Shown here piece by piece: positions 1 through 64,000 of a stretch of 64,000 nucleotides of DNA. This stretch comes from a bacterium (lineage in GTDB: Bacteria; Patescibacteriota; Minisyncoccia; Phycocordibacterales; SBAW01): positions 24,373 through 88,372 of the forward strand of contig JBAXFJ010000002.1 in the NCBI GenBank assembly GCA_037139975.1, given 5' to 3'. Made by a program: the position numbers and the translations under genes. The first letter of the stretch is position 1. The number at the start of each line of letters is the position of its first letter. Below the pieces are notes generated by a model. That model made no database searches and was not told the origin of the DNA. It saw nothing but the letters and a program-made list of their open reading frames with translations.

Positions 1-899
1 AGAACGGGGAAGTGCAGAACCTTTCCATCTTTCTGAGTCACCACCACCTCTTTTTTATTCTCGGGCAGATACTTGCCGCCTTCGATGGTGATGGGTATCC
101 CTCGCCACGCAAATGTACAAGAAAACTCTGTTTCGGTCTTGGAGCTGGGCGCGACCCCGGGAATGTCTTGGTATCCCGCATATTGCTCGTGCGAACTGTG
201 TTCCGCAGGGGCGCCAAGCTCTTCAAGGAAATCAACCCTGTTTTGCATGAGCGTCACTGCCAGCATCTCCAGCAGGTGGTTTTGGCCCACGTCGCGCAAG
301 GCTCCCACGGCATCGTACGAGGCGCCGCGCTTTTCGACTCCGTCTGTTTCGCAAAAATACGCTTCTACTTTTTGTATCAATTCAAGTGAGATGTTCTTGA
401 GCCGTAAAGATTCTTTTGCCAGGTAGTGGTCGACACGGTAGATCTGGCTTTCGTTGAAGCTGCGATGCAGTACGGCACTCAACCGCGCGGCCTCGGTGCC
501 CGAGAGGCCAAAGGGCTTTTCGATCATCAGCTTCATCTGCTCGGGGTTTTTTGACTCGGCAGCCAAGTGTGCCAGGTGTTCGAAAATAGTGGGGTAGAGC
601 GCAGGTGAAGTTGAAATATAAAATATTTTTTGTGCGGGGCCGAATGAGTCCAGTAATTCTTTTAGTTGTGTGTAGGTTTCTGGCTCGCCTGCGTCGCCCT
701 GAATGTGACAAAAGCTTTCGCCAAAGAGCGTTTGCATCTCGTCTGCGGGGCGGCGCGAGATGCCGATTATCTTAAAATTGTCGGGCAGCTCTTTTTTCTC
801 ACGGAGTTTCAAAATTGCAGGCACAATCTTGCGCTTCATCAGCTCGCCCGTAATCCCAAAGGCAATAAAGACAAGTGGGGTGCTTGGTTTTTGCGGCAT
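1..899 (-). CDS. zwf: glucose-6-phosphate 1-dehydrogenase, partial (N-terminal ~299 aa; continues past window start)
   Basis: Reverse-strand translation from ATG at 899 runs open to position 1. It contains G6PD motifs AFGITGELMKRK (NADP-binding), EKPFGLS (catalytic EKPFG) and RVDHYLAKE (IDHYLGKE). Missing from the ORF track because it has no stop inside the window. Confidence 0.75.
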   Translation of the reverse strand, partial: MPQKPSTPLVFIAFGITGELMKRKIVPAILKLREKKELPDNFKIIGISRRPADEMQTLFGESFCHIQGDAGEPETYTQLKELLDSFGPAQKIFYISTSPALYPTIFEHLAHLAAESKNPEQMKLMIEKPFGLSGTEAARLSAVLHRSFNESQIYRVDHYLAKESLRLKNISLELIQKVEAYFCETDGVEKRGASYDAVGALRDVGQNHLLEMLAVTLMQNRVDFLEELGAPAEHSSHEQYAGYQDIPGVAPSSKTETEFSCTFAWRGIPITIEGGKYLPENKKEVVVTQKDGKVLHFPV

Positions 900-957
900 C
901 ACACCAGTATATACGGTTTGGAAAAGAAAAAGGCCCCAACATGTGGGGCGCTTGAGG

Positions 958-1557
958 CTAGTTTGGGACGAGATGGTCGAGTATTTCACCCCAGTTGTTT
1001 ACGCGGAGCATACCCTTGGGCATTTCCCAACCAAAGTTCAGTGGTTGGGTGAAGATCAAGGTTACTATACCCAACTTCTCGAACACGTCCTTGACGTTGT
1101 GTACCCCATCGTCGATGAAGACACGGGCCCCAATAGCACGGCATATATCCGACTTGGGCCTCGAATTATGGTCAAGGTGGTGAGCGCTAAGGAAGTGCAT
1201 GTGCGTGAACAAGCGCGGGTAGTGGCGGTTGACCCACGCCGCGGTCATGTTGCGCACCACTTCGGGCCGCGCAGTCACGATATGTAATTCGTAGTGCTCG
1301 GCGAGAATCTGGAGCGCTTCCAGCGCTCCCTCCATCGGCGTCGCTTCCGTATGGTGCTCTGACCTGAAGAACAAGTCGAGCCGGCGCGCCGTTTCTTCAG
1401 AAGTGCAATCCCAAGAAATGTCGAGATTGAAACTCGGCATCTTCTCGGGTGTGTGGTTGGTGCCAAAGTGCGCGTTGTGGAAGCGACACAGGGCCGCGCA
1501 CGTTTCCTTCAGCACGTCGTCCAAATCGAGGGCGAGTGCTGGTTTTTGACTTGGCAT
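958..1557 (-). CDS. HAD-superfamily 5'(3')-deoxyribonucleotidase-like hydrolase
   Basis: ORF 958..1593. Start moved to the Met before ALALDLDDVL, which matches the HAD motif I (DxDx[TV][LV]). ~200 aa, similar length to NT5C-type nucleotidases. Confidence 0.55.
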   Translation of the reverse strand: MPSQKPALALDLDDVLKETCAALCRFHNAHFGTNHTPEKMPSFNLDISWDCTSEETARRLDLFFRSEHHTEATPMEGALEALQILAEHYELHIVTARPEVVRNMTAAWVNRHYPRLFTHMHFLSAHHLDHNSRPKSDICRAIGARVFIDDGVHNVKDVFEKLGIVTLIFTQPLNFGWEMPKGMLRVNNWGEILDHLVPN

Positions 1558-1620
1558 GTTGGAACTCCTGTTGCTTCTAATGCAACTGTACAAGAAAATA
1601 AAAAAGAATGTAACTAGAAA

Positions 1621-2487
1621 TCAAACCCGCTCTATCTTACCCAGCCGTTCCAAAATCAAACCTCTAATCAGTAAAGAAGAAAGGGCAATCGAGGCGTCTT
1701 GGGCGGATATTTCAGCGCGCTCGAGGAGTTCGTCGCGGACCAGGGCGTCGACCGCGGTCAGGGCGGTCAGGATTTTGGTTTCAGGAATGGTTAGGTCGGT
1801 CGGGAGTGTGCCTTGCACTGGCTCGCGCGCTTTGAGCCCAAGCGCTTCCAAAATATCTTCACTATTGCGCACCAGCGTCGCGCCCTCGCGGATGAGCGCG
1901 TTGACCCCCGCGCCGGTCTCGCGGCCGAGCTCGTGCGGCACGCAAAGCACCTCGCGGTTATATTCCATAGCCAAGCGTGCGGTAATGAGCGTGCCCGACT
2001 TTTCACCCGCCTCGACAATCAACGTGACTTTGCTCATGCCCGCACTCACGCGGTTGCGCTGGGGGAACGAGTGTAGCATTGCCACAAAGTCGTGAGGGTT
2101 CTCTGAAAGCAGCGCGCTTTCAGCTTTCAAAATCCGCTCGGCGAGCGGGCGGTTCATCCGCGGGTAGATCACGTCGCTGTCCAAACCAGAAGGGAGCACG
2201 GCCACGGTGGGTAGCCCCACGTCGAGCGCGGCTTTGTGCGCCTCGCTATCAATCCCCAAAGCCATCCCCGAGACAATAGCGACGGGGTAGCCAGCCAAAC
2301 CTGCCACCAGCTTGGCAGTCATGCGCCGGCCATATTGGGTGCATGAACGCGAACCGACCACGCACACATATATAGTATCCGGCGGCGGCATCACCCCACG
2401 AAAGGCCAGCGCCTGTGGGCAGTCGGGGATCTCACTCAGCAGGGCGGGGAAGTCTGCGCGGCGCAGTTGTTGAATAGGCCAATTCAT
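1621..2487 (-). CDS. dprA: DNA processing protein DprA (Smf)
   Basis: 288 aa with a Rossmann-like DprA core: VVGSRSCTQYG, GMALGIDSEAHKAAL, EAGEKSGTLITARLA. Confidence 0.85.
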   Translation of the reverse strand: MNWPIQQLRRADFPALLSEIPDCPQALAFRGVMPPPDTIYVCVVGSRSCTQYGRRMTAKLVAGLAGYPVAIVSGMALGIDSEAHKAALDVGLPTVAVLPSGLDSDVIYPRMNRPLAERILKAESALLSENPHDFVAMLHSFPQRNRVSAGMSKVTLIVEAGEKSGTLITARLAMEYNREVLCVPHELGRETGAGVNALIREGATLVRNSEDILEALGLKAREPVQGTLPTDLTIPETKILTALTAVDALVRDELLERAEISAQDASIALSSLLIRGLILERLGKIERV

Positions 2488-2502
2488 TATATTCTAGTAT
2501 AC

Positions 2503-3777
2503 ATGTTGGATATAAAGTTCATCCGGGAGAATATCGACGCGGTCAAAGCGGGCGCCAAGAAAAAGCACGTCGAAGTCGACCTCGACCGGCTCCTCGTGGT
2601 TGATGAAAAACGCCGCGCACTTTTGGGCGAGGTCGAGGCTATGCGCGCACAGCAAAACGAAGTCTCAAATAAAATCACCATCGCGACGCCTGAAGCACGC
2701 CAAACCTTTATCGACGAGATGCGTGTGGTCAAAGAAAAACTCCAAGGCAAAGAAAAAGAGCTCGAAGAGGTAACAAAAGAATGGCAGCTCTTGATGGTGC
2801 AGGTGCCAAACATTCCCGATCTCTCGGTCTCGGATGGCGACTCTGACGCCGACAATGTCGAGGTCAAAAAGTGGGGAACCATTCCTGAATTTGCTTTCAC
2901 TCCCAAGAGCCACGTCGAGCTGATGCAGAATTTGGACATGGCTGACTTCGAGCGCGGGACCAAAGCGGCGGGCTTCCGCGGCTATTTCCTCAAAGGCGAT
3001 GGCGCGCTCCTCAACTTCGCTGTATGGCAGTTCGTGCTCAATCACTTTGTCGAGAAGGGCGGCTTCACCCCGATGATCGTGCCCAGTCTCGTCAAGCGCG
3101 TGGCCTTTCTGGGCACCGGCTACTTGCCCCAAGGCGAAGAAGATTTGTATAAAACCCAAGACGAAGACTTTTTGGCTGGCACGGGCGAGGTAGCCACCAT
3201 GTCCTACTATATGAACGAAGTCATCGATGCGGCGCAGTTCCCTATAAAGTTCTTAGCCTTTTCACCCTGCTTCCGCCGCGAGGCAGGCAGTCATGGCAAA
3301 GACACCAAAGGTATCATGCGCGTGCACGAGTTCTTCAAATTCGAGCAAGTCGTCCTCTGCGAAGCGTCTCACGAAACCTCGGTGAAGTATCATGAAGAGC
3401 TCACCCAAAACGCCCAAGACCTCCTCGAACGCCTAAACATTCCCTACCACGTGGTGGTCAACTGCGGTGGCGACTTAGGATTGGGGCAGGTCAAGAAATA
3501 TGACATCGAGTCGTGGGTGCCGTCGGAAGGGAAGTATCGCGAAACGCATTCGTCGTCATACTTCCACGACTTCCAAACCCGCCGGCTCAACATCCGCTAC
3601 CGCGATGGGGACGGCACCTTGCAGTACGCACACTCTTTAAACAACACAGCGCTCGCCACCCCGCGCGTCCTCATCTCAATCATCGAAAACAACCAAAACG
3701 AAGATGGTTCCATAACCATTCCCGAGGTTCTCAGACCATATATGGGGGGAAGGGAGAGGATAGAGAAGAGAGTCTAG
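2503..3777 (+). CDS. serS: seryl-tRNA synthetase
   Basis: Start MLDIKFIRENIDAV aligns with the SerRS N-terminal coiled-coil. Class II motifs FSPCFRREAGSHGKDTKGIMRVHEF and LNNTALATPRVLISIIENNQ. Confidence 0.9.
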   Translation: MLDIKFIRENIDAVKAGAKKKHVEVDLDRLLVVDEKRRALLGEVEAMRAQQNEVSNKITIATPEARQTFIDEMRVVKEKLQGKEKELEEVTKEWQLLMVQVPNIPDLSVSDGDSDADNVEVKKWGTIPEFAFTPKSHVELMQNLDMADFERGTKAAGFRGYFLKGDGALLNFAVWQFVLNHFVEKGGFTPMIVPSLVKRVAFLGTGYLPQGEEDLYKTQDEDFLAGTGEVATMSYYMNEVIDAAQFPIKFLAFSPCFRREAGSHGKDTKGIMRVHEFFKFEQVVLCEASHETSVKYHEELTQNAQDLLERLNIPYHVVVNCGGDLGLGQVKKYDIESWVPSEGKYRETHSSSYFHDFQTRRLNIRYRDGDGTLQYAHSLNNTALATPRVLISIIENNQNEDGSITIPEVLRPYMGGRERIEKRV

Positions 3778-4064
3778 ATCAAAAGTGGGAGAAATATCCG
3801 CTTTAGGGCGCAATGTGAAGCAGAAAAATATATTTTTTGCAAAGTTTGAATATTTTTTAGCACTTTTTGATACTTTTTTACACAAAGCAGTTGATTTTTG
3901 TATAAAAAGTTCTCGAGTGTCTTATACACAGGCAAAAGCCCCCCACTTCTGGGTAGAAACAAGTACAAAGGAGTACAATAAAGTCGTATCCCTAGCAAGC
4001 TGGGTACCTTTTTCTAGATCATTGAAAAATTGAAAATGTTCACCGCAACCTCGTGAGAGGGCGG

Positions 4065-4082
4065 GGTGTACGCGCGTACACC
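4065..4082. repeat. perfect 18-bp palindrome GGTGTACGCGCGTACACC in the serS-tRNA intergenic region
   Basis: Exact self-complementary sequence, seen directly in the sequence. Confidence 0.7.
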
Positions 4083-4273
4083 ATTATTAGCGATAACCAT
4101 ATTAATAGTATGGAATATAACTACCGTAGTAGCGTCACTGGGAGGTACGTGAAGGAAGGCTATGCCGACCGTCACCCAAACACCACCGAACGTGAACGAC
4201 GCCAGTAATTTGGTAGCCGCCTACCCAAACAGGGTAGCGGTGAACATTTTCAAAGCCCAACTGTTTTAAGAGT

Positions 4274-4394
4274 TGGGCGCAGGAAGTAACAAAAGCTTTC
4301 CGGCCTCCGTAGTTCAATGGATAGAATACCGCGATTCGTACCGGGTGATTCAGGTCCGATTCCTGGCGGGGGCACCAATTACTTCCTGCGCCCA
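4274..4394 (+). repeat. perfect 15-16-bp inverted repeat (TGGGCGCAGGAAGTAA / TTACTTCCTGCGCCCA) clasping the tRNA-like element
   Basis: 4274-4289 and 4379-4394 are exact reverse complements. They lie 13 nt upstream and 1 nt downstream of the tRNA-like sequence. Confidence 0.8.
4303..4377 (+). tRNA. tRNA-like sequence with degenerate anticodon stem (possible pseudo-tRNA or unusual tRNA; anticodon ambiguous, TCG if loop ATTCGTA)
   Basis: Acceptor GCCTCCG/CGGGGGC pairs 7/7 with one GU. D-arm GTTC-AATGGATA-GAAT has the conserved GG. T-arm TCAGG-TCCGATT-CCTGG. Discriminator A plus encoded CCA. The anticodon stem CCGCG/CCGGG has two mismatches, and the T-loop reads TCC rather than TTC. Confidence 0.4.
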
Positions 4395-4745
4395 GTTCTC
4401 AAATTTAAAAGTGCAAGAACACAAAAAATCCTCCAACTACTTAGAGGGCTAATTTTCTCGTTAAATCATTTAATAACATTACTTTGACAATAATTCTCGA
4501 CCTTTTCTATGTGTGCCGTGCTGTTGTTTAGGTTCGACACTACTTTTGCTCCTCCTGCTAATATTACTTCAGGCCGGCTAATTTCACAACGTGACATAAG
4601 GTGGATAACTAAAGATGAAGCGTTCAATAATAAGGATTTCTTATCGTATAAGTGTGATCTAGTGTCACCTTTTGCATCACATCGGTTGCTTCCACTATTG
4701 GTGAGAGCTTGCGAAAGTTTTTACAAACAAAGTAAAAACCATAAA

Positions 4746-4979
4746 ATGTCCCACCCATTTGCAGCGATGTTTGAGAAGGCGTTGAGGAAGAGTAGGGGCG
4801 AAGCCCAGGGCCAGGAAAATTTGGTATTGGAAGAGGCGCGGGGGTTGCACAAAAAGGGGTACAGCCCACAAGAGATTTATGAGGTGCTGGCCAAGTTGCA
4901 CCGCGAGCTACTCGCCCCCGCAGACCTCGAGTTGGTGGGCGAAGCGCTCGACGAATTCGCGACGTATATAGGGGATTAG
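4746..4979 (+). CDS. hypothetical small protein (77 aa)
   Basis: GC-rich 3' part of ORF 4509..4979 (MSHPFAAMFEKALRKS...EALDEFATYIGD). The upstream part is AT-rich and probably non-coding. Confidence 0.3.
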   Translation: MSHPFAAMFEKALRKSRGEAQGQENLVLEEARGLHKKGYSPQEIYEVLAKLHRELLAPADLELVGEALDEFATYIGD

Positions 4980-5266
4980 TGTATGGGGTAGGGGCAAAGG
5001 CATCGTATACTGTTGCTATGGAAAATGAATCAAATGAATCGTCCGAGATGGCGCGGGTGATAGAGCAGCTCGAGCTGGCAAACCAGCAGTTGGCCAAACA
5101 AAATTCGTTTAAGCGGATGTTTGCGGTCGGCATTGTCTATGGCATAGGCTTTTTTGTTGGTTCGGCGATTTTGGCCACCATCGCGCTGGGCATCATTGGC
5201 CCCTATGTTGGCAAAATCGGCTGGGTGCGCCAGTCATTCCAAACGGGCTCGGAGCTCAAGCGGTAA
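4979..5266 (+). CDS. hypothetical small membrane protein (coiled-coil + 1 TM)
   Basis: ORF with TM segment FAVGIVYGIGFFVGSAILATIALGIIGPYVG. The start overlaps the previous stop. Confidence 0.35.
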   Translation: MYGVGAKASYTVAMENESNESSEMARVIEQLELANQQLAKQNSFKRMFAVGIVYGIGFFVGSAILATIALGIIGPYVGKIGWVRQSFQTGSELKR

Positions 5267-5402
5267 TAGTAAAAAGAATTATTATTGAGAAGACTCGCTA
5301 CTATTTTGCAGAAGGTGGTGTCAGCTACACTCCTATTTTAAATTAAAAAATGCTTGTTTTACTGGGTCAAGGCATAATTTGCCTTATGTTTATTGGTTTT
5401 TT

Positions 5403-5433
5403 TTGCCACATACACCAAAAAGTATGGTATAGT
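5403..5433 (+). promoter_or_regulatory. candidate sigma70-type promoter (TTGCCA ... TGgTATAGT extended -10) upstream of the rlpA-like gene
   Basis: TTGCCA at 5403-5408 and TGgTATAGT at 5425-5433, ~80 nt upstream of the CDS start. Confidence 0.3.
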
Positions 5434-5513
5434 ACTGGTAGAGGAGCTTGAAAACGCCCACAGCCTTTGTGCGGGCACCTTCAAACTCCTCCCCACTGTA
5501 ATGGAGTAAGGTA

Positions 5514-5960
5514 TTGTTACGTTTTCTGTGTGTGTTGGCGTGCGTGCTGTGCAGCCCTGTTTTGGGTGCTGCGTGTGCGGCAGATGCGTCAAAAAAGTCA
5601 GTCTATACCACGGCAACGTGGTATGACTATAACGAAGGGCCGAAGCGGAGGATGGCAAACGGTGAAGTATTCGACAAAACCAAGCCGACGATTGCCCACG
5701 CCACTCTTCCACTCAACACACGAGCTTGGCTTGTAAATGTGAATGATCCAACCAAATCTATCGAGGTTGTGGTCGCCGACCGTCAAGCACGGTGGGTCCG
5801 GCAAGGTTGGCCCAACCGCGCAGTTGATGCAAATCTGCACGTCGCTCGGGCGCTTGGTTTTGGTCCTGGCGCAAACAAAGACTTGCTTCGTATTCGGGTC
5901 GAAGTGCTTTCTCTTCCTGTGGGGCACGCGCCCCCGAGCCGACGCAAAAGCAGCGGCTGA
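5514..5960 (+). CDS. RlpA-like double-psi beta-barrel (DPBB) lipoprotein/secreted protein
   Basis: N-terminal signal peptide. TATWYDYNEG...ANGEVFD...TIAHATLPLNTRAWLVNVNDPTKSIEVVVADRQ matches the RlpA DPBB pattern (ASWYG...TA.GE.fd...AAH..LP..t.v.V.N..NG.sv.vrI.DRGP). Confidence 0.6.
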   Translation: MLRFLCVLACVLCSPVLGAACAADASKKSVYTTATWYDYNEGPKRRMANGEVFDKTKPTIAHATLPLNTRAWLVNVNDPTKSIEVVVADRQARWVRQGWPNRAVDANLHVARALGFGPGANKDLLRIRVEVLSLPVGHAPPSRRKSSG

Positions 5961-5988
5961 CGGTATGTAGTGTTCTTTCCGCCCACAT

Positions 5989-6028
5989 GGCGAGCTCCCT
6001 TCCGTTGGGCTCGCCATTTTTCTTTTTT
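5989..6028 (+). terminator. rho-independent terminator after the rlpA-like gene
   Basis: GGCGAGC-13 nt loop-GCTCGCC followed by ATTTTTCTTTTTT. Confidence 0.7.
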
Positions 6029-6051
6029 AGATGAGGTAGAATAGAAAGTAT

Positions 6052-6918
6052 ATGGTCCGAGCAATCCCAGAGTCACGGCTGCGCGAGCGGCGCCGCAGGC
6101 GCCGCGCCTTTGCGCTTGGTCTTTTGTGTGCGTCGACTGTTTTGTTGTGTGTTGGTTTTGTGGCGCTTTCGCACGTGGCATTTTTGCGAGTCACTTCCGT
6201 TACGGTGTCGGGCACCAATGATGGTTTAGCAGAGCAGATACAAGCTTTTGTTAAAAGTAAAATGTCGGGCGCATACTTGCACCTCTTTGCGCGGGACAAC
6301 ATATTGCTGTACCCAAAAAGCAGCATAACCAAAGACCTGTCTGTTCAATTTCCTGAATTAAGAGATGTATGGGTGCGCACGGCAGACGTGCACCACGTTG
6401 AAGTCAGCGTGACCGAACGTCGGCCTGTTGCGCTGTGGTGCGACTCTGGGGTCGGGTCTCAATCCCAATCTCAGTCTTTGTCGGTCTCACCGTTTTTGTC
6501 GCAAGACACGTGTTTTTTCCTTGATGAAAATGGCCTTGCATACAAAGCTGTCGGCGACACCCCCACAACAAACTATCAAAAATATTTTGGCCCTGCCGCA
6601 ACAACCACGCTTCCCCGACAATATCTGACGCCCGATCAGTTTGTGTCGCTGTTTGCATTTGTTCAAGCGCTTGGTGGCAAGGTGCCGAACGAAACCATCG
6701 CTCACGTTTCTGTGGGTGGGCAGGGGAATGCGAATATTTCTTTTGCCAGCGGATTTGAGGTGCGCTTCTTACTCAGCGACAATGCGGGGGATGTGTTGCA
6801 GCGGTTTGTGTTGGCGCAAACAGCGGCACCATTTAGCACGCACAAGCTTTCTGACTTTTCCTATCTTGACCTGCGCTTTGGTGACAAGATTTACTATAAA
6901 TTAAAGGCGACTCCTTAG
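6052..6918 (+). CDS. cell-division protein FtsQ/DivIB-like (POTRA domain)
   Basis: Arg-rich N-terminus, a single TM (FALGLLCASTVLLCVGFVAL), then VTSVTVSGTN...VHHVEVSVTERRPVALW, which resembles the FtsQ POTRA pattern (v.G...v....P.a.W). Confidence 0.5.
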   Translation: MVRAIPESRLRERRRRRRAFALGLLCASTVLLCVGFVALSHVAFLRVTSVTVSGTNDGLAEQIQAFVKSKMSGAYLHLFARDNILLYPKSSITKDLSVQFPELRDVWVRTADVHHVEVSVTERRPVALWCDSGVGSQSQSQSLSVSPFLSQDTCFFLDENGLAYKAVGDTPTTNYQKYFGPAATTTLPRQYLTPDQFVSLFAFVQALGGKVPNETIAHVSVGGQGNANISFASGFEVRFLLSDNAGDVLQRFVLAQTAAPFSTHKLSDFSYLDLRFGDKIYYKLKATP

Positions 6919-6953
6919 CTTTGGAAGGTGTTGCCTTGGTGTGGTAGTGTCAG

Positions 6954-7958
6954 TTGATGCAAACCTTTTGGGACAAACTACCAAAGCCGTTTTTTGTATT
7001 AGCGCCGCTGGCCAACGTGACCGATGCGGCTTTTCGGCGCATGGTTGCAAAGTATGGCAAACCAGATGTGCTGTGGACCGAATTTGTCTCGGCCGACGGT
7101 CTGTGCCTGGCCAGTGCGGAGGGCAAGGCAAAGCTTATGCGTGACCTCGACTTCACCGAGACCGAACGACCCATCGTGGCACAGTTTTTCACCAGCAACC
7201 CCGAACGCATGGAGCAAGTCGCGCGCTTGGCGCGTGAGCTTGGGTTTGATGGTGTCGATATCAACATGGGCTGTCCCGACAAAACAATTGAGAAGCAAGG
7301 CGCAGGCGCAAAGCTCATCACACACCCCGCGCTTGCAGCAGAGCTCATCCGTGCCGCCAAGCGCGGGGCGGGCTCGGACTCGGGTGGCATCCCTGTGTCG
7401 GTCAAAACGCGCCTGGGTTACAATAAAGACGTTTTGGACGAGTGGCTGCCAGTTATTTTGGCTGAAGAGCCAGCCGCGGTGACCATACACGCGCGCACAC
7501 GCAAAGAGATGTCAAAAGTTGCTGCTCATTGGGAGCGGGTCGCGCGTGCGGTTGAGATTCGCGATGAATTGCAAAAAGATTCTGACAAAAAAACTTTAAT
7601 AATCGGCAATGGCGATGTAAAGACTGTTGCTGAAGCAAAGTTGCAAGCAGAGGAATCGGATGCCGACGGCGTGATGATTGGGCGCGGCATCTTTGGCGCG
7701 CCGTGGCTCTTTGGTCCAGAACATTCTCTTTCGCTTCCGCCTCTCGACGTTCGTCTGCGCATCGCGGTCGAGCATGCCTATTTGTTTGAAGAGTTGCTGG
7801 GAGACATTAAAAACTTTGCGCTCATGAAAAAGCACTTCAGGGTCTATGTTGAAGGCTTCCCCGGCGCGCGCGAGCTGCGCACGAGTCTAATGGAAACAAA
7901 CACGGCTGCTGAAGTGGAAAAGTTGATAGAAGAATTTTTGCAGACAGGAGTATACTAA
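6954..7958 (+). CDS. dus: tRNA-dihydrouridine synthase
   Basis: LAPLANVTDAAFRRM, GVDINMGCPDKTIEKQGAGAKL and VSVKTRLGY are Dus TIM-barrel motifs. Confidence 0.85.
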   Translation: MMQTFWDKLPKPFFVLAPLANVTDAAFRRMVAKYGKPDVLWTEFVSADGLCLASAEGKAKLMRDLDFTETERPIVAQFFTSNPERMEQVARLARELGFDGVDINMGCPDKTIEKQGAGAKLITHPALAAELIRAAKRGAGSDSGGIPVSVKTRLGYNKDVLDEWLPVILAEEPAAVTIHARTRKEMSKVAAHWERVARAVEIRDELQKDSDKKTLIIGNGDVKTVAEAKLQAEESDADGVMIGRGIFGAPWLFGPEHSLSLPPLDVRLRIAVEHAYLFEELLGDIKNFALMKKHFRVYVEGFPGARELRTSLMETNTAAEVEKLIEEFLQTGVY

Positions 7959-7976
7959 ATACGCGTCCTATAATAA

Positions 7977-8300
7977 ATGTATATGGCTGAAGTAGTACAC
8001 GCAGATATTTTCTTTTTCATCACCAGCGTCGCGGTGGTGTTGCTGACAGCGGGTGTGCTTGTGGCACTCTACTTTTTTATCGGCATCTTGCGCGACGTGC
8101 GCGCGGTGGCAGCCAAGGTGCGCAAAGCCAGCGACGAACTCGAGCGCGACTTCGAGCGTTTGCGTGGCGAGGTCAAGGCCGAAGGTATGCGGATGAAAAC
8201 CGTGTTCGATGTTTTTTTGGGATTTTTGCAACGTCACATGACCCGCACCGCCTCTGCCGTCGCATCAAAACGACGCAAAAAGTCGCCCGAATCTGACTAG
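7977..8300 (+). CDS. hypothetical small membrane protein
   Basis: 107-aa ORF with one TM followed by a charged coiled-coil tail. Confidence 0.35.
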   Translation: MYMAEVVHADIFFFITSVAVVLLTAGVLVALYFFIGILRDVRAVAAKVRKASDELERDFERLRGEVKAEGMRMKTVFDVFLGFLQRHMTRTASAVASKRRKKSPESD

Positions 8301-8348
8301 GAGTCATGTTTCGTGCCGTGATCCGAAAGTCTGCTATACTGGGCGCAT

Positions 8349-8753
8349 ATGATACAAAATAAAAAAGTGGCAGCGGGTGCAGGCAAGGATGCGACAGGTG
8401 TGGGGGGTGCGGGGGCGCAACTTGGTCTGGCGGCGATAGTGGCCGCGATGGCAGGCGCCGCAGGTGCGTATTGGCTCTATGGTTCACCCGACGCATCCAA
8501 GCACCGCAAGTCGGTTAAAAGCTTTATGCTCAAGAGTCGTGCAGATGTGCTCGCTGCAGTTGAAAAAGCAAAAGACCTCGACAAACAAACCTATCTGAAC
8601 ATTGTTGATGGCGTAGTCAAAAAATATGCAACCGTGTCTGGCATCACGACGGCCGAGGTAGCGCAGATGACCAAAGACCTCAGAGCAACCTGGACCCATA
8701 TGCAGGCGGTGGCAGCAAAACATGGCAAAACAACCACAAAAGCCCGAAGATAA
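8349..8753 (+). CDS. hypothetical protein (Gly/Ala-rich N-terminus with TM)
   Basis: 134-aa ORF whose end overlaps the dnaX start. Confidence 0.35.
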   Translation: MIQNKKVAAGAGKDATGVGGAGAQLGLAAIVAAMAGAAGAYWLYGSPDASKHRKSVKSFMLKSRADVLAAVEKAKDLDKQTYLNIVDGVVKKYATVSGITTAEVAQMTKDLRATWTHMQAVAAKHGKTTTKARR

Positions 8754-9792
8754 TACTGGACGGAGACACGTCTCGCTGTATCGCGCATATCGCCCTGCTA
8801 GTTTTAACGATGTTCTCGGACAGGAACACATTACCTCAGTGTTGCGTGCTGCGGTCGAACAAAAAAAACTCGCCCACGCCTACCTCTTTGCAGGTGGGCG
8901 TGGGACAGGCAAGACCTCGATGGCGCGCATTTTGGCGCGTGCTGTGGGGACGAGCGAAAATGATATCTACGAGATGGACGCAGCCAGTAATCGCGGCATC
9001 GAAGAGATCCGTGAGCTGCGTGAAGGCGTCTCAACGCTCCCGTTTGAATCGACCTATAAGTTCTACATCCTCGACGAGGCACATGCGCTGACGCCCCAAG
9101 CGTGGCAGGCGTTACTCAAGACGCTCGAAGAACCGCCCAGCCATGTGGTGTTTGTGCTTGCCACCACCGAGCTCGACAAGGTGCCCGACACCATAGTCTC
9201 GCGTTGCCAGACTTTTAGCTTTAAAAAGCCCTCGCACGAGGTTCTCAAGGCGCTGGCGCTCGACGTTGCCAAGAAAGAAGGCGCCAAGCTGGCGCCGGCT
9301 GGGGCTGAGCTCATCGCGTTGATGGGTGACGGCTCGTTTCGCGACACGCTCGGGATCTTGCAGAAGGTGCTCACCCTTTCAAAAGACTCGTTGTTGACCG
9401 AAACAGAGGTTGCCACTGTGGTGGGTGCACCATCGTCACAGCTCGTCAACGACTTTTTGCATGCGCTTGCCCAGAAAGATGTCGGCGGCGCTGTTTCTGT
9501 TTTTCATGTGGCGCTCGCGGGTGGCGCCGAGGCAAAGGTGTTTTGTTTGCTAGCGACCACGCGGGTGCGCAGCGTGTTGCTCCTGCGTTTTGCCCCCGAT
9601 ATGAAAAAAGAGTTGCAAACAAACATGAATGAAAACGACTTCGAACTTCTCTTGCGCCTCGCAGGCCCCGAAGGGGCTGCCATCAACTCGAGTGTACTCG
9701 CCGAGCTCATCACTGCACTCCTCGAGACGTCTCGCGCGCCGCTTCCCGCCGTCCCGCTCGAGCTGGCGCTCTATCGCGCGTTTGGGGCATAA
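8722..9792 (+). CDS. dnaX: DNA polymerase III subunit gamma/tau (short form)
   Basis: YRPASFNDVLGQEHI, Walker A GGRGTGKTS, ILDEAHAL, sensor TTELDKVPDTIVSRCQ. Confidence 0.8.
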   Translation: MAKQPQKPEDNTGRRHVSLYRAYRPASFNDVLGQEHITSVLRAAVEQKKLAHAYLFAGGRGTGKTSMARILARAVGTSENDIYEMDAASNRGIEEIRELREGVSTLPFESTYKFYILDEAHALTPQAWQALLKTLEEPPSHVVFVLATTELDKVPDTIVSRCQTFSFKKPSHEVLKALALDVAKKEGAKLAPAGAELIALMGDGSFRDTLGILQKVLTLSKDSLLTETEVATVVGAPSSQLVNDFLHALAQKDVGGAVSVFHVALAGGAEAKVFCLLATTRVRSVLLLRFAPDMKKELQTNMNENDFELLLRLAGPEGAAINSSVLAELITALLETSRAPLPAVPLELALYRAFGA

Positions 9793-9794
9793 AC

Positions 9795-10460
9795 CTAAAA
9801 CTTCTTTTTCAAAAAACTCTTGGCCACGGCGACCCCGATGGTGGTGCCGATGATTGCCCCTGCAAGCGAGTCTGAAAACCAGTGAATGCTGACCGAGACG
9901 GCAAAGGCGATATAGACAATATACAAAAGCAGGATAATACATAAAAACTTTTTCTCGGCATACAAAAGCAGCAGCGCAACCATGCCCGCGCAGGCAACCG
10001 CGGCGTGTGACGAAGGCCAGCCCCAAAAGATCCCGTGCTGCCAAAAGCCAAAGTGGAATTGGTGGCTGATGTCGACCGTGGGAAGGTGCGAGTAGTAGGG
10101 TGTAAAGTATGGCTGGATTCTGCCGGTGAAGGCTTTGTAGGTTGATGAGACGAGCCACGCGATGATGCCGGCTTGCGCCACCGCAGTGCCCGCGCGCTGC
10201 ATGCGTGCGTCTTTGCGCAATGTGCCTATTAGGTAGAGCGCCGCAGGCAAGATGATGGGGACAAAGAAGCCCAGAATACTTGCTGGCAGTGTCGCTGCAA
10301 ACAGCAGGCTCGAGCGTGTGTGTTCAAAATATAGCCAGTCAAAACCCGAGGTGACGCACGCATAGGTGAGCGCTATTGCGAGCGCGTGCCATAGCAGATT
10401 GCGATCACGAAAACAATCGAGAATAGTTTGCGGAAGTTTGTGGAGGAATGATCGGAACAT
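9795..10460 (-). CDS. PAP2-family membrane phosphatase
   Basis: PAP2 motifs YKAFTGRIQP (KxxxxxxRP), WPSSHAA (PSGH) and SVSIHWFSDSLAG (SRxxxxxHxxxD), with 5-6 TM helices. Confidence 0.7.
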   Translation of the reverse strand: MFRSFLHKLPQTILDCFRDRNLLWHALAIALTYACVTSGFDWLYFEHTRSSLLFAATLPASILGFFVPIILPAALYLIGTLRKDARMQRAGTAVAQAGIIAWLVSSTYKAFTGRIQPYFTPYYSHLPTVDISHQFHFGFWQHGIFWGWPSSHAAVACAGMVALLLLYAEKKFLCIILLLYIVYIAFAVSVSIHWFSDSLAGAIIGTTIGVAVAKSFLKKKF

Positions 10461-10461
10461 A

Positions 10462-11100
10462 TTAAAACTCTGCTTTGTCGCCTGTGCACATGCTCGTAAA
10501 TTCGATACCGTGTTGCCCCAGAATTGTTTTGGGGAGATTGTGTACGAACCCGGTAAAAGCTCCTTTGAGCATCGCGTCGTGTACAGGGAATGCTTTTTTA
10601 GGTTTTACCGCCAGCGCATAGCGGATGGCGTCGGCGAGCTTGCACCACGGCCCAGCAACGGGCAGCGCGAGTATTCCAACTTCTTTACCGGGCAGGTGGA
10701 AGGCGTCGCCCGGGTAGAAGAGTGAGTCGATAAAGTACCCGGTGTTTTGCACTTGGCCGATTTCTTCAAAAATTTCTTCGTGCTTTCCATCGGACGCCTC
10801 AAAATGCACGCCCTGTATGCTCGTGCTGCTCGTGTCTTCAAGTAGGGTATAAGGGATTTTAAACACATCGAGTTGTGCGCCCACACCCGAGTTGGTGATG
10901 ACTTGTGCCTTCGGATTATTTTTTAGAATTTCTTGCACCGACTCGACGTGAAAGTGGTCGCCGTGCTCGTGGGTGATCAGCACCACGTCAATCCCGGTGA
11001 GACTATTTTGCTCGTCCGAAAAGCTTCCCGGGTCGGTCAAAACAGTCAGCCCGTTTGTCTGTAGTACTAAACAGCAGTGCCCGATCTTTTTAATTTTCAT
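10462..11100 (-). CDS. MBL-fold metallo-hydrolase
   Basis: LITHEHGDHFHV (HxHxDH). Start moved to MKIKKIGHCC to avoid overlapping dgkA. Confidence 0.7.
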   Translation of the reverse strand: MKIKKIGHCCLVLQTNGLTVLTDPGSFSDEQNSLTGIDVVLITHEHGDHFHVESVQEILKNNPKAQVITNSGVGAQLDVFKIPYTLLEDTSSTSIQGVHFEASDGKHEEIFEEIGQVQNTGYFIDSLFYPGDAFHLPGKEVGILALPVAGPWCKLADAIRYALAVKPKKAFPVHDAMLKGAFTGFVHNLPKTILGQHGIEFTSMCTGDKAEF

Positions 11101-11104
11101 GAGG

Positions 11105-11572
11105 TTATTGTAGCAATAAGGACGCGATGTGTGGATAGAACACAAATATACCGATGATGAACGCAGTGATGGCACAGATGAGCACTGCTCCTGCGGCCAC
11201 GTCCTTGGTGTCTCGGGCATAAGGGTGATACTCGGGCGAGGTGAGGTCGATGTCTATCTCAATTGCAGTATTGAATGCCTCGGCGGCCAGCACCAAGCCG
11301 CTGGCAAAGACAATCAGTACCCACTCGGCAAGGGTGATGTTGAAGTAGAAACCAAGTGTAATAGAAAATATAATAAGCGCGATGTGGATCCATGCATTGT
11401 GGGTACTGCGCAGCAAGATCCACACGCCTCGCCCCGCATGAGTAAAACTTTTCGCTCGCGCCACAATCGAAAATCGTTTATTTTCTGTAAGCTTTTTCAC
11501 TCCTTTAGTATACCAAGGTTTGAGTGTGCGGGGAGGCAGGAGCTGCCTGCGACAAAGCCGGTGGTCCAGCAC
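11105..11572 (-). CDS. dgkA: diacylglycerol/undecaprenol kinase DgkA family
   Basis: LVLAAEAFNTAIEIDIDL...ARDTKDVAAGAVLI matches the DgkA core (E.lNSAIE...D.....aK.aKD.aAgAVl). The annotated start overlaps the upstream gene by 75 bp, so the true start may be downstream. Confidence 0.6.
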   Translation of the reverse strand: MLDHRLCRRQLLPPRTLKPWYTKGVKKLTENKRFSIVARAKSFTHAGRGVWILLRSTHNAWIHIALIIFSITLGFYFNITLAEWVLIVFASGLVLAAEAFNTAIEIDIDLTSPEYHPYARDTKDVAAGAVLICAITAFIIGIFVFYPHIASLLLQ

Positions 11573-12804
11573 AGCTGGAGCGAGTAGCCGCCCGAGGGGC
11601 GGTCGATGTTGAGCGTGTCGCCCACCAAAAACAGGTCGGGAACGAGGCGCGACTGCATGGTTTTGAAATCCACCTCTTCGAGGCTCACGCCGCCCGACGA
11701 CACCACCGCCTTGTCGGCGCCCAAGAGTCCCGAAACATGCAGCGGAAGTGCCTTGAGCAGTTGCACTAGCTTTGCTCGTTCAAACGTGCGCACGCTGTGG
11801 CTTGCAGTCTCGCCGTCTATTTTTGCAAGCTCGAGCAGTGAGGAAACAAGAGCTTTTGGTACACTTGTTCCAAGTCCAGCAAGAACATTTTTTATTTTCT
11901 TATTACTCTCAACTACGAGCAATTCCTGCAGTTTTTCACGCACCGCTTTGTGGTCGAGATGGGGAAATAAGTCGAGTGATAGGCTTACATCGCCATAGCC
12001 AAGCAGCTCGCCGATGTCGCGGCTCATGTTGAGGATTGTCGGGCCGCTTACGCCAAAATGGGTGAAGAGCAGCTTACCTTTTTGTACTTGCTGCTTTTTG
12101 CCGCCCTGTTCGAGGGTAATTTTAATGTCTGCAAGTGTGACACCGCCGAGCTTCTTGCTCCACGCGTCTTTCGTCGCCACCGGCACAAGCGCAGTACCGT
12201 TCTCCTCAACCGTGTGGCCGAGTTTTTGCAACCACTTGTATCCGTCGCCGGTTGAACCCGTCTCGGGGCGCGAGGTGCCGCCGGCCGCCACGACACACGC
12301 TTTGCTTTGCACCCGTTGGCCACTCTTCAGTTGTATGGAAAATCCGCCAGCTGGCGGAGCATCTGCGCGGGTGATCTGCACAACCGCGGCATCTGTTGTC
12401 ACCGTGACATCACCTTTTTGTATATATTCTACGAGCACATCCCACACCGACTGCGCGCTTTCGCTGGCGGGGAAGAGGCGTCCATCGTTCTCCTCTTTTG
12501 TCTCAAGGCCTCTTTTTTTAAAAAACTCAAGCGTCTCTTTGACGGCAAATTGTGAAAAAGCTGAAAAGAGAAATTGGTCGCTCTTTTTGTATTTTTTTAA
12601 AAGCGCACGCACGTCGGGTTTGTTGTTGGTGATGTTGCAGCGCCCGCCGCCGGTGATGAGCAGTTTTTTACCCAGGGTTTTGTTTTTTTCAAGCAGGAGC
12701 ACGCGCAGTCCGCGCTCAGCGGCTGTGCCTGCAGCCATCATGCCCGCGGGGCCTCCGCCCACCACGACCACGTCCCACACTTTTTCTTCTCGCCCGTTGT
12801 TCAT
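11497..12804 (-). CDS. NAD(P)/FAD-dependent oxidoreductase, HI0933/BaiN-like flavoprotein
   Basis: N-terminal VVVGGGPAGMMAA (GxGxxG) and the GGGRCNITN motif, characteristic of the HI0933 family. 435 aa. Confidence 0.75.
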   Translation of the reverse strand: MNNGREEKVWDVVVVGGGPAGMMAAGTAAERGLRVLLLEKNKTLGKKLLITGGGRCNITNNKPDVRALLKKYKKSDQFLFSAFSQFAVKETLEFFKKRGLETKEENDGRLFPASESAQSVWDVLVEYIQKGDVTVTTDAAVVQITRADAPPAGGFSIQLKSGQRVQSKACVVAAGGTSRPETGSTGDGYKWLQKLGHTVEENGTALVPVATKDAWSKKLGGVTLADIKITLEQGGKKQQVQKGKLLFTHFGVSGPTILNMSRDIGELLGYGDVSLSLDLFPHLDHKAVREKLQELLVVESNKKIKNVLAGLGTSVPKALVSSLLELAKIDGETASHSVRTFERAKLVQLLKALPLHVSGLLGADKAVVSSGGVSLEEVDFKTMQSRLVPDLFLVGDTLNIDRPSGGYSLQLCWTTGFVAGSSCLPAHSNLGILKE

Positions 12805-12843
12805 AGTAATCTGATTTGATGAGGTGGATGATGGCCCAAGTGT

Positions 12844-13245
12844 CTATCGTGAAAGGCCTTCCACCAGGCGCATGAGCGCGTCCAGCTTTTTGTTTATTGC
12901 GTCAATCTGTTGTGCGAGTTCGTTTGTATGTGTGGGCGTTGAGGTTGTTGGTCTTTGGTCTTGGTTTTTGCCGTATGGGGTGCGTGAGGGGTAGCTTGGC
13001 TTTCCAGAAAAACTTCGTTCTGATGTGTCGCGCGAGTTAAAGCAGTCACGACAAAATACTGGGCGCTCGCTGCTGGGGCGAAAGGGGACTTCACATGGTT
13101 TGTGGCACTGGCTGCACGTGGCAGAAAAGAGCTCGGCACGGGGTGACGCGCCGCGCGAACTATGTCCACCTGTGAAGCTTTTGTGTGCAAAGCGTGGGCG
13201 GTCGCCACCTGGTTTGAATCCTCCTGATTTTTTAAATGCTGACAT
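12844..13245 (-). CDS. hypothetical zinc-ribbon protein (CxxC-x17-CxxC) with C-terminal coiled-coil
   Basis: CSQCHKPCEVPFRPSSERPVFCRDCF, then a low-complexity linker, then the NELAQQIDAINKKLDALMRLVEGL helix. Confidence 0.4.
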   Translation of the reverse strand: MSAFKKSGGFKPGGDRPRFAHKSFTGGHSSRGASPRAELFSATCSQCHKPCEVPFRPSSERPVFCRDCFNSRDTSERSFSGKPSYPSRTPYGKNQDQRPTTSTPTHTNELAQQIDAINKKLDALMRLVEGLSR

Positions 13246-13332
13246 AATATAGCTTGTGGGTGGTTACGGGTAGGATTTGACTAACATTGATAAATATAGT
13301 CTTTTATGTTGTAAATAGCAAGTACAATTAAA

Positions 13333-13357
13333 AATACCGGCGCTTGGCCGGTATTTT
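13333..13357. terminator. bidirectional rho-independent terminator (downstream of the MFS gene)
   Basis: AAAA-ATACCGG-CGCTTGG-CCGGTAT-TTTT: 7-bp stem with A-run and T-run on opposite sides. Confidence 0.5.
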
Positions 13358-13567
13358 TAGGTTTGTTATTCAGCCGCTGGAGTCTCAGCTGTTTCTGCTT
13401 CAGAGGCAGTTGGTGTCTCTTCTGCGGCCTCGGCTGCTGGTTCAGCAACGGGCACGACGGGGGTTGTTTCATCCATAAAATGTTTGAAGGTGGATTATAG
13501 CACAACCAATAAATAACGACCGAACCGAGGCGTAACCGTGCCACAGATTTTAATTTATACCTATGGC

Positions 13568-15088
13568 TTATATCTCGAATGCTTCGCCACGGGCTTCGTC
13601 GCGACCTTGCTCATTCAGTGGTATGTCTTTCAAGAAAAGCGAGATGATAAAGGCTACTACAACAAAGGGGATAACCCACAAAAACACGTCTTGAAATGCA
13701 AGCGTAAAGGCTTCAAGTATTTTTGCTTGCAGGCCGGCAGGCAACGCATGTATTTGAGCGATGCCGCTTGAGCCGCCTTCGGTTTGCTGTGCGCCCGGCA
13801 GCAACGCTGCCAAGTGGGCCGAGAACCTGCTAGTGAGTAGTGCGCCAAAAATGGCAACACCAAACGAGCTGCCCATACTGCGGAAGAACGTCACCAGAGA
13901 AGTCGCAGTGCCCAGGTTGCGGCGGTCGGTGGCGTTTTGCACCGCGAGCGTCATCACCTGCATGAATGAGCCGACGCCCACGCCGACTACCAACATCCAC
14001 ACAGACAGCAACCACTGTGGCGTGTCGATCTGTACATGGCTGAGCAGAAAGAGTCCAAATGCTGTGGTGAGTGTGCCAAAGATGGGAAACAAACGATAGG
14101 AGCCGGTGCGCGAAATAATCCGACCAGATGAAATCGAGGCAACGAGCAGGCCAAAGATGAGCGGCAGCATGAGCAGTCCCGACTTGGTTGCCGAGTAGCC
14201 GCGCACGAGTTGTTGGTATTCAGGCAAGAAGATGATGGCAGCAAACATCGCCATCCCAGAGAAAAGTGCCAACAGCGACGACACACGAAAGACGTTGTTT
14301 TTGAAAAGCGCAGGCGGCATGATTGGCTCTTTTGCATATCTCTCCCACCACACAAAGAGGATGCCAAAGCTCGCGCCTACCGCGATGAGGCCATGTATCA
14401 GGGGAGAGCTCCACGGGTACAGCGAGCCGCCCCAGACAGAGAGCAGAAGTAGGGAAATTGCACTCACCGAGAGCAGCACGGCACCCAGGTAGTCGATGGA
14501 GTGTTCGGTGCGACGTACGGGCACGTGCAGGTAGAGGCTGATGGCTGTGAGCGCCACAAGACCGAGTGGAATGTTGATATAGAAGATCCAACGCCACGAG
14601 ACATGGTCGGTAAAGACGCCGCCCAGGAGTGGGCCGATGACGCTCGAGATGCCAAAAACGGCGCCAAAGAGGCCTTGATATTTGCCGCGTTCGCGCAAAG
14701 GGACCACATCGCCGATGCCCGCCAAAACCAAGGTGATGAGCCCACCAGCGCCAAGGCCTTGCACCCCGCGAAAGAGAATGAGTTGCAACATGCTCTGTGC
14801 TGCGCCAGCAAGTGCTGAACCGATGAGGAAGATGACGATGGCAACCGAGAGCACTTTTTTACGGCCAAACAGGTCGCTCAGTTTACCGTACAGTGGTGTG
14901 GTCACGGCGCTGGTCAGGAGGTAGGCGGTCACAACCCATGAGAGCTGGCTGAGACCATTAAACTCACTGGCGATTTTGGGCAGCGCGGTCGAGACGATTG
15001 TTTGGTCAAGTGCTGCAAGTAGGAGCACCAGCATCAAAGCACCCATCACGAGGACAATATTCTTTTTCTCGCTTGTGTGGGTGGGCAT
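13568..15088 (-). CDS. MFS transporter, DHA2 (EmrB/QacA) 14-TMS drug-efflux family
   Basis: 506 aa. Motif A-like [13 protein letters not shown], ~14 predicted TM helices, and a typical DHA2 N-terminus ([17 protein letters not shown]). Confidence 0.8.
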
Positions 15089-15456
15089 AATATTTACATA
15101 CTACCATATATGTGTCAGTTTAACAAACACAGATATGGTAAGGGCGGTCCCGTGGGACCGCCCTTGTTGGTGGCCAGACTAGTCTGGCGTGTTTTTTGGT
15201 TTGGCCGACCTTCAGCAGGTCGGCCTGGTACTCCCGAGAGCGAAATATTCCCAGGGGTTGAAGAAAAAGACTGGAGGTTTCCGCCGCATGCGACCCTCGT
15301 TTGTTTGTTGTGGTTGCGGAGTGGGCGAGAGTCTCTATAACCATTTCTTTTTTCAGGCTGGGCTACCAAAGAACTCTCACGTTCCACACTAGCACGAACA
15401 GGTTTATTGGCGCAACAAAAACCGCGGTGCTGTGAATTGTGTATAGAAAAATAAAA

Positions 15457-15480
15457 ACGACCACCGGTTAGAATGGTCGT
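15457..15480 (-). terminator. rho-independent terminator overlapping the methyltransferase stop codon
   Basis: On the minus strand: ACGACCA-loop-TGGTCGT then TTTTTATTTTTC. Confidence 0.55.
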
Positions 15481-16256
15481 TTGGTCGCTTTGACCGCAAG
15501 CCTGATGGCTGGGTACTTGCGGTAGTGTTCAGCGGACTTTTGGAATTCAAGCAGGTCGCTGGTGCTGAGGCCTTCGGGCGGTTCGGTGGGGAACGGGAGT
15601 TCCTCGACAAAGGTGACCTCAAAACCAGCTTGGCGCATTGCACCAACCGTTTGTTCAACGCTTCTGCGCCAGTTGTGGAGTGCGCCTCCCCACGGAGCTG
15701 TAGTGGTGAATTCCCCGTACCCTGTTACCAGGTTGCCGTTGAGGTCAGTCATTTTGTCTGGGTGGGTGACCACAAAGGCATACACGCCCTCTGGTTTCAG
15801 AGATGTGTAGACATTTGCGCAAACCTGCGCAAACTGCTCATCGGACAAGTGTTCGAACACCATGTGCGAGAATGCGACATCAAACAAACCTAAGCTCGCA
15901 ACAAGATGCGCATCGCTGATGTCGCCCACAACAAACCTGGCGCCGGGGATTCTAGTTTTTGCCATCTCCACCTGGTCAGGACTGATCTCGATGCCGGTGA
16001 CGTTGCTGGGCGCAACTCCACCAGGCACGAGCACCCCAGCCTCGACTCGGCCGCTTGCCGAACCCAGGTCCAAGAATGTTGTACTTGGGTGCAGGTGCGG
16101 CCCAAGGAGCCGCTCCATAGCGGACTTGCCGACATGTCGCCATGTGGGCAATCGGTCAGCTTCGCCAAAGGCTTGTGCGAAGTCGTCATACACATCACCC
16201 ATGTGGTCTTTGTGGGCTGTGTGTTTGGTCCTTGTGTCTGCGTGATCGTTTGGCAT
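15468..16256 (-). CDS. class I SAM-dependent methyltransferase
   Basis: LDLGSASGR (motif I) and GIEISPDQVEMAK...FVVGDISD. Start set at MPNDHADTR, preceded by AAGGAAG as a ribosome-binding site. Confidence 0.7.
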   Translation of the reverse strand: MPNDHADTRTKHTAHKDHMGDVYDDFAQAFGEADRLPTWRHVGKSAMERLLGPHLHPSTTFLDLGSASGRVEAGVLVPGGVAPSNVTGIEISPDQVEMAKTRIPGARFVVGDISDAHLVASLGLFDVAFSHMVFEHLSDEQFAQVCANVYTSLKPEGVYAFVVTHPDKMTDLNGNLVTGYGEFTTTAPWGGALHNWRRSVEQTVGAMRQAGFEVTFVEELPFPTEPPEGLSTSDLLEFQKSAEHYRKYPAIRLAVKATKRPF

Positions 16257-16360
16257 GCGAGTTACTTCCTTTAGAGAACCTCTCTCTGGTTGTTGAGTAT
16301 ACCCCAAACACGTTAAACCAAAAACCCGGCTTATTTGTCTGTCCAAAGCGCATGCAAAAA

Positions 16361-16376
16361 CCGCCCTCGTGGGCGG
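16361..16376 (-). terminator. rho-independent terminator after the secreted-protein gene
   Basis: On the minus strand: CCGCCC-ACGA-GGGCGG followed by TTTTTG. Confidence 0.55.
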
Positions 16377-16432
16377 CTGTGCGAGCACTTGCTGAGTGTC
16401 TAGTGCAAGTGGGAACAGAACAGATGAGATTA

Positions 16433-17296
16433 CTACGGCAATGTTTGAACTAAATAATTCGTGGTGTAGTACTCATTTACGGTATTCAGAGGAATCTTGG
16501 TTTGCACCAAGACTTGCACCTGGAGTCCTGGTGTGCTGGTGCTCATGTCGCCAACCATATCTAGTGCAGGCAAGGAATAGGTGTTCGCTGCAGTAATGGT
16601 AACTGGAGCGGTGTTGAATGCCTGTGCAGACGAGATTCGCATATTGTTCGCGACAGGCATAGTGTTTGAATCAGCCGCAAGCCAATCAGCAAATTTCATC
16701 GAGAGATCTGGTTCATTTGTTGGTACGGTTATGTTGAAGAGATAGCTCAATCCATCCGCATACGTATCATTAGCAACAGCACTGGTTTTCACTGGCGTGA
16801 TTGAGTCCACCTTGAGTGTACCTGCGCCGCTGGTGACCGTGCCACCTATGGTGCTGGTTGATGTAGCGTCCGGCGTGATGAAGTTCATAACCGCACCTCG
16901 ATACCACGCACCATCAACATTCGACCATGCTGCGAAGTAATACGTCGTATTTGGTGTGATGGGTAGAATGCCCATGACCGACGAAAGCGAAGCGGAGAAT
17001 GTGGTGTATGGAGCGATCACTCCAAGATCAGCTGTTGAGTAGACGCCAGTTGGGAGTTCTGGACCTTCAGTACTGAACGTGCTTGTTGAAACCCAGAATG
17101 AAGAATCGGACGTATACCCGTTGCCGTTAAAGGCGTTGAGTGTTGCGTCTGATGCGGTCACCCCAGTGGCAGCTTCGGTAGTAAGGGTAGGCGTTGCAGC
17201 ACTCGCCACAAGGGTGGATGACGCACTGAGTGCGAGCGCAGACAGCGTGAGTACGGAGAGGAACTTCCCAATGTTCACTGATATATTTTTTTGCAT
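16433..17296 (-). CDS. hypothetical secreted Thr/Ser-rich protein
   Basis: Signal peptide MQKNISVNIGKFLSVLTLSALALSASS. 287 aa, Thr/Ser-rich, and no catalytic motif recognised. Confidence 0.45.
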   Translation of the reverse strand: MQKNISVNIGKFLSVLTLSALALSASSTLVASAATPTLTTEAATGVTASDATLNAFNGNGYTSDSSFWVSTSTFSTEGPELPTGVYSTADLGVIAPYTTFSASLSSVMGILPITPNTTYYFAAWSNVDGAWYRGAVMNFITPDATSTSTIGGTVTSGAGTLKVDSITPVKTSAVANDTYADGLSYLFNITVPTNEPDLSMKFADWLAADSNTMPVANNMRISSAQAFNTAPVTITAANTYSLPALDMVGDMSTSTPGLQVQVLVQTKIPLNTVNEYYTTNYLVQTLP

Positions 17297-17405
17297 TGTA
17301 AATACTTATTGTTAGTAATTCCTACATACTTACAGAGGGATGCTGTAGGTCGAATGAGTTTTTATATAAAAAAGATTCACGAAAATATCATCCAGAACGA
17401 TATTG

Positions 17406-17433
17406 AAACTTTTTTGGGAAAAGAAAAAGCTGC
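17406..17433 (-). terminator. rho-independent terminator (minus strand)
   Basis: On the minus strand: GCTGCCC-CACACA-GGGCAGC followed by TTTTTCTTTT. Confidence 0.5.
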
Positions 17434-17559
17434 CCTGTGTGGGGCAGCGTGGTCAGCTTGAGAAGCTGAGGACCAGGTGCTATTTGATGATCGGTGGAAG
17501 CGGTCTCCCCAGATAGTTGCGACCTACACTGACCACCTTGTTGGATATGGGAGCATACA

Positions 17560-17772
17560 AAGGGAAATTATGACTATCAAACCACGGTAGCATCAGTGAT
17601 TTCTGTTGCTCGTCGGGCTAAGGCAATATTCGAAAGTTCTGAAGCGCACGAAAAACGAGCATTTCTCAACTATTTACTTCAGAACCCGACTGTATCGGGC
17701 AAAACCCTTGTATTTACAATGCGAAAACCCTTTGATGCAGTACTCGAAATAGCTAACTGTCCTCTCGGGCTG
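17560..17772 (+). pseudogene. remnant of a large-serine-recombinase 3' end (copy A1, ~70 codons)
   Basis: Encodes ...AKAIFESSEAHEKRAFLNYLLQNPTVSGKTLVFTMRKPFDAVLEIANCPLG, matching the C-terminus of the truncated recombinase at 19.5-19.7 kb. 17633-17772 is ~97% identical to 19603-19740 at DNA level. No upstream recombinase body. Confidence 0.6.
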
Positions 17773-17849
17773 CCGTCTGCGGACAAGTTCAGAATGGTCG
17801 ATTGGGCGCAGATAAGCAAGGAAATCAGTGTGTTTGGTTTGTTTGTATA

Positions 17850-17892
17850 AAAGAAAAAGCCGCCACTTCGTACGAGACGAAGCTTTGGCTTT
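17850..17892 (-). terminator. rho-independent terminator after the 177-aa hypothetical gene
   Basis: On the minus strand: hairpin GCCAAAGCTTCG-tctcgta-CGAAGTGGC followed by TTTTTCTTTT. Confidence 0.5.
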
Positions 17893-17923
17893 CGTCCCGC
17901 CGAGATGGCGGTGGTTGTTGGCA

Positions 17924-18457
17924 CTACCAGTCTGCTGTGCCAAATGCGGGCGATGCGTCATTTAGCCAATGGGTAACCTGGCTTTTTCCTGGACCCACCT
18001 CGTAGCTACTCGGATACAGGGCGAACTGTACCGGCGTCCCATTGGGCATCCGAGTTGTGGCCGTGTACCACATAAGGCCCGTGTCAGTATAGGTCGCCAC
18101 ACACGTGAACTCTGTGGTCAGGAGGTAGTGATTCAGGTGCGCCAATTGGTCTGTGACCCAACGCTTGCCTTCCCGACGCACGATGGGATCCATGGTGATC
18201 ATAGTGAGCTTAGGTCCTGCCCACTCCCAAGTTACGTTGGTGGCACGGCGATGTTTGCCTTTGAACCACAAATCCACCGTGCACATATCGAGTCCGGGAA
18301 TCTGAGTGAGGTCGCCGAGGCTTTTCGGCAGATCGCCGTTCGGCATCAGAATGAACGTGGGAAGCTGCTTTCCGCTCGTAACACCATTGTTTGAGGTCCC
18401 GACGACCTTCCCGCTACCGCCCGCGAGTATCCGGTTGTCTCTCTGAGGTCTGTTCAC
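17924..18457 (-). CDS. hypothetical protein (island cargo, unknown function)
   Basis: 177-aa ORF with no recognisable motif. It sits between the two recombinase remnants. Confidence 0.4.
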   Translation of the reverse strand: MNRPQRDNRILAGGSGKVVGTSNNGVTSGKQLPTFILMPNGDLPKSLGDLTQIPGLDMCTVDLWFKGKHRRATNVTWEWAGPKLTMITMDPIVRREGKRWVTDQLAHLNHYLLTTEFTCVATYTDTGLMWYTATTRMPNGTPVQFALYPSSYEVGPGKSQVTHWLNDASPAFGTADW

Positions 18458-18734
18458 TGGGTGACTCCTTGTCTGAGGAAGTAGAAGTAACTGCTGTCTC
18501 TTGTAAGATAATACAATGTAATGTGATAAATAGCAAGTAGACGTGATGTTTCAAGCAATGAAATGAGTGTGTTTGATTCGATATGTTCTACTTCTGCACG
18601 GACAGTTGGCAATCAGATGTTTCCTTGCCCGTATCGGTAGTTACCCTAAACCAAGTTCATCTCTTTCTGTTGCCAACTGCAGTTGCATTTCAAGTTCATC
18701 TATTACGATTTGTATAGACTCATGGACGGGATTT

Positions 18735-19796
18735 GTGAGGATTGGTTATAGGAATATTGTACTGGATGCAGAGAAGCGATTGCGAAAGGATATAGTTCTT
18801 GACCCTGAGCGGGCGCACCTTATTGAACGTCTCTTTCAGTTGTACGCCTCTGGTAATTATTCGGTTACGACCGCTCTTGCTGAAATTACACGTCTCGGCC
18901 TCCGTAGCCACACTGGCAATCCTCTTGCTCGTAGCAATATTGAGACAATTCTAAAAGACCCTTTTTATTATGGAATGGCTCGCTCAAAAAAATACGGTAA
19001 CTACCCGCACCGCTATCCGCACATCATTACCCGAGAGCTGTTCGAGCAATGCCAAGAGGTATTTCGTGGCCGCCACAAATCGACCTCCAAGCCAGTATCC
19101 GACCTGTTTATGTTTAAAGGGCTTCTGCATTGTGCTAACTGCGGTTGCCTTATGACCCCCGAGCGTAAAAAGGGCTATCTTATCTACTATTCCTGCACGA
19201 ATGCCAGAGGAGTATGCAAGCGGTTATATATACCCGAACAAACCCTCCTAAAGCCCGTACAGAGCGTATTTGAGGCGTTTGAGGCAATGCCCAAGGAAGT
19301 TGAGGAGCGGCTCTTGAGCGAGCTTAGAGCTTCAAACGAGGGCGAAGTTGAGTACCACAAGAAAGAGCTTGTTCGCATCCGCGCCGAGTACGACCGGACG
19401 CAGACCCGCGCTAACTCGCTGATGGACTTGCTCATCGACAAGAGTATTACTAAGGATGATTATGACAAAAAACTGCAAGAGCTAAAAGATAAACAATACC
19501 GTTTGGACATCGAAGCCGAAGAGCATACTCGCGCCGACCATGACTACAAACTCACTATCTCACAAGTGTTTTCTCTTTCTCGAAGGATGGGCGAAATTTT
19601 TAAAAGTTCTGAGGTGCACGAAAAACGAGCATTTCTCAACTATTTACTTCAGAACCCGACTGTATCGGGCAAAACCCTTGTATTTACAATGCGAAAACCC
19701 TTTGATGCAGTACTCGAAATAGCTAACTGTCCTCTCGGGCTGTGTCTCCTGAACAAAATCCGAACTTTTTTCCAAAACAATCCAACTGCTGACTAA
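18735..19796 (+). pseudogene. large serine recombinase lacking its N-terminal catalytic resolvase domain (copy A2)
   Basis: From GYRNIVLDAEKRLRKD onward it aligns with residues ~150-500 of the intact recombinase at 27690..29198 (recombinase domain, Cys zinc ribbon CANCGC...C..C, coiled-coil). The first ~55 codons of ORF 18567..19796 are unrelated junk with stops upstream. The catalytic-Ser region is absent. Confidence 0.6.
19603..19740 (+). repeat. direct repeat of recombinase 3' end (A2), ~97% identical to 17633-17772 (A1)
   Basis: Direct comparison. Both copies end ...cctctcgggctg, and the flanks differ after that. Confidence 0.8.
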
Positions 19797-20011
19797 TCGC
19801 ACGCGCGGAGCGCGTGGTGACTTGAAACTGCCTCGTACGCTCCGATTGAGTGGTGAAGCGAACCAATGCGCCTCGGACACGCTCGCGGACTCGCGTGTGC
19901 AAAAACCAAAAAATTTCCTTGCATTTTCCTCGCGTCTCCTCCCCCCACCCCTCCACCGCGAAGCGGAAAAAGAAATGGAAAGGAAATTTTTGGTTTTGCT
20001 TCGCCGTTTCA
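19741..20011 (+). repeat. element X, copy 1: ~270-bp GC-rich sequence, perfect inverted repeat of 27204-27472
   Basis: The reverse complement of 27204-27472 matches 19741-20011 essentially base for base (tgtctcctgaacaaaatccgaac ... ggttttgcttcgccgtttca). It contains several hairpins (CACGCGC-GGA-GCGCGTG and ACACGC...GCGTGT) and a C-rich tract (cctccccccacccctccacc). Confidence 0.85.
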
Positions 20012-20354
20012 GACTACAAAATGAACATTGGTATTATATCGCTTTGTGATTATTGTGCGTTGTTCATTCCTCCGTCCTCACGGCGACCGAGGCGCCCTGC
20101 TATCCGAGCTTTGTGGTAACTCTAACGCTCGCGAACCACACACAACCGCCTACGCATAGCCCGCTCGCATTCGCTCACGCTGGCTGCTTCGGCGTTGCGT
20201 GTGTTCGCTTGGTGGCTTCGAGAGAGTCTTGTGGTGGCTCTAAAGAATATGGGTTGTGCTAGGGGCACAAATAGATCTGTATGTGCTTGCCCCACCCACC
20301 CAGTGCGCACACAAGCCCGCTCGCAAAGACGAGAGGGTACGAGCGGGAGCTCCC

Positions 20355-23300
20355 TTAATTTAATCCATCGGCCATCAATTCTGCTTGTTTCAAGACATTT
20401 TCAGTCGCAATCAACTGTTCGTCTGGTGGATAGCCATATTTATTCAAGATTCTTTTCACATCACGACGTAATTTCGCGCGAACATTTTCTTTTAGTGTCC
20501 AGTCAATCGTTGCATTGCCTTTGACACTTTTTAGCACCTCCATTGCAATAACTGCTAACTGCTTGTCGCCAAGCACCTCTTTCGCACTCTCACTGTTGGC
20601 AAGGGCATCGTAGAAAGCGAGCTCATCCTCGTTCAAATCCAAACCCTCTCCTCTTTTGTCTGACTGCCTGATGTCTTTAGCGATTTTTATCAATTCTTCT
20701 ATGACCTGTGCTGAAGTCAAAAGATTGTTTTGATACTTACGGATAGCATTCTCAAGCATTTCAGACAATTTCTTGCTCTGAATAAAGTTCTTTCTTGTTC
20801 TCGTTCTTATTTCGTCATTTAAGAGTTTCTTTAGAAGTTCAAGTGCAATATTTTTTCGCTCCATATGCCGTACTTCTTCCAAAAATTCATCTGAAAGAAT
20901 AGAAATGTCTGGCTTCTTAATTCCAGCCGCATCAAATACATCAACAATACCTTCAGAGACAACTGCCTTATCTACTATTTGCCGAATGGCTGTTTCAATT
21001 TCCGCATCAGACTTGCCTCCGCCTGATGGTTCAAACTTTGTCAGACGCGCTTTAATTGCTTGGAAAAAGCCAACTTCGTCTTTAAGTTCCATAGCTTTTA
21101 AATTTGGGACAGACAGCGCAAATGCTTGCGACAATAAACCAACTTGTTTTGTATATCTATTTTTTCCGTCTTCTAATCCCAAAATATGTTCTTGCGCCTC
21201 AAGAATAATCGTCAGTTTTGCTCGCGTGTCACTGACAAAGTATTTTTTATAATCAAAACCATTAAACATCTGCTCAACGATTTCAAACTTCTCCAGCAGA
21301 GTCGCCACGGCTTCATTTTGATCAAGAGTAGGTGCACCTTGTCCGCCACTTGCTGTATAGGTTGCGAGAGCCGACTTCAAATCAGAAGCAATGCCAATAT
21401 AGTCCACAATCAAACCGCCCGGCTTATCCTTAAACACCCTATTCACACGAGCAATGGCTTGCATAAGATTGTGTCCGCGCATTGGCTTGTCCACATACAT
21501 CGTATGTAAACACGGCACATCAAAACCAGTCAGCCACATATCCCGCACGATAACCAAACGAAGTGGGTCCTTCTCGTCCTTAAATCGCTCACCAATAGCT
21601 TTTCGGTCTTGTTTGCTTGTACTGTGCGTTTGCCAATTTTCAGGATCAGAAGATGAAGAAGTCATTACCACTTTTATTGCGCCTTTTTTAAAATCAGTAT
21701 CGTGCCAATCAGGACGAATTTTAATAATCTCTTCGTACAGTTCAACCGCAATCCGACGACTCATACACACAATCATTCCTTTACCTTCAAAAGCTTCTCG
21801 TCTTTTTTCAAAGTGATCCACCACATCAGCAGCAACTACAGCTAATCTGTCTCTGTGACCAACAATGGCCTCTAATTGTGCCCATTTTGCTTTCGCCTTG
21901 TCTTTTGCATTACTTTCTTCACACTCAGTAATTGATTCCACCTCTTCATCGAGTTTAGCCGCTTCTTCTGGCTTCAGATGCACTTTTGCCAGTCGTGATT
22001 CATAATAAATACGCACAGTCGCGCCATCTTCTACTGCTTGTGCGATATCATAAACATCAACATAGCTTCCGAACACCGCCGGTGTTGAGGCGTCTTCTTT
22101 TTCAATAGGTGTTCCGGTAAATCCAATAAACGATGCTGCAGGTAAAGCATCACGTAAATATTTTGCAAAGCCATATTTCGTAAATATTTCACCATCTTTC
22201 TCGGTGGTCTTTGCACCAAATCCATACTGACTACGATGCGCTTCATCAGCGATAACAATAATATTTTTTCTATCAGATAATAAATCAAAATTCACAGCAC
22301 CGTCTTCAGGGAAAAACTTTTGAATAGTTGAAAAGATAATTCCTCCACCAGCAACTTTCAAAAGCTCTTTCAAATTTTGTCGATTTTCAGCTTTTACTGG
22401 ATCTTGCCTGAGCAATTGCTTACATCCAGCGAAAGTATCGAAAAGCTGTTCGTCCAAATCGTTTCTGTCAGTAATAACCACAATCGTTGGATTGTTCAAT
22501 TTTAAAACTGTCTTTCCAGTATAGAAAACCATCGAGAGAGATTTTCCACTTCCTTGCGTATGCCACACGACGCCGGCTTTTCTGTCGCCGTTTTCACTAG
22601 ATGCCACAAGTGTCTTTTCAATCGCCTTATTCACCGCAAAATACTGATGATACGCCGCGATTTTTTTGACAGTAATAACCGATGCCAAACCAGTTTTTTC
22701 ATCTTCTTTTTTTGTTTTTTCAAATACCACAAAATACCCGACAAGATCCAGAAGCACTTGTTTGTTCAACATTCCCTTTGTCAGTGTTTCAATCTGTGGA
22801 ACAGTCGCCTTGTCTTCTTTGTATCCGTCGCTCGATTTCCACGCGAGGAAACGAGAAATATCCGATGAAATAGTTCCCATTTTGGCATCCAGACCATCAG
22901 ACGCCACCAAGGCGGCGTTATAGTAGAAAAGTGAAGGAATGGCGTTTTTGTAATTCTGTAGTTGCGTAAAGGCTTTGGCAACGGTAGCATTTTCATCCAC
23001 CGGATTTTTGAGTTCAATCACCACCAGTGGTAAACCATTTACAAACAAAACCACATCTGGTCGCTTTGTAATATTATTTTCCGTCACCGTGAATTGATTG
23101 CACACTATAAATTCATTGTTCTCGACATTGTCAAAGTCCACCAGTCGCACTTTGTCGCCCTTGATGCCATCCGCTCCCAACACTTCTACTTCTATGCCTT
23201 CGGTGAGCAGGCGATGAAAAGCTTCATTGTTGTCCATCAAGTTTTGGCTCGGCAAGTTGAGCACCATGCGGAGCGCCTGCTCTTTGGCCTCATCCGCAAT

Positions 23301-23468
23301 AGTGGGATTGAGAGTATCAATCGCATGCTTCAAGCGATTCCTCAAAACCACCTGTCCCAAATCAGTGCGTTCTAACTCTTGATCCTCCGGCGACAAATAC
23401 TGCCAACCTTGATTTTCCAAAAGCTCGATGACTAATTCTTCAATTGTTGATTCAAATATTTTAGTCAT
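20355..23468 (-). CDS. hsdR: Type I restriction enzyme, R subunit
   Basis: 1037 aa. SF2 helicase motifs (GSGKS-like [15 protein letters not shown] box [11 protein letters not shown]) and an N-terminal nuclease region, typical of HsdR. Confidence 0.9.
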
Positions 23469-23479
23469 AAATTATATTT

Positions 23480-24091
23480 TTACTTGTCATCAATTTCTCT
23501 GTTTTGAAAATCCACCAAAGCTTCTTTGTATGCTTCGTAATCTGTGGCATACAAAACCTTACTTGGTAATAATGTTATTTTACCAAAGGTAATTTTTTCA
23601 TAATCTTCATCAAATGAATCGTTAAAATCTGTATTCTCTTCATATTTGATTTGAATATCAAAAACAGCCTCTCGTATTTCTCTTTCTGATTTTGCTTGCT
23701 CAACTTTTTCAGTATATTCAATCTTTCTTAGGACCGAACGTTTTTCCATCTGGTTTTCTTCATGCTTCTGATAAAACTTTTTAGAAACAAGAGAAAGCCA
23801 CCATACAAACACAAAAGAAGAAGTAAATGGAATTATGAAAAGATGCAAAACACTTAATACATCAAAACGATACATTTGTGCCATGTAATCCACTTTCAGG
23901 ATTTGCTGCGTTTTCAGAATAGTCTCCTGGTCTGCAAAAAATAGTGTATATACAAACTTCCAATTTGTGACAATCCATGAAATAAGAAAATAAAAATACA
24001 TCGGACTAAAAAGTCGGTCTTGTATTATTTCCCCAGCTTTTTCAAAAGCTTTTGAAGTTGTTTCTGTAATTTTTGATAGTGAGTTTTCCAT
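23480..24091 (-). CDS. hypothetical two-TM membrane protein embedded in the Type I R-M operon (function unknown)
   Basis: 203 aa. TM1 SPMYFYFLISWIVTNWKFVYTLFF, TM2 VLSVLHLFIIPFTSSFVFVWWLSLV, then a charged ~100-aa C-terminal domain. 12 bp after hsdR and 4 bp before hsdS. Confidence 0.5.
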   Translation of the reverse strand: MENSLSKITETTSKAFEKAGEIIQDRLFSPMYFYFLISWIVTNWKFVYTLFFADQETILKTQQILKVDYMAQMYRFDVLSVLHLFIIPFTSSFVFVWWLSLVSKKFYQKHEENQMEKRSVLRKIEYTEKVEQAKSEREIREAVFDIQIKYEENTDFNDSFDEDYEKITFGKITLLPSKVLYATDYEAYKEALVDFQNREIDDK

Positions 24092-24094
24092 AAC

Positions 24095-25360
24095 TTAATT
24101 ATTAAACCCTTTAACACGAACCTCACCTTTCATTAATTTTGGCAAAAGGGTATCGCGGAGAGCGGAGAGGGTTTGGATTTGGAAACAATTACCAGATATT
24201 TTTTCCATAATAGGATCTGCTAACATAAAATATTTTTCTAATACACTTTTTGTTGGGATTAAAAAATCAAAATTATTGACATCATTTTTATTGATATGTT
24301 GCTGAGCCCCACCAGTGGCAGTATTTATAATATTTGAGACATTTTCCACCATCCAATAGTAAAGATAAGAAGAAGAAAATTTCTCATTCGGCAAAAGCCC
24401 TATAACTGATTGATTTCCGGCTGACTCAATTTCCAAGCGACTAATTTGCCCAAGAGTTGCTCCAGTAATTGCAATAACAACCGTTCCTTTCGGCATGAGT
24501 TTCGCTGCTGACTCCTCAAGAGCTTTTTTGGTGATATATGCGGATGGTTCATATATTCTAAAATCATTAACCTTTCCAGAATTTATCCAAGGAACTGTTC
24601 CGTCCTCCCAATACTCTTTTTTTTCTGTATTTGGAGTTCCTCCCAAAATTGTTTGTATTTCATCCCCCAACTTCCCAACTATCCATCCCTCTGGAATTTG
24701 GCTGAGTTCTAAATCAATCATTTTGCGGGTAGCACCGGGAAAATTAAAATTTACAAACCACTCTTTAAAAATCACTTGCGCAATAGCTTCAAGGGTTTTG
24801 TTCTGCTCACGTAAAAGCTCAACCTTGCTATCCAAAGACGACAACACTGCCGCAATGACACGCTGTTCGGAGAGTTCAGGAATCGTAAGTGAAAGACCCT
24901 TCAGCTTAGTAATAGTATATGCTTCTTGAGTAGAACCAATTTTTGCATATGATAAAATTTCTTTTCCCTGTGGAGAAACTATCCAATAAAAAAGAAATTT
25001 CGGAAGCAAATCTTTATAGTTTCGGAACCAAGTCAAATTTCCATCTTTAAAATAAAACTTGAGATCTCTTTCCACCAAGTAAGGATTCCCGAGTGTTCCA
25101 ACTGAGGTTAGTAAAATATCATTTTCTTCAGGGACTCCAAAATTATTTTTTATATCATTATATTTTTCTTCAGATATAAATAATTCAGTTGATATATTGT
25201 GTCCATTATATTTTTCTGTAATTTCTTTCCCTCTAAAAAATGGGATACCAAAAGTTTTGTATTCTTCGGCAAAAATCCTCTTTGACGACGTAATCTCTGC
25301 CACCTTTCCCAATGTCGTCATTTTCCAGCCTTTTGGAATTGTAGAAGTTTGATCTGCCAT
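24095..25360 (-). CDS. hsdS: Type I restriction-modification specificity subunit
   Basis: 421 aa with two target-recognition-domain halves separated by conserved repeat regions (LSEQRVIAAVLSSLDSKVELLREQNKTLEAIAQVIFKEWF and LPKLMKGEV). Confidence 0.85.
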   Translation of the reverse strand: MADQTSTIPKGWKMTTLGKVAEITSSKRIFAEEYKTFGIPFFRGKEITEKYNGHNISTELFISEEKYNDIKNNFGVPEENDILLTSVGTLGNPYLVERDLKFYFKDGNLTWFRNYKDLLPKFLFYWIVSPQGKEILSYAKIGSTQEAYTITKLKGLSLTIPELSEQRVIAAVLSSLDSKVELLREQNKTLEAIAQVIFKEWFVNFNFPGATRKMIDLELSQIPEGWIVGKLGDEIQTILGGTPNTEKKEYWEDGTVPWINSGKVNDFRIYEPSAYITKKALEESAAKLMPKGTVVIAITGATLGQISRLEIESAGNQSVIGLLPNEKFSSSYLYYWMVENVSNIINTATGGAQQHINKNDVNNFDFLIPTKSVLEKYFMLADPIMEKISGNCFQIQTLSALRDTLLPKLMKGEVRVKGFNN

Positions 25361-25362
25361 AA

Positions 25363-26910
25363 TTATTCTAAATTAAACCCAACATTTTTGAGTTGTTTTT
25401 TTATTTCTTCATCCAATTTCTTTTCTTCGGCCATCTGCTCTGCGAGTTTAGTGGTCAATCCAGCGATTTTGTCGGCAAACGGAATACCGTCGTCAATTTC
25501 ATCTTCTATACCGACATATCTTCCCGGAGTAAGAACAAAATTATGTTTGGTGATTTCCTCTATGCCCGCTGATTTGCAAAAACCTTTGATGTCTTTGTAT
25601 TTACCATCGCGCTTGCGCCACTCATGATAGGTGCCGGCGACTTTTGCCATATCGTCTTCTGAAAATTCACGGTGTGTTTTGTCTGCCATGTGGCCGACTT
25701 CGCTCGTGTCGATGAAAAGAATTTCTCCTGTGCGCTTCCTGTCGCCATTACCTGTGCGCTTGCGCGAGATAAACCAAATACACGCCGGAATGCCAGTGTT
25801 ATAAAAAAGCTGTTTCGGAAGTGCAACGATACAATCCACCAAATCATTTTCAATCAGTGACTTTCTAATATCACCCTCATTGTTGGTCTGACTGGAAAGT
25901 GAGCCGTTCGCAAGCACACACGCCATTACACCATGTGGTGAGAGGTGGTAGATCATGTGCTGAAGCCACGCATAGTTGGCATTTGAAGCTGGAGGCATAC
26001 CGTATTGCCAACGTGGATCATTTTGGAGAAGTTGCCCAGACCAGTCGCTGTCATTGAAAGGCGGATTTGCTAAGACAAAATCGGCTTTAAGGTCTTTATG
26101 TGTGTCATTCAAAAATGAGCCTTCAGTGTTCCATTTCACTTGTGAGCCATCAATGCCACGAATAGCAAGGTTCATTCGGCACAAGCGGTATGTTGTTTGG
26201 TTACTTTCTTGTCCGTAAATAGAAATATCCTCAACATTTCCTCGATGTTCTTTGATGAATTTTTCACTCATAATAAACATCCCGCCACTACCACAAGCTG
26301 GGTCATATACTCTGCCTTTGTATGGCTCAATCATTTCCACCATGATGCGGACGATTGATTTTGGCGTGTAGAATTGTCCGCCTTTTTTACCTTCAGCGTT
26401 TGCAAATTCACCAAGGAAATACTCATATACTCTACCGAGTAAATCTTTACTTTTTGCCGCTTCGGTACCAAGGGCGATATTGCCGACCATATCAATGAGT
26501 CCGCCAAGCGATGCTTTGTCTAGATTTGGGCGGGCGTATACTTTTGGCAAAATACCTTTGAGTGTCGGATTTTCCTTTTCTATTGCCTCCATGGCGTCGT
26601 CGAGGTCTTTTCCAATAGACGGAAGTTTGGCGCGTGAGTGAAGATATGACCAACGGGCAATTTGCGGAACGAAAAAGACATTTTCTGCGCGATATTCATC
26701 GGCGTCTTCAGGATTCGCTCCATAAAAATCATTACCACCGGCTTTTATCTTTGCATACAACTCTTCAAATGAATCCGAAATGTATTTGAGAAAGATGAGT
26801 CCAAGCACAATATGCTTATATTCTGCAGCGTCCATATTCTTGCGCAACTTATCTGCCGCCTTAAACAGCGTCTTCTCAAATGATTCTGTTTTGTTGTTTT
26901 CTTTTTTCAT
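25363..26910 (-). CDS. hsdM: Type I restriction-modification DNA methyltransferase (N6-adenine)
   Basis: 515 aa. NPPF motif ([12 protein letters not shown]), SAM-binding [10 protein letters not shown], and an HsdM N-terminal domain. Confidence 0.9.
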
Positions 26911-26912
26911 AA

Positions 26913-27110
26913 TTATTTCTGTATCAAGTCATCAACCTTGATTTCGAGTGCCTTGGCTATTTTAGACAAGGTGTCGATTGTGGGGTTTTGATTGACTCCA
27001 TTCTCAATCTTAACAATCGTATTGAGAGACAAATCGGCAAGTCGAGCGACTTTTTCGAGGGAATAGCCTTTTTCGGCTCTGATCTTTTTTAAATTGCTTG
27101 CAATGCTCAT
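26913..27110 (-). CDS. XRE-family helix-turn-helix transcriptional regulator (controller-like, first gene of the R-M operon)
   Basis: 65 aa: [32 protein letters not shown]. It ends 3 nt before the hsdM start. Confidence 0.7.
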
Positions 27111-27203
27111 ATGAAATCTTGTATAATTTAGTATATAGAATATAATATAAATTATGGATTCTTTACATTTAAATCATACCGAATTTATGAGCAAAAGTAA
27201 ATA

Positions 27204-27472
27204 TGAAACGGCGAAGCAAAACCAAAAATTTCCTTTCCATTTCTTTTTCCGCTTCGCGGTGGAGGGGTGGGGGGAGGAGACGCGAGGAAAATGCAAGGAA
27301 ATTTTTTGGTTTTTGCACACGCGAGTCCGCGAGCGTGTCCGAGGCGCATTGGTTCGCTTCACCACTCAATCGGAGCGTACGAGGCAGTTTCAAGTCACCA
27401 CGCGCTCCGCGCGTGCGATTAGTCAGCAGTTGGATTGTTTTGGAAAAAAGTTCGGATTTTGTTCAGGAGACA
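27204..27472 (-). repeat. element X, copy 2 (inverted relative to 19741-20011)
   Basis: See copy 1. The outer end joins a recombinase 3' end through the same ...ggctg|tgtctcctg junction. Confidence 0.85.
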
Positions 27473-27475
27473 CAG

Positions 27476-27606
27476 CCAAAATTCAGAATTCGTTTTTTCG
27501 CCAAAATTCGGAGCGTCGCAAAGCGACGCGACGGGGGTTTCCGCCAGAATTCGCCAAGGGTTTTTGAAATCCAAAAGAAGCGAGCGGGACGCGAGGCGGG
27601 GGTTTA
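27476..27606 (-). repeat. recombinase 3'-end repeat B' (perfect 131-bp inverted copy of 29040-29170)
   Basis: The reverse complement is identical to the last 131 bp of the intact recombinase gene (encoding NPRLASRSLLLDFKNPWRILAETPVASLCDAPNFGEKTNSEFWL). Here it continues in frame into X, giving the tail ...CLLNKIRTFFQNNPTAD. Confidence 0.85.
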
Positions 27607-27689
27607 TGATGAGTACATCATTCAAAACTTCGTTTTGCGAGCCAATCTGGAAGCGAATAACTATCAATATTTAACATAAACTTTTTTCT

Positions 27690-29198
27690 ATGAACAAATT
27701 CTTTCTTTACGCCAGAAAATCTACCGACGAGCCCGATCGTCAGATTTTGAGTATTGAATCGCAGATTGACGAGTTGAAAGAATTTGCAGAGCGAGAGCAG
27801 TTAGAGATTGTTGAAACTTTTGTTGAATCACAGACCGCTAAAGAGCCGGGCAGACCTATTTTCAACAATATGCTCTCGCTCATAGAAAAAGGCAAAGCGT
27901 CGGGAATTTTAGCTTGGCATCCCGATAGATTGGCAAGAAATAGTATTGATGGTGGAAAGATAATCTATCTGTGTGACCTCGGTAAAATTAAAGAGCTAAA
28001 ATTCCCGACATTTTGGTTCGACGCTACGCCACAAGGTAAGTTTATGTTAAATATTGCTTTTGGGCAGAGCAAATACTATGTAGATAATCTTTCAGAGAAT
28101 GTGAAGCGTGGACTTCGCCAAAAAGTAAGACGAGGCGAACAAAGTGGTCAAGCACCGACGGGATATTTGAATGACAAGTTGAACAAGAAAATTGTTCCCG
28201 ACATGGAGAGATTTCGCCTCGTCAAAAAAATGTTCGAAGTCTACGCTACTGGAAATTATTCTCTGAAAGATACGAGGAATTTGCTCGCCCAAAAGGGCTT
28301 GGTGTCTAAAAATGGTAAAGTTCTCACTATTTCAAACACGCAAATGATATTGAGAAATCCTTTTTACTATGGAATGTTTTTATTTAACAAAGAACTTTAC
28401 CAAGGAAAGCACGAGCCAGCGATTTCAAAGAAACTTTTTGATAAATGCGCGGAAGTATCGGCGAGGAATGCTCACCCGATGAAGCGAGGAATTAACAAGC
28501 ATGTTTTTCGCGGAATATTTTTGTGTGAAGAATGCGGTTGTGGCATAACCAGCGAAGTGCAAAAAGGTCATACCTATTATCGTTGTACCAAAAAGAAAGG
28601 TGTCTGCACACAAAAATATATCCGCGAAGAATTCCTCGCCGAACAAGCTAATGACATTATCAAAAAAGTTTCTTTGTCGTCAGAGTGGAAAGAATTCATG
28701 CTCGCTGAACTCGACAAGGAACAAGCGAGCAGTTTCCACTCTGACGCCCTTTTCGTTCAAAATCTGAAAAATCAAATCAAAAGTGTTGAGGAGACGCTAG
28801 ACAGGCTTCTTGACGCTCATTTGGACAGCGCCATTACGAGCGAGGAGTATATCGGGAAGAAGCAAAAACTCCTCAACCAAAAGATTGATTTTTCAGAGAA
28901 ATTGAATGATTTTGAACGAAAAGGTAATCGCTGGCTCGAACTTTCTAAACAATTCATTTTAGACAGTAACCAAGCCATAATTATCGCTTCCGAAGAAAAT
29001 CTCGAAGCCAAAAGAGATTTTCTTAAAAAGATTGGCTCGAACCCCCGCCTCGCGTCCCGCTCGCTTCTTTTGGATTTCAAAAACCCTTGGCGAATTCTGG
29101 CGGAAACCCCCGTCGCGTCGCTTTGCGACGCTCCGAATTTTGGCGAAAAAACGAATTCTGAATTTTGGCTGGGATACAGGGATTCGAACCCCGATTAA
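27690..29198 (+). CDS. large serine recombinase (integrase), full length
   Basis: 502 aa. N-terminal resolvase catalytic domain (YARKSTDEPDRQ...SIESQ), recombinase domain, Cys zinc ribbon (CEECGC...C..C) and a C-terminal coiled-coil. The last 11 codons overlap tRNA-Gln on the opposite strand. Confidence 0.85.
   Translation: MNKFFLYARKSTDEPDRQILSIESQIDELKEFAEREQLEIVETFVESQTAKEPGRPIFNNMLSLIEKGKASGILAWHPDRLARNSIDGGKIIYLCDLGKIKELKFPTFWFDATPQGKFMLNIAFGQSKYYVDNLSENVKRGLRQKVRRGEQSGQAPTGYLNDKLNKKIVPDMERFRLVKKMFEVYATGNYSLKDTRNLLAQKGLVSKNGKVLTISNTQMILRNPFYYGMFLFNKELYQGKHEPAISKKLFDKCAEVSARNAHPMKRGINKHVFRGIFLCEECGCGITSEVQKGHTYYRCTKKKGVCTQKYIREEFLAEQANDIIKKVSLSSEWKEFMLAELDKEQASSFHSDALFVQNLKNQIKSVEETLDRLLDAHLDSAITSEEYIGKKQKLLNQKIDFSEKLNDFERKGNRWLELSKQFILDSNQAIIIASEENLEAKRDFLKKIGSNPRLASRSLLLDFKNPWRILAETPVASLCDAPNFGEKTNSEFWLGYRDSNPD
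29040..29170 (+). repeat. recombinase 3'-end repeat B (partner of 27476-27606)
   Basis: See B'. The copy ends ...ttttggctg, where the last bases are the complement of the tRNA-Gln CCA, discriminator and acceptor end. Confidence 0.85.
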
Positions 29199-29239
29199 AG
29201 GCTTCAAAGGCCTCTGTCCTACCATTAGACGATATCCCA
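29166..29239 (-). tRNA. tRNA-Gln (anticodon UUG), 74 nt with encoded CCA
   Basis: Reverse complement TGGGATATCGTCTAATGGTAGGACAGAGGCCTTTGAAGCCTTTAATCGGGGTTCGAATCCCTGTATCCCAGCCA. U1:A72 acceptor pair typical of tRNA-Gln, 7-bp acceptor stem, D-loop GG, anticodon loop CUUUGAA, T-loop TTCGAAT. Confidence 0.85.
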
Positions 29240-29324
29240 AATTAAAAACACCAGAACAAAACGGCCCAATAACATATAGAGAATAGCAAATATATAGCCT
29301 TTTTGCTATGGTTGGTGGTGTTAT

Positions 29325-29801
29325 ATGAAGCTGGTGATTAAAAAAACAAAAACAGGCAAAGGGGTGTTCGCCGGTCAGCAGATCAAAAAAGGTGAGTCCA
29401 TTCGCGCCATGTCCGGCCAGAGGCTTTCGTGGGGCAAGGTCGAGCCGTTGGTGCTCTCGGGCGCACTTAATGTTGACGACCCCTTTCAGGTGGGCGAAAA
29501 CAGCTTTATGGTACTCGACCCCGAGCCACGCTACTTTAACCACTCGTGCGAACCAAACGCCGGGGTGGGTGAGGGGAGTGTCTTGGTTGCTTTGCAGGAT
29601 ATCACAAAAGGCGAAGAAATATTTTTTGATTATTCAACCACGGTGTGCACGCATTGTGAGTGGAAAATGTCGTGCGCGTGTGGCTCAGGGGCATGTCGCA
29701 AGGTGATACGAAACGCCGGCTCAGTCTCAAAAAAGGTTTTGAAAAAATATGTAATGCTTGGCGTCCTTCCACAATTTATTAAAAAAGAACTTTCTATTTA
29801 G
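29325..29801 (+). CDS. SET-domain protein (putative protein-lysine methyltransferase) with post-SET Cys cluster
   Basis: GKGVFAGQQIKKGESI (SET-N), RYFNHSCEPNAGV (NHSCxPN), GEEIFFDYS (ELxxDY), and the Cys cluster CTHCEWKMSCACGSGAC. Confidence 0.7.
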   Translation: MKLVIKKTKTGKGVFAGQQIKKGESIRAMSGQRLSWGKVEPLVLSGALNVDDPFQVGENSFMVLDPEPRYFNHSCEPNAGVGEGSVLVALQDITKGEEIFFDYSTTVCTHCEWKMSCACGSGACRKVIRNAGSVSKKVLKKYVMLGVLPQFIKKELSI

Positions 29802-29826
29802 TCAAAAATAGCGTACGGTGTAGTGT

Positions 29827-31278
29827 GTGGCAAAAGAAGAAACAATTTTACGATTTGAAGGTGTCTCGTTTGGCTTCGGGCACAACAAGCCTATTTTAAA
29901 AGAGGTCAATTTCAACGTGCGCCGCGGCGCCAAGTTTGCTCTGATGGGTCAAAACGGCGCAGGCAAGAGCACCCTTTTTGGGCTCATTGTGGGCGACACA
30001 CGACCAGAGTCTGGAACGGTTCACACGGCAAAGGGGTTGCGCATCGCCACGGCGCGCCAGGTGATCCCCCGCGAGCAGTTGAGCCTTTCGGTGCGCGAGT
30101 TTTTTGAAGCGTGTTTTAAAGAAAAAGTGTATGCAATTGACCCAAAGATAGAAAAAGTTTTAGAGGCAGTGCACCTGGTCGTTCCGTTTGAAAAAAAAGT
30201 CAAAGAGCTCTCGGGTGGTCAGCAAGCGCGCCTGCTTCTGGCGTCAGCTTTGATACAAGACGCTGACTTGCTCTTACTCGACGAGCCGACCAACAACCTC
30301 GACACGGCGGGCATCGAGCATTTGCGAACGTTCTTGATTGAATACAAAAAGACCGTTGTTGTGATTTCGCATGATGCGGAGTTTTTGAATGCGTTTACTC
30401 AAGGCGTGCTCTACCTCGATGTGCACACGCACCAGCTCGAGCAGTATGTGGGCAACTACTTTGACGTGGTGGCCGACATCACTGCGCGCATAGAAAAGGA
30501 AAATAGGAAAAACGCGCAGCTGGCGCGCGAGATCCAGGCCAATAAAGACAAGTCCAACTTTTTTGCCAACAAGGGCGGTCAGATGCGTCTGGTGGCGCGA
30601 CGTATGCGCGACAAAGCTGAAGAATTGGAAGAACAGATGGTTGACGTGCGCAAGGAAGACAAAACAATTCGCTCGTTCAGGATCCCAGCACAAGAAGAAT
30701 TGATAGGCGAAGTGCTTGGCATCACTTCCTATAGCGTGATGTACGACCACAAACCGGTGACGCGCAAAGCAAAGATCTCTTTGAATCGCGGCGGCCACCT
30801 GCTGCTCCAAGGCCCCAACGGTGTCGGTAAAAGCACGTTGCTCGAGTCGCTCGTCACCGGCGAAGCAAAGGGGAGCACGATCCAAGACGGCGTGCGTGTG
30901 GGATACTATCGCCAAGACTTCTCGACACTCGACTTTGACCAGACGGTGGGGGACGCGCTCTTGAGCGTGATGGCAAAGCCCGAAGAAGAAAAAATGCGAT
31001 CCACCGCTGCGGGGTTTTTGCTCACGGGCGAGCAGGTTCGCACCAAGATCGGCAGTCTCTCTGAAGGTCAAAAGGGATTGGTTGCGTTCGCGCAGCTGGT
31101 GTTGCTCAAACCAGGTCTTTTGATACTCGACGAGCCAACCAACCACATCAATTTTCGTCACATTCCTGCCATAGCCGAGGCACTCAGCGCGTTTGAAGGT
31201 GCGATGGTGCTCGTCAGCCACGTCGGCGAGTTTGTTGCCAAGATCCGCATCGACGAGATACTCGACTTACGTAAATAA
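29827..31278 (+). CDS. ABC-F family ATPase (tandem ABC domains, no TMD)
   Basis: Two Walker A sites (GQNGAGKST, GPNGVGKST), two signature/Walker B pairs (LSGGQQARL...LLLDEPTNNLD, LSEGQKGLV...LILDEPTNHIN), and a charged inter-domain linker. Confidence 0.8.
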   Translation: MAKEETILRFEGVSFGFGHNKPILKEVNFNVRRGAKFALMGQNGAGKSTLFGLIVGDTRPESGTVHTAKGLRIATARQVIPREQLSLSVREFFEACFKEKVYAIDPKIEKVLEAVHLVVPFEKKVKELSGGQQARLLLASALIQDADLLLLDEPTNNLDTAGIEHLRTFLIEYKKTVVVISHDAEFLNAFTQGVLYLDVHTHQLEQYVGNYFDVVADITARIEKENRKNAQLAREIQANKDKSNFFANKGGQMRLVARRMRDKAEELEEQMVDVRKEDKTIRSFRIPAQEELIGEVLGITSYSVMYDHKPVTRKAKISLNRGGHLLLQGPNGVGKSTLLESLVTGEAKGSTIQDGVRVGYYRQDFSTLDFDQTVGDALLSVMAKPEEEKMRSTAAGFLLTGEQVRTKIGSLSEGQKGLVAFAQLVLLKPGLLILDEPTNHINFRHIPAIAEALSAFEGAMVLVSHVGEFVAKIRIDEILDLRK

Positions 31279-31314
31279 AGTAAAAAGTAAATAGCCGAGT
31301 GAATGCTAGAAAAG

Positions 31315-31707
31315 CTACGCTTGTTTTAAAATCTCTTTAATTTTGTTTGAAACTTCACCGGGGGATGTTTCTACTTTTATGAGGTAATCCTTTGCGCCGA
31401 GTTCCTTGGCGTGCACCGCTTGTTCGGGCTCGATGTTGTTTGAAAACATGAGTACGGGGATCGTCGCGGTGCGAGCATTTTTTTTAAGTCTGCGGAGCAC
31501 TTCAAAACCATCAACATCGGGCATGGTTACGTCGAGCAAGATTATTTTGGGGAGCGGGTCTTTTGCAAGCATGGTCTCTGCGACAGCCCACGAAGGCGCA
31601 TAGAGGCAGGGGATTCCTTCTTTCTCGAGCCGATGCGAGATGACATCTGTAAAGACGCTATCGTCATCAATGTACAACACCACGTGCCCGTCTGGAAGGT
31701 TTTCCAT
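31315..31707 (-). CDS. stand-alone response-regulator receiver domain (CheY-like)
   Basis: VVLYIDDDSV...LLDVTMPDVDGFEV...PVLMFS...AKDYLIK: phospho-acceptor Asp in LLDVTMP plus a conserved Lys. Confidence 0.75.
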   Translation of the reverse strand: MENLPDGHVVLYIDDDSVFTDVISHRLEKEGIPCLYAPSWAVAETMLAKDPLPKIILLDVTMPDVDGFEVLRRLKKNARTATIPVLMFSNNIEPEQAVHAKELGAKDYLIKVETSPGEVSNKIKEILKQA

Positions 31708-31735
31708 ATACCGGGAAGTATGGCATAACTAGGGC

Positions 31736-32407
31736 ATGAAAGCGAATGAGTTTTCCACTGTTCCTGGTGTTGCGGTTTTGCTCGGCGACGCACGCTTTGC
31801 CCCGCTCGTCCAGAAGTATGGGGCCCCCGATCGAGAAAAGCGCAAAGACCCATTCCACTCGTTGGTGCGCTCTATTGTCTATCAACAAGTGTCGGGTAAG
31901 GCAGCGGCCAGTATTTTGGCAAAATATCTTTTGCTGTTTCCTGGTGCAACGAAAACAAAACCGCCTTCTCCTGAGGCTGTGGTCAAAACGCAGTTCGAAA
32001 CGCTGCGTTCGGCCGGGCTCTCCGGCCAAAAGGCTTCATATATATTGGACGCCGCACAAAAGTTTGCGGACGGGACAATCACCCCAAAAAAATTACTACA
32101 AATGACCAATGAAGAAGCAATACTCCACCTCACTCAGATCAAAGGTGTTGGTGTGTGGACGGCGCAGATGTTTTTGATGAGCACGCTTGGTCGGCCCGAT
32201 GTGTTGCCCACGGGCGACTTGGGGATTCAAAAAGGCTTCCAGATTGTCTATGGGCTCAAAAAGCTCCCTGATCACAAAAAGATGGAACAGCTGGCAAAAC
32301 CGTGGCGCGCGCACGCGAGCGCCGCGTGCCACTACCTCTGGCGCGTTGCCGACGAAGCAAAAGAAGTAAAAATATTGAAAAACCCCGCCGGGGTGGCGGG
32401 CAGGTAA
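31736..32407 (+). CDS. HhH-GPD DNA glycosylase (AlkA/3-methyladenine glycosylase II-like)
   Basis: Helix-hairpin-helix LTQIKGVGVWTAQMFLM followed by GRPDVLPTGDLGIQKG with the catalytic Asp. Confidence 0.7.
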   Translation: MKANEFSTVPGVAVLLGDARFAPLVQKYGAPDREKRKDPFHSLVRSIVYQQVSGKAAASILAKYLLLFPGATKTKPPSPEAVVKTQFETLRSAGLSGQKASYILDAAQKFADGTITPKKLLQMTNEEAILHLTQIKGVGVWTAQMFLMSTLGRPDVLPTGDLGIQKGFQIVYGLKKLPDHKKMEQLAKPWRAHASAACHYLWRVADEAKEVKILKNPAGVAGR

Positions 32408-32430
32408 GAGAGTGTGATATTCTAAAACCC

Positions 32431-32730
32431 ATGCATTTTGAAGTCCCGCACACACTTTCTCAAGAACACGCCGTCGCTCGCATCAAAGTGGGCCTGCTTC
32501 AGGCTGCGCCGCATCTGGCGCAAAACAAGGTGGTGATAGAAAAACAAACCTGGGAGGGGAATACGCTTAATTTTGCGGTAACTCTGCAAGGGAAAGAGGT
32601 TACCGGCACGGTGCAGGTGCTCGAAAAACAGTTCATTATCGACGCCAAACTTCCCCTCCTGTGGCGCATGTTTGAGGGCAAAATTGAAAAGATGATAGCC
32701 GAACAAGCCGCTGGGATGCTTGGGAAGTAG
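32431..32730 (+). CDS. small polyhydroxyalkanoate-system-like protein family member (TIGR02610-like), function unknown
   Basis: 99 aa: MHFEVPHTLSQEHAVARIKVGL...WEGNTLNFAV...GTVQVLEKQFIIDAKLPLLWRMFEGKIEKMIAEQ fits the pattern of that small conserved family. Start moved to the internal Met to remove overlap with the glycosylase gene. Confidence 0.4.
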   Translation: MHFEVPHTLSQEHAVARIKVGLLQAAPHLAQNKVVIEKQTWEGNTLNFAVTLQGKEVTGTVQVLEKQFIIDAKLPLLWRMFEGKIEKMIAEQAAGMLGK

Positions 32731-32878
32731 TATTTGCGGTTTTCTAAATTCTCTGGTATTCTAAAAATCTCTTTCGGGAGCATGCCCGATTTTTGTGTTC
32801 TATAGACTGCTTTGCAGTATATAATTGTCGTTCGTTCGGAATCAAAAACAAGTTTTTGTTCGCTCACTTCACTAAATT

Positions 32879-34684
32879 ATGGAAATACGAAATATTGCAA
32901 TCATCGCCCACGTGGACCACGGCAAGACAACCTTGACCGACGCGTTGATGCGCCAGACGGGTGCTGCTGAAGAGGGTACCTCGATGGACTCCAACGACCT
33001 CGAGCGTGAACGTGGAATTACTATTTATTCCAAGCCTGCCGCTATTTTTTATAAAGATACCAAAATCAACATTGTTGACACACCAGGCCACGCCGACTTC
33101 GGCTCTGAAGTGGAGCGTGTGCTGCGTTCGATCGACTCTGTTTTGCTTATTGTTGACGCTCAAGAGGGCCCGATGCCGCAGACGCGTTTTGTCTTGAAGA
33201 AGTCGCTCGAGCTGGGCCTGAAGCCGATTGTTGTAATTAATAAAATCGACAAACCTGCCGCCGACCCGCACCGCTGTGAAGAACAAGTGCTCGAACTTTT
33301 CTTGGAGCTTGGTGCAAATGATGAGCAGTCTGACTTTCCTGTCGTCTACGCGATTGGTCGCGAAGGAATTGCAAAGAAAAAACTCACTGATGAATCAAAA
33401 GACCTGATGCCGCTGCTCGACACGGTGCTCGAGCATGTGCAACCTGCTTCTTCACCCGAGAAAGAAGCAATGCCACTGCGCCTGCAGCCATTTAACCTCG
33501 GCTACGACAATTTCCTTGGTCGTTTGGCAGTTGCGCGTGTCTATGAAGGCTCAATCAAGACGGGTCAAGCGGTAATCATTAAAAAACCAACCGGCGAGTC
33601 ACGCTCCGGCAAGGTCATCAAAATGTTTACCTTTAAAGGTCAACAAAAAATCGAAGCAACTGAAGTAAAAGCAGGGGATATTGCATTGATTGCGGGCCTT
33701 ACCGACATTTTTATTGGTGAAACCGTCACCGACAATGCTGCTGCCGAGCCGCTACCAGCCATCGCCGTCGACGAGCCAACCATCACCCTCAACTTTTTGG
33801 TTAATAATTCACCGTTTGCGGGCCGTGAAGGCAAGTTCGTGACTACACGCCAGATCCGTGAGCGCCTTGAACGCGAGCTTGAGGTCAACGTGGGACTCCG
33901 CATCGACTTTGCCAACGATGGCGGTGCGCCAGGTGGTGGCGATTCGTTCAAGGTTTCGGGCCGCGGTGAGCTCCACATCGCTATTTTGCTTGAAAACATG
34001 CGCCGCGAGGGCTACGAGATGCAAGTGTCGCAACCACAGGTAATCTTCCATGAAGAAGATGGCAAAAAGCTCGAACCATTTGAAGAAGTCACCATCGACA
34101 CGCCGGTTGTTTACCAAGGCGCCATCATCGAGAGACTCGGCACGCGCAAGTTTGTGATCAAAGACCTCCAGCAGCACGACGCGACTGCGCGCTTGGTGTT
34201 TGAAGGCCCAACACGCGGACTTTTGGGCTACCGTTCGCAGTTTGTGCTCGACACCAAGGGCGAAGGTATTCTCGCATCTCGCTTTCTCGAATTTCGTCCG
34301 TACGCAGGCGAAATAATCAAGCGCGCAGTTGGCTCGATGATCTCGATGGTTTCTGGCAAGGCGCTTGGTTTCTCGCTCTACAACCTCCAAGACCGTGGCA
34401 TGCTCTACATTGGCGCAGCAATTGAGGTGTATGAAGGCATGGTTATTGGTAATACCAGCAAAGGCGAAGAGATGAACGTGAACCCAACCAAAGGGAAACA
34501 ACTCACTAACATGCGCTCGTCGGGCACTGATGAGGCAATTTCGCTCATTCCTCCATACGAAATAACCATTGAACGTGGGCTCGAAGTGATGACCGAAGAC
34601 GAATACCTCGAGATCACTCCGCTTTCTGTCCGTCTGCGCAAGCAAAACCTCACCGAGCAGGGCCGCACGAAAGCAAAACGTTAA
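32879..34684 (+). CDS. typA: translational GTPase TypA/BipA
   Basis: [25 protein letters not shown] and NKID define the GTPase. 601 aa with a BipA-type C-terminal domain. Confidence 0.9.
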
Positions 34685-34699
34685 AGCGTTTGATATACT

Positions 34700-35752
34700 G
34701 TGTTTGTGAAAACAAAAACAATACCAAACACTGACATCTCTGTGAGCGAACTGTGCCTCGGCACAATGAATTTTGGTCAGATGTGCGACGAGGCCGAAGC
34801 GCATGCTCAGCTCGACTACGCCACAAGCCATGGCATAAACTTTATCGACACGGCTGAAATGTATCCCGTTCCGCCTGATAAAACAAAGCAGGGTACCACC
34901 GAGCGTTTTGTGGGGAACTGGCTCGCAAAGACTGGCAAACGTAAGGAAATTGTCCTTGCAAGCAAGATTTCTAGTGCACACCAGATTGGTTCGATGGGCA
35001 CCCGCGCCGCATCGGGCCTTACTCGAGAAAATGTTCGTGCAGCAATAGATGGTTCGCTTAGTCGCCTACAAACAGACTATCTCGACTTATATCAGCTCCA
35101 CTCACCCGACAGAAAGGCCAACTTTTGGGGCCCGCGCGGCGTCGCCACCATTGACCCAAGCACCGACGGCGCTTCCATTGAAGAAACGCTGAGCGCGCTC
35201 ACCGAGCTGGTCAAAGAGGGGAAGGTTCGCGCTATTGGCCTTTCAAACGAGACTCCATGGGGAGTTTCTGAATATGTGCGCCTGTCGCGCGAAAAGGGAT
35301 TGACTCGCATTTCAACAATCCAAAATCAATATTCGCTCATAAACCGCACCTTTGAGGTTGGTCTCTCTGAAATGTGCTTGCGCGAGAATGTTGGTTTGCT
35401 CGCGTACTCGCCGCTCTCAAAAGGGGTGTTGAGTGGTAAATACTTGGACGGAGCGTTGCCTCCTGACTCTCGGTTTGCATATTCTCTGCGCGATTTTGAC
35501 CGCTACAATCCAAAGCACGCACAGGTTGCGATCCAGAAGTACAAAGAAATTGCAGAAAAGCACAACCTCAGCCTTTCTGTTTTGTCGCTTGCGTTTGCTC
35601 TGGAGCGCTCGTTCATGACCAGTGTGATATTGGGTGCGCGCACTGGCGCCCAGCTTATTGAAGACATGAGTGCGAGTGAGCACCCGCTGAGTCCTGAAAT
35701 TTTGGCAGAAATAGAGTCGCTCTATCAAGAATATCCCGACCCTACTGCATAG
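34700..35752 (+). CDS. aldo/keto reductase (Tas-like)
   Basis: LCLGTMNFGQ...INFIDTAEMYP...LDLYQLHSPD...GLSNE are AKR signature regions. Confidence 0.8.
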   Translation: MFVKTKTIPNTDISVSELCLGTMNFGQMCDEAEAHAQLDYATSHGINFIDTAEMYPVPPDKTKQGTTERFVGNWLAKTGKRKEIVLASKISSAHQIGSMGTRAASGLTRENVRAAIDGSLSRLQTDYLDLYQLHSPDRKANFWGPRGVATIDPSTDGASIEETLSALTELVKEGKVRAIGLSNETPWGVSEYVRLSREKGLTRISTIQNQYSLINRTFEVGLSEMCLRENVGLLAYSPLSKGVLSGKYLDGALPPDSRFAYSLRDFDRYNPKHAQVAIQKYKEIAEKHNLSLSVLSLAFALERSFMTSVILGARTGAQLIEDMSASEHPLSPEILAEIESLYQEYPDPTA

Positions 35753-35807
35753 TTGGGGAGCAGGAGGGGATAGGGCAAAGAAAAGAAAGTATAAAATACA
35801 AATAAAT

Positions 35808-35837
35808 CGAGGCGGCAACAGAAATGTTGCCGCCTCG
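35808..35837. terminator. long-stem bidirectional terminator between the AKR (+) and RTX-like (-) genes
   Basis: CGAGGCGGCAACA-GAAA-TGTTGCCGCCTCG: 13-bp stem with an A/T-rich 5' flank, giving a T-run on the minus strand. Confidence 0.6.
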
Positions 35838-35903
35838 TAGTCGTATGCACAAAAGATCAATTCAGGCCGACATTGGCCTGTTTTTTGAGCCGAGCTGTTA
35901 TGC

Positions 35904-37223
35904 TCAGCCTTTGCTGCCGCCGAAAGACGGGGACGGCATCGAAACGACTCTTGCGGCATCGATGCCGGTCACGATACCGGCCATCATCGCTCCTGCGAAT
36001 CCGCCAGCATGACTGATCGCGTCGCCGACGCCGCTGATTTGGACTTCCATCGGCTTGCCGCTGGAGGTCCAATCGAGTGTGAGTGTACCCCACGACACAT
36101 TGACACCGAGGTCGGTCTTGGGATCAAGATGGATCCCCGACAGGTCGAGCTTGTCCCCCTGCTTCACGTTGAAGTCGGTGACGTAGTTGAAGTCGCCGTT
36201 GGACGCCTTGTTCGACAAGAAGAAGGTGTCGGCCCCGGCGCCGCCCGTGAGGGTGTTGCCGTTGACCTCGAGTCGGTCGTTGCCGGCCCCGCCATCGAGG
36301 AAGCTCATCTTGCCGCCATAGAGAATGTCGTTGCCGGCACCTCCTTTTGCAGTGCCACCGACGCCGACGGTCCCGGTGTCGTTGCCGGCACCGAGCAAAA
36401 TCCGGCTGAGATCCCCTGCGGAGACCCAGTCGTTGCCCGCACCGGAGTCGACGTAACTGGCTGCGCCGGTGTTCGGGTCGCCATTGCCGCCAAGTACGAT
36501 GTAGTCTCCGTATTGGCTGCCCCAAACTGTGGCGATGCCCTTGGTTTCGATTGTGCCACCGACTCCGGTCATGGTGACATAGCCGGTGCCATTGCCGCCG
36601 GTCACGACATTGTCGAGACCGGCGATGGTCAGGCTGTAGGAGCCGTCGCCGAAGGTCAGGTCATTGGCGAAACCGTTGATGGTGCCATTGACTTGGCCAT
36701 CGCCGGCTGTGACGTTGTTGGCGAAGCCATCGATGTCGAATGTGTTGTTGCCATCTCCGACTTTGACATGGTAGCCGAAGCTGTTTGAGTTGGTGGTGAT
36801 GGAATTGTTCCCATCGCCGACGGTGATTTTGCCGAAGGTTCCTCCAAGCCAAAGGTTTCCGTCGCCATCGCCGATCCGGGCGGTGGTGAAGATCCCGTTG
36901 TCGTTTACCGAGTCAGTGCCGTCACCGATCTTGATGGTTGAATAGACTGCACCCGTGTTGACAGAGGTATTGTCGTTGCCGTCACCAGCGGTCCACGAGT
37001 TGTGAACGCCGGAGTCGCTCAGGCTGGCGTTGCCGTCACCGGTGATGCCGGTGATGCTCCGCCCGCTGAAGTCGAAATACGTCGATGCGAAACCACTGAC
37101 TTCGATGGAGTTATTCGCTCCCGAGACTTGGAGGAAAGCAAAGGTATCGTCCCATGGATTCCCATGGATTCCCATGAAGCCGAATTTGTACTTTCCGCCA
37201 GACGTGGTGATGTTCTGGTACAT
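35904..37223 (-). CDS. RTX-like Gly/Asp-rich calcium-binding repeat protein (probable T1SS-type secreted protein)
   Basis: 439 aa with no N-terminal signal peptide. Many GDG / GGxGxD nonapeptide-like repeats (GGAGNDILYGG, GGAGNDRLEVNG, GGAGADTFF) and a C-terminal DFNVKQGDKLDLSGI motif resembling T1SS substrates. Confidence 0.6.
   Translation of the reverse strand: MYQNITTSGGKYKFGFMGIHGNPWDDTFAFLQVSGANNSIEVSGFASTYFDFSGRSITGITGDGNASLSDSGVHNSWTAGDGNDNTSVNTGAVYSTIKIGDGTDSVNDNGIFTTARIGDGDGNLWLGGTFGKITVGDGNNSITTNSNSFGYHVKVGDGNNTFDIDGFANNVTAGDGQVNGTINGFANDLTFGDGSYSLTIAGLDNVVTGGNGTGYVTMTGVGGTIETKGIATVWGSQYGDYIVLGGNGDPNTGAASYVDSGAGNDWVSAGDLSRILLGAGNDTGTVGVGGTAKGGAGNDILYGGKMSFLDGGAGNDRLEVNGNTLTGGAGADTFFLSNKASNGDFNYVTDFNVKQGDKLDLSGIHLDPKTDLGVNVSWGTLTLDWTSSGKPMEVQISGVGDAISHAGGFAGAMMAGIVTGIDAARVVSMPSPSFGGSKG
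37150..37176. repeat. 10-bp tandem repeat (tcccatggat x ~2.7) inside the 5' end of the RTX-like gene
   Basis: Direct observation. It encodes MGIHGNPWD. The unit length is not a multiple of 3. Confidence 0.7.
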
Positions 37224-37378
37224 CTGTAGTTCCTTTATTCTATTCTGTTGTCAGGTCTGCTCGAGACATTTCGGGCAGATGGCATGGGCCTTTGCAAATT
37301 TAGCATAATACTATGCAAATGTCAAGTCTCATGTTGGTATGTGCCTGAGTGCTCTAGCGCTGTGTTTTTATGGTCTTT

Positions 37379-38143
37379 TTACTCAAAAAACTTGGCGCGG
37401 ATTTTTTGGACGAGCGTATGGAAGGCCAGGCCTTGTTCACGCCGTGGGTAGGGCAGCGGGATGGTAAAAATCCCTTCAACAGCGCCATGTTTCATCAAAA
37501 CTATTCGGTCAGCCAAAGAAACTGCCTCTTCTATCGAGTGTGAGACCATGAGCACGGTGAGCCGCTCTTCTTTCCATACACGCAAGACGTCATCGTGCAG
37601 GTCGTGGGTCGTCTTTGGGTCAAGTGCCGAAAAAGGCTCGTCGAGCAAGAGGAGTGATGGCTTGGCCGCGAGTGCTCGGGCGATACCCACGCGCTGCCGC
37701 TGCCCACCCGAGAGTTCGTGTGGATATTTGTCGGCAAACGCCGAGAGGCCGACTGATGCGAGATACTTTTTGGGTGTTGGTTTGCCGGTGCCTGCACCCA
37801 CAGCAACTAACGCGGCGTCTTTTGAGTGGAAGCCAAGCAGCATATTTTCTTCAGCGGTGCGCCACGGCAACAGGGCGCCGTTTTGAAAGACCATGCTTAT
37901 CTTTTTACCTCGCAATGACGTTGCGTCTGTAACCGCCGCAGTGTGCAGGCCGGGGGGCGGCGAAAAGTGCACCGTGCCCGCGTCTGCTTCGGCGAGTCCC
38001 GCGACTATTCTAAGTAGAGTTGATTTACCACAGCCCGAGGGGCCGATGATGCAAACAAACTCGCCATCCTCAACTTTGATTGAAAGGTTGCGCAGCACCT
38101 GGGCGTTGCCAAAGATTTTAGTGATATTTTCAAGAATGAGCAT
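37379..38143 (-). CDS. ABC transporter ATP-binding protein (NitT/TauT/SsuB-like)
   Basis: GPSGCGKST, LSGGQRQRVGIARAL and LLLLDEPFSALD. Confidence 0.8.
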   Translation of the reverse strand: MLILENITKIFGNAQVLRNLSIKVEDGEFVCIIGPSGCGKSTLLRIVAGLAEADAGTVHFSPPPGLHTAAVTDATSLRGKKISMVFQNGALLPWRTAEENMLLGFHSKDAALVAVGAGTGKPTPKKYLASVGLSAFADKYPHELSGGQRQRVGIARALAAKPSLLLLDEPFSALDPKTTHDLHDDVLRVWKEERLTVLMVSHSIEEAVSLADRIVLMKHGAVEGIFTIPLPYPRREQGLAFHTLVQKIRAKFFE

Positions 38144-38177
38144 ATGTTATTCAAATTTACTTTTTGTTTTTTCAAAT

Positions 38178-39050
38178 TTATTCAAATTTGAACCGCTCGG
38201 CATATTTAAGCAATTTTTGCCACACAAACAGGTTGAGTAACGAGATTGCTGCCACCATCACAACGATGGCGACAAGGAACGTATGCTGCTCGCCCAGCGC
38301 TGATGCGTTAACCAAGACACTACCGATGCCGAAAAGGTCTGATGAAGCGCCTGCGCCGGGCAACCCTGCTGAAGCGGGTGGTAAACCCGTCGTGGTGACT
38401 GGCAGGTATGTATGCAAAACTTCTGCCACGATGACGATGTTCCAGCCTGATGCCCACGCCAACAGCGAGCCAGTGACCAGGTAGGGAACCGACGCGGGGA
38501 GGAGGATTTTTTGAATATATGAAAAGCCAGAGAGGCCAAAGATTTTTCCCGCGTCCTTGATGTCTTCAGGAATGGAGTGGAGTCCGCCCACGAGCGAAAA
38601 GACAATGCTCCACAACATAGTGATGAAAAGGATGAAAATCGCAGCTAATTCATAGAGGCCGTAGTGCACAAAAAAGATTGCAATAATAGGGAAAAAGGCC
38701 AAAACAGGGAGTGACTGCATGATGTCAAAAAAGGGCAAAAGCACTCGTTCGGCCATTTTGTTATGGGTGACTGCAAGTGCCAGTGGGAGCGCCACGGCAA
38801 GTGCGAGCAGGTATGAAGCAACAAGGCGCAGCAACGTTGCCCCAAGTGCTGCGAATACAACACCCACGCTCAGTTGGTTTGGGTTATGTGCGTGTGTGGT
38901 GCCAAACCACTGCACGAGCACAAACACGGCTGCCAGCGTAAGCAGGGGCAGCAGCAACAGCCTGTAGACACGCTGCGACAGCGACGTTGGATAGCTGATG
39001 CGCATATGGTGTGCCTGTCGACTGACGTGGTGCTGAGTGCTCATGTTCAT
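38178..39050 (-). CDS. ABC transporter permease (binding-protein-dependent inner-membrane component)
   Basis: 290 aa with 6-7 TM helices and an EAA-like loop region (IPEDIKDAGKIFGLSGFSYIQKILLP). Confidence 0.7.
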   Translation of the reverse strand: MNMSTQHHVSRQAHHMRISYPTSLSQRVYRLLLLPLLTLAAVFVLVQWFGTTHAHNPNQLSVGVVFAALGATLLRLVASYLLALAVALPLALAVTHNKMAERVLLPFFDIMQSLPVLAFFPIIAIFFVHYGLYELAAIFILFITMLWSIVFSLVGGLHSIPEDIKDAGKIFGLSGFSYIQKILLPASVPYLVTGSLLAWASGWNIVIVAEVLHTYLPVTTTGLPPASAGLPGAGASSDLFGIGSVLVNASALGEQHTFLVAIVVMVAAISLLNLFVWQKLLKYAERFKFE

Positions 39051-39089
39051 GTATCAGTATACCAGGGAGTATGATAAAATCTGTATACG

Positions 39090-40838
39090 ATGTCATTATC
39101 TTTGTCTTTAAAAGAAGAATTACAAAAAACAGTACAAGGCGAAGTGAACGACACGCCCGCGCTGCTCGAGCAGTTTAGTCATGACGCGAGTTTGTACATG
39201 ATCTGGCCAGAGGTGGTGGTGCGGCCTAAGGACGCAGAAGACGTGTGTCGCGTGGTGCGTCTGGTGAATGAGCAGATCAAGGCGCGAGGAGATACCTCTC
39301 AAAGCCGAGGACTCACCTCTCGCCCCAAACCACTCTCGATTGTTGCGCGTTCGGCTGGTACCGACATGTCGGGTGGGCCGCTGGGCAACTCGATCGTATT
39401 GGATATGACGGCCCATTTTAGCCATATTTTAAGCGTTGATTCTGACCCACATGCCCCGGGCGAAGATGCCCTTGCTGGGTTGGCGTGGGTGGAACCGGGC
39501 GTATACTTTCGCGATTTTGATAAAAAAACACAGGAAAAAACCCTAGAATTGCCCAGTTACACCGCCAGCCGCGAGCTCAACACGGTGGGTGGCATGGTTG
39601 CCAACAATTCGGGCGGTGAGAAAAACTTGAACTATGGCAAAACAGCGCGCTATGTTGAAGAGCTCGAAATGGTTCTCTCTGACGGGCAGGTGCACACGTT
39701 CAAGAATCTAAGTGGCGATGAACTCAAAAATAAATTAGAAGAAGCGGGTTTTGAAGGTGACCTTTATCGTAAAGTTTCTGCGCTTCTTAAAAATCACACA
39801 CAGATAATCGAGGAGCATAAGCCAAAAGTAGAAAAAAATTCTAGCGGGTACGCCTTGTGGGACATGGGCGATGGGGTAGAGTCGCTCAATCTTGCGCGGC
39901 TAATGGTAGGCGCACAAGGGACACTTGGCATCATCACCAAAATCAAATTTAAACTTTTGCGTCCCAAGCCATACAGCGCGATGGTGGTGATGTTTTTGAG
40001 CAATTTGTCCGAACTGGGCGAGTTGGTGCCGCAAGTTTTGATGAGTAAACCTGACAGTTTCGAGTCATATGATGACAATACGTTTAAGCTTGCGGCCAAG
40101 TATTGGCCCGAGTTTGCGGTGCAGATGAAGGCCGGCATTTTCTCGCTCGGCCTCTCGTTCTTGCCCGAAGTGTGGATGATGCTCACGGGCGGTATGCCCA
40201 AACTCGTGCTGCTTGCTGAGTTTTGTGCCGACTCGCAAGAGGAGGCGCTCAAAAAAGCTTTTGATTTAGCGGATGAAATTGAAGAGACCCAGCCGCATAT
40301 TAGGGTGCGGGTTGCAGAAAGTAAGGAGGCAGCAAAAAAGTATTGGGTTATTCGCCGCGAGAGCTTCAGTCTCTTGCGAAAGAAGGTACGCGGAAAGCGT
40401 ACCGCCCCCTTCATCGACGACTTTGTGGTGCCGCCTGCCTGCTTGCCAGAGTTTTTGCCCAAGCTGCAAGAAATTCTCTCGCACTATGACCTGATGTATA
40501 CAGTTGCAGGGCATGTGGGTGACGGCAACTTTCACATCATCCCGCTGGTTGATCCCAAAAGCCTCGAGACCGCGCGCATTATCGACGAGCTTTCACACAA
40601 GGTCTATGATCTCGTGCTGGCCTATAACGGCTCAATTACCGGCGAACACAACGACGGTTTGGTGCGCACGCCCTATGTTGAAAAGATGTTCGGACCTGAG
40701 ATGTACGCGCTGTTTCTTGAGATAAAAAAGATTTTTGATCCGCACAACATCTTCAACCCTGGCAAAAAGGTGGGGCTCACATTTTCAGATGCTCTGTCGC
40801 ACCTCGACTTGCCAAAAGGTAAGCCACCGCAGCTCTAA
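39090..40838 (+). CDS. FAD-linked oxidase (GlcD/D-lactate dehydrogenase-like flavoprotein)
   Basis: N-terminal FAD-binding PCMH-type region (VVVRPKDAEDVCRVVRLVNEQ...ARSAGTDMSGGPLG) and a C-terminal oxidase domain with HVGDGNFH. Confidence 0.75.
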   Translation: MSLSLSLKEELQKTVQGEVNDTPALLEQFSHDASLYMIWPEVVVRPKDAEDVCRVVRLVNEQIKARGDTSQSRGLTSRPKPLSIVARSAGTDMSGGPLGNSIVLDMTAHFSHILSVDSDPHAPGEDALAGLAWVEPGVYFRDFDKKTQEKTLELPSYTASRELNTVGGMVANNSGGEKNLNYGKTARYVEELEMVLSDGQVHTFKNLSGDELKNKLEEAGFEGDLYRKVSALLKNHTQIIEEHKPKVEKNSSGYALWDMGDGVESLNLARLMVGAQGTLGIITKIKFKLLRPKPYSAMVVMFLSNLSELGELVPQVLMSKPDSFESYDDNTFKLAAKYWPEFAVQMKAGIFSLGLSFLPEVWMMLTGGMPKLVLLAEFCADSQEEALKKAFDLADEIEETQPHIRVRVAESKEAAKKYWVIRRESFSLLRKKVRGKRTAPFIDDFVVPPACLPEFLPKLQEILSHYDLMYTVAGHVGDGNFHIIPLVDPKSLETARIIDELSHKVYDLVLAYNGSITGEHNDGLVRTPYVEKMFGPEMYALFLEIKKIFDPHNIFNPGKKVGLTFSDALSHLDLPKGKPPQL

Positions 40839-40840
40839 AT

Positions 40841-41314
40841 TTAGGCAAGGCCGCCAAGCCAATCTTTCAAAATAACAAAAATTGCATACATCCCGTCTCG
40901 GTAGCGGATCTTTTTGCCTTCACCTGTTTTGCGCGGGTGGTAGGAGATGGGTACTTCGACAAATCGGTATCCTCGACGCGCGAGCGTTGTGGTGAAAAGC
41001 AGTTCGGATTCAAAACGGCCAGCCACAAACGCGTCAGACGCGGCGCGTGGAAAGAGTTTGTAGCAGGTCCACACGTCGGTAAGCCTTGTTCTGTATAAAA
41101 CGTTGATGAGCTTGGTGATGACCCACACCCCCGCACGGGGGACAAATGCGCCTGCGCGTTCGCGTGGTCGCAGATTGCGTGAGCCATACACCACCGTGCG
41201 CTCGTCCAAAGTGGTTGCCGCAAGTAAAAGCGGAATTTCCTCAAGGTCATACTCGAGGTCAGCGTCTTGGATGATGCAATAGTCCCCGGTGGCTCGGGCA
41301 AGTCCCTCACGCAC
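40841..41314 (-). pseudogene. family-2 glycosyltransferase lacking its N-terminal ~80 residues (probable pseudogene)
   Basis: Begins inside the conserved GDYCIIQDADLEYD (DxD) segment. The only in-frame start is GTG, and an in-frame TGA lies 14 codons upstream. The Rossmann N-terminus with the first Asp is missing. Confidence 0.5.
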
Positions 41315-41366
41315 CGCGGCGGCAGCGAGTGCTTTTTTGCTCGCGACCAGCCTTTTGCATCAGGGG

Positions 41367-42635
41367 ATGTCGATGACGATGCGACATTGGCTCCCGGTGT
41401 CGTTCATCTTTCTGTTCGTGCTTTACATTCTCACACGCCAAGGCATGCCACAAAATCGCCGGATATTCTATGCTTTTTTGATTGTGGGGGTCGGCATGGG
41501 TGTTTCAACTATCACCTGCATCGCCCTCGTTCCCACAGCGCTGTGGTTCTTTTTTGAGAGCCAGTTGCGCTTGCGGGACGCACTGCACGACAGACTTGTG
41601 TGGCTTGGTGCTGGTTTGTTTGTGGTCTTGAGCGCCATTCCTACACTGCTTTACCCAAACAGCAACAACGCGCTGGTGGGAGCAGTCGCCCTGCACGAAA
41701 AGACCTGGACACACTTTTTCCTTAGCCCAGTCAATATTTTGTTGGTGCAAGCACCCGCCGAGCCGGTCTTGATCGGACTCTTTGTTATCGGTCTAATCTT
41801 TTTGTGGCGAAAAGAAGCAGGAGAAGTTATAGAGAAGAGTAGGGGACATTTCTATTTCTTTAGCGGCTTTTTCTTAATCTACACCCTTCTTTTCTATAGC
41901 CTCACTGAACTTGAACATCGCTTCTCGCTACCGCTAGTGCCGCTCTATGCGCTCGTGGGCGGCTATGCGGTCAGTCACCTAAGCAACCTGATGGGTCGTT
42001 TACACTCTCGGACTGCTCGGATTGTGGGTGGTTTGGGTGTGTTGGTTGTTTTGTGTATTCCACTTGCTGCGTCAATCCAACTCGCCATACTCACAACCGA
42101 AAATGATACGCGGGCATTGGCGCGCGAGTGGGTGCTCCGCTCACTCACGCCGCAGGATAAAATCATCGTCTATGGTGAATATATGCGCCTGCCTACAACA
42201 CAAAACGCAGTCGCCGAGTTGCGTTCGATAGAATCTGGTGCAGTGAGACGAACCGACGAGGCCGACGCCACGCTGCAGCAAGCAGGACTCACTCCATATA
42301 TCCCTCAAGCACTCAACTTGGACACCATTCGCAATAAAGCCTTTTTTGCTTCGCTGCCGCAGTACGCCGCAACACACCACTACACCTATGTGCTCGATGA
42401 CCCAGACTTCTTTGCAACTTCAACAGAGGCAATAGCGCTTCGTGCGCTCACGACCCATGCCGAAGTGGTTGCCACGTGGCAGGGCTTGGGCGATGACTTC
42501 TCGGTCGCACACAGCTCGTTCACTGGCTTTTTCCCCAACCTATTCATCAGTTTTTTCTCTTCTCGCTCCTCCAGCCCTCACCTCGGCCCCACAATTATCC
42601 TCTATCGTCTAACCGAAACCAGGGTGGTAGAATAG
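41367..42635 (+). CDS. polytopic membrane protein with large C-terminal extracytoplasmic domain (possibly GT-C-type glycosyltransferase; speculative)
   Basis: ~8 TM helices followed by a ~200-aa soluble domain. Head-to-head with the GT2 fragment. Confidence 0.4.
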   Translation: MSMTMRHWLPVSFIFLFVLYILTRQGMPQNRRIFYAFLIVGVGMGVSTITCIALVPTALWFFFESQLRLRDALHDRLVWLGAGLFVVLSAIPTLLYPNSNNALVGAVALHEKTWTHFFLSPVNILLVQAPAEPVLIGLFVIGLIFLWRKEAGEVIEKSRGHFYFFSGFFLIYTLLFYSLTELEHRFSLPLVPLYALVGGYAVSHLSNLMGRLHSRTARIVGGLGVLVVLCIPLAASIQLAILTTENDTRALAREWVLRSLTPQDKIIVYGEYMRLPTTQNAVAELRSIESGAVRRTDEADATLQQAGLTPYIPQALNLDTIRNKAFFASLPQYAATHHYTYVLDDPDFFATSTEAIALRALTTHAEVVATWQGLGDDFSVAHSSFTGFFPNLFISFFSSRSSSPHLGPTIILYRLTETRVVE

Positions 42636-42652
42636 TTGGACAAGCTTTTAAT

Positions 42653-43273
42653 ATGATTTATAGAAACAAGTCTGACCTTCTGCGAACGCACATAAAAAGT
42701 AACGATGTTGTTTTGGATATTGGTTTTCTTGGTCAGGGAATTAAAGAAGATGACCAGAAATGGCCGCACTTTATAATTAAAGAGGTTGCCGCAGATGTCT
42801 ACGGAATTGATTTAGGAATTTCACCAGAATACAAGCAAGATCCCCATTACATGGAGGCCAGTGCTGAAAATTTCTCTTTTCCTCTCAAGTTTGACGTTAT
42901 TTTTGCAGGAGATCTTATTGAGCATCTTTCGAATCCGGGACTTTTTTTGAGTTGTTGCAAAGAGCAACTTAAACCCAATGGTAGACTTATTCTTACAACT
43001 CCAAATGTTTTCAACCTTTTCAATTTAACTGAAAAGCTTACAAAGCGAGAGCCTACGGTTAATCCAGACCATACCTTTTATTTTAATAGTAAAACACTGC
43101 TTAAGCTTCTCGAAAAAAATGGGATAAAAGCAAATGAAGTAAGTTTTCTCTATACTCTTGAGTATGAACACAAGGAGAGTTGGAAAAAAAAGTTATTAAA
43201 TGCGATGTACGCATTTCTGGCAATTTTTACAGATAAATTTATTGAGACTCTAGTAATTGTAGCAACTTTATGA
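42653..43273 (+). CDS. class I SAM-dependent methyltransferase (type 11-like)
   Basis: VLDIGFLGQG (motif I), FDVIFAGDLIEHL and NGRLILTTPN. The gene is markedly AT-rich compared with its neighbours. Confidence 0.65.
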   Translation: MIYRNKSDLLRTHIKSNDVVLDIGFLGQGIKEDDQKWPHFIIKEVAADVYGIDLGISPEYKQDPHYMEASAENFSFPLKFDVIFAGDLIEHLSNPGLFLSCCKEQLKPNGRLILTTPNVFNLFNLTEKLTKREPTVNPDHTFYFNSKTLLKLLEKNGIKANEVSFLYTLEYEHKESWKKKLLNAMYAFLAIFTDKFIETLVIVATL

Positions 43274-45030
43274 AAAAACTTTTCACGCTGCTTTTTGGTA
43301 TTGGTTTCTTATTAATCCCAACCGCGTCAGCCTATGCGCTTTCTCCAAGCTTGAGTTCGGGGCTTGTATCGTATTGGAAGTTAGATGAGGTGAGCGGAAA
43401 TGCTGCTGACGCAACAAGCACAAATACGCTCTTAAACAACAACTCTGTTATTTATGTTAGTGGAAAATTCCATAACGCAGCCAGTTTCGATGGACTAAGC
43501 TCTCAATCACTCTCAATTTCAGACACCTCACAGTCTGGACTAAACTTTGCTTCTGGCGCGCCATTTTCATTTGGCTTTTGGATGAAAGCTGCACTTCCAA
43601 CAGATGGTTTTGACAAAGCGGTTTTTTCAAAGATTAATACAGGTGGTGGTTACTCGCTTAGTTTGGAAAATGGCGGTTGGCCACATGCTCGAATAGGCTC
43701 TCTTCTGCTTCAGAATGAAATATCTCCTCAGAGCTCAACATACAGCGATCATATCTATGGCGCGCCTTCAACATTGAACGATAATCTTTGGCACCATGTT
43801 GTAGTAACGTATGATGGTTCGTTGGTAACAATGTACGTTGATGGAACAAAGGTTGTAGATAGGATTGTTGGAGCTATTAGTGGTTCTTCCACGGAAGATT
43901 TTATGTTGGGTTTTGGTGTTGCTAAGGGAGCACACGACTACTTTGATGGACAACTTGACGAAGTGGGAGTGTGGGGGAGGGCGCTGTCGGACAGCGATGT
44001 AACGGATTTGTATAATAGCTACGCAAACACAGCGCCCACGGCGAGTGGGGCGTCACTTTCGACCAACGAGGATACGGGTTTGTCCATTACATTGCCCGGG
44101 TCGGATGTTGACGGTGACACGTTGTCGTTTGCAACGACGAGCAATCCCACACACGGCACATTGAGCACTCTGGTGGGCAGCACGACCATCTACACACCTG
44201 ACGCAAACTATAACGGAACGGATTCTTTTGACTATGTTGTTGGTGATGGCCTCGCAACCACTTCTTCTGCGACGGTGAGCCTAACCATCAATGCGGTGAA
44301 TGATCCGCCAATTCTGGTCCCAATCAGCAGTCAGACAGCAACTTCGGGCGACACAGTTATTTTTACTGCCACATCAACAGATGTTGACGGGGGTGCGCCC
44401 ATCTACAGTATCGCCTCGAGCTCGGTTGGGACTTCGGCGGCAACCATCGACTCCACAACAGGGGCATTCTCGTGGGTGACGACAGGTGTTGCTGCAGGAA
44501 GCTATACTTTTACTATTTCGGTGAGCGATGGCTCGGCAGTTGCGACCACAACAGCAAGTATCGCGATTTTGACTAGCCTCGTGCCTCCTGCCCCTACGCC
44601 CACTCCTCCTGTGTCACCAACTCCTGGGGCAAGTGGTGGAGGGGTTATTGGTGGAGGCTCGCTTTCGGTTGGATATAAAAACGTGGCGAACTTTGTTAAT
44701 TTGAAACCGTCCACAACGAGCGGTCTAGCTGCTATTCAAAAAGCACTTCCTCCAATCGTAGCTCCTCAAACACCGCCCGAATCTCCAGTTGCAACCAAAA
44801 CGTCTGCCGCGCCTGTTGCAATCGCTCCGCCAGTACAAGTATCAAATCCGCAAAGTGAAATTGTTTCAGCAAATTCTCCACAAAACTTGTTGACGAGCAC
44901 AAACAGCAATCAGCTTGCGTCTCCTGTGGCAAGCGGTTTTAACTTTCATGTGCCACTGTGGGTGTGCGGTGTTGGGGCCACTGCAGCCGCGGGTGTTGGC
45001 GCGTGGTGGTGGCTTGGATTGGCGCTTTAA
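43270..45030 (+). CDS. cell-surface protein: signal peptide, LamG/concanavalin-A-like lectin domain, cadherin-like/Ig-like repeats, Pro-rich stalk and C-terminal TM anchor
   Basis: LVSYWKLDEVSGNAADATS...GKFHNAASFDG...WHHVVVTYDGSLVTMYVDG is Laminin_G_3-like. ANTAPTASGASLSTNEDTGLSITLPGSDVDGDTLSF...INAVNDPP is a cadherin-like tandem repeat. The C-terminus LWVCGVGATAAAGVGAWWWLGLAL is a TM anchor. Confidence 0.65.
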   Translation: MKKLFTLLFGIGFLLIPTASAYALSPSLSSGLVSYWKLDEVSGNAADATSTNTLLNNNSVIYVSGKFHNAASFDGLSSQSLSISDTSQSGLNFASGAPFSFGFWMKAALPTDGFDKAVFSKINTGGGYSLSLENGGWPHARIGSLLLQNEISPQSSTYSDHIYGAPSTLNDNLWHHVVVTYDGSLVTMYVDGTKVVDRIVGAISGSSTEDFMLGFGVAKGAHDYFDGQLDEVGVWGRALSDSDVTDLYNSYANTAPTASGASLSTNEDTGLSITLPGSDVDGDTLSFATTSNPTHGTLSTLVGSTTIYTPDANYNGTDSFDYVVGDGLATTSSATVSLTINAVNDPPILVPISSQTATSGDTVIFTATSTDVDGGAPIYSIASSSVGTSAATIDSTTGAFSWVTTGVAAGSYTFTISVSDGSAVATTTASIAILTSLVPPAPTPTPPVSPTPGASGGGVIGGGSLSVGYKNVANFVNLKPSTTSGLAAIQKALPPIVAPQTPPESPVATKTSAAPVAIAPPVQVSNPQSEIVSANSPQNLLTSTNSNQLASPVASGFNFHVPLWVCGVGATAAAGVGAWWWLGLAL

Positions 45031-45033
45031 AAA

Positions 45034-45498
45034 TTACGCAAACAACCCGTCAACCACTTTTTTGACCACGGTGCCGTCGGCGAGGCCTTTGAGGTCTTTC
45101 ATCAGGGCGCCCATGAGTTGGTTTGCTTTTGTTTTGCCTGTTTCATCGAGGGCGATACCCAGCTCGGTTGCTTTTGCTTTTGCGGCTATTAAAACTTCTT
45201 CTTCGGGCATTTGAGCGGGGAGCATTGCTTCGATGATAACGAGTTCGGCTTTTTCGGTCTCGGCTAAATCATTTCGTCCGCCTTTTTCAAATTGCTCGAT
45301 TGAGTCTTTGCGCTGTTTGCTTGCGCGGCGCACCAGCGTCATGATGTCGTCTTCGGGCAACACGTCGGTTGGCTTGCCGCCTTTGGCCACCAGCTCGTTG
45401 GTCACCATGGTCATGAGGCCGCGGATGACCCCTAAACGCACGCTGTCTTTGGCGCGCATCGCGTCTTTCATCATTTCTCGCAAATCATTTTGTGTCAT
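45034..45498 (-). CDS. GatB/YqeY domain protein
   Basis: MTQNDLREMMKDAMRAKDSVRLGVIRGL...IIEAMLPAQMPEEEV is the YqeY pattern. Start moved to the internal Met. Confidence 0.7.
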   Translation of the reverse strand: MTQNDLREMMKDAMRAKDSVRLGVIRGLMTMVTNELVAKGGKPTDVLPEDDIMTLVRRASKQRKDSIEQFEKGGRNDLAETEKAELVIIEAMLPAQMPEEEVLIAAKAKATELGIALDETGKTKANQLMGALMKDLKGLADGTVVKKVVDGLFA

Positions 45499-45535
45499 GA
45501 AAGTATCATAGCCTGGCTTGTGGTAGACTGCAATC

Positions 45536-46654
45536 ATGTTTGAAATTGCCATACTTGTACTTTTGCTCGCAAATTTGGCGTTGGTCGGCTATTTTCTTTT
45601 TATCCGCTCAAATGCGCAACCAACACAAGCAACAGTGCAAGACACCCAGGGGATGCTTCTGCTCCAAAACCAGCTCGCCGAGCTGACCCGCGCAATGGAC
45701 TCCAAATTGGGCGAGGGGACAAGGAATATGTCTGACTTCATGTCCTCTCAGTCAACCCAGATCAGCCAGCAGTCCGACCAGGCCCGTGCGCTCATGGCGA
45801 CCATCACCAAACAGGTGAGTGAACAGCTCATCGAGGTGGTCAAGGGTGTGACCCAAACTCAAGAGTCGACCAAACAAGTGTTCGTCATTGCAGAACAGCT
45901 CTCGAACCTTGAGAAAGTACTCAAAAATCAAAAACAACGCGGCAATTTGGGCGAGGCAAGCCTCGAGCTCGTCATGAGCAACATCCTCCCGCCCGGCGCC
46001 TACCAGATGCAGTATGAGTTCCCGGGTGGCGAGACGGTCGACGCCATCATCCGCACTAAAGAAGGGTTCATTCCGGTTGATGCAAAGTTCCCGCTCGAAA
46101 ACTACACGCGCATCCATGATGAAAAAGACGATGTGCGCCGAGTTGAATTCGAAGAGGCGTTTAAACGCGACCTCAAAAAACGCATCGACGAGACGAGTAA
46201 GTATGTGCGCCCCAAGGACGGCACGCTCCCGTTTGCGTTCATGTACATCCCCGCCGAAGGGATCTACTACGACCTGCTCAACGACGGCATAGGCGCGGTC
46301 AATACGCGCAGCTTGCTTGACTATGCGCAGAATGAGAAGAAAGTGATAATCGTTTCGCCCACAACCTTTGCGGCCTACTTGCAATCAGTACTCTACGGCT
46401 TCAAAGCGTTTAAAATAGAAGAACAAGCAAAAGATATTGCCAAGAATGTCGAGCAGCTCGGCCGGCACCTCAATGCGTATCAGGATTATTACAAAAAGCT
46501 GGGTGCGTCGCTTGCCACAACGGTGAATCATTACAATGCTGGGACGAAAGAGTTAGGCAAAATCGAAAAAGATGTTTTAAAAATAGACGCCTCAGCCGAA
46601 ATAGCCATTGACGTCGCCGTGCTCGACAAGCCACTCTTGGAGGGGAAGGATTAG
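45536..46654 (+). CDS. rmuC: DNA recombination protein RmuC
   Basis: N-terminal TM, a long coiled-coil, and the conserved C-terminal segment PVDAKFPLENY...FMYIPAEGIYYDLL...VSPTTFAAYLQSV. Confidence 0.8.
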   Translation: MFEIAILVLLLANLALVGYFLFIRSNAQPTQATVQDTQGMLLLQNQLAELTRAMDSKLGEGTRNMSDFMSSQSTQISQQSDQARALMATITKQVSEQLIEVVKGVTQTQESTKQVFVIAEQLSNLEKVLKNQKQRGNLGEASLELVMSNILPPGAYQMQYEFPGGETVDAIIRTKEGFIPVDAKFPLENYTRIHDEKDDVRRVEFEEAFKRDLKKRIDETSKYVRPKDGTLPFAFMYIPAEGIYYDLLNDGIGAVNTRSLLDYAQNEKKVIIVSPTTFAAYLQSVLYGFKAFKIEEQAKDIAKNVEQLGRHLNAYQDYYKKLGASLATTVNHYNAGTKELGKIEKDVLKIDASAEIAIDVAVLDKPLLEGKD

Positions 46655-46697
46655 TGTGGTACTCTGTCAGTATTATTTGTTAAAATCGTTTTTCATA

Positions 46698-47306
46698 ATG
46701 AAATTTCAAAAGAATCCGCCTTTGTTCATAGGCATAGGAATCGCTTTTGTAGTGTTGTGTGGGTTGTTGTTTTGGAAATACAGTAATGATTCACTCTACG
46801 CGCTAAAAAGCGGCACGATTGTGGCTGCAAATTGCGGAGACGTTTCTCTCAAAGTCTACTGGGCTTACAAAGATTATCCGGGCATCGATCAAGGACGTGG
46901 GAATGAAAAATTACAATTGCTTTACGAAAAGGGCGACTCAGAACAAATTCTTTTACCTAGCCTAAGTAATCCCGATCTCACCGATCCAGTCATAGGAAGC
47001 GCTGATAGTAATCACTATTCACCACTTCCTTCGGGTGGCAGTGTGCCGGTTACATCTATTACTTCAATCGAAAAGGTTGACCAAGGCTCTGCTGTTATTC
47101 CACTCAACATTTTTGTTGATCCAAAGGTTTCCTCTCAACAAGATTTCAAAGATTTGTCACAGTGCTTGGTTTCTCATAGCGGTGATATAGAAGCAGCTCT
47201 CGGAAAAGCAAAAGATATGATTAAAGGCAATCCTTCAGGAAGCAATCAGTACAAGATTGTTGGACTTGCATATACTAACGAATACGACTTCTTGAACAAG
47301 AAATAA
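46698..47306 (+). CDS. hypothetical signal-anchored protein
   Basis: Start at MKFQKNPPLFIGIGIAFVVLCGLLF (a TM segment). ~200 aa, AT-rich gene. Confidence 0.4.
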   Translation: MKFQKNPPLFIGIGIAFVVLCGLLFWKYSNDSLYALKSGTIVAANCGDVSLKVYWAYKDYPGIDQGRGNEKLQLLYEKGDSEQILLPSLSNPDLTDPVIGSADSNHYSPLPSGGSVPVTSITSIEKVDQGSAVIPLNIFVDPKVSSQQDFKDLSQCLVSHSGDIEAALGKAKDMIKGNPSGSNQYKIVGLAYTNEYDFLNKK

Positions 47307-47346
47307 TTTGCTTTTTTGAGGCTTATTGGGTATAGTCTTTCTACCT

Positions 47347-47736
47347 ATGACAACGAAAGAAACAGCCCCAAAGGCCAAGAAAACTCTTAAAAAAGGCGGG
47401 TTTGCGGTAATCGCAACCGGCGGCAAGCAGTATATTGTTGCAGAAGGCGACTTGCTGAAAATCGAGAAGATAAAGAAGCCAGTTGTTGGCAATGGTCGCC
47501 CCGAGTTCCAGGTGGGCGACCCGGTGGTGTTTGAAAACGTGCTTCTGACCGACAATGGCCAGGATACCACGATCGGCATGCCCTACATCGCCGGCGCCAA
47601 AGTCTCGGCCGAGATCACCAAGATCAACCGCGCAAAGAAAGTGACCGTCATCAAATACAAAGCAAAGAGCAACTATTTTAAAAAGCGCGGCCATCGCCAA
47701 CCTTTCTTTGAGGTAAAAATTACGAAGCTTGCGTAA
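47347..47736 (+). CDS. rplU: 50S ribosomal protein L21
   Basis: FAVIATGGKQYIVAEGDLLKIEKI matches the L21 N-terminus (AVI.TGGKQY.V.EGD). A short basic N-terminal extension precedes it. Confidence 0.85.
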   Translation: MTTKETAPKAKKTLKKGGFAVIATGGKQYIVAEGDLLKIEKIKKPVVGNGRPEFQVGDPVVFENVLLTDNGQDTTIGMPYIAGAKVSAEITKINRAKKVTVIKYKAKSNYFKKRGHRQPFFEVKITKLA

Positions 47737-47818
47737 GGGTTCGCAAAAAGCTTCTTTCACAAAGGTCCTCGGATCTCCTCGCTACGCTCGGCCAGACCGT
47801 TTGCTCAAGAACTTTTTG

Positions 47819-48451
47819 CTACCCTCTTGAATTCAGTGCGCTCTCAATAGTATCGGGGTCGGCATATTCAAGTTCGCTGCCTGTTGAGAGGCCGCGGCCA
47901 AGGGACGAGATTTTAAAATTGAGGCCTTGTGCAATAGGAAGAAGTTTTTCTTGGAGAATTAGTCGTGTATGGTCGCCTTCGCTGGTTGCCGAAAGGCCCA
48001 AAATCACTTCTTGTAGGTTTGAATGAGTTATCGAGAGTTCTGATGCTTTTTGCTCCACCCGTCGCAAGAGCTCGCGCAAACGAATGTGCTTTTCAGGCTC
48101 TTCGCTGGCCAAGGCAATGGTGCCACCAAGCACAAAATAGACACCTTTGAAGCCCGAGCGCTCAACGTTTTCTATATCAGCATCTTTTTCGACTATAAAC
48201 AAAATAGTTCGATCGCGGCGAGTATTGCTGCAAATACTGCATGCGTCGGCCTTGCTTGCGGTGCGCACAAACCAACGGAAGCACTCTTTGCACTGCGCTG
48301 TCGTGCTGCCCAGTGCGCGGATATACTCGGCAAGCTCAGCACGCACGCTTGGGTTGGTTGCAAGGAGGTATTGCACAAAACGTCGTGCTTGGCGTGGCCC
48401 AATGCCTGGGAAGCGTTCAAAGAGGTTGGCGAGTGATTCAATAGGATTCAT
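47819..48451 (-). CDS. recR: recombination protein RecR
   Basis: FPGIGPRQARRFV (HhH), C4 zinc finger CKECFRWF...CSIC, and a Toprim domain ILFIVEKDADIENVE. Confidence 0.9.
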   Translation of the reverse strand: MNPIESLANLFERFPGIGPRQARRFVQYLLATNPSVRAELAEYIRALGSTTAQCKECFRWFVRTASKADACSICSNTRRDRTILFIVEKDADIENVERSGFKGVYFVLGGTIALASEEPEKHIRLRELLRRVEQKASELSITHSNLQEVILGLSATSEGDHTRLILQEKLLPIAQGLNFKISSLGRGLSTGSELEYADPDTIESALNSRG

Positions 48452-48453
48452 AT

Positions 48454-49845
48454 TTAGAAGTCGGTAATGTCAGCGTTTTTTTCCATAGTCATGAATGTGG
48501 TGCGCTTGTCGTCGAAGTAAAGCTCAACCGAGCCCGTGGGGCCGTTGCGGTGCTTTTCAACCATAATTTCAGCAATATTATTGCGTTCAGCGCTCTCACT
48601 CATCTTGTCTTCGCGGTGGATAAACATCACCACGTCGGCGTCTTGCTCGATGGAGCCCGAGTCACGCAGGTCCGAGAGGCGCGGCTTGCCGCGGCGTTGT
48701 TCGACGGCACGCGACAGCTGTGAGAGGGCGATGACGGGCACATCAAGTTCGCGCGCGAGGATTTTGAGTGAGCGAGAGATCTCAGTGACTTGCTGCACCA
48801 AGGAGTCCGAGGCGCGCGCACCTGTTGGCACCATCAGCTGCAAGTAGTCAACAATCAAGAGCCCGAGGCCGTTTTCACGCTTCAGGCGGCGGGCGGTGGC
48901 ACGCATCTTGAGGATGTTAGTGCCCGGTTGGTCGTCGATAAAGATGGGCGCTTGGCCCAAGCGGTCGTATGCCTCGCGGATGCGGCCCCAGTCTTCTTGG
49001 TCTGTGATGCGGCCGGTGCGTAGGTTCCATGAGTTGACGCGTGACTCGGCGGCAACCATGCGGTCGACCAGCTGCTGTGCGCTCATTTCAAGCGAGAAGA
49101 TGCCCACCGTGGTGCCGTGCGCCACCGCAGTCTGACGGGCGATGTCGAGCGCAAGCGCCGTTTTACCCATTGATGGGCGCGCCGCGAGGATAATAAGGTC
49201 AGACTTCTGGAAACCTGCGAGCAAGTTGTCGAGGTCACGGAAACCTGAACGCACACCGCGCAATTCGTCTTTATTTTCCTGCAGATATTCAAGCCGCGCC
49301 CAGGCTTCGGTTAGTGTCTCGCGCAGTGAAGTAAACTTTGAAAGTGTTGGACTGGAGGTGACGTCGAGCACCAGTTTTTCTGCCTTGTCGAGCGTTTCGT
49401 CAATGTCGTCAGCTTCGTTGTGGCCAAGTTCTGCCACATATTCGCCCGCGTCGATGAGCGAGCGTAGCATATATTTTTTCTGCACCTGTCCGGCATAGTG
49501 TCGTGCGTTGCTGGCGGCGGGGACTTCGCTGGCGAGTTCAGCCAGATACGTGATGCCGCCAACGCCCTCAAGCTGGCTTTGGTCTGCCAGGCTCGCACGT
49601 ACCGTTTCGATGTCCACTGGCTCGTTCTTGCCATAGAGCGCGAGCATGACGCGGTAGATCATCCGGTGCTTCTCTGCATAAAACGCATCAGGCGAGAGGA
49701 TGTCGCTCACCTCAATCATGCCTTCAGGGCGAATCAGAAGTGCGCCAAGCAGCGCTTTCTCGGTTTCAATGGTCTGCGGTGGCATGCGCAGCGGGTCATG
49801 TTTTTTTACTGGTTGTTTGGGTGCAAATTTTCCTGTTTCTGCCAT
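48454..49845 (-). CDS. dnaB: replicative DNA helicase DnaB
   Basis: Walker A ARPSMGKTALAL, Walker B LLIVDYLQLM, and an N-terminal DnaB domain PPQTIETEKALLGALL. Confidence 0.9.
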   Translation of the reverse strand: MAETGKFAPKQPVKKHDPLRMPPQTIETEKALLGALLIRPEGMIEVSDILSPDAFYAEKHRMIYRVMLALYGKNEPVDIETVRASLADQSQLEGVGGITYLAELASEVPAASNARHYAGQVQKKYMLRSLIDAGEYVAELGHNEADDIDETLDKAEKLVLDVTSSPTLSKFTSLRETLTEAWARLEYLQENKDELRGVRSGFRDLDNLLAGFQKSDLIILAARPSMGKTALALDIARQTAVAHGTTVGIFSLEMSAQQLVDRMVAAESRVNSWNLRTGRITDQEDWGRIREAYDRLGQAPIFIDDQPGTNILKMRATARRLKRENGLGLLIVDYLQLMVPTGARASDSLVQQVTEISRSLKILARELDVPVIALSQLSRAVEQRRGKPRLSDLRDSGSIEQDADVVMFIHREDKMSESAERNNIAEIMVEKHRNGPTGSVELYFDDKRTTFMTMEKNADITDF

Positions 49846-49927
49846 GTCCCAATACTAGCGCGCCGCCTCAATAAACGAAAGTTGGACAGCTTGGTGGACA
49901 AAACGGGGATAGCTTTGTCTTGTTTTA

Positions 49928-51391
49928 CTAGTCTTTCTTGCTCACTTTTGCCCCTTCGCTCGTATCTTTGACCTCAAAACCAAGTTGCTCTATTTCTTTT
50001 CTGAGCTCGTCTGCCTTAGCGAAGTCTTTATTTTTACGAGCTTCTTCGCGCTCGGCGAGGAATTTTTGGACATGGTCGGGCAGATCAGATTCTTCTAGCA
50101 CCGCGAGCCTGCTCGACGGGCGCGCATCGATAAGTCCAAGCCCCAACAGCTTGTCGACTTCAGCCAAAGTTGCTTTTTTGTCAGCAGGGGAGGTGTCTTT
50201 ATATTTTCCATCAACTTTTACAAAATCCCACACCTTTGCCAGTGCGCCCGGAGTATCTAAGTCGTCGGCTGCTGCTGTGTAAAAAGTCTTTAAAAACGTT
50301 TGATCTGGCTTGCCGCCGTCAGGTAATTCAAGGTAGGCGCGTGTGAGCCGCGCCAGTGCCGTTGCCGAACCTTCAAGCGCGTCCCAGGTGAAGTTGGCTG
50401 GCGTGCGGTAATGTGCAGTCAAAAACCAATAACGCAATGCGTACGCACTCATTCCTTTGTCGACAATGTTGTGCAGATAGACCGTGTTGCCGAGCGACTT
50501 TGCAATCTTCTTGCCTTCGATGGTGATGTGGTCGTTGTGGAGCCAGTAACCCACAAACCGTTTACCAGAAGCTGCTTCAGCTTGAGCGATCTCGTTGTTG
50601 TGGTGCACAGGTATATGCTCGATGCCGCCGGTATGGATGTCGATCTGTCGCCCCAGGAGCTTGAAGATCATCGCGGTGCATTCAATGTGCCAGCCGGGAA
50701 AGCCAAGGCCCCAGGGCGACTTCCATCCCAATTTTTTGTCAGACTTCCACAAAATGAAGTCAAATGGTCCACGCTTGTGAGTGTTTTCCTGTACACGCGC
50801 GCCCTCTCTTTGTCCCACAAGGTTGATGTTGCCTAACTTGCCGTATGCAGGGAAGCGCGAGACATCATAGTAGACGCCTTGTTCAGTCAGGTATGCATAC
50901 CCCTTCTCCTCAAGCGCCTGTATCAAGCTGATTTGTTCAGGAATGTAGTCGCTTGCTCGAGGAAACTGAATTTTTTCGAGCGGAACTCCAAGCGCTTGTA
51001 TGTCGTTAAAATATTCCTGAGTGTATTTTTCGGCGAGCTTTCGCATGTTTGCAAGCGTGAGCGCCATGCCTTCTTTTTTTAGACCCAGAGACATTTTGTC
51101 TTCTCCGTCGTCAGCGTCAGAAGACAGGTGCCCAAAGTCGGTGATGTTGATGACTTGCTTGACGTCATATCCCCATACTCCAAACGTACGCCGAAGTGTG
51201 TCTGCAAAGACAGCGGCGCGCATGTTGCCGATGTGTTGCGTGCCATAGACCGTTGGTCCGCAGTTATACATCTTCACTTCTTTTTTTGAGAGTGGTGTAA
51301 AAACCTCTAGATTTCCCGAAAACGTGTTGTGGAACCGAAGGAGAGGTAGTTTTTTTAGAGAATTTGTTTTTTTAGAAAAAAGTGAAAACAT
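49928..51391 (-). CDS. cysS: cysteinyl-tRNA synthetase
   Basis: HIGNMRAAV (HIGH), KMSKSLGN (KMSKS), and GWHIECTAM for the zinc/cysteine-binding region. Start chosen at MFSLFSKK.. so that it aligns with the CysRS N-terminus. Confidence 0.85.
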   Translation of the reverse strand: MFSLFSKKTNSLKKLPLLRFHNTFSGNLEVFTPLSKKEVKMYNCGPTVYGTQHIGNMRAAVFADTLRRTFGVWGYDVKQVINITDFGHLSSDADDGEDKMSLGLKKEGMALTLANMRKLAEKYTQEYFNDIQALGVPLEKIQFPRASDYIPEQISLIQALEEKGYAYLTEQGVYYDVSRFPAYGKLGNINLVGQREGARVQENTHKRGPFDFILWKSDKKLGWKSPWGLGFPGWHIECTAMIFKLLGRQIDIHTGGIEHIPVHHNNEIAQAEAASGKRFVGYWLHNDHITIEGKKIAKSLGNTVYLHNIVDKGMSAYALRYWFLTAHYRTPANFTWDALEGSATALARLTRAYLELPDGGKPDQTFLKTFYTAAADDLDTPGALAKVWDFVKVDGKYKDTSPADKKATLAEVDKLLGLGLIDARPSSRLAVLEESDLPDHVQKFLAEREEARKNKDFAKADELRKEIEQLGFEVKDTSEGAKVSKKD

Positions 51392-51429
51392 AGTGTCTGG
51401 TTGAGAATATGAGTTAAATATCTTTTTAT

Positions 51430-52422
51430 TTAGAGCCATTTGCGGTACTTGAAGTAGACGAAGAAAGAAAGAGCCAACGCACCCATGAGTCCTAAGACCA
51501 TCCAAAAGTCGCCAGGCAGCCCGACGATGGGCGTGCTGTGGGTATTCATACCAAAGATGCTCGAAATGAGCGAGAGCGGAAAGGTCACAAACGCCATCAT
51601 GGTGAGTGTCTTCATGATTTCATTTTGCTTGGTTGAGAGGAGCGAATTGTTGGTCTCACGCAGCTCATCAAGCGAATCATGCAGGTTTTCAAGCCGACGC
51701 AGGACGCGTTCATAGGTGCCGACCAGCTCGCGCATGTGGTAGGAAAACTCCGCACCAAAAAACTTTGCTCCAACAGGTTCAAGAGAGTTGAGTGTTTCTT
51801 CGTGTGAAAGGAGCGCCTGACGAAAATGGTGAATCACACGCCCCACGTCTGAGATCTGGGCGACCATGCGGCGTTCGTCGCCCGAAAAGACATGGTCTTC
51901 AATGTCGTGGAGGCGTCGGCGCACGGTGTCTGACTCGGCGCCCAGAGCAAGGTAAAAGGCGCGTGCCATTGCGATGAAAATGTGTCCTCCATGAGTGATA
52001 GTGGCGTCTTTTCCCAAAACAGTGTCTGCGTCAAATGCTTTTGCAAAATTATGCAACGGGTCAACATTTTCATAACGAGTAGTAATGAGAAAGTTTTTGC
52101 CGATCAAAAAGTCAATTTCGTGTTCGTGGTGTTGGTGCGCCCCACGCAGAACAGGGAAGTGCAGTATCAGATAGATGAGTTCGCCCCTTTTCTCTACTTT
52201 TGGACGAAATGAAGGCAAAAGCAATTCTTCAGCAAGTGTGGAGTCGATTTTGAACTCATCCATCAACCCGCGCACCTCGGCGGGCGAGGGTGAGACGATG
52301 TCTATCCACAAAACATTTCGACGCACATGCCGCGTGACCATACGCCATAAAGTATAGCACTGTAAAAGTGCGCGCGTGGCACAGCGTGGTATACTTTGTG
52401 CATATGAAATTGCTGCAAACAA
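51430..52422 (-). CDS. corA: magnesium/cobalt transporter CorA
   Basis: C-terminal two TM helices with the FGMNT (GMN) motif, and a cytoplasmic N-terminal domain. Confidence 0.8.
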   Translation of the reverse strand: MFAAISYAQSIPRCATRALLQCYTLWRMVTRHVRRNVLWIDIVSPSPAEVRGLMDEFKIDSTLAEELLLPSFRPKVEKRGELIYLILHFPVLRGAHQHHEHEIDFLIGKNFLITTRYENVDPLHNFAKAFDADTVLGKDATITHGGHIFIAMARAFYLALGAESDTVRRRLHDIEDHVFSGDERRMVAQISDVGRVIHHFRQALLSHEETLNSLEPVGAKFFGAEFSYHMRELVGTYERVLRRLENLHDSLDELRETNNSLLSTKQNEIMKTLTMMAFVTFPLSLISSIFGMNTHSTPIVGLPGDFWMVLGLMGALALSFFVYFKYRKWL

Positions 52423-53669
52423 AACAAAAAGTAATCGGTGTGCTATTGGCGCTCGTTGGGGTGTTTGTGGGTGGCATCTACGTTGGTGTTTACCAGCGCG
52501 CGCACAGCGTTGTCTCTGCAGCAGACAGCTCGACGGTGAATATAGACCTTAATGCAAACTCTGCGGTGCAGCCAAGCGACATTGACATGGGGCAATTTTG
52601 GCAAGCATACAACCTGCTCAATCAAAATTTCGTAATGGTCCATGCGTCGAGCACCTTCCCCACAAAAGAAAAGCAAATGTACGGTGCGATTGCGGGCCTG
52701 ACCAATAGTTTTGGCGACCCCTACACCACCTTCTTTCCTCCTTCGGACGCAAAAATTTTTCAGGATGACATCGCGGGTTCTTTTGGTGGCGTGGGTATGG
52801 AAGTGGACAGCAACACCGACGGCCAACTTGTTGTTGTGTCGCCACTCAAAGACAGCCCCTCTGAAAAAGCAGGCGTACTGAGTGGAGACCTTATTGTGGA
52901 AATCGGCAGCACTACCACTGACGGATTGAGTGTTCGTGATGCAATAAAGCTCATTCGTGGCCCCAAAGGCACCCCTGTTGCTCTTACTCTCTTGCGTAAA
53001 GGCATCGCTGCGCCGTTCGTCATCTCCGTAGTCCGTGATACCATCAACATCCCCATCATCAAGTCATACAAACGTGACGATGGCATCTTTGTCATCGAGC
53101 TATACAGTTTTTCTGAAAATTCTGCTGACTTGTTCCGCGATGCGCTCAGACAATTCATACAGTCTGGGTCATCTAAACTAATTCTAGACGTGCGCGGCAA
53201 CCCGGGCGGCTACCTTGAGTCGGCGGTAACCATGGCGAGCTATTTTCTCCCCGTTGGTGATGTTGTTGTGACCGAAGACACCAAGGGTCGAAACCCAGCT
53301 GCAGACAAAGTGAACAGGAGCGCAGGCTACAACGTGTTTGCTGGTAATCGTAACTTCAAAATGGCTGTTTTGATTGATCAAGGCTCCGCTTCTGCTTCTG
53401 AGATTCTCTCGGGTGCGCTCCAACAGCACGGTGTCGCCAAGTTGGTTGGCACGCGCAGCTTTGGCAAGGGTTCGGTGCAGGAACTTATGGACCTTGGGGG
53501 TGGAGCGCAACTCAAAATCACTATTGCACGCTGGCTAACACCAAACGGATCGTCGATCTCGGACGGTGGCCTGCAGCCTGATATCAAAGTAGACAGAACA
53601 CAGGCTGATTTTAAAGCAGGTAAAGATCCACAACGGGATGCAGCAGTACAATATCTTTTGGTTCAGTAG
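52404..53669 (+). CDS. ctpA: S41-family C-terminal processing peptidase
   Basis: N-terminal TM, a PDZ domain (GVLSGDLIVEIGSTTTDGLS), RGNPGGYLESAV and SASASEI...FGKGSVQ for the catalytic Ser/Lys region. Confidence 0.8.
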   Translation: MKLLQTKQKVIGVLLALVGVFVGGIYVGVYQRAHSVVSAADSSTVNIDLNANSAVQPSDIDMGQFWQAYNLLNQNFVMVHASSTFPTKEKQMYGAIAGLTNSFGDPYTTFFPPSDAKIFQDDIAGSFGGVGMEVDSNTDGQLVVVSPLKDSPSEKAGVLSGDLIVEIGSTTTDGLSVRDAIKLIRGPKGTPVALTLLRKGIAAPFVISVVRDTINIPIIKSYKRDDGIFVIELYSFSENSADLFRDALRQFIQSGSSKLILDVRGNPGGYLESAVTMASYFLPVGDVVVTEDTKGRNPAADKVNRSAGYNVFAGNRNFKMAVLIDQGSASASEILSGALQQHGVAKLVGTRSFGKGSVQELMDLGGGAQLKITIARWLTPNGSSISDGGLQPDIKVDRTQADFKAGKDPQRDAAVQYLLVQ

Positions 53670-53693
53670 GTCAGTAGAGTTGTATATACAAAA

Positions 53694-53729
53694 ACATACA
53701 TCATTCGTTGTGAGTGATGTATGTTTTTG
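53694..53729 (+). terminator. rho-independent terminator after the S41 peptidase gene
   Basis: ACATACATCA-11 nt loop-TGATGTATGT followed by TTTTTG. Confidence 0.7.
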
Positions 53730-53765
53730 TGCTACACTTTTTATATAGCCTTTTCGATTATTTCT

Positions 53766-54590
53766 ATGCCACTTGAAATACTCAATCTCATTTTTTACTC
53801 CCTGCAACAGTTTGGCATGGCATTTGGTGTGGGAGCAGAAACAATCGTTCTGATTGCCTATCTGATGGCCGTTCGAGACGGTACTGTCGACGATGAAGAA
53901 GAACGGTTCACTAAAGCGGCGCGCACCGTAGCAGGGGTGGGAATTTTCTTATTGCTCGCATCTGGTGCGGGAATCACGCTCACACACTACCTGCATGGGG
54001 AAACATCTATCGTGCTTGCTCCGGCTTTCCTGTTTAAGTGGTCTCTTATCGGCATCGTGACCTCTCTCCGCATGCTGAATCGTGGCAACTCTCTGGGCAG
54101 TGGATTGCTCGAAGGCTTTTCTGGTGCCAGTTGGTACGCGTTGTTTTTGGTGCATATTTTAGCTCCCGCAGCTGGGTGGAGCATCCTAGGCATCATCTAT
54201 GGCGGTTGGCTTGTCGGTTTTGCACTTTTTTGGACTGCGCTCGTGTTTATGGTGCGAGGAAGTCGAAATATTCGCACAGTGCAAAAATCAGAGACACGAA
54301 GCGCCCAAAAGAGTGTGCCTACCCAAGCGCGTACGCCCTATCAGTCAATATATAACAATCAGAATGCCCCCACCTTTCCTCAGCAGCAAACAATTGCGCG
54401 CGCCTATTCTCCCACCGCGCCCACAACAGCGCAGGATGCAACGTCAACACTGGTTCCGCCAGCGCTTCCAACAATGCCTCCCCCCCCACCTCCCGCACCA
54501 TTGGCACCACCTGTTTCGGGACAGACCCCATTTCTCAGGAATGTTCAGGTGATGCCGCGTTCGCCTAACGACATTCGGCAAACTGCATAA
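53766..54590 (+). CDS. hypothetical polytopic membrane protein with Pro-rich C-terminus
   Basis: Start moved to MPLEILNL. 5-6 TM helices, then a PPPPPAPLAPP tail. Confidence 0.4.
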   Translation: MPLEILNLIFYSLQQFGMAFGVGAETIVLIAYLMAVRDGTVDDEEERFTKAARTVAGVGIFLLLASGAGITLTHYLHGETSIVLAPAFLFKWSLIGIVTSLRMLNRGNSLGSGLLEGFSGASWYALFLVHILAPAAGWSILGIIYGGWLVGFALFWTALVFMVRGSRNIRTVQKSETRSAQKSVPTQARTPYQSIYNNQNAPTFPQQQTIARAYSPTAPTTAQDATSTLVPPALPTMPPPPPPAPLAPPVSGQTPFLRNVQVMPRSPNDIRQTA

Positions 54591-54646
54591 ACAACTTGCG
54601 TGCCCGGTGTGTGCAAAAGCAGTGTTATACTTTCAACACAGTTATC

Positions 54647-55261
54647 ATGTATTTTTTTACTGATCATGCAAAAAAGAAGATAGTGGTGTTGCTTGGTCAC
54701 CCCGACAGTGGCGACACGCACAGCGGACAGATCGCGCTGTTGTATGCAACCGCCGCCAAAAAAGCCGGGCACACAGTGCGCCGTTTCAACCTGGGCGACA
54801 TGGACTTTGACCCAATTCTGCACAAAGGCTATAAAGAAATCCAAGTACTCGAGCCTGACCTCAAAAAGTTTCAAGACGCGGTGCGTTGGGCCGACCACCT
54901 CGTCATCATCTATCCAAACTGGTGGGGGACGATGCCCGCGCTGCTCAAAGGGCTCTTCGATCGTATGTGGCTCCCGGGATTTTGTTTCAATTATTTTAAA
55001 GAAGGAATTGGCGGCCATCTCCATTTGTGGAAACGCTTGATGCATGGCAAAACAGCACGCGTGGTCGTCCTTTCGGGTACGCATCCGACACTTATTTGGT
55101 TGTTTTTTGGCGACTACACCAACGAAATTTACAAAAACATTCTCTGGTTTGCTGGGTTTAAGACTAAGCTCACGCGCCTGGGTCCATCCGAACACGCCCC
55201 AGAGTGGAAGTGGAATGAATGGCGCAGAAAAATCATTCGGCTCGGGACCTTGGGGGAATAG
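54647..55261 (+). CDS. flavodoxin-like-fold NAD(P)H-dependent oxidoreductase (NQO1/KefF/MdaB-like)
   Basis: KKIVVLLGHPDSGDTHSGQIA...ADHLVIIYPNWWGTMPALLKGLFDRM is the Flavodoxin_2 pattern. Confidence 0.65.
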   Translation: MYFFTDHAKKKIVVLLGHPDSGDTHSGQIALLYATAAKKAGHTVRRFNLGDMDFDPILHKGYKEIQVLEPDLKKFQDAVRWADHLVIIYPNWWGTMPALLKGLFDRMWLPGFCFNYFKEGIGGHLHLWKRLMHGKTARVVVLSGTHPTLIWLFFGDYTNEIYKNILWFAGFKTKLTRLGPSEHAPEWKWNEWRRKIIRLGTLGE

Positions 55262-55286
55262 AAAAAGTGTTGTATAGTAAGACCCT

Positions 55287-56237
55287 ATGAGCCTATCTAT
55301 CGGTATTGTGGGGCTCCCAAACGTGGGGAAGTCGACTCTTTTTAATGCGCTCACCAAAAAGAGTGTTTTGGCAGCAAACTACCCCTTTGCAACCATCGAC
55401 CCATCGGTGGGGGTGGTTGCGGTGCCTGATGAGAGGCTTGATAGACTGGCCGAGTTTTCACATTCTGCGAAAAAAATCCCTGCAGCAATCGAGTTTGTTG
55501 ACATCGCAGGGTTGGTCAAGGGTGCGAGCGAAGGCGAAGGGCTGGGCAACTTGTTTCTCTCGCATATCCGCGAGGTCGACGCTATCGCCCACGTGGTGCG
55601 TATTTTTGACAATGAGAACATTGTGCACGTTGAAGATGGTGTGGTTGACCCGGTGCGCGATATCGAGTTGGTCAACACAGAGTTGGCTCTTGCTGATTTA
55701 GAAACGAAAGACAAATCGCGTCTCTTGGCTGAAAAGCCAATGCTCTATGTGTTGAACCGCGAAGTGGGTGGGCACAACCTCGATGAAATAAACGACGGTC
55801 GCTGGGAAAAACTCATGAACTATTTGGAGGAGAAGAAAGCGCAGTATGTGATTGTAGACGCAAATGTCGAAAGCGAGCTTAAAGACCTACACGAAGACGA
55901 CAAACGGTCTTTTAGGCAAGAATACGGCGTGTTTGATGATGGTGTGAATGATCTTATAAAAGCTGGTTACAAACTGCTTGGTTTGATGAGCTTTTTTACC
56001 ACCGGCAAAGACGAAAGTAGAGCCTGGACCATCAAAGTGGGCTCGACTGCGCCCGAGGCGGGCGCTGCTATCCACAGCGACTTCCGCGACAAGTTTATCC
56101 GCGCTGAAGTAATCAACTGGAAAGAGCTCATCGAGGCTGGATCATATCCCAAAGCGCGTGAAAAAGGCCTGCTCAGGACAGAGGGGAAAGAATATATCGT
56201 CAAGGAGGGAGACGTGATAGAATTCTTGCATGGATAA
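55287..56237 (+). CDS. ychF: redox-regulated ATPase YchF (Obg-family)
   Basis: IGIVGLPNVGKSTLFNALT, DIAGLVKGAS, and a C-terminal TGS domain (FFTTGKDESRAWTIKVGSTAPEAAG). Confidence 0.85.
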   Translation: MSLSIGIVGLPNVGKSTLFNALTKKSVLAANYPFATIDPSVGVVAVPDERLDRLAEFSHSAKKIPAAIEFVDIAGLVKGASEGEGLGNLFLSHIREVDAIAHVVRIFDNENIVHVEDGVVDPVRDIELVNTELALADLETKDKSRLLAEKPMLYVLNREVGGHNLDEINDGRWEKLMNYLEEKKAQYVIVDANVESELKDLHEDDKRSFRQEYGVFDDGVNDLIKAGYKLLGLMSFFTTGKDESRAWTIKVGSTAPEAGAAIHSDFRDKFIRAEVINWKELIEAGSYPKAREKGLLRTEGKEYIVKEGDVIEFLHG

Positions 56238-57255
56238 TCAAAATATAGGGGTGCATATAGACAAGCCACGGGCAACACCAAAAGACTTCTTTTTGTGGGC
56301 AGGGGCGATGCTCGCTTTATATGTCGGGGTGTTTAATTACATCGCGCTTTTGTGGGACTACATCAACTACGCGTTCCCCGACCCACTTGCGTACAACTAC
56401 GGCTACAGCGACCCGTACCAAAGCGGCATCAGCTGGGAGATGGCATCACTTATTGTTTTGACCCCCACCTTTATTTTGTTGATGTGGCTTATTCGAAAAG
56501 ATATTTTCAAAGATGCGTCGCGCAACGAGGTTTGGGTGCGTCGTTGGGCGCTCTTTTTAACCCTCTTTGCTGCGGGGGCAACCATTGTAGGTGATTTGAT
56601 TTATGTGCTCTATGCGTTCTTAAATGGCACCGATGTAACGACTGCTTTCCTGCTCAAGGCCTTGGTGGTATTGCTCGTAGCGGCCATCGGCTTTATGCAC
56701 TTTTTGGCTGATCTTTGGGGTTATTGGGCGCAGTATCCAACACGCAACAAGTATGTAGCCGTCGGGACTCTTGTGTTAGTCGTAGCGAGTATTCTTGCCG
56801 GATTCTTTATTGTGGGCACACCAGGCCAAGCGCGGCTTGGGCGATTTAACGCACAAAAAGTCTCTGACTTGCAACAAATCCAGTCTGAAATCACAAATTA
56901 TTATCAAGCCAAGCAAAAGCTCCCCGCAAAACTCGTTGATTTAAACGACCCTCTTTCTGCATACGGCCGTCCTATGCCTATGGATCCACAAACTAACTTG
57001 CCATACGAATATAAAACCTCGGCTCTGTCCTTCCAGTTGTGTGCTTCGTTTAACCGCGAATCAGTAGGCACTGCTAATTACAACCAAATGATACGTACGC
57101 CCAACATAGCCATTGATTACGCGCCAGGGCAAAAGACAGGAGACAATTGGGAGCATGGCACGGGGCGCGTATGCTTTGACCGCACCATCGACCCTCAGAT
57201 GTATCCATCAACAAATACTACTTCGCCCACAAAAGTTCCTGCTCCAGTAATGTAA
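56230..57255 (+). CDS. hypothetical polytopic membrane protein with C-terminal extracytoplasmic domain
   Basis: 341 aa, ~6 TM helices in the first 200 aa. No catalytic motif recognised. Confidence 0.4.
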   Translation: MDNQNIGVHIDKPRATPKDFFLWAGAMLALYVGVFNYIALLWDYINYAFPDPLAYNYGYSDPYQSGISWEMASLIVLTPTFILLMWLIRKDIFKDASRNEVWVRRWALFLTLFAAGATIVGDLIYVLYAFLNGTDVTTAFLLKALVVLLVAAIGFMHFLADLWGYWAQYPTRNKYVAVGTLVLVVASILAGFFIVGTPGQARLGRFNAQKVSDLQQIQSEITNYYQAKQKLPAKLVDLNDPLSAYGRPMPMDPQTNLPYEYKTSALSFQLCASFNRESVGTANYNQMIRTPNIAIDYAPGQKTGDNWEHGTGRVCFDRTIDPQMYPSTNTTSPTKVPAPVM

Positions 57256-57270
57256 CTCTTGACTCTGTGT

Positions 57271-60126
<2,856 letters not shown>

Positions 60127-60198
60127 ATCTCACGTATCTGCCTATAGTGTTGATTTGACCCATATATTAATGTATGATAGTGTAATCACCATATTACT

Positions 60199-61275
60199 AT
60201 GCCACAGACAATAGAGACCAAAAACAAGGGCGGAAAAGACTTAGAAGGGAAGACAGGCTTTCGCCCCAAGGTTATCGTCAAAAAGCTCCTCAGCACCCTC
60301 CCAGAGCGCTCAAAAGCCGTTCTGGAGTCGCGTTTTGGGCTTGGGGTCACTCCTGAGCGCATCACACTCGAGGCTATTGGTAAGCGCTACTCGATTACTC
60401 GCGAGCGTGTCCGTCAGATAGAAAACCACGCGCTCACAAGTCTCAAAAAGGCGCCTGCCTTTGCCGAAGCACACGCTGCGTTTAATGAGCTTGAAAGCGT
60501 TATCGAGTCACTTGGTGGCATTGTCTGCGAAGATGACTTGCTTAGCTTTATGACTAAAGACAAGTCGATGCAGAATCACATCTACTTTCTCCTAGTTCTG
60601 GGCGATCCATTTAAATATGAGAAGGAAGATGACGAAACTGAGCGTTGTTGGTATGTCGACACCGAGCTCGCAGGCAAGGTCCAGGAAGCGCTCAAAACAC
60701 TCTACAAGAGCCTCTCAGACGAAGAATTGATCCCTGAAGGCGAAATGATCGACCGCTTCCTCAAAGAGCTCCAGACGGTTAACAGCAAATACAAAAACGA
60801 AGAGGTATTGCGTCGCTGGCTCTCTATCTCAAAAAATATCGGCAAGAATCCGCTGGGCGAATGGGGTCATGCTGACTCGCCAAACGTGAAGACCAAGGGC
60901 GTGCGTGACTTTGCCTACTTGGCCGTCAAAAAGCATGGCAGTCCGCTCCATTTCCGCGAAGTTGCAACGTTGATACAAAAAATGTTCAACCGCACCGCCC
61001 ACGTCGCCACCACTCACAATGAATTGATCAAAGATGACCGTTTCGTGCTTGTTGGTCGCGGGATGTATGCGCTCAAAGAGTGGGGCTACACTTCGGGTGT
61101 GGTGCGCGACGTGGTCCGTGAAGTGTTGCGCAAGACAGGTCCTCTCACCAAAGACGAAATAATTGAAAAAGTTCTCAAAGAGCGCCACGTCAAGCCAGGC
61201 ACCATCATTGTGAATCTCCAAAATCAAAAGTATTTCAAAAAGGGCAAAGACAACAAGTTCACAGTCGTTAAGTAA
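60199..61275 (+). CDS. sigma-70 region-4 domain protein fused to a C-terminal HARE-HTH (RNAP delta-subunit-like) domain
   Basis: The N-terminus ERSKAVLESRFGL...LEAIGKRYSITRERVRQIENHALTSL is a sigma region 4 HTH. The C-terminus DFAYLAVKKHGSPLHFREVATLIQ...DDRFVLVGRGMYAL matches HARE-HTH. Confidence 0.6.
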   Translation: MPQTIETKNKGGKDLEGKTGFRPKVIVKKLLSTLPERSKAVLESRFGLGVTPERITLEAIGKRYSITRERVRQIENHALTSLKKAPAFAEAHAAFNELESVIESLGGIVCEDDLLSFMTKDKSMQNHIYFLLVLGDPFKYEKEDDETERCWYVDTELAGKVQEALKTLYKSLSDEELIPEGEMIDRFLKELQTVNSKYKNEEVLRRWLSISKNIGKNPLGEWGHADSPNVKTKGVRDFAYLAVKKHGSPLHFREVATLIQKMFNRTAHVATTHNELIKDDRFVLVGRGMYALKEWGYTSGVVRDVVREVLRKTGPLTKDEIIEKVLKERHVKPGTIIVNLQNQKYFKKGKDNKFTVVK

Positions 61276-61310
61276 GCGTCGTTACGTAAACCTTACACAA
61301 AATTGTGTAT

Positions 61311-61340
61311 AAAAATCCCGCCATATGGCGGGATTTTTAA
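61311..61340. terminator. bidirectional rho-independent terminator
   Basis: AAAA-ATCCCGCC-ATAT-GGCGGGAT-TTTT between convergent genes. Confidence 0.75.
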
Positions 61341-61693
61341 TGCCCCTTTGGGGCTGGGGGCAGTAACCACCACGCAAGCAGTTGCCAGATTGCGTACAAG
61401 GCGACAATGGTCTCGGTAAGCGGGATGTTTATTGGTGGACCCCCAAACAGGGCTGCCAGAGTTCGAATAGCGACCCAAAGCATGAACACATCCAGCATGA
61501 TGATCACACCCCAGATCGCGCGCAAGCGAGCGTCAGATAGGTGGTGGTCATGGTGGTCAATAGTAAAGAGATGCCCAGCCCCAGAAGAAAATCCGCGTAA
61601 AAAAATCAGAAAACCAAACGCCGCAACAAAACTCAGCACAAAACCGAGCGAATGAAGAGGGTGAAGTACTAAGTTGTATACAAAGTCGGCCAT
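61337..61693 (-). CDS. hypothetical small membrane protein (3-4 TM)
   Basis: 118-aa hydrophobic ORF. Confidence 0.4.
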   Translation of the reverse strand: MADFVYNLVLHPLHSLGFVLSFVAAFGFLIFLRGFSSGAGHLFTIDHHDHHLSDARLRAIWGVIIMLDVFMLWVAIRTLAALFGGPPINIPLTETIVALYAIWQLLAWWLLPPAPKGH

Positions 61694-61727
61694 AGCTTTT
61701 ATCTGTCGTGTATACTAAAAGCATACC

Positions 61728-63095
61728 ATGTTTTTGCATGACCGAGCGGGACAGGTGAAAGAATATTTGCACGGGTGGCTTCTTGAGGAGCTTGTCTTTG
61801 CGTTTTTTGGACTGGTTCTACTTGTTCCGGTTGCTTGGGCGTTCGACAAGGGGGCGGTCATCAGTGCGTGCATGGCGCTCATTGCAATGTCGCCTATTTG
61901 GCTTCCCGTATATCTCTTTAACTTTTTTTGGCTTTCGTGGATGCACTACATCCGCTACATATTTTGGTTTAGCCAAGAAAACGTGCTACTTGAGGTGCAG
62001 CTACCGCCCGAGGTTGAAAAATCTCCAAAAGCAATGGAGATGGTTTTAAACGCAATCCATAACGCGGGAGGGGAGGCAACGTTCATCGCCCGCATCTGGC
62101 GCGGAACCTACAGACCCATTTGGTCGTTTGAAATAGCCTGCAACGAAGGTCGTTTGGGTTTTTATATTCGCACCCCAAAAGGCTGGCGCAACATTCTTGA
62201 GGCGCGCATGTATGGTCAGTTTCCTGAAGCAAAGTTCATCGAAGTTGAGGACTATGCAGCGAAAGTGCCTTTCAACCTCAACGAATACAGCATCTTTGCC
62301 GCTGAATATAAAAAGAAAAAAGACATTGCCCACGCGCTCCCCATCAAAACGTACATAGACTTTGGACTCGACAAGGACCCAGACGAAGAGCTCAAAATCG
62401 ATCCGATCACAAACGTACTTGAACTGCTTGCACAGATTGGCAAGAATGAATATTTCTGGCTGCAATTTGTGGTGAAAGCGCGCAAAAAAGAGGAATGGTA
62501 CGGGTTTTATTTGTCTGGAAACAAGTTTATTGATGATGGTAAAAAAGAGATTGCTGCGATGATGGCTGGCGCAGCCGACCGAGCAAAGAAGCTTACCGCT
62601 GACCCAGTACTGCAGGCCCAGGCTGCCGCACGTGGTATGACACTTTTAACTCAAGCTGAGAAAGAACGGATGGAAAACATTGAACGTTCAATGTCGAAGC
62701 AAGTTTTCGAGTGTGGTATTCGCGTAGCATACTTGGCAAAGAAGGATAATTTTGTGGGCGTCAACGCTGGTGCGGTTGTGCGTTTCTTTGACACGTTTAA
62801 TGGAGAAACCCAAAACAACGGGCTGGGTGCGTCGCGTGGCTCGCCTGGCTATGATTTTCCTTGGCAAGATTGGAACCAGATGCGTCAAAATATCGAGCGA
62901 CGAAATATGTTCTTTCGCTACAAACACCGAGCTTTTTTCTACGTTCCCTATGAACAACAACCAGAGTTTTTAACCACTGAGGAATTGGCAACCTTGTGGC
63001 ACTTCCCAAGCTCAAGTGTCAAAACGCCTGGCCTCAACCGTGTGTCGTCTCGCCGCGCTGAAGCGCCCGCCAATCTGCCAACCTTGTCTGAATAA
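61728..63095 (+). CDS. hypothetical membrane-anchored protein (2 N-terminal TM + ~380-aa soluble domain)
   Basis: 455-aa ORF with no recognisable catalytic motif. Confidence 0.4.
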   Translation: MFLHDRAGQVKEYLHGWLLEELVFAFFGLVLLVPVAWAFDKGAVISACMALIAMSPIWLPVYLFNFFWLSWMHYIRYIFWFSQENVLLEVQLPPEVEKSPKAMEMVLNAIHNAGGEATFIARIWRGTYRPIWSFEIACNEGRLGFYIRTPKGWRNILEARMYGQFPEAKFIEVEDYAAKVPFNLNEYSIFAAEYKKKKDIAHALPIKTYIDFGLDKDPDEELKIDPITNVLELLAQIGKNEYFWLQFVVKARKKEEWYGFYLSGNKFIDDGKKEIAAMMAGAADRAKKLTADPVLQAQAAARGMTLLTQAEKERMENIERSMSKQVFECGIRVAYLAKKDNFVGVNAGAVVRFFDTFNGETQNNGLGASRGSPGYDFPWQDWNQMRQNIERRNMFFRYKHRAFFYVPYEQQPEFLTTEELATLWHFPSSSVKTPGLNRVSSRRAEAPANLPTLSE

Positions 63096-63112
63096 ACACA
63101 CTACAACCACCT

Positions 63113-64000
63113 ATGCATTTTAAACGCACCACGGACCCAGACACAACACATGACGACACCCAAGAAAAGCCTCTGGTTTTGGGTAGCAATGGCGCATGGT
63201 ACCAAGAATGGCTCGCATACGACCAGGCGCTACCAACCGCTTTTTTGTGTGGTGTTTTATTCTTCCTTGTCTATTTTTTAACATATGCGGCGCCCACAGA
63301 CTTTCCGACGGGGTCCTATGTAAAAATAGAGAGTGGACAAACCTATGCTCAAATAGCACACACGTTGAAAAACAAACATATTATTCGTTCAACATTTTTG
63401 TTTGAATTAACTGCAAAGCTATATCACGGAAAACCGAGTGTGACCGCGGGTGAATATTTCTTCTCAGGACCCGAAACAGTGCTGACGGTGGGAAAGCGTC
63501 TTGCTCGCGCCGACAGAGAGCTGACTTCCGTGCGCGTGACACTCCCTGAAGGAGTGAATACTAAAGAAATAGCTGTTATTCTTGCTAAAAAAATTCCTGA
63601 TTTCGACGCAGTTGCCTTTTTGCAAAAAGCGCAAAACAAAGAGGGGTATCTCTTTCCTGACACTTACTTTTTCTTACCAGGCGAAAACTCAGAAACCATT
63701 CTTGCTTCGCTTGAAACAAATTTTAAAAACCATGTAGATGACAGCGCTGTTGAGGAAACGCTCAGAAGTTTTGGCAAGCCGCTCAACCAGATTATTGCCA
63801 TGGCGTCGTTGTTGGAAAAAGAAGCAGCAGATTCACACAGCAGGCGCGTCATTGCGGGCATTTTGTGGAAACGCATAGCCATAGGTATGCCGCTCCAAGT
63901 TGACGCAGTATTCCCCTATATCCTTGGGAAAAACACCTTTCAATTGACCATAAGCGACCTCAAAATAGATTCACCATACAACACGTACACCAACAAAGGT
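63113..64000 (+). CDS. mltG: endolytic murein transglycosylase MltG/YceG, partial (continues past window end)
   Basis: Hand translation in frame from ATG 63113 is open to the window end. It contains YLFPDTYFF, LETNFKNH, the IAMASLLEKEA-like segment, RRVIAGILWKRIAIGMPLQVDA and DSPYNTY, all YceG/MltG hallmarks. Missing from the ORF track because it has no stop. Confidence 0.7.
   Translation, partial: MHFKRTTDPDTTHDDTQEKPLVLGSNGAWYQEWLAYDQALPTAFLCGVLFFLVYFLTYAAPTDFPTGSYVKIESGQTYAQIAHTLKNKHIIRSTFLFELTAKLYHGKPSVTAGEYFFSGPETVLTVGKRLARADRELTSVRVTLPEGVNTKEIAVILAKKIPDFDAVAFLQKAQNKEGYLFPDTYFFLPGENSETILASLETNFKNHVDDSAVEETLRSFGKPLNQIIAMASLLEKEAADSHSRRVIAGILWKRIAIGMPLQVDAVFPYILGKNTFQLTISDLKIDSPYNTYTNKG

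What the first reader, a model, noticed from the sequence alone, without database searches (positions are those of the whole stretch)
4274..4394. tRNA-like element with broken anticodon stem, clasped by a perfect 15-16-bp inverted repeat
The sequence 4303-4377 has a good acceptor stem, D-arm and T-arm, a discriminator and an encoded CCA. Its anticodon stem has two mismatches and its T-loop reads TCC. Its 5' leader and 3' trailer form a perfect 16-bp helix (TGGGCGCAGGAAGTAA / TTACTTCCTGCGCCCA).

Possibilities:
- (a) an unusual functional tRNA whose precursor uses a leader-trailer processing stem;
- (b) a decayed tRNA copy marking an old integration site;
- (c) a small MITE-like element carrying a tRNA-like cargo.

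The ~270-bp upstream spacer also holds a perfect 18-bp palindrome (4065-4082) and several hairpins, which suggests a structured RNA or regulatory region.
Basis: seen in the sequence. Interest (0 to 1): 0.5.

Follow-up and report, generated by a model that had tools for sequence, protein, structure and literature searches.

The report
Hairpin-clasped variant tRNA-Arg gene
A small candidate-phyla-radiation (CPR) bacterium carries an extra arginine tRNA gene with an unusual anticodon arm, held between two long complementary flanks; it looks like a working, horizontally acquired tRNA and not a dead remnant, and a sister copy sits in a phage.

Summary
Window 4303-4377(+) is called tRNA-Arg(UCG) by ARAGORN and Rfam (40.5 bits). 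It is flanked by a 25-nt inverted repeat (perfect 16-nt core), the strongest leader-trailer pairing among 271 tRNAs from related (CPR) loci.

- **T-loop:** the "TCC" reading is not a defect. About 70 canonical tRNA-Arg genes in metagenomes share it.
- **Anticodon arm:** it is non-canonical, but a phage-contig copy (L140) shares it. All 7 stem differences between the two copies preserve pairing (P about 2e-4 under random change). The fold that fits both has purine 29 bulged and an 8-nt loop, AUUCGUAN.
- **Location:** the gene lies in a strain-specific, roughly 1.2-kb orphan insertion after serS. Beside it is a second, unidentified 224-nt unit clasped by its own 21-bp helix.
- **Clasp:** similar leader-trailer helices occur in about 4% of these tRNA genes and covary among tRNA-Gln orthologs.

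Best reading: an accessory, horizontally acquired tRNA-Arg variant whose precursor is clamped by a processing helix, with RNase III-type cleavage inferred. A MITE and a decayed relic are poorly supported. A DNA-level origin of the repeat remains a live rival. Decoding function is unknown; a four-base or frameshifting reading is possible but unproven.

The parts
4303..4377 (+). tRNA-Arg-derived gene. It has a 7-bp acceptor stem, a D-arm with GGAUA (A20), a T-arm with loop UCCGAUU (C55), discriminator A at 4374 and encoded CCA. The anticodon arm is at 4329-4345 and UCG at 4336-4338.
   Evidence: ARAGORN; Rfam RF00005 at 40.5 bits; 86% identical to the L140 copy with all stem changes preserving pairing.
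4329..4345 (+). Non-canonical anticodon arm CCGCG-AUUCGUA-CCGGG. The best fold shared with L140 is 27-43, 28-42, G29 (4331) bulged, 30-41, 31-40 and an 8-nt loop AUUCGUAC (4334-4341).
   Evidence: Canonical register: 50% of cells paired. Bulge plus 8-nt loop: 100% paired in both copies. It is the ViennaRNA minimum-energy fold for the window arm. ARAGORN calls a 4-base anticodon in L140.
4265..4289 (+). 5' arm of the leader-trailer clasp (perfect core 4274-4289).
   Evidence: the repeat finder I1; duplex -35.8 kcal/mol, z = -7.
4290..4302 (+). 13-nt unpaired leader spacer (CAAAAGCUUUCCG) between the clasp and tRNA position +1. It leaves the RNase P cleavage site single-stranded.
   Evidence: Sequence; minimum-energy fold; helix offsets.
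4379..4403 (+). 3' arm of the clasp. It starts 1 nt after the encoded CCA.
4255..4278 (+). Small hairpin GCCCAAC-N10-GUUGGGC. Its 3' strand overlaps the clasp's 5' arm, giving a possible alternative or co-transcriptional pairing.
   Evidence: the repeat finder I4.
4030..4253 (.). Second clasped unit. A 21-nt inverted repeat (4030-4050 / 4233-4253) encloses 182 nt with several hairpins, including the 18-nt palindrome at 4065-4082. Identity and strand are unknown.
   Evidence: z = -6 on both strands; no Rfam match at E<=10; no homolog in any held locus, phage record or IMG/VR.
3991..4013 (+). Weak terminator-like hairpin plus U-tract after serS. No sigma-70-like promoter was found between serS and the tRNA, so read-through co-transcription is inferred.
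3778..4978 (+). Strain-specific orphan segment between serS (2503-3777) and a conserved 95-aa membrane ORF (4979-5266). It is absent from, or replaced in, the closest relatives.
   Evidence: blastn against serS loci; ORF maps of L003 and L004; the 156-aa ORF 4509-4979 has no homologs and no family hit.

Best explanation
Window 4303-4377 is a genuine member of a CPR-typical tRNA-Arg lineage, defined by the D-arm GUUCAAUGGAUAGAAU and the T-loop UCCGAUU. It is an accessory, horizontally acquired UCG copy that sits in a strain-specific ~1.2-kb insertion downstream of serS in an Adlerbacteria-like genome. Its anticodon arm is derived: a 4-bp stem with a bulged purine 29 and an expanded loop A-U-U-C-G-U-A-N. 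A copy on a phage contig shares this arm, and it has been kept by purifying selection, so the RNA is, or very recently was, functional.

Shown: the repeat, the selection on the fold, the insertion context, and the recurrence and covariation of such helices elsewhere.

Inferred: the gene has no recognisable promoter of its own and is probably transcribed by read-through from serS. The 25-bp leader-trailer helix clamps the ends of the precursor but leaves 13 nt of leader and the ACCA end unpaired. RNase P can therefore cut at +1, while a double-strand-specific endonuclease (RNase III type) cuts the clasp. That frees the tRNA, and likewise the neighbouring 224-nt clasped RNA, from the mRNA, and exonucleases then trim back to CCA.

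The decoding role is the least certain step. The most likely role is a specialised tRNA-Arg for CGA/CGG whose altered anticodon arm changes how nucleases or the ribosome handle it.
For: - Two detectors call a tRNA.
- Arg identity features A20, C35, G36 and A73 are readable in the sequence. The body is near-identical to canonical tRNA-Arg genes that score 57-59 bits.
- C55 is shared by about 70 unique canonical tRNA-Arg genes.
- Window and L140 differ at 10 positions. The 7 in stems all preserve pairing, including the double changes 7-66 (G-C to A-U) and 28-42 (C-G to U-A). P is about 2e-4 under random substitution.
- Both copies lose the same ~19 bits in Rfam (40.5 and 40.2).
- The clasp is rank 1 of 271.
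- Leader-trailer helices of 13 or more pairs occur in about 9 of the 271 tRNAs (Gln, Ser, His, Arg). In orthologous tRNA-Gln genes of L030, L057 and L024, 5 of the 14 clasp pairs change on both sides, 96.8% of cells pair, and 0 of 500 shuffles reach the observed values.
- No promoter-like site lies between serS and the tRNA.
- Pairing of the leader with the 3' RCCA inhibits RNase P (PMC9433436); the window's geometry avoids exactly that.
- CPR bacteria lack tRNA-Arg(ACG) and depend on UCG/CCG isoacceptors (PMC8629427). CGA is used at 5.1 per 1000 codons here.
- The sequence is identical in an independent assembly.
Against: - There are no expression, end-mapping or charging data.
- Only two members carry the aberrant arm, and the 8-nt-loop register was chosen after seeing both.
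- The arm is thermodynamically weak in every register, and for L140 a triloop hairpin is slightly more stable.
- U at position 37 (7-nt register) and a bulged stem are unusual for a decoding tRNA.
- No ortholog of this locus carries the element, so covariation cannot be tested for this particular clasp. The covariation evidence comes from other tRNA genes.
- G.U against A.C counts in clasp helices (6 against 3) give no significant strand signal, so maintenance of the repeat at the DNA level is not excluded.
- No RNase III gene lies within the 64-kb window, although most of the genome is unseen.
- Whether a canonical tRNA-Arg(UCG) exists elsewhere in this genome is unknown.
Confidence: 0.45

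Rival explanations
1. The inverted repeat is a DNA-level feature with no RNA-processing role. Either it is a by-product of template switching seeded at the acceptor-stem inverted repeat (quasi-palindrome extension, so that the leader becomes the reverse complement of the trailer), or it marks the boundaries or recombination structure of a small mobile tRNA cassette. The tRNA may still be functional.
For: - Most other strong clasps are seamless extensions of the acceptor stem with the discriminator paired, as template switching would produce.
- Young examples are perfect: L030 22/22 and L096 26/27.
- Four of the strongest clasps lie in inserted DNA: the window, L140, and clasped tRNAs nested inside disrupted cognate tRNA genes in L096 and L024. 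In both nested cases the right border of the insertion coincides with the end of the clasp.
- There is no significant sense-strand G.U bias.
Against: - The arms occur once in the window and nowhere else in about 1.3 Mb of related loci or in IMG/VR.
- There is no target-site duplication.
- In the window and in L140 the inserted DNA is much larger than the clasped unit.
- The window's clasp is offset 13 nt from the acceptor stem, so it is not a simple acceptor-seeded extension.
- Compensatory and wobble-preserving changes between the L030 and L024 clasps fit selection on pairing, although arm-to-arm correction could mimic this.
Confidence: 0.25
2. The element is a non-functional relic in this genome. 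A phage- or island-derived tRNA-Arg variant was brought in with the 1.2-kb insertion and is no longer used; the anticodon arm defects make it useless for decoding.
For: - It lies in orphan, apparently non-coding inserted DNA with no promoter.
- The Rfam score is ~19 bits below canonical relatives.
- The anticodon arm is weak.
- Relatives manage without a tRNA at this locus.
Against: - All stem differences from L140 preserve pairing.
- The arm's peculiarities are shared, not random.
- The acceptor, D and T arms, the encoded CCA and the tertiary-pair positions are intact.
- The clasp is nearly perfect.
Confidence: 0.15
3. The element is a tRNA mimic with a non-decoding job, for example a decoy or nuclease-resistant substitute that counters tRNA-Arg-targeting anticodon nucleases, an aminoacyl donor outside translation, or a regulatory RNA. 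It keeps ArgRS identity elements but is free to alter the anticodon arm.
For: - The sister copy is phage-borne, next to a DUF5675/phrog_1501 gene and lysis genes.
- Phage tRNAs are proposed to escape host anticodon nucleases, including colicin D, through anticodon-loop changes (PMC10264068).
- The changes are concentrated in the anticodon arm only.
Against: - No nuclease, transferase or defence gene is adjacent in the window.
- Related phages lack the tRNA.
- The argument rests wholly on analogy.
Confidence: 0.1
4. The inverted repeats flank an invertible DNA segment (an inverton) that switches the tRNA between sense and antisense relative to serS read-through.
For: - A perfect 16-bp core repeat flanks a 139-bp unit in an intergenic region.
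- The genome carries serine recombinases and long perfect inverted repeats elsewhere.
Against: - No recombinase is adjacent.
- Both assemblies show the same orientation.
- The arms in L140 are imperfect, and in the tRNA-Gln orthologs they covary with G.U pairs.
- The arms have no internal dyad symmetry of the kind typical of invertase sites.
Confidence: 0.03

Closest known systems
Leader-trailer processing helices of bacterial rRNA operons (RNase III substrates; PMC10250234 listed)
   Same: Long-range pairing of sequences 5' and 3' of a stable RNA forms a helix of 20 bp or more that brackets the mature RNA inside a longer transcript. Two adjacent units are each bracketed, as 16S and 23S are.
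   Different: Here the bracketed RNA is a single 75-nt tRNA, plus an unknown 182-nt RNA, downstream of a protein gene. No cleavage has been shown. In rRNA operons the embedded tRNAs are not individually clasped.
Expanded-anticodon-loop tRNAs: +1 frameshift suppressors (SufB2, SufJ; PMC7803779 and PMC4238358, listed) and yeast mitochondrial tRNA-Thr(UAG) with an 8-nt loop (PMC3113583, PMC7609411)
   Same: The best common fold gives an 8-nt anticodon loop with U33 and a purine 3' of a four-base UCGU stretch.
   Different: The extra loop nucleotide is offset by a bulged purine in a 4-bp stem, so total arm length is unchanged. The loop size is inferred from two sequences and weak energetics. No decoding data exist. 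The element is natural, occurs in a bacterium and a phage, and derives from tRNA-Arg.
Phage-encoded tRNAs with anticodon-loop changes proposed to evade host anticodon nucleases (PMC10264068)
   Same: An accessory tRNA carried by a phage (L140) and by a variable chromosomal segment, with changes confined to the anticodon arm.
   Different: The published cases are base substitutions in 7-nt loops. No cognate nuclease is known here, and a flanking clasp is not part of that model.
Archaeal split or permuted tRNAs and bulge-helix-bulge (BHB) leader-trailer helices (from my own knowledge)
   Same: Leader and trailer pair into a long helix next to the tRNA body.
   Different: There is no bulge-helix-bulge motif (the clasp is continuous with one A.C mismatch), the gene is collinear and complete, and the host is a bacterium that should lack the splicing endonuclease.
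MITEs / REPIN-like palindromic elements (from my own knowledge)
   Same: A short unit (139 bp) is bounded by 25-nt inverted repeats.
   Different: It is single-copy, has no target-site duplication, and its cargo is a selected tRNA.
Group I intron-containing tRNA genes of Patescibacteria (PMC13011429)
   Same: The same phylum, structured insertions of about 200 nt associated with tRNA genes, and tRNA genes that annotation tools mis-handle.
   Different: The tRNA here is uninterrupted. The 224-nt unit lies outside it and has no group I intron match even at E<=10.

Membership tests
tRNA (Rfam RF00005) | Score at or above the gathering threshold, with acceptor, D and T arms | tested here: met
   40.5 bits against 29; ARAGORN call.
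tRNA (Rfam RF00005) | 5-bp anticodon stem with a 7-nt loop, U33 and purine 37 | tested here: not met
   G29.G41 and C30.C40 mismatches and U37 in the 7-nt register. Rfam skips the arm.
tRNA (Rfam RF00005) | T-loop U54-U55(Psi)-C56 | tested here: not met
   The loop reads U-C-C. The same C55 is found in about 70 unique canonical tRNA-Arg genes scoring 57-59 bits, so it is a lineage trait.
tRNA-Arg isoacceptor | Identity elements A20, C35, G/U36 and A/G73 (E. coli rules, from my own knowledge; also used in PMC8629427) | tested here: met
   All are readable in the sequence; the body aligns with canonical tRNA-Arg genes.
tRNA-Arg isoacceptor | Aminoacylation by ArgRS and decoding of CGA/CGG | not testable with these tools
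   Needs charging and translation assays.
Expanded-anticodon-loop (four-base / +1 frameshift-type) tRNA | 8-nt anticodon loop closed by a regular stem | tested here: inconclusive
   The register with R29 bulged and an 8-nt loop pairs 100% in both copies and is the minimum-energy fold for the window. For L140 a triloop is 0.7 kcal/mol better, and n = 2.
Expanded-anticodon-loop (four-base / +1 frameshift-type) tRNA | Quadruplet decoding or frameshift suppression | not testable with these tools
   Needs a reporter assay.
RNase III leader-trailer processing stem | A duplex of about 20 bp or more formed by sequences flanking the mature RNA | tested here: met
   25 positions with 24 pairs, -35.8 kcal/mol.
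RNase III leader-trailer processing stem | Helix conserved by compensatory change | tested here: inconclusive
   No ortholog of this locus carries the element. Met for the analogous tRNA-Gln helices. The L140 clasp has an unrelated sequence but the same architecture.
RNase III leader-trailer processing stem | Staggered endonucleolytic cleavage in the helix; co-transcription with the upstream gene | not testable with these tools
   Needs RNA end-mapping.
MITE | Terminal inverted repeats | tested here: met
   25-nt inverted repeat.
MITE | Multiple copies in the genome or in relatives | tested here: not met
   One copy in 64 kb; none in about 1.3 Mb of related loci or in IMG/VR. The rest of the genome was not available.
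MITE | Target-site duplication | tested here: not met
   The flanks CCAACTGT and TTTAAAAG share only an AT-rich pentamer that overlaps the repeat.
Group I intron (in or near a tRNA, Patescibacteria type) | Match to the group I intron model; insertion in the anticodon loop | tested here: not met
   No Intron_gpI hit at E<=10 in 3800-4700; the tRNA is uninterrupted.
Archaeal-type BHB / split / permuted tRNA | Bulge-helix-bulge motif in the leader-trailer helix; permuted or split halves | tested here: not met
   The helix is continuous with a single A.C mismatch, and the gene is collinear.

The most novel reading that the evidence does not exclude
The window and L140 elements are members of a natural family of tRNA-Arg-derived tRNAs with an expanded, four-base (UCGU) anticodon loop. 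They read a quadruplet or promote +1 frameshifting (or otherwise re-programme CGA/ACG decoding), and they travel between phages and CPR bacteria as self-contained, hairpin-clasped cassettes that can be expressed from any transcript. In some genomes such cassettes even replace the resident cognate tRNA gene (nested copies in L096 and L024).
Probability: 0.1. Interest if true: 0.85.

Novelty: new variant of a known kind. Interest (0 to 1): 0.5.

Why it matters
- **Annotation:** some tRNA genes that look defective to annotation tools in CPR bacteria may be selected variants. The C55 T-loop is a lineage norm, and the bulged stem with an enlarged loop is a conserved design.
- **tRNA maturation:** a minority of CPR tRNA genes are bracketed by long leader-trailer helices. 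That implies a tRNA maturation route with a double-strand cleavage step, which is not part of the textbook bacterial pathway.
- **Gene transfer:** the phage link and the insertion contexts suggest that tRNA genes move as small portable units in these reduced genomes.
- **Decoding:** if the enlarged loop alters decoding, this would be a rare natural bacterial or phage case of an expanded-anticodon tRNA.

Tried and rejected
- **Phage origin of the window:** no blastn match to 50,697 phage records for 3000-6000. Window 4020-4410 matched only generic tRNA-Arg similarity.
- **Known RNA family for 4030-4253:** nothing in Rfam at E<=10, including 6S, tmRNA, T-box, Y RNA, ribozymes and group I introns. 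nhmmer and blastn against all held loci found nothing, and the palindrome is absent from IMG/VR.
- **More members in viral contigs:** five pattern scans gave 0 hits or chance hits in coding sequence.
- **Neighbouring ORF as an anchor:** the 156-aa ORF has no homologs and no Pfam or PHROG hit.
- **Phage relatives of L140:** four contigs reached through the DUF5675 protein have no tRNA at that site.
- **Clasping as a universal trait of this tRNA-Arg family:** rejected; only 3 of 73 have it. The window's own tRNA-Gln is only weakly paired.
- **An 'outer' split tRNA around the window's clasp, as in L096 and L024:** no tRNA halves flank it.
- **Acceptor-like heptamers inside the clasp arms (GCGCCCA / TGGGCGC):** judged post hoc and in the wrong order for a nested gene.
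- **The hairpin GCCCAAC...GTTGGGC as an integron attC site:** it resembles the core consensus (recalled from my own knowledge, not tested here) but spans only 24 nt, too short for an attC site; rejected.
- **The inverted-repeat cluster at 27.6-29 kb as the same phenomenon:** it lies in a real serine-recombinase gene within a separate mobile island.
Full report
**What is there.** The window is a chromosomal segment of a CPR/Patescibacteria bacterium. The SerS encoded at 2503-3777 is 83% identical to that of Candidatus Adlerbacteria MAGs. The same DNA occurs in ENA assembly ERZ4222710 (a 173.8-kb contig) and, independently assembled, in Logan SRR12676966 with 100% identity over 3.6 kb that include the finding. 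The gene order is dprA(-), serS(+), about 1.2 kb without recognisable genes, a conserved 95-aa membrane ORF, a DPBB protein, dus and dnaX.

ARAGORN calls tRNA-Arg(tcg) at 4303-4377. Rfam's tRNA model gives 40.5 bits against 66.1 for the window's tRNA-Gln, and treats the anticodon arm as an unaligned gap. The inverted repeat is real. The perfect 16-nt arms lie at 4274-4289 / 4379-4394, and the repeat extends to 25 nt at 4265-4289 / 4379-4403 with 22 Watson-Crick pairs, two G.U and one A.C. Thirteen unpaired nucleotides separate the 5' arm from tRNA position +1. The 3' arm starts one nucleotide after the encoded CCA.

**A second clasped unit.** Immediately upstream, 4030-4253 is bracketed by its own 21-nt, 95% complementary repeat. 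The 391-nt stretch holding both units folds with z = -8.05, and the upstream unit alone with z = -6 on either strand. The 577 nt downstream are unstructured (z = -0.1). No Rfam family matches it even at E<=10. It has no homolog in about 1.3 Mb of related loci, in 50,697 phage records or in IMG/VR. Its identity remains unknown.

**The T-loop is not a defect.** One metagenome scan for the D-arm GTTCAATGGATAGAAT followed by the T-arm GGTCCGATTCC returned 86 loci. All are tRNA-Arg genes, with anticodons GCG, CCU, UCU or UCG, regular anticodon arms and varied acceptor stems. Examples score 57-59 bits in Rfam. C55 is therefore a recurrent trait of a tRNA-Arg lineage in CPR-type genomes. Among tRNA-Arg genes in the same loci that the pattern did not select, 2 of 15 also have it, and other isotypes mostly read UUC.

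**The anticodon arm is unusual but conserved.** Only one of the 86 loci, L140, shares the window's arm (window CCGCG-AUUCGUA-CCGGG, L140 CUACG-AUUCGUA-ACGAG). ARAGORN labels L140 tRNA-??? with a four-base anticodon tcgt, and Rfam gives it 40.2 bits, the same ~19-bit deficit as the window.

The two tRNAs differ at 10 of 72 positions. Seven differences are in stems, and every one preserves pairing. These include the double changes 7-66 (G-C to A-U) and 28-42 (C-G to U-A). The other three fall at position 29, at loop position 39 and in the variable loop. With 7 random substitutions in paired positions, all pairs stay intact with probability about 2e-4. This argues against decay.

In the canonical register the anticodon helix is only 50% paired in the two copies. 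A register with 27-43, 28-42, purine 29 bulged, 30-41, 31-40 and an 8-nt loop A-U-U-C-G-U-A-N pairs fully in both, and it is ViennaRNA's minimum-energy fold for the window. Canonical tRNA-Arg(UCG) genes in these loci have the loop C-U-U-C-G-A/G-A. Relative to them, the variant looks like an inserted U after G36, offset by one nucleotide fewer in the 3' stem strand.

There are caveats. The arm is weak in every register: -2.9 kcal/mol at best for the window, and for L140 a small triloop hairpin is 0.7 kcal/mol better. The register was chosen after seeing both sequences, and n = 2.

**Context: accessory and inserted.** None of 60 serS neighbourhoods from relatives has a tRNA after serS. Homology to the window stops at the end of serS and resumes inside the 95-aa ORF. 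L008 has that ORF directly after serS, and L003 and L004 carry unrelated genes there. The 156-aa ORF in the inserted segment has no homolog among 5.8 billion proteins and no family hit.

L140 is a phage-type contig. Its neighbour is a DUF5675/phrog_1501 protein, and close homologs lie on contigs with SSB, endonuclease VII, helicase and lysozyme genes. Those relatives lack any tRNA, and L140 has an insertion of about 400 nt at that spot which contains the clasped tRNA. The variant tRNA is thus accessory in both settings and is probably exchanged horizontally.

CPR bacteria lack tRNA-Arg(ACG) and use UCG/CCG isoacceptors for CGA/CGG (PMC8629427). CGA is used at 5.1 per 1000 codons in the window's genes. 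I could not determine whether a canonical UCG copy exists elsewhere in this genome.

**The clasp in comparative view.** Among 73 unique members of the tRNA-Arg family, only the window (z = -7.0), L096 (-4.6) and L140 (-2.6) have notable leader-trailer duplexes. Among 271 unique tRNAs of all isotypes in the held CPR-type loci, the window ranks first by energy (median -10.2, 1st percentile -27.3) and by helix length (24 pairs; median 6, 99th percentile 15.6). L140 ranks fourth by length.

A tail of about nine genes (Gln, Ser, His, Arg) has helices of 13 or more pairs. Most of these stack directly on the acceptor stem with the discriminator paired. For the syntenic tRNA-Gln of L030, L057 and L024, the 14-pair clasp shows five pairs changed on both sides and further G.U substitutions. 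96.8% of cells pair, and none of 500 shuffles reaches the observed values. Pairing between leader and trailer is therefore maintained in at least some CPR tRNA genes.

The window's version differs in that it leaves the leader next to +1 and the ACCA end unpaired. Those are the parts whose pairing is known to hinder RNase P (PMC9433436).

**Mechanism proposed.** No sigma-70-like promoter is found between serS and the tRNA, and only a weak terminator-like hairpin follows serS. I infer the following steps; none of them is shown:
- Read-through transcription from serS.
- Formation of the two clasps.
- Cleavage of each by a double-strand-specific endonuclease of the RNase III type, as for rRNA leader-trailer helices.
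- RNase P cleavage at +1.
- Exonucleolytic trimming back to CCA.

**A live rival: DNA-level origin.** Two loci show a clasped, complete tRNA nested inside the remnants of the resident cognate gene. In L096, a tRNA-Arg(CCU) is split at 32/44, and its D-loop carries a separate 38-nt hairpin insertion. In L024, a tRNA-Gln survives as its first 12 and last ~25 nt, with a trailer homologous to those of unclasped orthologs. Together with the window and L140, four of the strongest clasps lie in inserted DNA.

Seamless, sometimes perfect, extension of the acceptor-stem repeat (L030 22/22, L096 26/27) is what template switching at a quasi-palindrome would create. Continued arm-to-arm correction could mimic covariation, and the G.U against A.C count (6 against 3) does not decide the strand. 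Against a transposon-like element, the arms are single-copy everywhere I could look, there is no target duplication, and in the window and L140 the inserted DNA is much larger than the clasped unit.

**Other readings considered.**
- **Relic:** see the selection argument above.
- **Non-decoding mimic or nuclease-resistant substitute:** this rests on analogy with the proposal for phage tRNAs (PMC10264068). No supporting neighbour gene is present.
- **Invertible switch:** no adjacent recombinase, and both assemblies show the same orientation.
- **Group I intron:** the length is right for Patescibacteria tRNA introns (PMC13011429), but there is no model match and the tRNA is uninterrupted.
- **Archaeal-type bulge-helix-bulge:** no such motif is present.

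**Verdict.** The best reading is an accessory, horizontally acquired tRNA-Arg(UCG) variant under selection, with a leader-trailer processing helix (confidence about 0.45). A DNA-level origin or role of the repeat is the main rival (0.25). It is a new variant of known kinds: leader-trailer processing stems and expanded-loop tRNAs. Interest is moderate. It would rise sharply if the enlarged anticodon loop were shown to change decoding, or if clasped tRNA cassettes proved to be mobile.

Noticed in passing
window 4030-4253: A 224-nt unit clasped by a 21-nt inverted repeat, directly upstream of the clasped tRNA. It has several hairpins and an 18-nt perfect palindrome, and folds with z = -6 on both strands. 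It has no Rfam match and no homolog anywhere searched. It may be a companion stable RNA released by the same processing route, but its identity and strand are unknown.
   Followed up: partly
L096 2150-2400 (minus strand) and L024 6382-6666: tRNA nested in tRNA. A complete, clasped tRNA (Arg-CCU in L096, Gln-UUG in L024, the latter with its own promoter-like TGGTATAAT box) sits between the 5' and 3' remnants of the resident cognate tRNA gene. In L096 the outer D-loop also carries a 38-nt hairpin insertion. This suggests that clasped tRNA cassettes insert into, or replace, cognate genes.
   Followed up: partly
L030 9849-9948, L057 10079-10180, L139 796-916 and 4934-5045, L089/L132 tRNA-His: A minority (about 4%) of CPR-type tRNA genes have 12-22-bp leader-trailer helices that continue the acceptor stem without a break, so the discriminator is paired. 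They occur at orthologous genes and show compensatory changes. I did not find this described in the papers searched.
   Followed up: partly
loci L083-L168 (86 metagenome contigs): A widespread tRNA-Arg lineage (anticodons GCG, CCU, UCU, UCG) has C at position 55 of the T-loop (UCCGAUU) in place of the near-universal U/Psi55. It is otherwise canonical and scores 57-59 bits in Rfam.
   Followed up: partly
window 19738-20011 and 27204-27477: A perfect 274-nt inverted repeat flanks a low-GC (0.38-0.44) 7.2-kb segment that encodes a type I restriction-modification system (hsdR, hsdS, hsdM). It may be an invertible or mobile island, and a truncated serine recombinase gene (18567-19796) lies just outside.
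   Followed up: partly
window 27473-27604 and 29040-29171; also 27665-28056, 27893-28015, 28458-28642, 28748-28924: A perfect 132-nt inverted repeat brackets a large serine recombinase gene (27690-29198) that abuts tRNA-Gln (29166-29239, minus strand). Several further near-perfect inverted repeats lie inside the coding sequence (the fold of 27660-28060 has z = -7.2). They could be recombination sites or nested invertible segments, and are unexplained.
   Followed up: no
window 17570-17772 and 19540-19742: A 204-nt direct repeat (88% identical) lies on the left side of the island, overlapping the 3' end of the truncated recombinase gene.
   Followed up: no
L122 and L104/L115 (downstream of tRNA-Arg): Long, perfect hairpins (about 24 bp) whose 5' strand includes the tRNA's own 3' acceptor end and CCA or trailer. 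This is a different way of sequestering the tRNA 3' end, and could be a terminator or a processing signal.
   Followed up: no
window 4255-4278: The hairpin GCCCAAC-N10-GTTGGGC overlaps the 5' arm of the tRNA clasp, so the two structures are mutually exclusive. Its ends resemble the integron attC core consensus (recalled from my own knowledge), but the element is far too short to be an attC site.
   Followed up: partly

Follow-up and report, generated by a model that had tools for sequence, protein, structure and literature searches.

The segment at 19743-29171 of the analyzed window (the whole stretch of 64,000 nucleotides) was identified, with a probability of roughly 0.8, as a large serine recombinase (LSR) island of a Patescibacteria family, which is integrated at tRNA-Gln, carries attP in the recombinase gene, retains a spare inverted attP, and has a restriction-modification (R-M) operon as cargo. 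It is one intact integrative island, and two decayed older islands lie to its left. The first of the readings put forward in the initial annotation, in which a serine-integrase island with tandem copies sits at tRNA-Gln, was essentially right: attL and attR were both identified, together with a decayed LSR end at the left.

Repeats and junctions at tRNA-Gln

The integration target, tRNA-Gln(TTG), was located at 29166-29239 on the minus strand (ARAGORN; Rfam RF00005, 66 bits); this gene is intact, and its 3'-terminal CAGCCA comes from the island. GGCTG, the complement of the CAGCC(A) 3' end of the tRNA, is present at all four junctions of the type GGCTG/N, which were read at 17772, 19742, 27473 (inverted), and 29171; the elements and breakpoints listed previously (17772, 19740/19741, 27472/27476, and 29170) were all present, off by 1-3 nt. 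Both ends of the island carry GGCTG in the direct orientation: 19738-19742 (plus strand), the core at attL (junction J2, from the sequence and junction alignment), and 29167-29171.

An inverted repeat of 274 bp including the shared GGCTG (perfect; arms at 19738-20011 and 27204-27477) brackets the XRE-hsdM-hsdS-orf203-hsdR operon. The left copy, X (19743-20011, plus strand), and the reverse complement of X' (27204-27472, minus strand) matched at 269/269 positions, in agreement with the two base-perfect inverted copies of ~270 bp annotated initially. X is the P' arm of attL, and consists of 17 tail codons with a stop (CLLNKIRTFFQNNPTAD; 19743-19796) and then 215 nt of non-coding sequence; X', with the same P' arm, tail codons, and non-coding part, is half of the intact internal attP. 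The LSR gene, in turn, is bracketed by a perfect inverted repeat of 132 bp (132/132): B' (27473-27604, minus strand), which repeats the final 44 codons of the recombinase gene, and B (29040-29171, plus strand), the 3' end of this gene. B', the P arm of the internal attP, has the core at its start (plus-strand CAGCC, 27473-27477), and B, the P arm of attR, ends in the core (junction J4). A recombinase end joined to the tRNA had been interpreted as an integrated att junction, and we confirmed this assignment: B/tRNA is attR, and A2/X (see below) is attL. No further copies of X, B, or A repeats were found within the 64-kb window. X (GC content of 0.51), described initially as GC-rich, is so relative to the operon (0.40), but not relative to the flanks (0.51-0.53).

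On the left side, A1 (17570-17772) and A2 (19540-19742) are direct repeats of 203 nt with 87% identity. The A1 remnant (17551-17772, plus strand) corresponds to the last ~74 codons of an A-type LSR gene, ends in a GGCTG core (junction J1), and showed 73% identity with residues 319-399 of recA (tblastn). It is followed by a diverged P'-type arm of the A2 element (17773-17850, plus strand), which continues the A1 frame (ORF 17596-17850) into a tail starting with PSADKFRMVDW before the stop; the motif DKFR in this tail corresponds to NKIR in the family tail, and the joint is attP-like. A 177-aa ORF at 17924-18457 (minus strand), with no Pfam match, is possibly leftover cargo. The truncated A-type LSR (18567-19796, plus strand) has only the Pfam Recombinase and Zn_ribbon domains, without the catalytic domain: homology begins at ~18726, where the intact enzyme would have its residue 152, and identity with residues 152-472 of recB is 30%, consistent with A and B having been annotated as the ends of two diverged LSR genes. 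Its 3' end (A2) joins the core, from which the frame runs on into X. A1 is the oldest layer of the stack, and the presence of an older decayed LSR 3' end on the left of attL suggests that this tRNA was used repeatedly as a target: A2 (17773-19742) and A1 (17551-17772) would be older LSR islands pushed left by successive insertions. Tandem recombinase remnants were also found in three relatives (L004, L139, and L146).

In relatives, the left arms of attL consist of unrelated stretches of native chromosome, often a terminator hairpin, that end in (G)CTG; the conserved P' arm comes next. These native flanks imply unoccupied target sites, although no empty attB of the present host turned up in scans of genome and metagenome collections directed at recombinase relatives. 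(G)CTG is the core common to all junctions, and the flank arm of attB appears to be sequence-independent.

Recombinase reading frame and attP

The intact LSR (27690-29198, plus strand; 502 aa) contains the Pfam domains Resolvase, Recombinase, and Zn_ribbon_recom: a catalytic domain at residues 5-150 (PF00239, E = 3e-22), in which the serine motif YARKS(11)T was read from the sequence, and the C-terminal parts PF07508 (E = 9.5e-14) and PF13408 (zinc beta-ribbon; E = 9.7e-8). The nearest solved structures in a sequence search matched the catalytic domain only (E about 1e-6). The upstream region of the gene (27605-27689, plus strand) is conserved in close relatives, as judged by similarity matches. 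The last 8 codons before the stop (GYRDSNPD) are antisense tRNA-Gln sequence.

Several features of the P' arm indicated that the recombinase frame continues across the core. This frame stayed open for at least 14 codons in 58/58 unique P' arms, whereas the other two frames did so in 6/58 and 34/58, and codon differences were synonymous at 109/298 in the recombinase frame versus 49/242 and 14/261 in the others. Positional entropy decreased in the order of codon positions 3 > 1 > 2. The initial ~55 nt of X encode the tail, which has 15-19 residues across the family, and its peptide, (C/S)(L/V)LN(K/E)IRTFF.xNP(D/N).., is conserved, including in the tRNA-Ser clade. attP thus lies inside the recombinase ORF, with X partly coding in the recombinase frame. 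The initial suggestion that a recombinase end plus X is attP-like was correct, and stronger than claimed, because X extends the recombinase reading frame.

These features can be accommodated in the following model. The LSR would move the island into the 3' end of tRNA-Gln, with crossover within CTG/GGCTG, i.e., the tRNA discriminator base and the last bases of the acceptor stem. The native gene would read as recombinase body, B, core, and X, ending in the X-encoded tail of 15-19 residues, and each element would possess two inverted copies of the ~400-bp attP region (B of 132 bp, core, and X of 269 bp). Integration would split one of them into attL (older-element end, GGCTG, and X; at 19742) and attR (recombinase 3' end, GGCTG, and tRNA; at 29171), thereby swapping the recombinase tail for 8 tRNA-antisense codons; in terms of sequence, the 17-aa tail is changed to GYRDSNPD. 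The other copy (27204-27604) would be left intact and inverted, with the XRE-cargo operon on one side and the recombinase promoter on the other. Since attP is located in the ORF and integration replaces the X tail with tRNA-antisense codons, the internal site is best interpreted as an intact inverted spare attP; a split attP and a spare one explain why the R-M operon lies within the X repeats and the recombinase within the B repeats. Excision (attL x attR) would yield a circle of ~9.4 kb, in which the two inverted attPs part a cargo arc from a recombinase arc. No recombination directionality factor was identified.

Related loci and orientation variants

We surveyed 160 related loci from GTDB genomes and JGI/ENA metagenomes. 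Upstream of the recombinase gene, its 3' end recurred in inverted form in 78/82 loci, and a second repeat was found adjoining B' and flanking the cargo in 27/36 loci (arms of 140-409 bp). The recombinase 3' end was adjoined by an antisense tRNA in 101/105 loci, overlapping the stop codon in 95: tRNA-Gln in 61, tRNA-Ser in 39 (a sister clade), and tRNA-Asp in one. Repeat copies were, on average, more similar within than between elements: 0.96 versus 0.66 for X, and 0.96 versus 0.91 for B (between closely related recombinases). The double inverted repeat is a family trait. The family is apparently an undescribed, very large group of islands from ultra-small (CPR) bacteria; the metagenome-assembled genome containing the window is itself unclassified, and a CPR host was inferred for it from the relatives. 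Neither the bracketing of the recombinase by its own perfect inverted repeat, nor the family-wide conservation, nor the partly coding nature of X had been noted in the initial annotation.

The source contig is a SPAdes short-read metagenome assembly, and many related contigs break at these repeats, two points in favor of an artefact in which integrated and excised forms were mis-joined; the recombinase unit also formally resembles an insertion sequence with 132-bp terminal repeats, so that a composite transposon with a serine transposase (B'...B and X...X' as the terminal repeats) may be conceived. We consider an artefact or a transposon the least probable explanation of all. The adjacencies 27203/27204 and 27604/27605 are impossible from a mixture of integrated and excised forms, and the architecture recurred in dozens of independent assemblies by different assemblers (MEGAHIT, SPAdes, IDBA, and JGI), and, therefore, the X copies are not an assembly duplication, a caveat attached to the initial annotation. 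As for a transposon, the recombinase unit is positioned at a tRNA 3' end in 101/105 loci, the outer flank of the inverted 3'-end copy, where readable, is a P'/X arm (or a tRNA in recombinase-flipped loci), and no second copy of the unit was present in the 64-kb window. The junctions instead follow the logic of attL, attP, and attR.

Orientation was strongly biased: the cargo was oriented alike in 26/27 scorable relatives and the recombinase in about 95%, with both segments flipped in a few. A doubly flipped integrated form, flanked left and right by chromosomal genes, was found in L163; in L023, tRNA-Gln adjoins B' and the cargo is flipped, and the contig ends inside the distal X copy. The X-tailed recombinase gene was directly seen in both. 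Four more loci (L014, L047, L091, and L097) are recombinase-flipped but truncated by the contig end, and two (L002 and L061) are flipped in the cargo only. One contig (L141) closes as a 7,346-bp circle that matches the predicted form exactly, with two 388-bp inverted attP regions, XRE divergent from the recombinase, and a 511-aa recombinase with the X tail, and a second contig (L140) resembles it; their overlaps (42 and 25 nt for L141 and L140, respectively) are atypical, and both may have arisen as assembly-graph walks in which the repeats were collapsed.

Under the spare-attP model, the common orientation would arise from integration via the attP at the recombinase 3' end and the rare doubly flipped form from integration via the other, while gene conversion would homogenize the repeat copies, which may occasionally mediate inversion. 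Equal use of the two attPs in the circle predicts about half doubly flipped forms; however, only ~5% were observed. Either the sites are non-equivalent in vivo, or selection acts against the flipped state, or the two-attP circle step is wrong. Recombination of attP with attL or attR is not known for canonical LSRs; therefore, inversion by the enzyme is conjectural, and homologous recombination is equally possible. A composite element whose X termini are kept identical by ongoing inversion or gene conversion, another reading in the initial annotation, was partly supported: X copies were 96% identical within and 66% between elements, and rare flipped variants exist.

The same variants bear on a role of the spare copy after integration. 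Inversion between B' and B, by the enzyme or homologous recombination, may restore the X tail from the spare B'-core-X' without excision, switching the recombinase from a 'locked' form with the tRNA tail to full activity and back, and thereby controlling mobility. If true, this would answer the 'suicidal integrase' problem; we regard it as possible but doubtful. Consistent with this idea, attP lies within the ORF and the tail is kept at the protein level, the recombinase is exactly enclosed by perfect inverted copies of its own gene end in most loci, and recombinase-flipped forms with the X tail exist in nature; a stable 'locked' state would agree with the strong predominance of the tail-swapped orientation, and integrases altered by their own integration have precedents in Mx8 (PMC6070905) and SSV-type elements (PMC7253208). 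However, an effect of the tail on enzyme activity is conjecture, and tRNA-tailed genes are intact and highly conserved, and may be fully functional. The duplication of X beyond the cargo is left unexplained, and the recombinase-flipped elements scorable for both segments (L023 and L163) are also cargo-flipped, which integration via the other attP fits at least as well.

It is somewhat less likely again that the internal attP is an operator or decoy. In that case, the recombinase would bind this site, which lies between its own promoter and the divergent XRE promoter, for autoregulation or insulation, and the long identity would merely result from gene conversion with the functional ends. The distance to the recombinase start is indeed constant, at about 85-97 nt for elements of the Gln clade and about 141-146 nt for those of the Ser clade, and repeat boundaries vary by subfamily (84-171 and 140-409 nt), as drift by gene conversion predicts. 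Nevertheless, a site of ~50 bp would be enough for this purpose, yet 84-171 bp on the B side and 140-409 bp on the X side are kept in both clades, and cargo- or recombinase-flipped elements look intact even though the site is no longer between the promoters.

Cargo operon and comparison with known systems

All R-M genes are on the minus strand and AT-rich relative to the flanks, as annotated. From the upstream end, they are a small XRE-type helix-turn-helix gene (26913-27110; HTH_3), hsdM (25363-26910; N6_Mtase and HsdM_N), a single hsdS specificity gene with two Methylase_S stretches (24095-25360), orf203 without a Pfam family (23480-24091), and hsdR for the restriction subunit (20355-23468; HSDR_N, SWI2_SNF2, and T1RH-like_C). 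A non-coding stretch downstream of hsdR (20012-20354; GC content of 0.55) is partly conserved in close relatives. The XRE gene, first in the cargo operon, is a core gene of the family, with its position kept in 26/27 relatives, where it and the recombinase gene normally point away from each other on either side of the internal attP. Its AT-rich upstream region (27111-27203, minus strand; 0.18 GC) lies within the X-bounded segment, and contains promoter-like hexamers at 27201-27144 (minus strand); no promoter-like site was found within X in a sequence scan. Cargo in relatives comprised Type I/III-like, IIG, and GmrSD enzymes, N4/N6 and C5 methyltransferases, a P-type ATPase, and inositol monophosphatase. 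R-M is therefore not obligatory, and the Type I R-M operon is ordinary, interchangeable cargo behind the XRE gene of the family.

The remaining reading in the initial annotation, in which the recombinase would drive an inversion switch and so phase-vary either the whole operon or a promoter in X, is highly improbable. Perfect inverted repeats bound the operon beside a recombinase, and cargo-flipped relatives (L002 and L061) exist. However, the first gene and the promoter-like sites are inside the segment, X is identical at both of its ends, so that inversion alters no expression-relevant junction, and the same repeats bracket a P-type ATPase, inositol monophosphatase, or methyltransferases in relatives; the shared cargo orientation in 26/27 relatives also indicates that the segment is not freely switching. 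An invertible promoter was rejected, as the promoter-like sites and the first gene share one flippable segment.

LSR elements and prophages (phiC31, Bxb1, TP901-1, SPbeta SprA, SCCmec CcrAB, and Tn4451 TnpX) share the Resolvase, Recombinase, and zinc-ribbon domains with the present island, as well as a short junction core, a small size, and an integrase near one end. The island differs from them in the tRNA 3' end as the target, attP in the recombinase ORF, an apparently sequence-independent attB flank arm, and a second intact inverted attP with a duplicate recombinase 3' end (78/82 loci). We found no description of this double architecture, for these elements or otherwise, in the literature searched, and know of no spare inverted attP in the phiC31, Bxb1, TP901-1, SprA, CcrAB, or TnpX systems.

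Mx8 and SSV-type systems also target tRNA genes. Integration creates a new integrase 3' end in Mx8 IntP (PMC6070905) and splits SSV-type integrases into two pseudogenes (PMC7253208). The likeness is that integration alters the integrase gene, the frame crossing the attP core in 58/58 P' arms here; in contrast, those enzymes are tyrosine recombinases without a spare copy, whereas integration costs this serine recombinase only its 17-residue tail, and the element keeps a complete spare 3' end with attP, inverted. In mycobacteriophage BPs, integration-dependent immunity involves a change in the C-terminus and behavior of a protein; there, the remodeled gene encodes the repressor and the integrase is a tyrosine enzyme, while here the recombinase itself is remodeled at the sequence level. 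attP of BPs and its relatives is inside a gene (PMC4557955), and integration would therefore alter the 3' end of this gene.

The likeness to the yeast 2-micron plasmid (Flp/FRT) and plastid inverted repeats is geometric: the predicted circle has two arcs split by long inverted repeats with recombination sites, and the repeat copies evolve in concert in both. The island lacks replication genes, and we know of no LSR that recombines attP with attP; the single orientation of ~95% of integrated copies argues against free flip-flop.

Shufflons of hsdS in Streptococcus, Mycoplasma, and Bacteroides resemble the present locus in combining a Type I R-M operon with a site-specific recombinase and inverted repeats; however, they invert within or between multiple hsdS genes. 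A shufflon was rejected here: with a single hsdS, specificity shuffling is impossible, and the only inverted repeats in the window are outside the operon and its promoter, the R-M genes being one of many cargoes.

Structure of the island at tRNA-Gln

Repeat finding in the 15-32 kb region and in the whole window revealed exactly three repeat pairs: a direct pair of 203 nt (17570-17772 and 19540-19742; 87% identity), an inverted pair at 19715-20011 and 27204-27500, and an inverted pair of 132 nt at 27473-27604 and 29040-29171 (100% identity). Base-by-base extension of the element X (19743-20011) against the reverse complement of 27204-27472 (X') gave 269 identical positions out of 269, and the GGCTG on the recombinase side, common to both copies, lengthened the perfect repeat to 274 bp. 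The genes of HsdR, HsdS, HsdM and an XRE-type HTH protein (Pfam) were located on the minus strand between the copies, and the GC content of this operon was 0.40 vs 0.51-0.53 in the flanks. Pfam also assigned an intact large serine recombinase (LSR) at 27690-29198 and a truncated LSR without the catalytic domain at 18567-19796 (30% identity to the intact enzyme), and Rfam placed tRNA-Gln(TTG) on the minus strand at 29166-29239 (66 bits). GGCTG, which reads as the complement of the CAGCC(A) end of this tRNA, was the core of four junctions: after the recombinase end A1 it was followed by CCGTCTGCGG (17772), after A2 by TGTCTCCTGAAC (19742), and after the 3' end of the intact recombinase (B) by TGTCTCCTGAAC (27473, minus strand) and by GGATACAGGG (29171, the start of the tRNA body). 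The perfect X repeats, the four junctions, the AT-rich one-strand operon and the tRNA had all been proposed in the initial annotation, and were recovered here by repeat search, sequence reading and Pfam. Its picture of the repeats was correct for the X copies around the operon, but had missed that the intact recombinase gene is itself bracketed by its own 3' end (B) and a perfect inverted copy thereof (B'; 132 bp). An additional gene between hsdS and hsdR, orf203 (23480-24091, minus strand), had no Pfam family and is an accessory gene of this Type I system; by eye, its N-terminal half was hydrophobic and its C-terminus acidic.

An arm of ~31 nt (TGTCTCCTGAACAAAATCCGAACTTTTTTCC) directly followed the core wherever X started. 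In related loci (numbered L; see below), the left flank of the distal X copy was unrelated between genomes, often contained a terminator hairpin, and ended in GCTG, CCTG or ACTG. This flank appears to be native chromosomal sequence and, because of this, the distal X junction was assigned as the putative attL. The recombinase end-core-tRNA junction represents the putative attR, and the internal, inverted recombinase end-core-X junction a putative unrecombined attP. The core common to attP and attB could be as short as CTG (the discriminator and two acceptor-stem bases), and both attP arms, P (the recombinase 3' end) and P' (the start of X), carried a TTTTGG(N)GAAAAAA-type motif with its centre 3-4 nt off the shared core.

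In the window, the left arm of attL was the 3' end of the truncated A-type recombinase and not a native flank. A further recombinase remnant of 74 codons (A1; 17551-17772) was found upstream of this recombinase end, and its junction read on in frame into a diverged P'-like arm (ORF 17596-17850, PSADKFRMVDW...). The simplest history would be three insertions in succession at the same tRNA, by which the older ones were pushed leftward, the two older elements having decayed. Tandem recombinase remnants also occurred in L004, L139 and L146, and an attB without a conserved flank arm would allow insertion beside a resident element. The minus-strand hairpin at 17448-17429 resembles a terminator and probably served the tRNA originally; the stack of elements would accordingly begin near 17.45-17.55 kb. 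The decayed A2 element also contained an ORF of 177 amino acids without a known family (17924-18457, minus strand; 0.56 GC), overlapped by an ORF of 141 amino acids on the opposite strand. In one locus, L117 (contig Ga0101944_10005799; 9700-11560), a degraded recombinase (419-aa ORF) lay between tRNA-Gln(CTG) and tRNA-Gln(TTG), the two flanks being in inverted orientation, and its two P arms differed in subtype. The chromosome may have been rearranged here between two tRNA-Gln loci that were both occupied, or between the internal attP and a second attB, similar to the chromosome flipping linked to an integrase that has been reported in Thermococcales (PMC5495485).

Distribution and conservation among CPR bacteria

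The recombinase was searched against one genome per GTDB species (>560 relatives) and JGI/ENA metagenome contigs (>584), and the family statistics were drawn from 160 loci among the relatives found. Matches in GTDB genomes were almost all from Patescibacteria/CPR MAGs. Recombinases 91-97% identical to that of the window occurred in MAGs labelled Nomura-, Lloyd-, Taylor- and Doudnabacteria and Minisyncoccia, and its 90%-identity protein cluster contained 252 members, some in Wildermuthbacteria and Pacebacteria MAGs. In a protein search at E <= 1e-50, the family comprised no fewer than 7,988 clusters. By automated scoring, 78 of the 82 loci with enough sequence had the 3' end of the recombinase repeated in inverted orientation upstream of the gene (84-171 bp, mostly 98-100% identical). 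A tRNA antisense to the 3' end of the recombinase gene was found in 101 of 105 loci (Gln with both anticodons, 61; Ser, in a clade ~55% identical, 39; Asp, 1) and overlapped the stop codon in 95 of these. The second inverted repeat (140-409 bp) adjoined B' and bracketed a variable segment of 1.6-7.4 kb in 27/36 loci. The island is rated as an LSR integrative island of conserved and unusual architecture, widespread in CPR bacteria. What the family has in common is the recombinase, XRE and two attP regions.

The sister recombinase clade (~55% identical) showed the double inverted repeat as well, at tRNA-Ser genes with four different anticodons, and the family included single cases at tRNA-Asn and tRNA-Asp (the loci concerned are L059-L081 and L126-L161 (many), L028 and L031, and L148); the architecture therefore survives target switching within the family. 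A phage origin was considered and rejected: IMG/VR contained one distant relative only (48% identity), and the cargo lacked virion and replication genes. In full-text literature searches, neither this recombinase family nor an LSR element that carries an inverted attP internally was found to be described. One publication reports a genomic island with a Type I R-M system in a Paceibacteria MAG, and mentions no recombinase, tRNA or repeats (PMC12455944).

The window is part of a SPAdes assembly of a short-read metagenome (ENA ERZ4222710, NODE_24; 173.8 kb), and the initial annotation had named an assembly duplication as one result that would undo its interpretation. A mixture of integrated and excised molecules alone cannot produce the adjacencies 27203/27204 and 27604/27605, and the recurrence of the same architecture in many independent assemblies makes an artefact very unlikely. 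Because of the repeats, short-read assemblies break at this place: the contigs of many relatives stopped 140-360 bp upstream of the recombinase. In CPR MAGs, contigs very often ended within or just past this repeat (L003, L005, L006, L008, L010, L012, L015 and many metagenome loci), so that islands and their defence cargo are probably truncated or lost systematically in short-read MAGs, and under-represented there.

The recombinase gene and its spare attachment site

In all 58 distinct P' arms, the recombinase frame remained open past the core for at least 14 codons before a stop, vs 6/58 and 34/58 for the remaining two frames. The peptide encoded by the start of X (the X tail) was conserved as (C/S)(L/V)LN(K/E)IRTFF(Q/R/K)xNP(D/N)..., often with -DADF or -DAEF at the end, and a tail of the same kind was found in the tRNA-Ser clade (RCFLDEVRTLYEQNPQDFAD). 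The synonymous share of codon differences from the consensus was highest in the recombinase frame (109/298 vs 49/242 and 14/261), and positional entropy decreased in the order of codon positions 3, 1 and 2. The open frame, conserved peptide and synonymous excess together imply that the native gene consists of the recombinase body, B, core and X. Integration would swap its last 17 codons (CLLNKIRTFFQNNPTAD in the window) for eight antisense-tRNA codons (GYRDSNPD). Since attP lies inside the gene, the internal site is a complete spare (the last 44 codons, core, tail and stop), located in inverted orientation just upstream of the recombinase gene. Integrases altered by their own integration are known in Mx8 (PMC6070905) and as "suicidal" SSV-type enzymes (PMC7253208), and in mycobacteriophage BPs it is the repressor, not the integrase, that is altered (PMC4557955). 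These precedents involve tyrosine enzymes, none with a spare copy, and differ from the serine recombinase with a spare described here.

Many X tails (e.g. 19743-19796; proteins P0043, P0079 and P0085) had an acidic-hydrophobic end (-NPDADF, -DAEF or -DSEF) after a variable linker, which resembles partner-binding C-terminal tips such as that of SSB. A small protein encoded through the internal site (82-aa ORF with a TTG start, 27667-27419; the C-terminal 44 residues of the recombinase plus the tail) was rejected because its frame was not conserved: across 91 loci, the frame upstream of B' was open for 1-103 codons, with no start codon in 23 and ATG in only 19, and the extension looked non-coding. 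The ratio of X-tailed to tRNA-tailed proteins was set aside as a proxy for the state of the element. X tails occurred in ~13/120 protein cluster representatives, many of them on contigs of ~2 kb or less, on which the B repeat makes the assembler path ambiguous; among three representatives looked up on longer contigs, L163 was a clean, integrated element with both segments flipped, and L164 and L165 were ambiguous.

Among elements whose recombinase was at least 89% identical to that of the window, mean identity within an element vs between elements was 96% vs 66% for the X copies and 96% vs 91% for the B copies. The repeat copies are therefore homogenised, for which gene conversion between the inverted repeats would be the simplest reading. 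A candidate for the free form was L141 (7,388 nt), which had a terminal overlap of 42 nt and no tRNA and closed to a circle of 7,346 bp in the order recombinase with X tail, B-core-X, a 1,336-aa cargo gene and XRE, X'-core-B' and recombinase. This is the exact form predicted for the excision product, with two inverted attP regions of 388 bp, and L140 was similar. These two were the only contigs with terminal overlaps and, because repeats collapse in assembly graphs, are only suggestive of an excised circle.

The initial annotation had also raised an inversion switch that flips the R-M operon or a promoter in X, and this was not supported. The promoter-like hexamers of the XRE operon were located within the X-bounded segment (27201-27144, minus strand), none was found within X, and one weak promoter-like site straddled the inner edge of X, antisense to hsdR. 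Both ends of the segment face identical X sequences, so that flipping alters nothing adjoining the operon, and the operon contained only one hsdS. XRE adjoined X' in 26/27 relatives with a scorable cargo and the common recombinase orientation (automated scoring missed cargo-only flips in L002 and L061), and the recombinase was directed towards the tRNA in ~95% of loci. With a free flip-flop or phase switch, a single orientation would not prevail in 95% of independent assemblies. The rare flipped relatives show that inversions occur on evolutionary time scales. The recombinase was flipped in L014, L023, L047, L091 and L097, and L163 was a clean example of 12.6 kb with chromosomal genes on both sides. 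In the flipped elements scorable for both segments (L023 and L163), the cargo was flipped too, as expected if a circle with two attP sites integrated via the other site; for the cargo-only flips, a separate inversion has to be assumed. The bias in orientation argues that the two sites are unequally used or that the tail-retaining state is unstable.

Several reasons for retaining the spare attP were considered. It may serve as a second usable attP in the circle, the reading to which the double flips of L023 and L163 conform, or as an operator or decoy between divergent promoters, the XRE gene adjoining the recombinase-proximal X' and being divergent from the recombinase. Alternatively, inversion of the recombinase body may restore the native tail, making the enzyme self-rewiring and "suicide-proof", or the region may provide homology arms that render the cargo exchangeable; the distal part of X seems to move together with the cargo and not the recombinase, which cargo exchangeability would explain. 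The most far-reaching reading, which we consider rather unlikely (a probability of roughly one in four), is that the twin inverted attP has been kept for its function rather than as a relic, combining rewiring of the recombinase tail with exchange of cargo cassettes. Since the gene spans attP, integration would strip the conserved C-terminal tail, and the inverted 3' end with its attP would rebuild the full-length gene by inversion of the recombinase body or integration via the other site. The recombinase would thereby rewire its own C-terminus, with mobility locked and unlocked, and the B-core-P' conserved on both sides of the cargo would make modules exchangeable between elements in a natural cassette exchange. 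In the standard picture of serine integrases, we know of no conserved intact inverted attP together with a duplicated recombinase 3' end; with the attP inside the ORF, this arrangement offers an example, open to testing, of a recombinase whose reaction remodels its own gene.

Cargo and non-coding sequences

The Type I R-M operon is best regarded as the cargo of the island. The first gene between the X copies of relatives was nearly always an XRE gene of 48-81 amino acids (a few cargoes, e.g. L044, L048 and L058, had no visible XRE). The genes behind it encoded Type I/III-like, Type IIG (Eco57I/MmeI-like) and GmrSD-like enzymes, N4/N6 and C5 methyltransferases, HpaII, a P-type ATPase, inositol monophosphatase, a reverse transcriptase and unknown proteins. 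Restriction and defence genes made up most of the family cargo. CPR bacteria (Patescibacteria) represent a large, mostly uncultured share of bacterial diversity, in which, to our knowledge, little is known about gene movement. The very large family, the 91-97% identical recombinases in different lineages and the defence cargo make these elements a likely main route by which streamlined CPR genomes acquire defence systems. As its target, tRNA-Gln, is universal and the flank arm seems not to depend on sequence, the integrase is also a candidate genetic tool for these bacteria. The cargo of L164 (2008-8013) consisted of XRE, a RadC-C5-methyltransferase fusion, an HpaII-type endonuclease and a reverse transcriptase (RVT_1), and may be a retron or another defence system based on a reverse transcriptase and carried by this kind of element.

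Scanning 17-30 kb with Rfam (E <= 1) matched the tRNA only, with no known RNA in or near X. The predicted RNA fold of X and the adjacent non-coding stretch was better than that of shuffled controls (z = -3.9). This stretch of ~560 nt (19797-20354; partial inverted copy at 27204-27418) had a GC content of 0.51-0.55 inside the AT-rich island, was partly kept beside the 3' end of the cargo in L002, L004, L011, L027 and L049, without an Rfam match, and could contain a structured RNA, binding sites or terminators. Among the promoter-like matches of this region, the best (27098-27127, plus strand; TTGCAA-18-TATAAT, 10/12) pointed from the 5' end of XRE through X' and B' towards the recombinase; if this promoter is used, the 5' leader of the recombinase mRNA would be perfectly complementary to its own last 132 nt.

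Follow-up and report, generated by a model that had tools for sequence, protein, structure and literature searches.

The window, by which we mean the whole stretch of 64,000 nucleotides that was analysed, carries on its minus strand a Type I restriction–modification (R-M) operon with the gene order HTH-hsdM-hsdS-X-hsdR (Table 1). X, gene four of this operon, encodes a predicted membrane protein of 203 residues that has already been deposited as MEI7719890.1, where it is labelled 'hypothetical protein'. The hsdM, hsdS and hsdR genes around X are co-oriented and encode the diagnostic Type I domains in Pfam; in addition, the hsdR product matches TIGR00348 with 636 bits against a cutoff of 285. 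These domains bear out an earlier interpretation made from the letters alone (the sequence-only reading), which had named hsdS and hsdR as the neighbours of X. The HTH_3 protein encoded by the first gene is probably the operon regulator. Intergenic gaps along the operon are 2, 2, 3 and 11 nt, so that, read along the coding strand, X follows hsdS after 3 nt and is itself followed by hsdR after 11 nt; the spacings of 4 and 12 bp given previously are the same distances counted as offsets. Since the gaps are tiny, promoter matches precede the HTH gene and no terminator-like sites were found on the minus strand between the operon genes, co-transcription of the five genes, as had been claimed for X and the R-M genes, is the natural reading.

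Table 1. Operon genes, segments of the X protein and flanking repeats, in positions of the window.
Feature	Position	Strand	Evidence or remark
Inverted repeat, left arm, 297 nt	19715..20011		96% complementary to 27204-27500
hsdR (restriction/translocase subunit)	20355..23468	-	Pfam HSDR_N, SWI2_SNF2, T1R_D3-like, T1RH-like_C
Gene X (203-aa membrane protein, MEI7719890.1)	23480..24091	-	ORF call, ATG start, 42 homologues, AF2 model pLDDT 77
X residues 146-203, compact acidic C-terminal module (alpha-beta-beta-alpha-alpha)	23483..23656	-	Module model, hhalign
X residues 104-145, charged helical stalk / coiled coil	23657..23782	-	11 K/R, 10 D/E; positive beside membrane
X residues 78-103, strong transmembrane helix (TM2)	23783..23860	-	KD peak 2.13; start of AF2 helix 78-144
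X residues 29-52, most conserved segment (SPMYFYF..W...NW), putative TM1 or re-entrant helix	23936..24007	-	Alignment, KD, AF2
hsdS (specificity subunit)	24095..25360	-	Pfam Methylase_S 2.2e-34
hsdM (methyltransferase subunit)	25363..26910	-	Pfam N6_Mtase 3e-114, HsdM_N
65-aa HTH_3 protein gene, first in operon	26913..27110	-	Pfam HTH_3 1.1e-15
Two overlapping sigma-70-like promoter matches, 5' of HTH gene	27144..27201	-	Consensus matches only
Inverted repeat, right arm, 297 nt	27204..27500		Pairs with left arm, brackets operon

The open reading frame of X is present, with an ATG start, where the sequence-only reading had placed it, and the possibility that it is a chance frame can be set aside. 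Among 5.8 billion proteins searched, 42 homologues with 38–90% identity were found, none of them named and none with a Pfam domain. Their alignment contains 21 invariant residues, which cluster in R26-x3-P30-M-Y-F-Y-F35..W39..N43-W44 and within the last 50 positions. Within the segment from residue 29 to 52, P30, M31, Y32, F33, Y34, F35, W39, N43 and W44 are invariant. Searches with X gave no match in Pfam or NCBIfam at E ≤ 1/10 and no family in PADLOC-DB v2 at E ≤ 10, and a family-profile search of solved structures returned chance matches only (GABA-B receptor, E ≥ 0.02). In PHROGs, the N-terminal part matched four functionally uncharacterised families, the best being phrog_4780 at 5e-11. 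The statement that X belongs to no recognisable family therefore stands, and the profile searches (Pfam, NCBIfam, PADLOC, PHROGs) likewise assign it to no housekeeping family. Going by the searches made here, the X family itself appears to be new.

Hydropathy was assessed with Kyte–Doolittle (KD) averages over 19-residue windows. TM2 is hydrophobic over about residues 76–104, with a peak of 2.13. The first hydrophobic segment, at about residues 33–53, is aromatic-rich and moderate, with a peak of 1.33 in X and a family mean of 1.5, values (1.3–1.5) that fall below the usual transmembrane threshold. Of the two N-terminal transmembrane helices proposed before, the second is thus strong, whereas the first is weakly hydrophobic and is probable rather than certain. 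Family mean net charge is +2.8 over the 20 residues after TM2 and −1.45 in the loop between the segments; this combination of positive charge past TM2 and a negative loop favours a membrane hairpin with both ends in the cytoplasm. The C-terminus of X is therefore probably cytoplasmic (N-in/C-in), in keeping with the side to which the charged region had been assigned.

Charge is high over the last 100 residues (18 K/R, 25 D/E), as described in the sequence-only reading; the single domain of about 100 residues envisaged there is better described as a predicted coiled coil and, distinct from it, a compact acidic module. AF2 modelling on the family alignment (pLDDT 77) gave a helix at residues 3–26, a kinked helix at 30–51 (30–42 and 44–51), two short helices within 55–73, a very long helix at 78–144 and a small alpha/beta unit at 154–202. 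The last 58 residues were also modelled alone, with sequences of the X family and of the Abi_C family considered below as input, and adopted a helix-hairpin-helix-helix arrangement with pLDDT 90.4 and pTM 0.73. In these models, the C-terminal ~58 residues constitute a separately folding acidic module, in which 7 K/R are set against 15–16 D/E.

Defence genes of unrelated kinds, DarTG2 among them, are known to be inserted at the hsdS–hsdR junction (PMC12255303), a hotspot, which makes the position of X by itself weak evidence of a link to restriction. The sequence-only reading had proposed that orthologous hsd operons be inspected for the same insert. Four homologues (41–51% identity) and seven genome loci together provided nine independent loci, and tblastn with the window's Hsd proteins recovered the order hsdM..hsdS-X..hsdR in 9/9 of them. 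The loci derive from MAGs of Patescibacteria, Gracilibacteria and Gammaproteobacteria, from Flavobacteriaceae, Parabacteroides, Mangrovimonas spongiae and Flavobacterium hercynium, and from two metagenome contigs, so that the insert occurs in at least four bacterial lineages (Patescibacteria, Gracilibacteria, Bacteroidota and Gammaproteobacteria). X starts no more than about 25 nt past the end of hsdS in all nine loci (3–16 nt where genes are called), and the accompanying Hsd proteins are 63–75% (HsdM) and 54–64% (HsdR) identical to those of the window. Other genes of the loci vary: the stretch from hsdM to hsdS contains DUF4145, GmrSD_N, SLFN/AlbA_2 or unnamed ORFs, and that from X to hsdR contains Bro-N or unrelated ORFs without a name. 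The genes trailing X were considered as a conserved partner and rejected, since they are mutually unrelated except in two flavobacterial loci.

These data bear on the idea that X is an independent passenger, namely a membrane protein that acts on its own in defence or superinfection exclusion (by blocking DNA injection, for example) and has no physical link to the R-M enzyme. Recognition of the junction as a hotspot of embedded systems would suit a passenger; yet the cargo of these operons differs from locus to locus while X is invariably the first gene after hsdS, and among the loci retrieved no member of the X family (the class at E < 1e-30) was seen outside a Type I operon. X does not therefore behave merely as one hotspot cargo among many, and it alone among the accessory genes of this R-M clade is constant across the loci compared. 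We regard the passenger explanation as distinctly unlikely, a judgement to which the C-terminal module also contributes.

A link between the module and other proteins of the same operon position emerged from tblastn against plasmids. The tail of WP_310819800.1, annotated as an 'abortive infection family protein' and encoded between hsdS and hsdR on a Paraburkholderia plasmid, is 55% identical to residues 147–195 of X (E = 1e-9). In this protein, the Pfam domain Abi_C (AbiJ-type HEPN) occupies residues 77–159 (2.7e-20) and is followed by the tail. When the X and Abi_C families were compared with hhalign, the tails were the only parts to align (58 columns, 47% identity, probability 97.9%, E = 3.8e-13), and X has the characteristic features of the Abi_C tail, an acidic stretch of ~58 residues with the pattern Y-E-D-N..F-N..D....G....LPS.VL...D.EAYK. 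The N-terminal parts, of ~170 residues, are unrelated. The family with Abi_C plus tail has 734 members at E ≤ 1e-3, of which the best 120 are all at least 78% identical; R122, N123 and H130, corresponding to the R..N..H residues of HEPN, are invariant. On a Planctomycetota chromosome and on a metagenome contig, the gene order is HTH-hsdM-hsdS-AbiC-hsdR, start codons overlap stop codons, and HsdR in the AbiC operons is of the same domain type (T1RH-like_C) as HsdR of the window. As judged by these alignments, there is homology between the C-terminal module of X and the tail of the AbiJ-type HEPN (Abi_C) proteins, which are likewise encoded between hsdS and hsdR.

In order to read this similarity, the identity of the module has to be set beside that of the enzyme. 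Between the X and Abi_C families, the module is 47–55% identical, and between their operons HsdM is ~50%, HsdR ~46% and HsdS 21–26% identical. Module identity is thus close to that of HsdM and HsdR and far above that of HsdS, which fits a module that diverges with the enzyme while the N-terminal part is exchanged. On these figures, the module co-diverges with HsdM and HsdR. A shared, co-diverging module on two otherwise unrelated proteins of one slot would be unexpected if X were an independent passenger. The coupling of X to restriction, which had been proposed from gene position, is strengthened by the homology of its C-terminal 58 residues to the AbiJ-type HEPN tails. The occurrence of the same tail in the same slot on an AbiJ-type HEPN protein with an otherwise unrelated N-terminal part also supports an effector role for X.

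The occurrence of the module beyond these two families was examined with a module alignment, which returned only short fragments from the 5.8-billion protein set, without a third bacterial architecture, and no match in viral contigs. An extract of a survey of HEPN proteins (PMC3710099) reports that AbiJ-type HEPN proteins without N-terminal domains tend towards R-M operons, and in that extract neither the shared tail nor its occurrence on a membrane protein is mentioned. Going by our searches, a C-terminal module that is portable, co-diverges with the enzyme and is shared by two effector types would be new.

The N-terminal part of X has relatives of a different kind. A profile of the X family searched against 1.84 billion cluster representatives gave 1,233 matches at E ≤ 1e-3, 22 of them at E < 1e-30. 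Most of the remaining relatives are ~240 residues long and resemble X over residues ~13–170 before diverging. X shares with this superfamily the motif R-x3-S-P-x-Y-x2-F-x3-W-x3-N-W, the second transmembrane helix and the helix that follows it. The superfamily is unnamed and corresponds to PHROGs 4780/8191/13369/24478; phrog_4780 was matched by 28/35 distant relatives, and matches in phages fall in PHROGs 4780, 13369 and 24478. Ten distant relatives scanned against Pfam gave sub-threshold noise only, and PADLOC gave scattered weak matches among 35 relatives. A winged-helix end on the 240-residue relatives was considered and dropped, its sole support being Pfam HTH_45 at E = 0.077. According to these profile searches, the N-terminal membrane module is portable and is found with many other C-termini.

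The genomic contexts of a small sample of relatives are suggestive of an association of the N-terminal module with R-M and mobile DNA. A member of 442 residues ends an hsdR-hsdM-hsdS-DUF262-DUF262/HNH (Type I R-M/GmrSD) operon on a Vibrio aerogenes plasmid, and one of 232 residues is encoded directly upstream of a Type II R-M system consisting of an N6_N4 methylase and a MutH-like protein. Further members were seen in a polysaccharide cluster and among RadC/SRAP/HNH genes; these non-R-M contexts, like the relatives in phage PHROGs, are what an independent passenger might be expected to show.

Since the polar and aromatic residues W39, N43 and W44 are invariant inside the putative TM1, the membrane segment seems to be under greater demands than those of a passive anchor. 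This observation is relevant to a second alternative, in which X is a non-toxic membrane tether that keeps the R-M enzyme at the point of entry of foreign DNA, the inner membrane, so that restriction is improved or self-restriction reduced. The argument for a docking module applies equally to such a tether, and a membrane hairpin with a stalk of ~40 residues and a small cytoplasmic head is well suited to an anchor. Moreover, X accompanies complete, apparently functional R-M operons, and no decoys lacking hsdR were among them. A tether would not, however, account for the identical slot carrying the module on a soluble HEPN RNase, which is of toxin type and no anchor. The membrane segment is also the most conserved part of X, with its invariant polar and aromatic residues, and it turns up, joined to unrelated C-termini, in over 1,000 proteins as well as in phage families, which would be unusual for a passive anchor. 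We therefore consider the tether unlikely, and favour an effector role for the membrane module.

Phages were searched for the module as well as for X itself. Full-length X gave no match in phage records by tblastn. With Foldseek, the full X model matched several small phage proteins in BFVD over ~45 columns with probability 1.0, at E values of only 0.1–0.3. A tblastn search of phage genomes with the module at a relaxed threshold identified the 113-residue ORF176 of FV3 (YP_007006347.1), from the rV5-like phages. PS3 gp5 (QAX92425.1) and PM75 gp02 are further phage proteins with the module. The FV3 ORF176 family is present in 209 phage records, including Vequintavirinae, Vibrio myophages, Pseudomonas Nankokuvirus and Autographiviridae of Providencia, Proteus and Pseudomonas; Clavibacter phage CMP1, which is represented in this family, was also among the Foldseek matches. 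Eight diverse members align on the motif G-x-[IV]-x-F-x-PS-x-[IV]-L-x3-DP-x-A-[FY]-R. By hhalign, the phage family matches the X family over X residues 154–203 (96.3%, E = 1.8e-9) and the Abi_C tails (77.6%, E = 1.9e-5). Two methods converge and the profile score is good, but each single database match is weak; we grade the homology of these phage proteins to the C-terminal module of X as probable. The presence of the module in early phage proteins would, by the searches made here, also be new.

The phage proteins are small (66–132 residues) and strongly acidic, with net charges of −12 to −35 and pI ~4. They fall in PHROGs 9294, 9396 and 37123, all functionally uncharacterised, and match no Pfam family, Ocr and ArdA included. 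In the T7-like phages (Autographiviridae), the module gene is located 2–3 kb from the left end, in the early region, after annotated host-type promoters and before replication or RNAP genes. The left-end early region is where T7 has Ocr. In Proteus phage PM75, the module gene adjoins a DNA methylase gene. The likeness to Ocr and ArdA, which concerns the phage module proteins only, lies in small size, a pI of ~4 and an early location in T7-like phages; Ocr and ArdA are elongated DNA-like dimers, whereas the fold of the phage module is small alpha/beta. Aop1, the trigger of Ronin (see below), was considered as the identity of the phage family and rejected, being basic with pI ~8 and, by the paper that describes it, no DNA mimic.

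The acidity of the module raises a third alternative, namely that X is a regulatory or assembly factor that tunes the R-M enzyme, for example by delaying HsdR assembly or alleviating restriction once the island has been transferred to a new host, with an acidic, DNA-mimic-like module that binds the methyltransferase core. A net charge of −6 to −12 on the module recalls the DNA-mimic inhibitors of Type I enzymes, the phage homologues resemble anti-restriction proteins, and the operon is carried by a mobile island in which serine recombinases and inverted repeats are present, a setting in which control of establishment matters. Such a factor would nevertheless leave the conserved membrane module unexplained, as well as the HEPN RNase with the same tail, and a dedicated HTH regulator already stands at the head of the operon. 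We think a regulatory role of this kind very unlikely and return to the effector role.

Several known systems provide points of comparison for an effector. The Type IC EcoprrI complex sequesters PrrC, and T4 Stp sets it free (PMC3874165, PMC12707154). As in prrA-prrB-prrC-prrD, X lies inside a complete Type I operon, flanked by hsdS and hsdR; a latent suicide effector sequestered by the R-M enzyme and freed by a phage factor would be a further likeness, which for X is a proposal only. PrrC is a soluble protein that combines an ABC-ATPase with a HEPN tRNase, whereas X is a membrane protein with neither domain, and no sequence similarity between the two was detected. Of the features of PrrC/RloC, the ABC-type ATPase is absent from X according to Pfam, NCBIfam and the AF2 model (membrane hairpin, stalk and small module), and for the C-terminal HEPN (Rx4-6H) we found neither a family match nor an R..H motif among the invariant residues.

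The second system is Ronin (RonA, HsdS and HsdM), a decoy system of E. coli ECOR55, in which RonA is a membrane protein of 61 residues linked to hsdS-hsdM; RonA kills when present alone, is held in check by HsdMS and is set off by Ocr, ArdA or Aop1 (bioRxiv 10.1101/2023.04.06.535777). In the proposed mechanism, HsdMS cages RonA, which would bring about non-lytic growth arrest once an anti-restriction protein binds. X resembles RonA as a small predicted membrane protein tightly tied to Type I hsdS and hsdM. RonA has one transmembrane helix and lacks both coiled coil and C-terminal module, whereas X, at 203 residues, has two hydrophobic segments and both of these elements; and Ronin is a decoy without hsdR, whereas X belongs to a full hsdMSR operon in which hsdR follows 11 nt on. 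This distinction between X and RonA is one of description (size, number of transmembrane segments, locus) rather than of sequence comparison.

The Abi_C (PF14355) proteins share with X the slot, the HsdR type (T1RH-like_C) and the homologous acidic tail of ~58 residues. They are soluble HEPN RNases, whereas X consists of a membrane module and a coiled coil in front of that tail; no Abi_C HEPN domain was found in X, which has no Pfam match to it and aligns by hhalign over the tail only. Class II holins and other small phage membrane proteins with two TM segments may have in common with X two hydrophobic segments, a probable N-in/C-in topology and a highly charged cytoplasmic C-terminus, and relatives of the N-terminal module occur in phage PHROGs. 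On that topology, TM2 of X is strong, TM1 is marginal and the charge bias fits a C-in arrangement. X is, however, much longer than such holins, has a structured C-terminal module, is flanked by hsdS and hsdR rather than by a lysis cassette, and gave no match to annotated holin families in Pfam or PHROGs. X therefore belongs in none of the PrrC, RonA and Abi_C families, sharing its slot with PrrC and Abi_C and its tail with Abi_C. By analogy, it probably works like the R-M guards and embedded abortive-infection effectors.

Taken with the comparative genomics, these parallels lead us to infer that X may be a latent membrane effector of abortive infection that is docked on the R-M enzyme, a proposal to which we would give an even chance. 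The sequence-only reading had put X forward as a candidate abortive-infection or membrane-disrupting effector coupled to restriction, and the present data support that view in part. The same evenly balanced judgement applies to the view that X is a modular accessory subunit of this Type I R-M clade. The logic is modelled on PrrC with EcoprrI, which is established, and on RonA with HsdMS, which is proposed. The C-terminal module would dock its effector, be it an RNase or a membrane module, on the HsdM/HsdS(/HsdR) complex and so keep it latent. A phage that disables or occupies the R-M enzyme, for example by means of an anti-restriction protein, would set the effector free; candidate triggers would include the small acidic early phage proteins that bear the same module. 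Once freed, the effector might oligomerise via the coiled coil and compromise the inner membrane, whereupon infection would be aborted.

More tentatively, and leaning against it ourselves, we put forward as a possibility that the acidic module of ~55 residues is a dedicated handle for Type I complexes, to which hosts fuse interchangeable suicide effectors and which phages encode in free form as an enzyme blocker or effector displacer. The idea of a universal docking handle rests on two host families and the phage family, a third bacterial architecture having not been found. If it is correct, a single interface would be the battleground of defence, counter-defence and guard response, and the phage module proteins would be either a new anti-restriction class or displacers of a caged effector. 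To our knowledge, the physical coupling of back-up suicide effectors to restriction enzymes is understood at the molecular level for PrrC only and in part for Ronin, and we know of no transferable docking element defined in either. With 58 residues and five invariant positions, namely N157, S177, L180, D184 and Y188, the module offers a small target for studying how Type I enzymes cage effectors. It also allows one to ask whether R-M guards act in general by disrupting membranes, and whether the phage homologues form a new anti-restriction or trigger family. An effector role for X would in addition give a first function to an unannotated superfamily of membrane modules with more than 1,000 clusters.

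As for its wider surroundings, the operon is located in an island of low GC content (0.36–0.42, compared with ~0.50). Beside it are an intact large serine recombinase, abutting tRNA-Gln, and a truncated second copy. The island setting agrees with the horizontal spread that the phyletic pattern implies.

Extra genes vary within the Type I restriction-modification (R-M) operons related to that of X, the 203-aa membrane protein encoded between hsdS and hsdR, and include DUF4145 (a HEPN family), GmrSD_N, SLFN/AlbA_2-HATPase and Bro-N. Since this variation occurs within the same Type I locus, the R-M clade carrying X is a scaffold for accessory defence cargo.

Relatives of the N-terminal membrane module (N-module) of X are also found beside other R-M systems. 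In WP_261887497.1 an X-like N-module is joined to a long coiled coil, and its gene closes an hsdR–hsdM–hsdS–DUF262–DUF262/HNH operon, an EcoAI-type Type I system that differs from that of X. Immediately downstream of a 232-aa N-module protein (locus L025) lies a pair encoding an N6_N4 methylase and a MutH-like endonuclease. The L025 site is an insertion 3′ of a ribosomal-protein operon.

The acidic C-terminal module (C-module) of X recurs in a phage family (PHROGs 9294/9396/37123) whose members are small and extremely acidic. In T7-like phages the gene is early and at the left end of the genome, a position that makes the family a candidate for a new anti-restriction or guard-trigger family. 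In P0102 (190 aa), a database protein from the profile search with X, a dihydroorotase-like N-terminal fragment is fused to the X-family stalk and C-module; this fusion probably arose by deletion or as an assembly chimera and does not represent a genuine architecture.

The whole HTH–hsdM–hsdS–X–hsdR operon is enclosed by a 297-nt inverted repeat, whose arms may delimit a segment capable of inversion or reflect nested integrations. The intact serine recombinase next to tRNA-Gln(ttg), together with the 132-nt inverted repeat around it, is likely to be the integration module of the low-GC island housing the operon. In the second serine-recombinase ORF, whose 3′ end is overlapped by the left arm of the 297-nt repeat, family matches begin at about position 160 of the profile. 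Part of the 3′ region of this truncated ORF is duplicated by the 203-nt direct repeat, suggesting decayed or rearranged element copies.

Features of X-related loci, phages and the low-GC island (coordinates without an L-number are those of the window)
Feature	Coordinates	Strand	Remarks
Extra genes, X-related Type I operons	L005:4404-6822; L007/L008:3483-4907; L001:10868-11767		
WP_261887497.1	L023:6968-8296		442-aa hypothetical protein; Vibrio aerogenes plasmid pLMG19650
232-aa relative	L025:3666-4364		N-module + unrelated C-domain
FV3 ORF176	L032:2396-2737		Phage C-module protein
Phage C-module proteins	L034:2931-3131; L035:2149-2364; L036:1778-2107		
297-nt inverted repeat	19715-20011 / 27204-27500		Arms 96% complementary
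Large serine recombinase	27690-29198	+	502 aa; intact; CcrB/XisF-like
tRNA-Gln(ttg)	29166-29239	-	Abutted by 502-aa recombinase
132-nt inverted repeat	27473-27604 / 29040-29171		Perfect; either side of 502-aa recombinase
Second serine-recombinase ORF	18567-19796	+	N-terminal catalytic domain missing
203-nt direct repeat	17570-17772 / 19540-19742		87%
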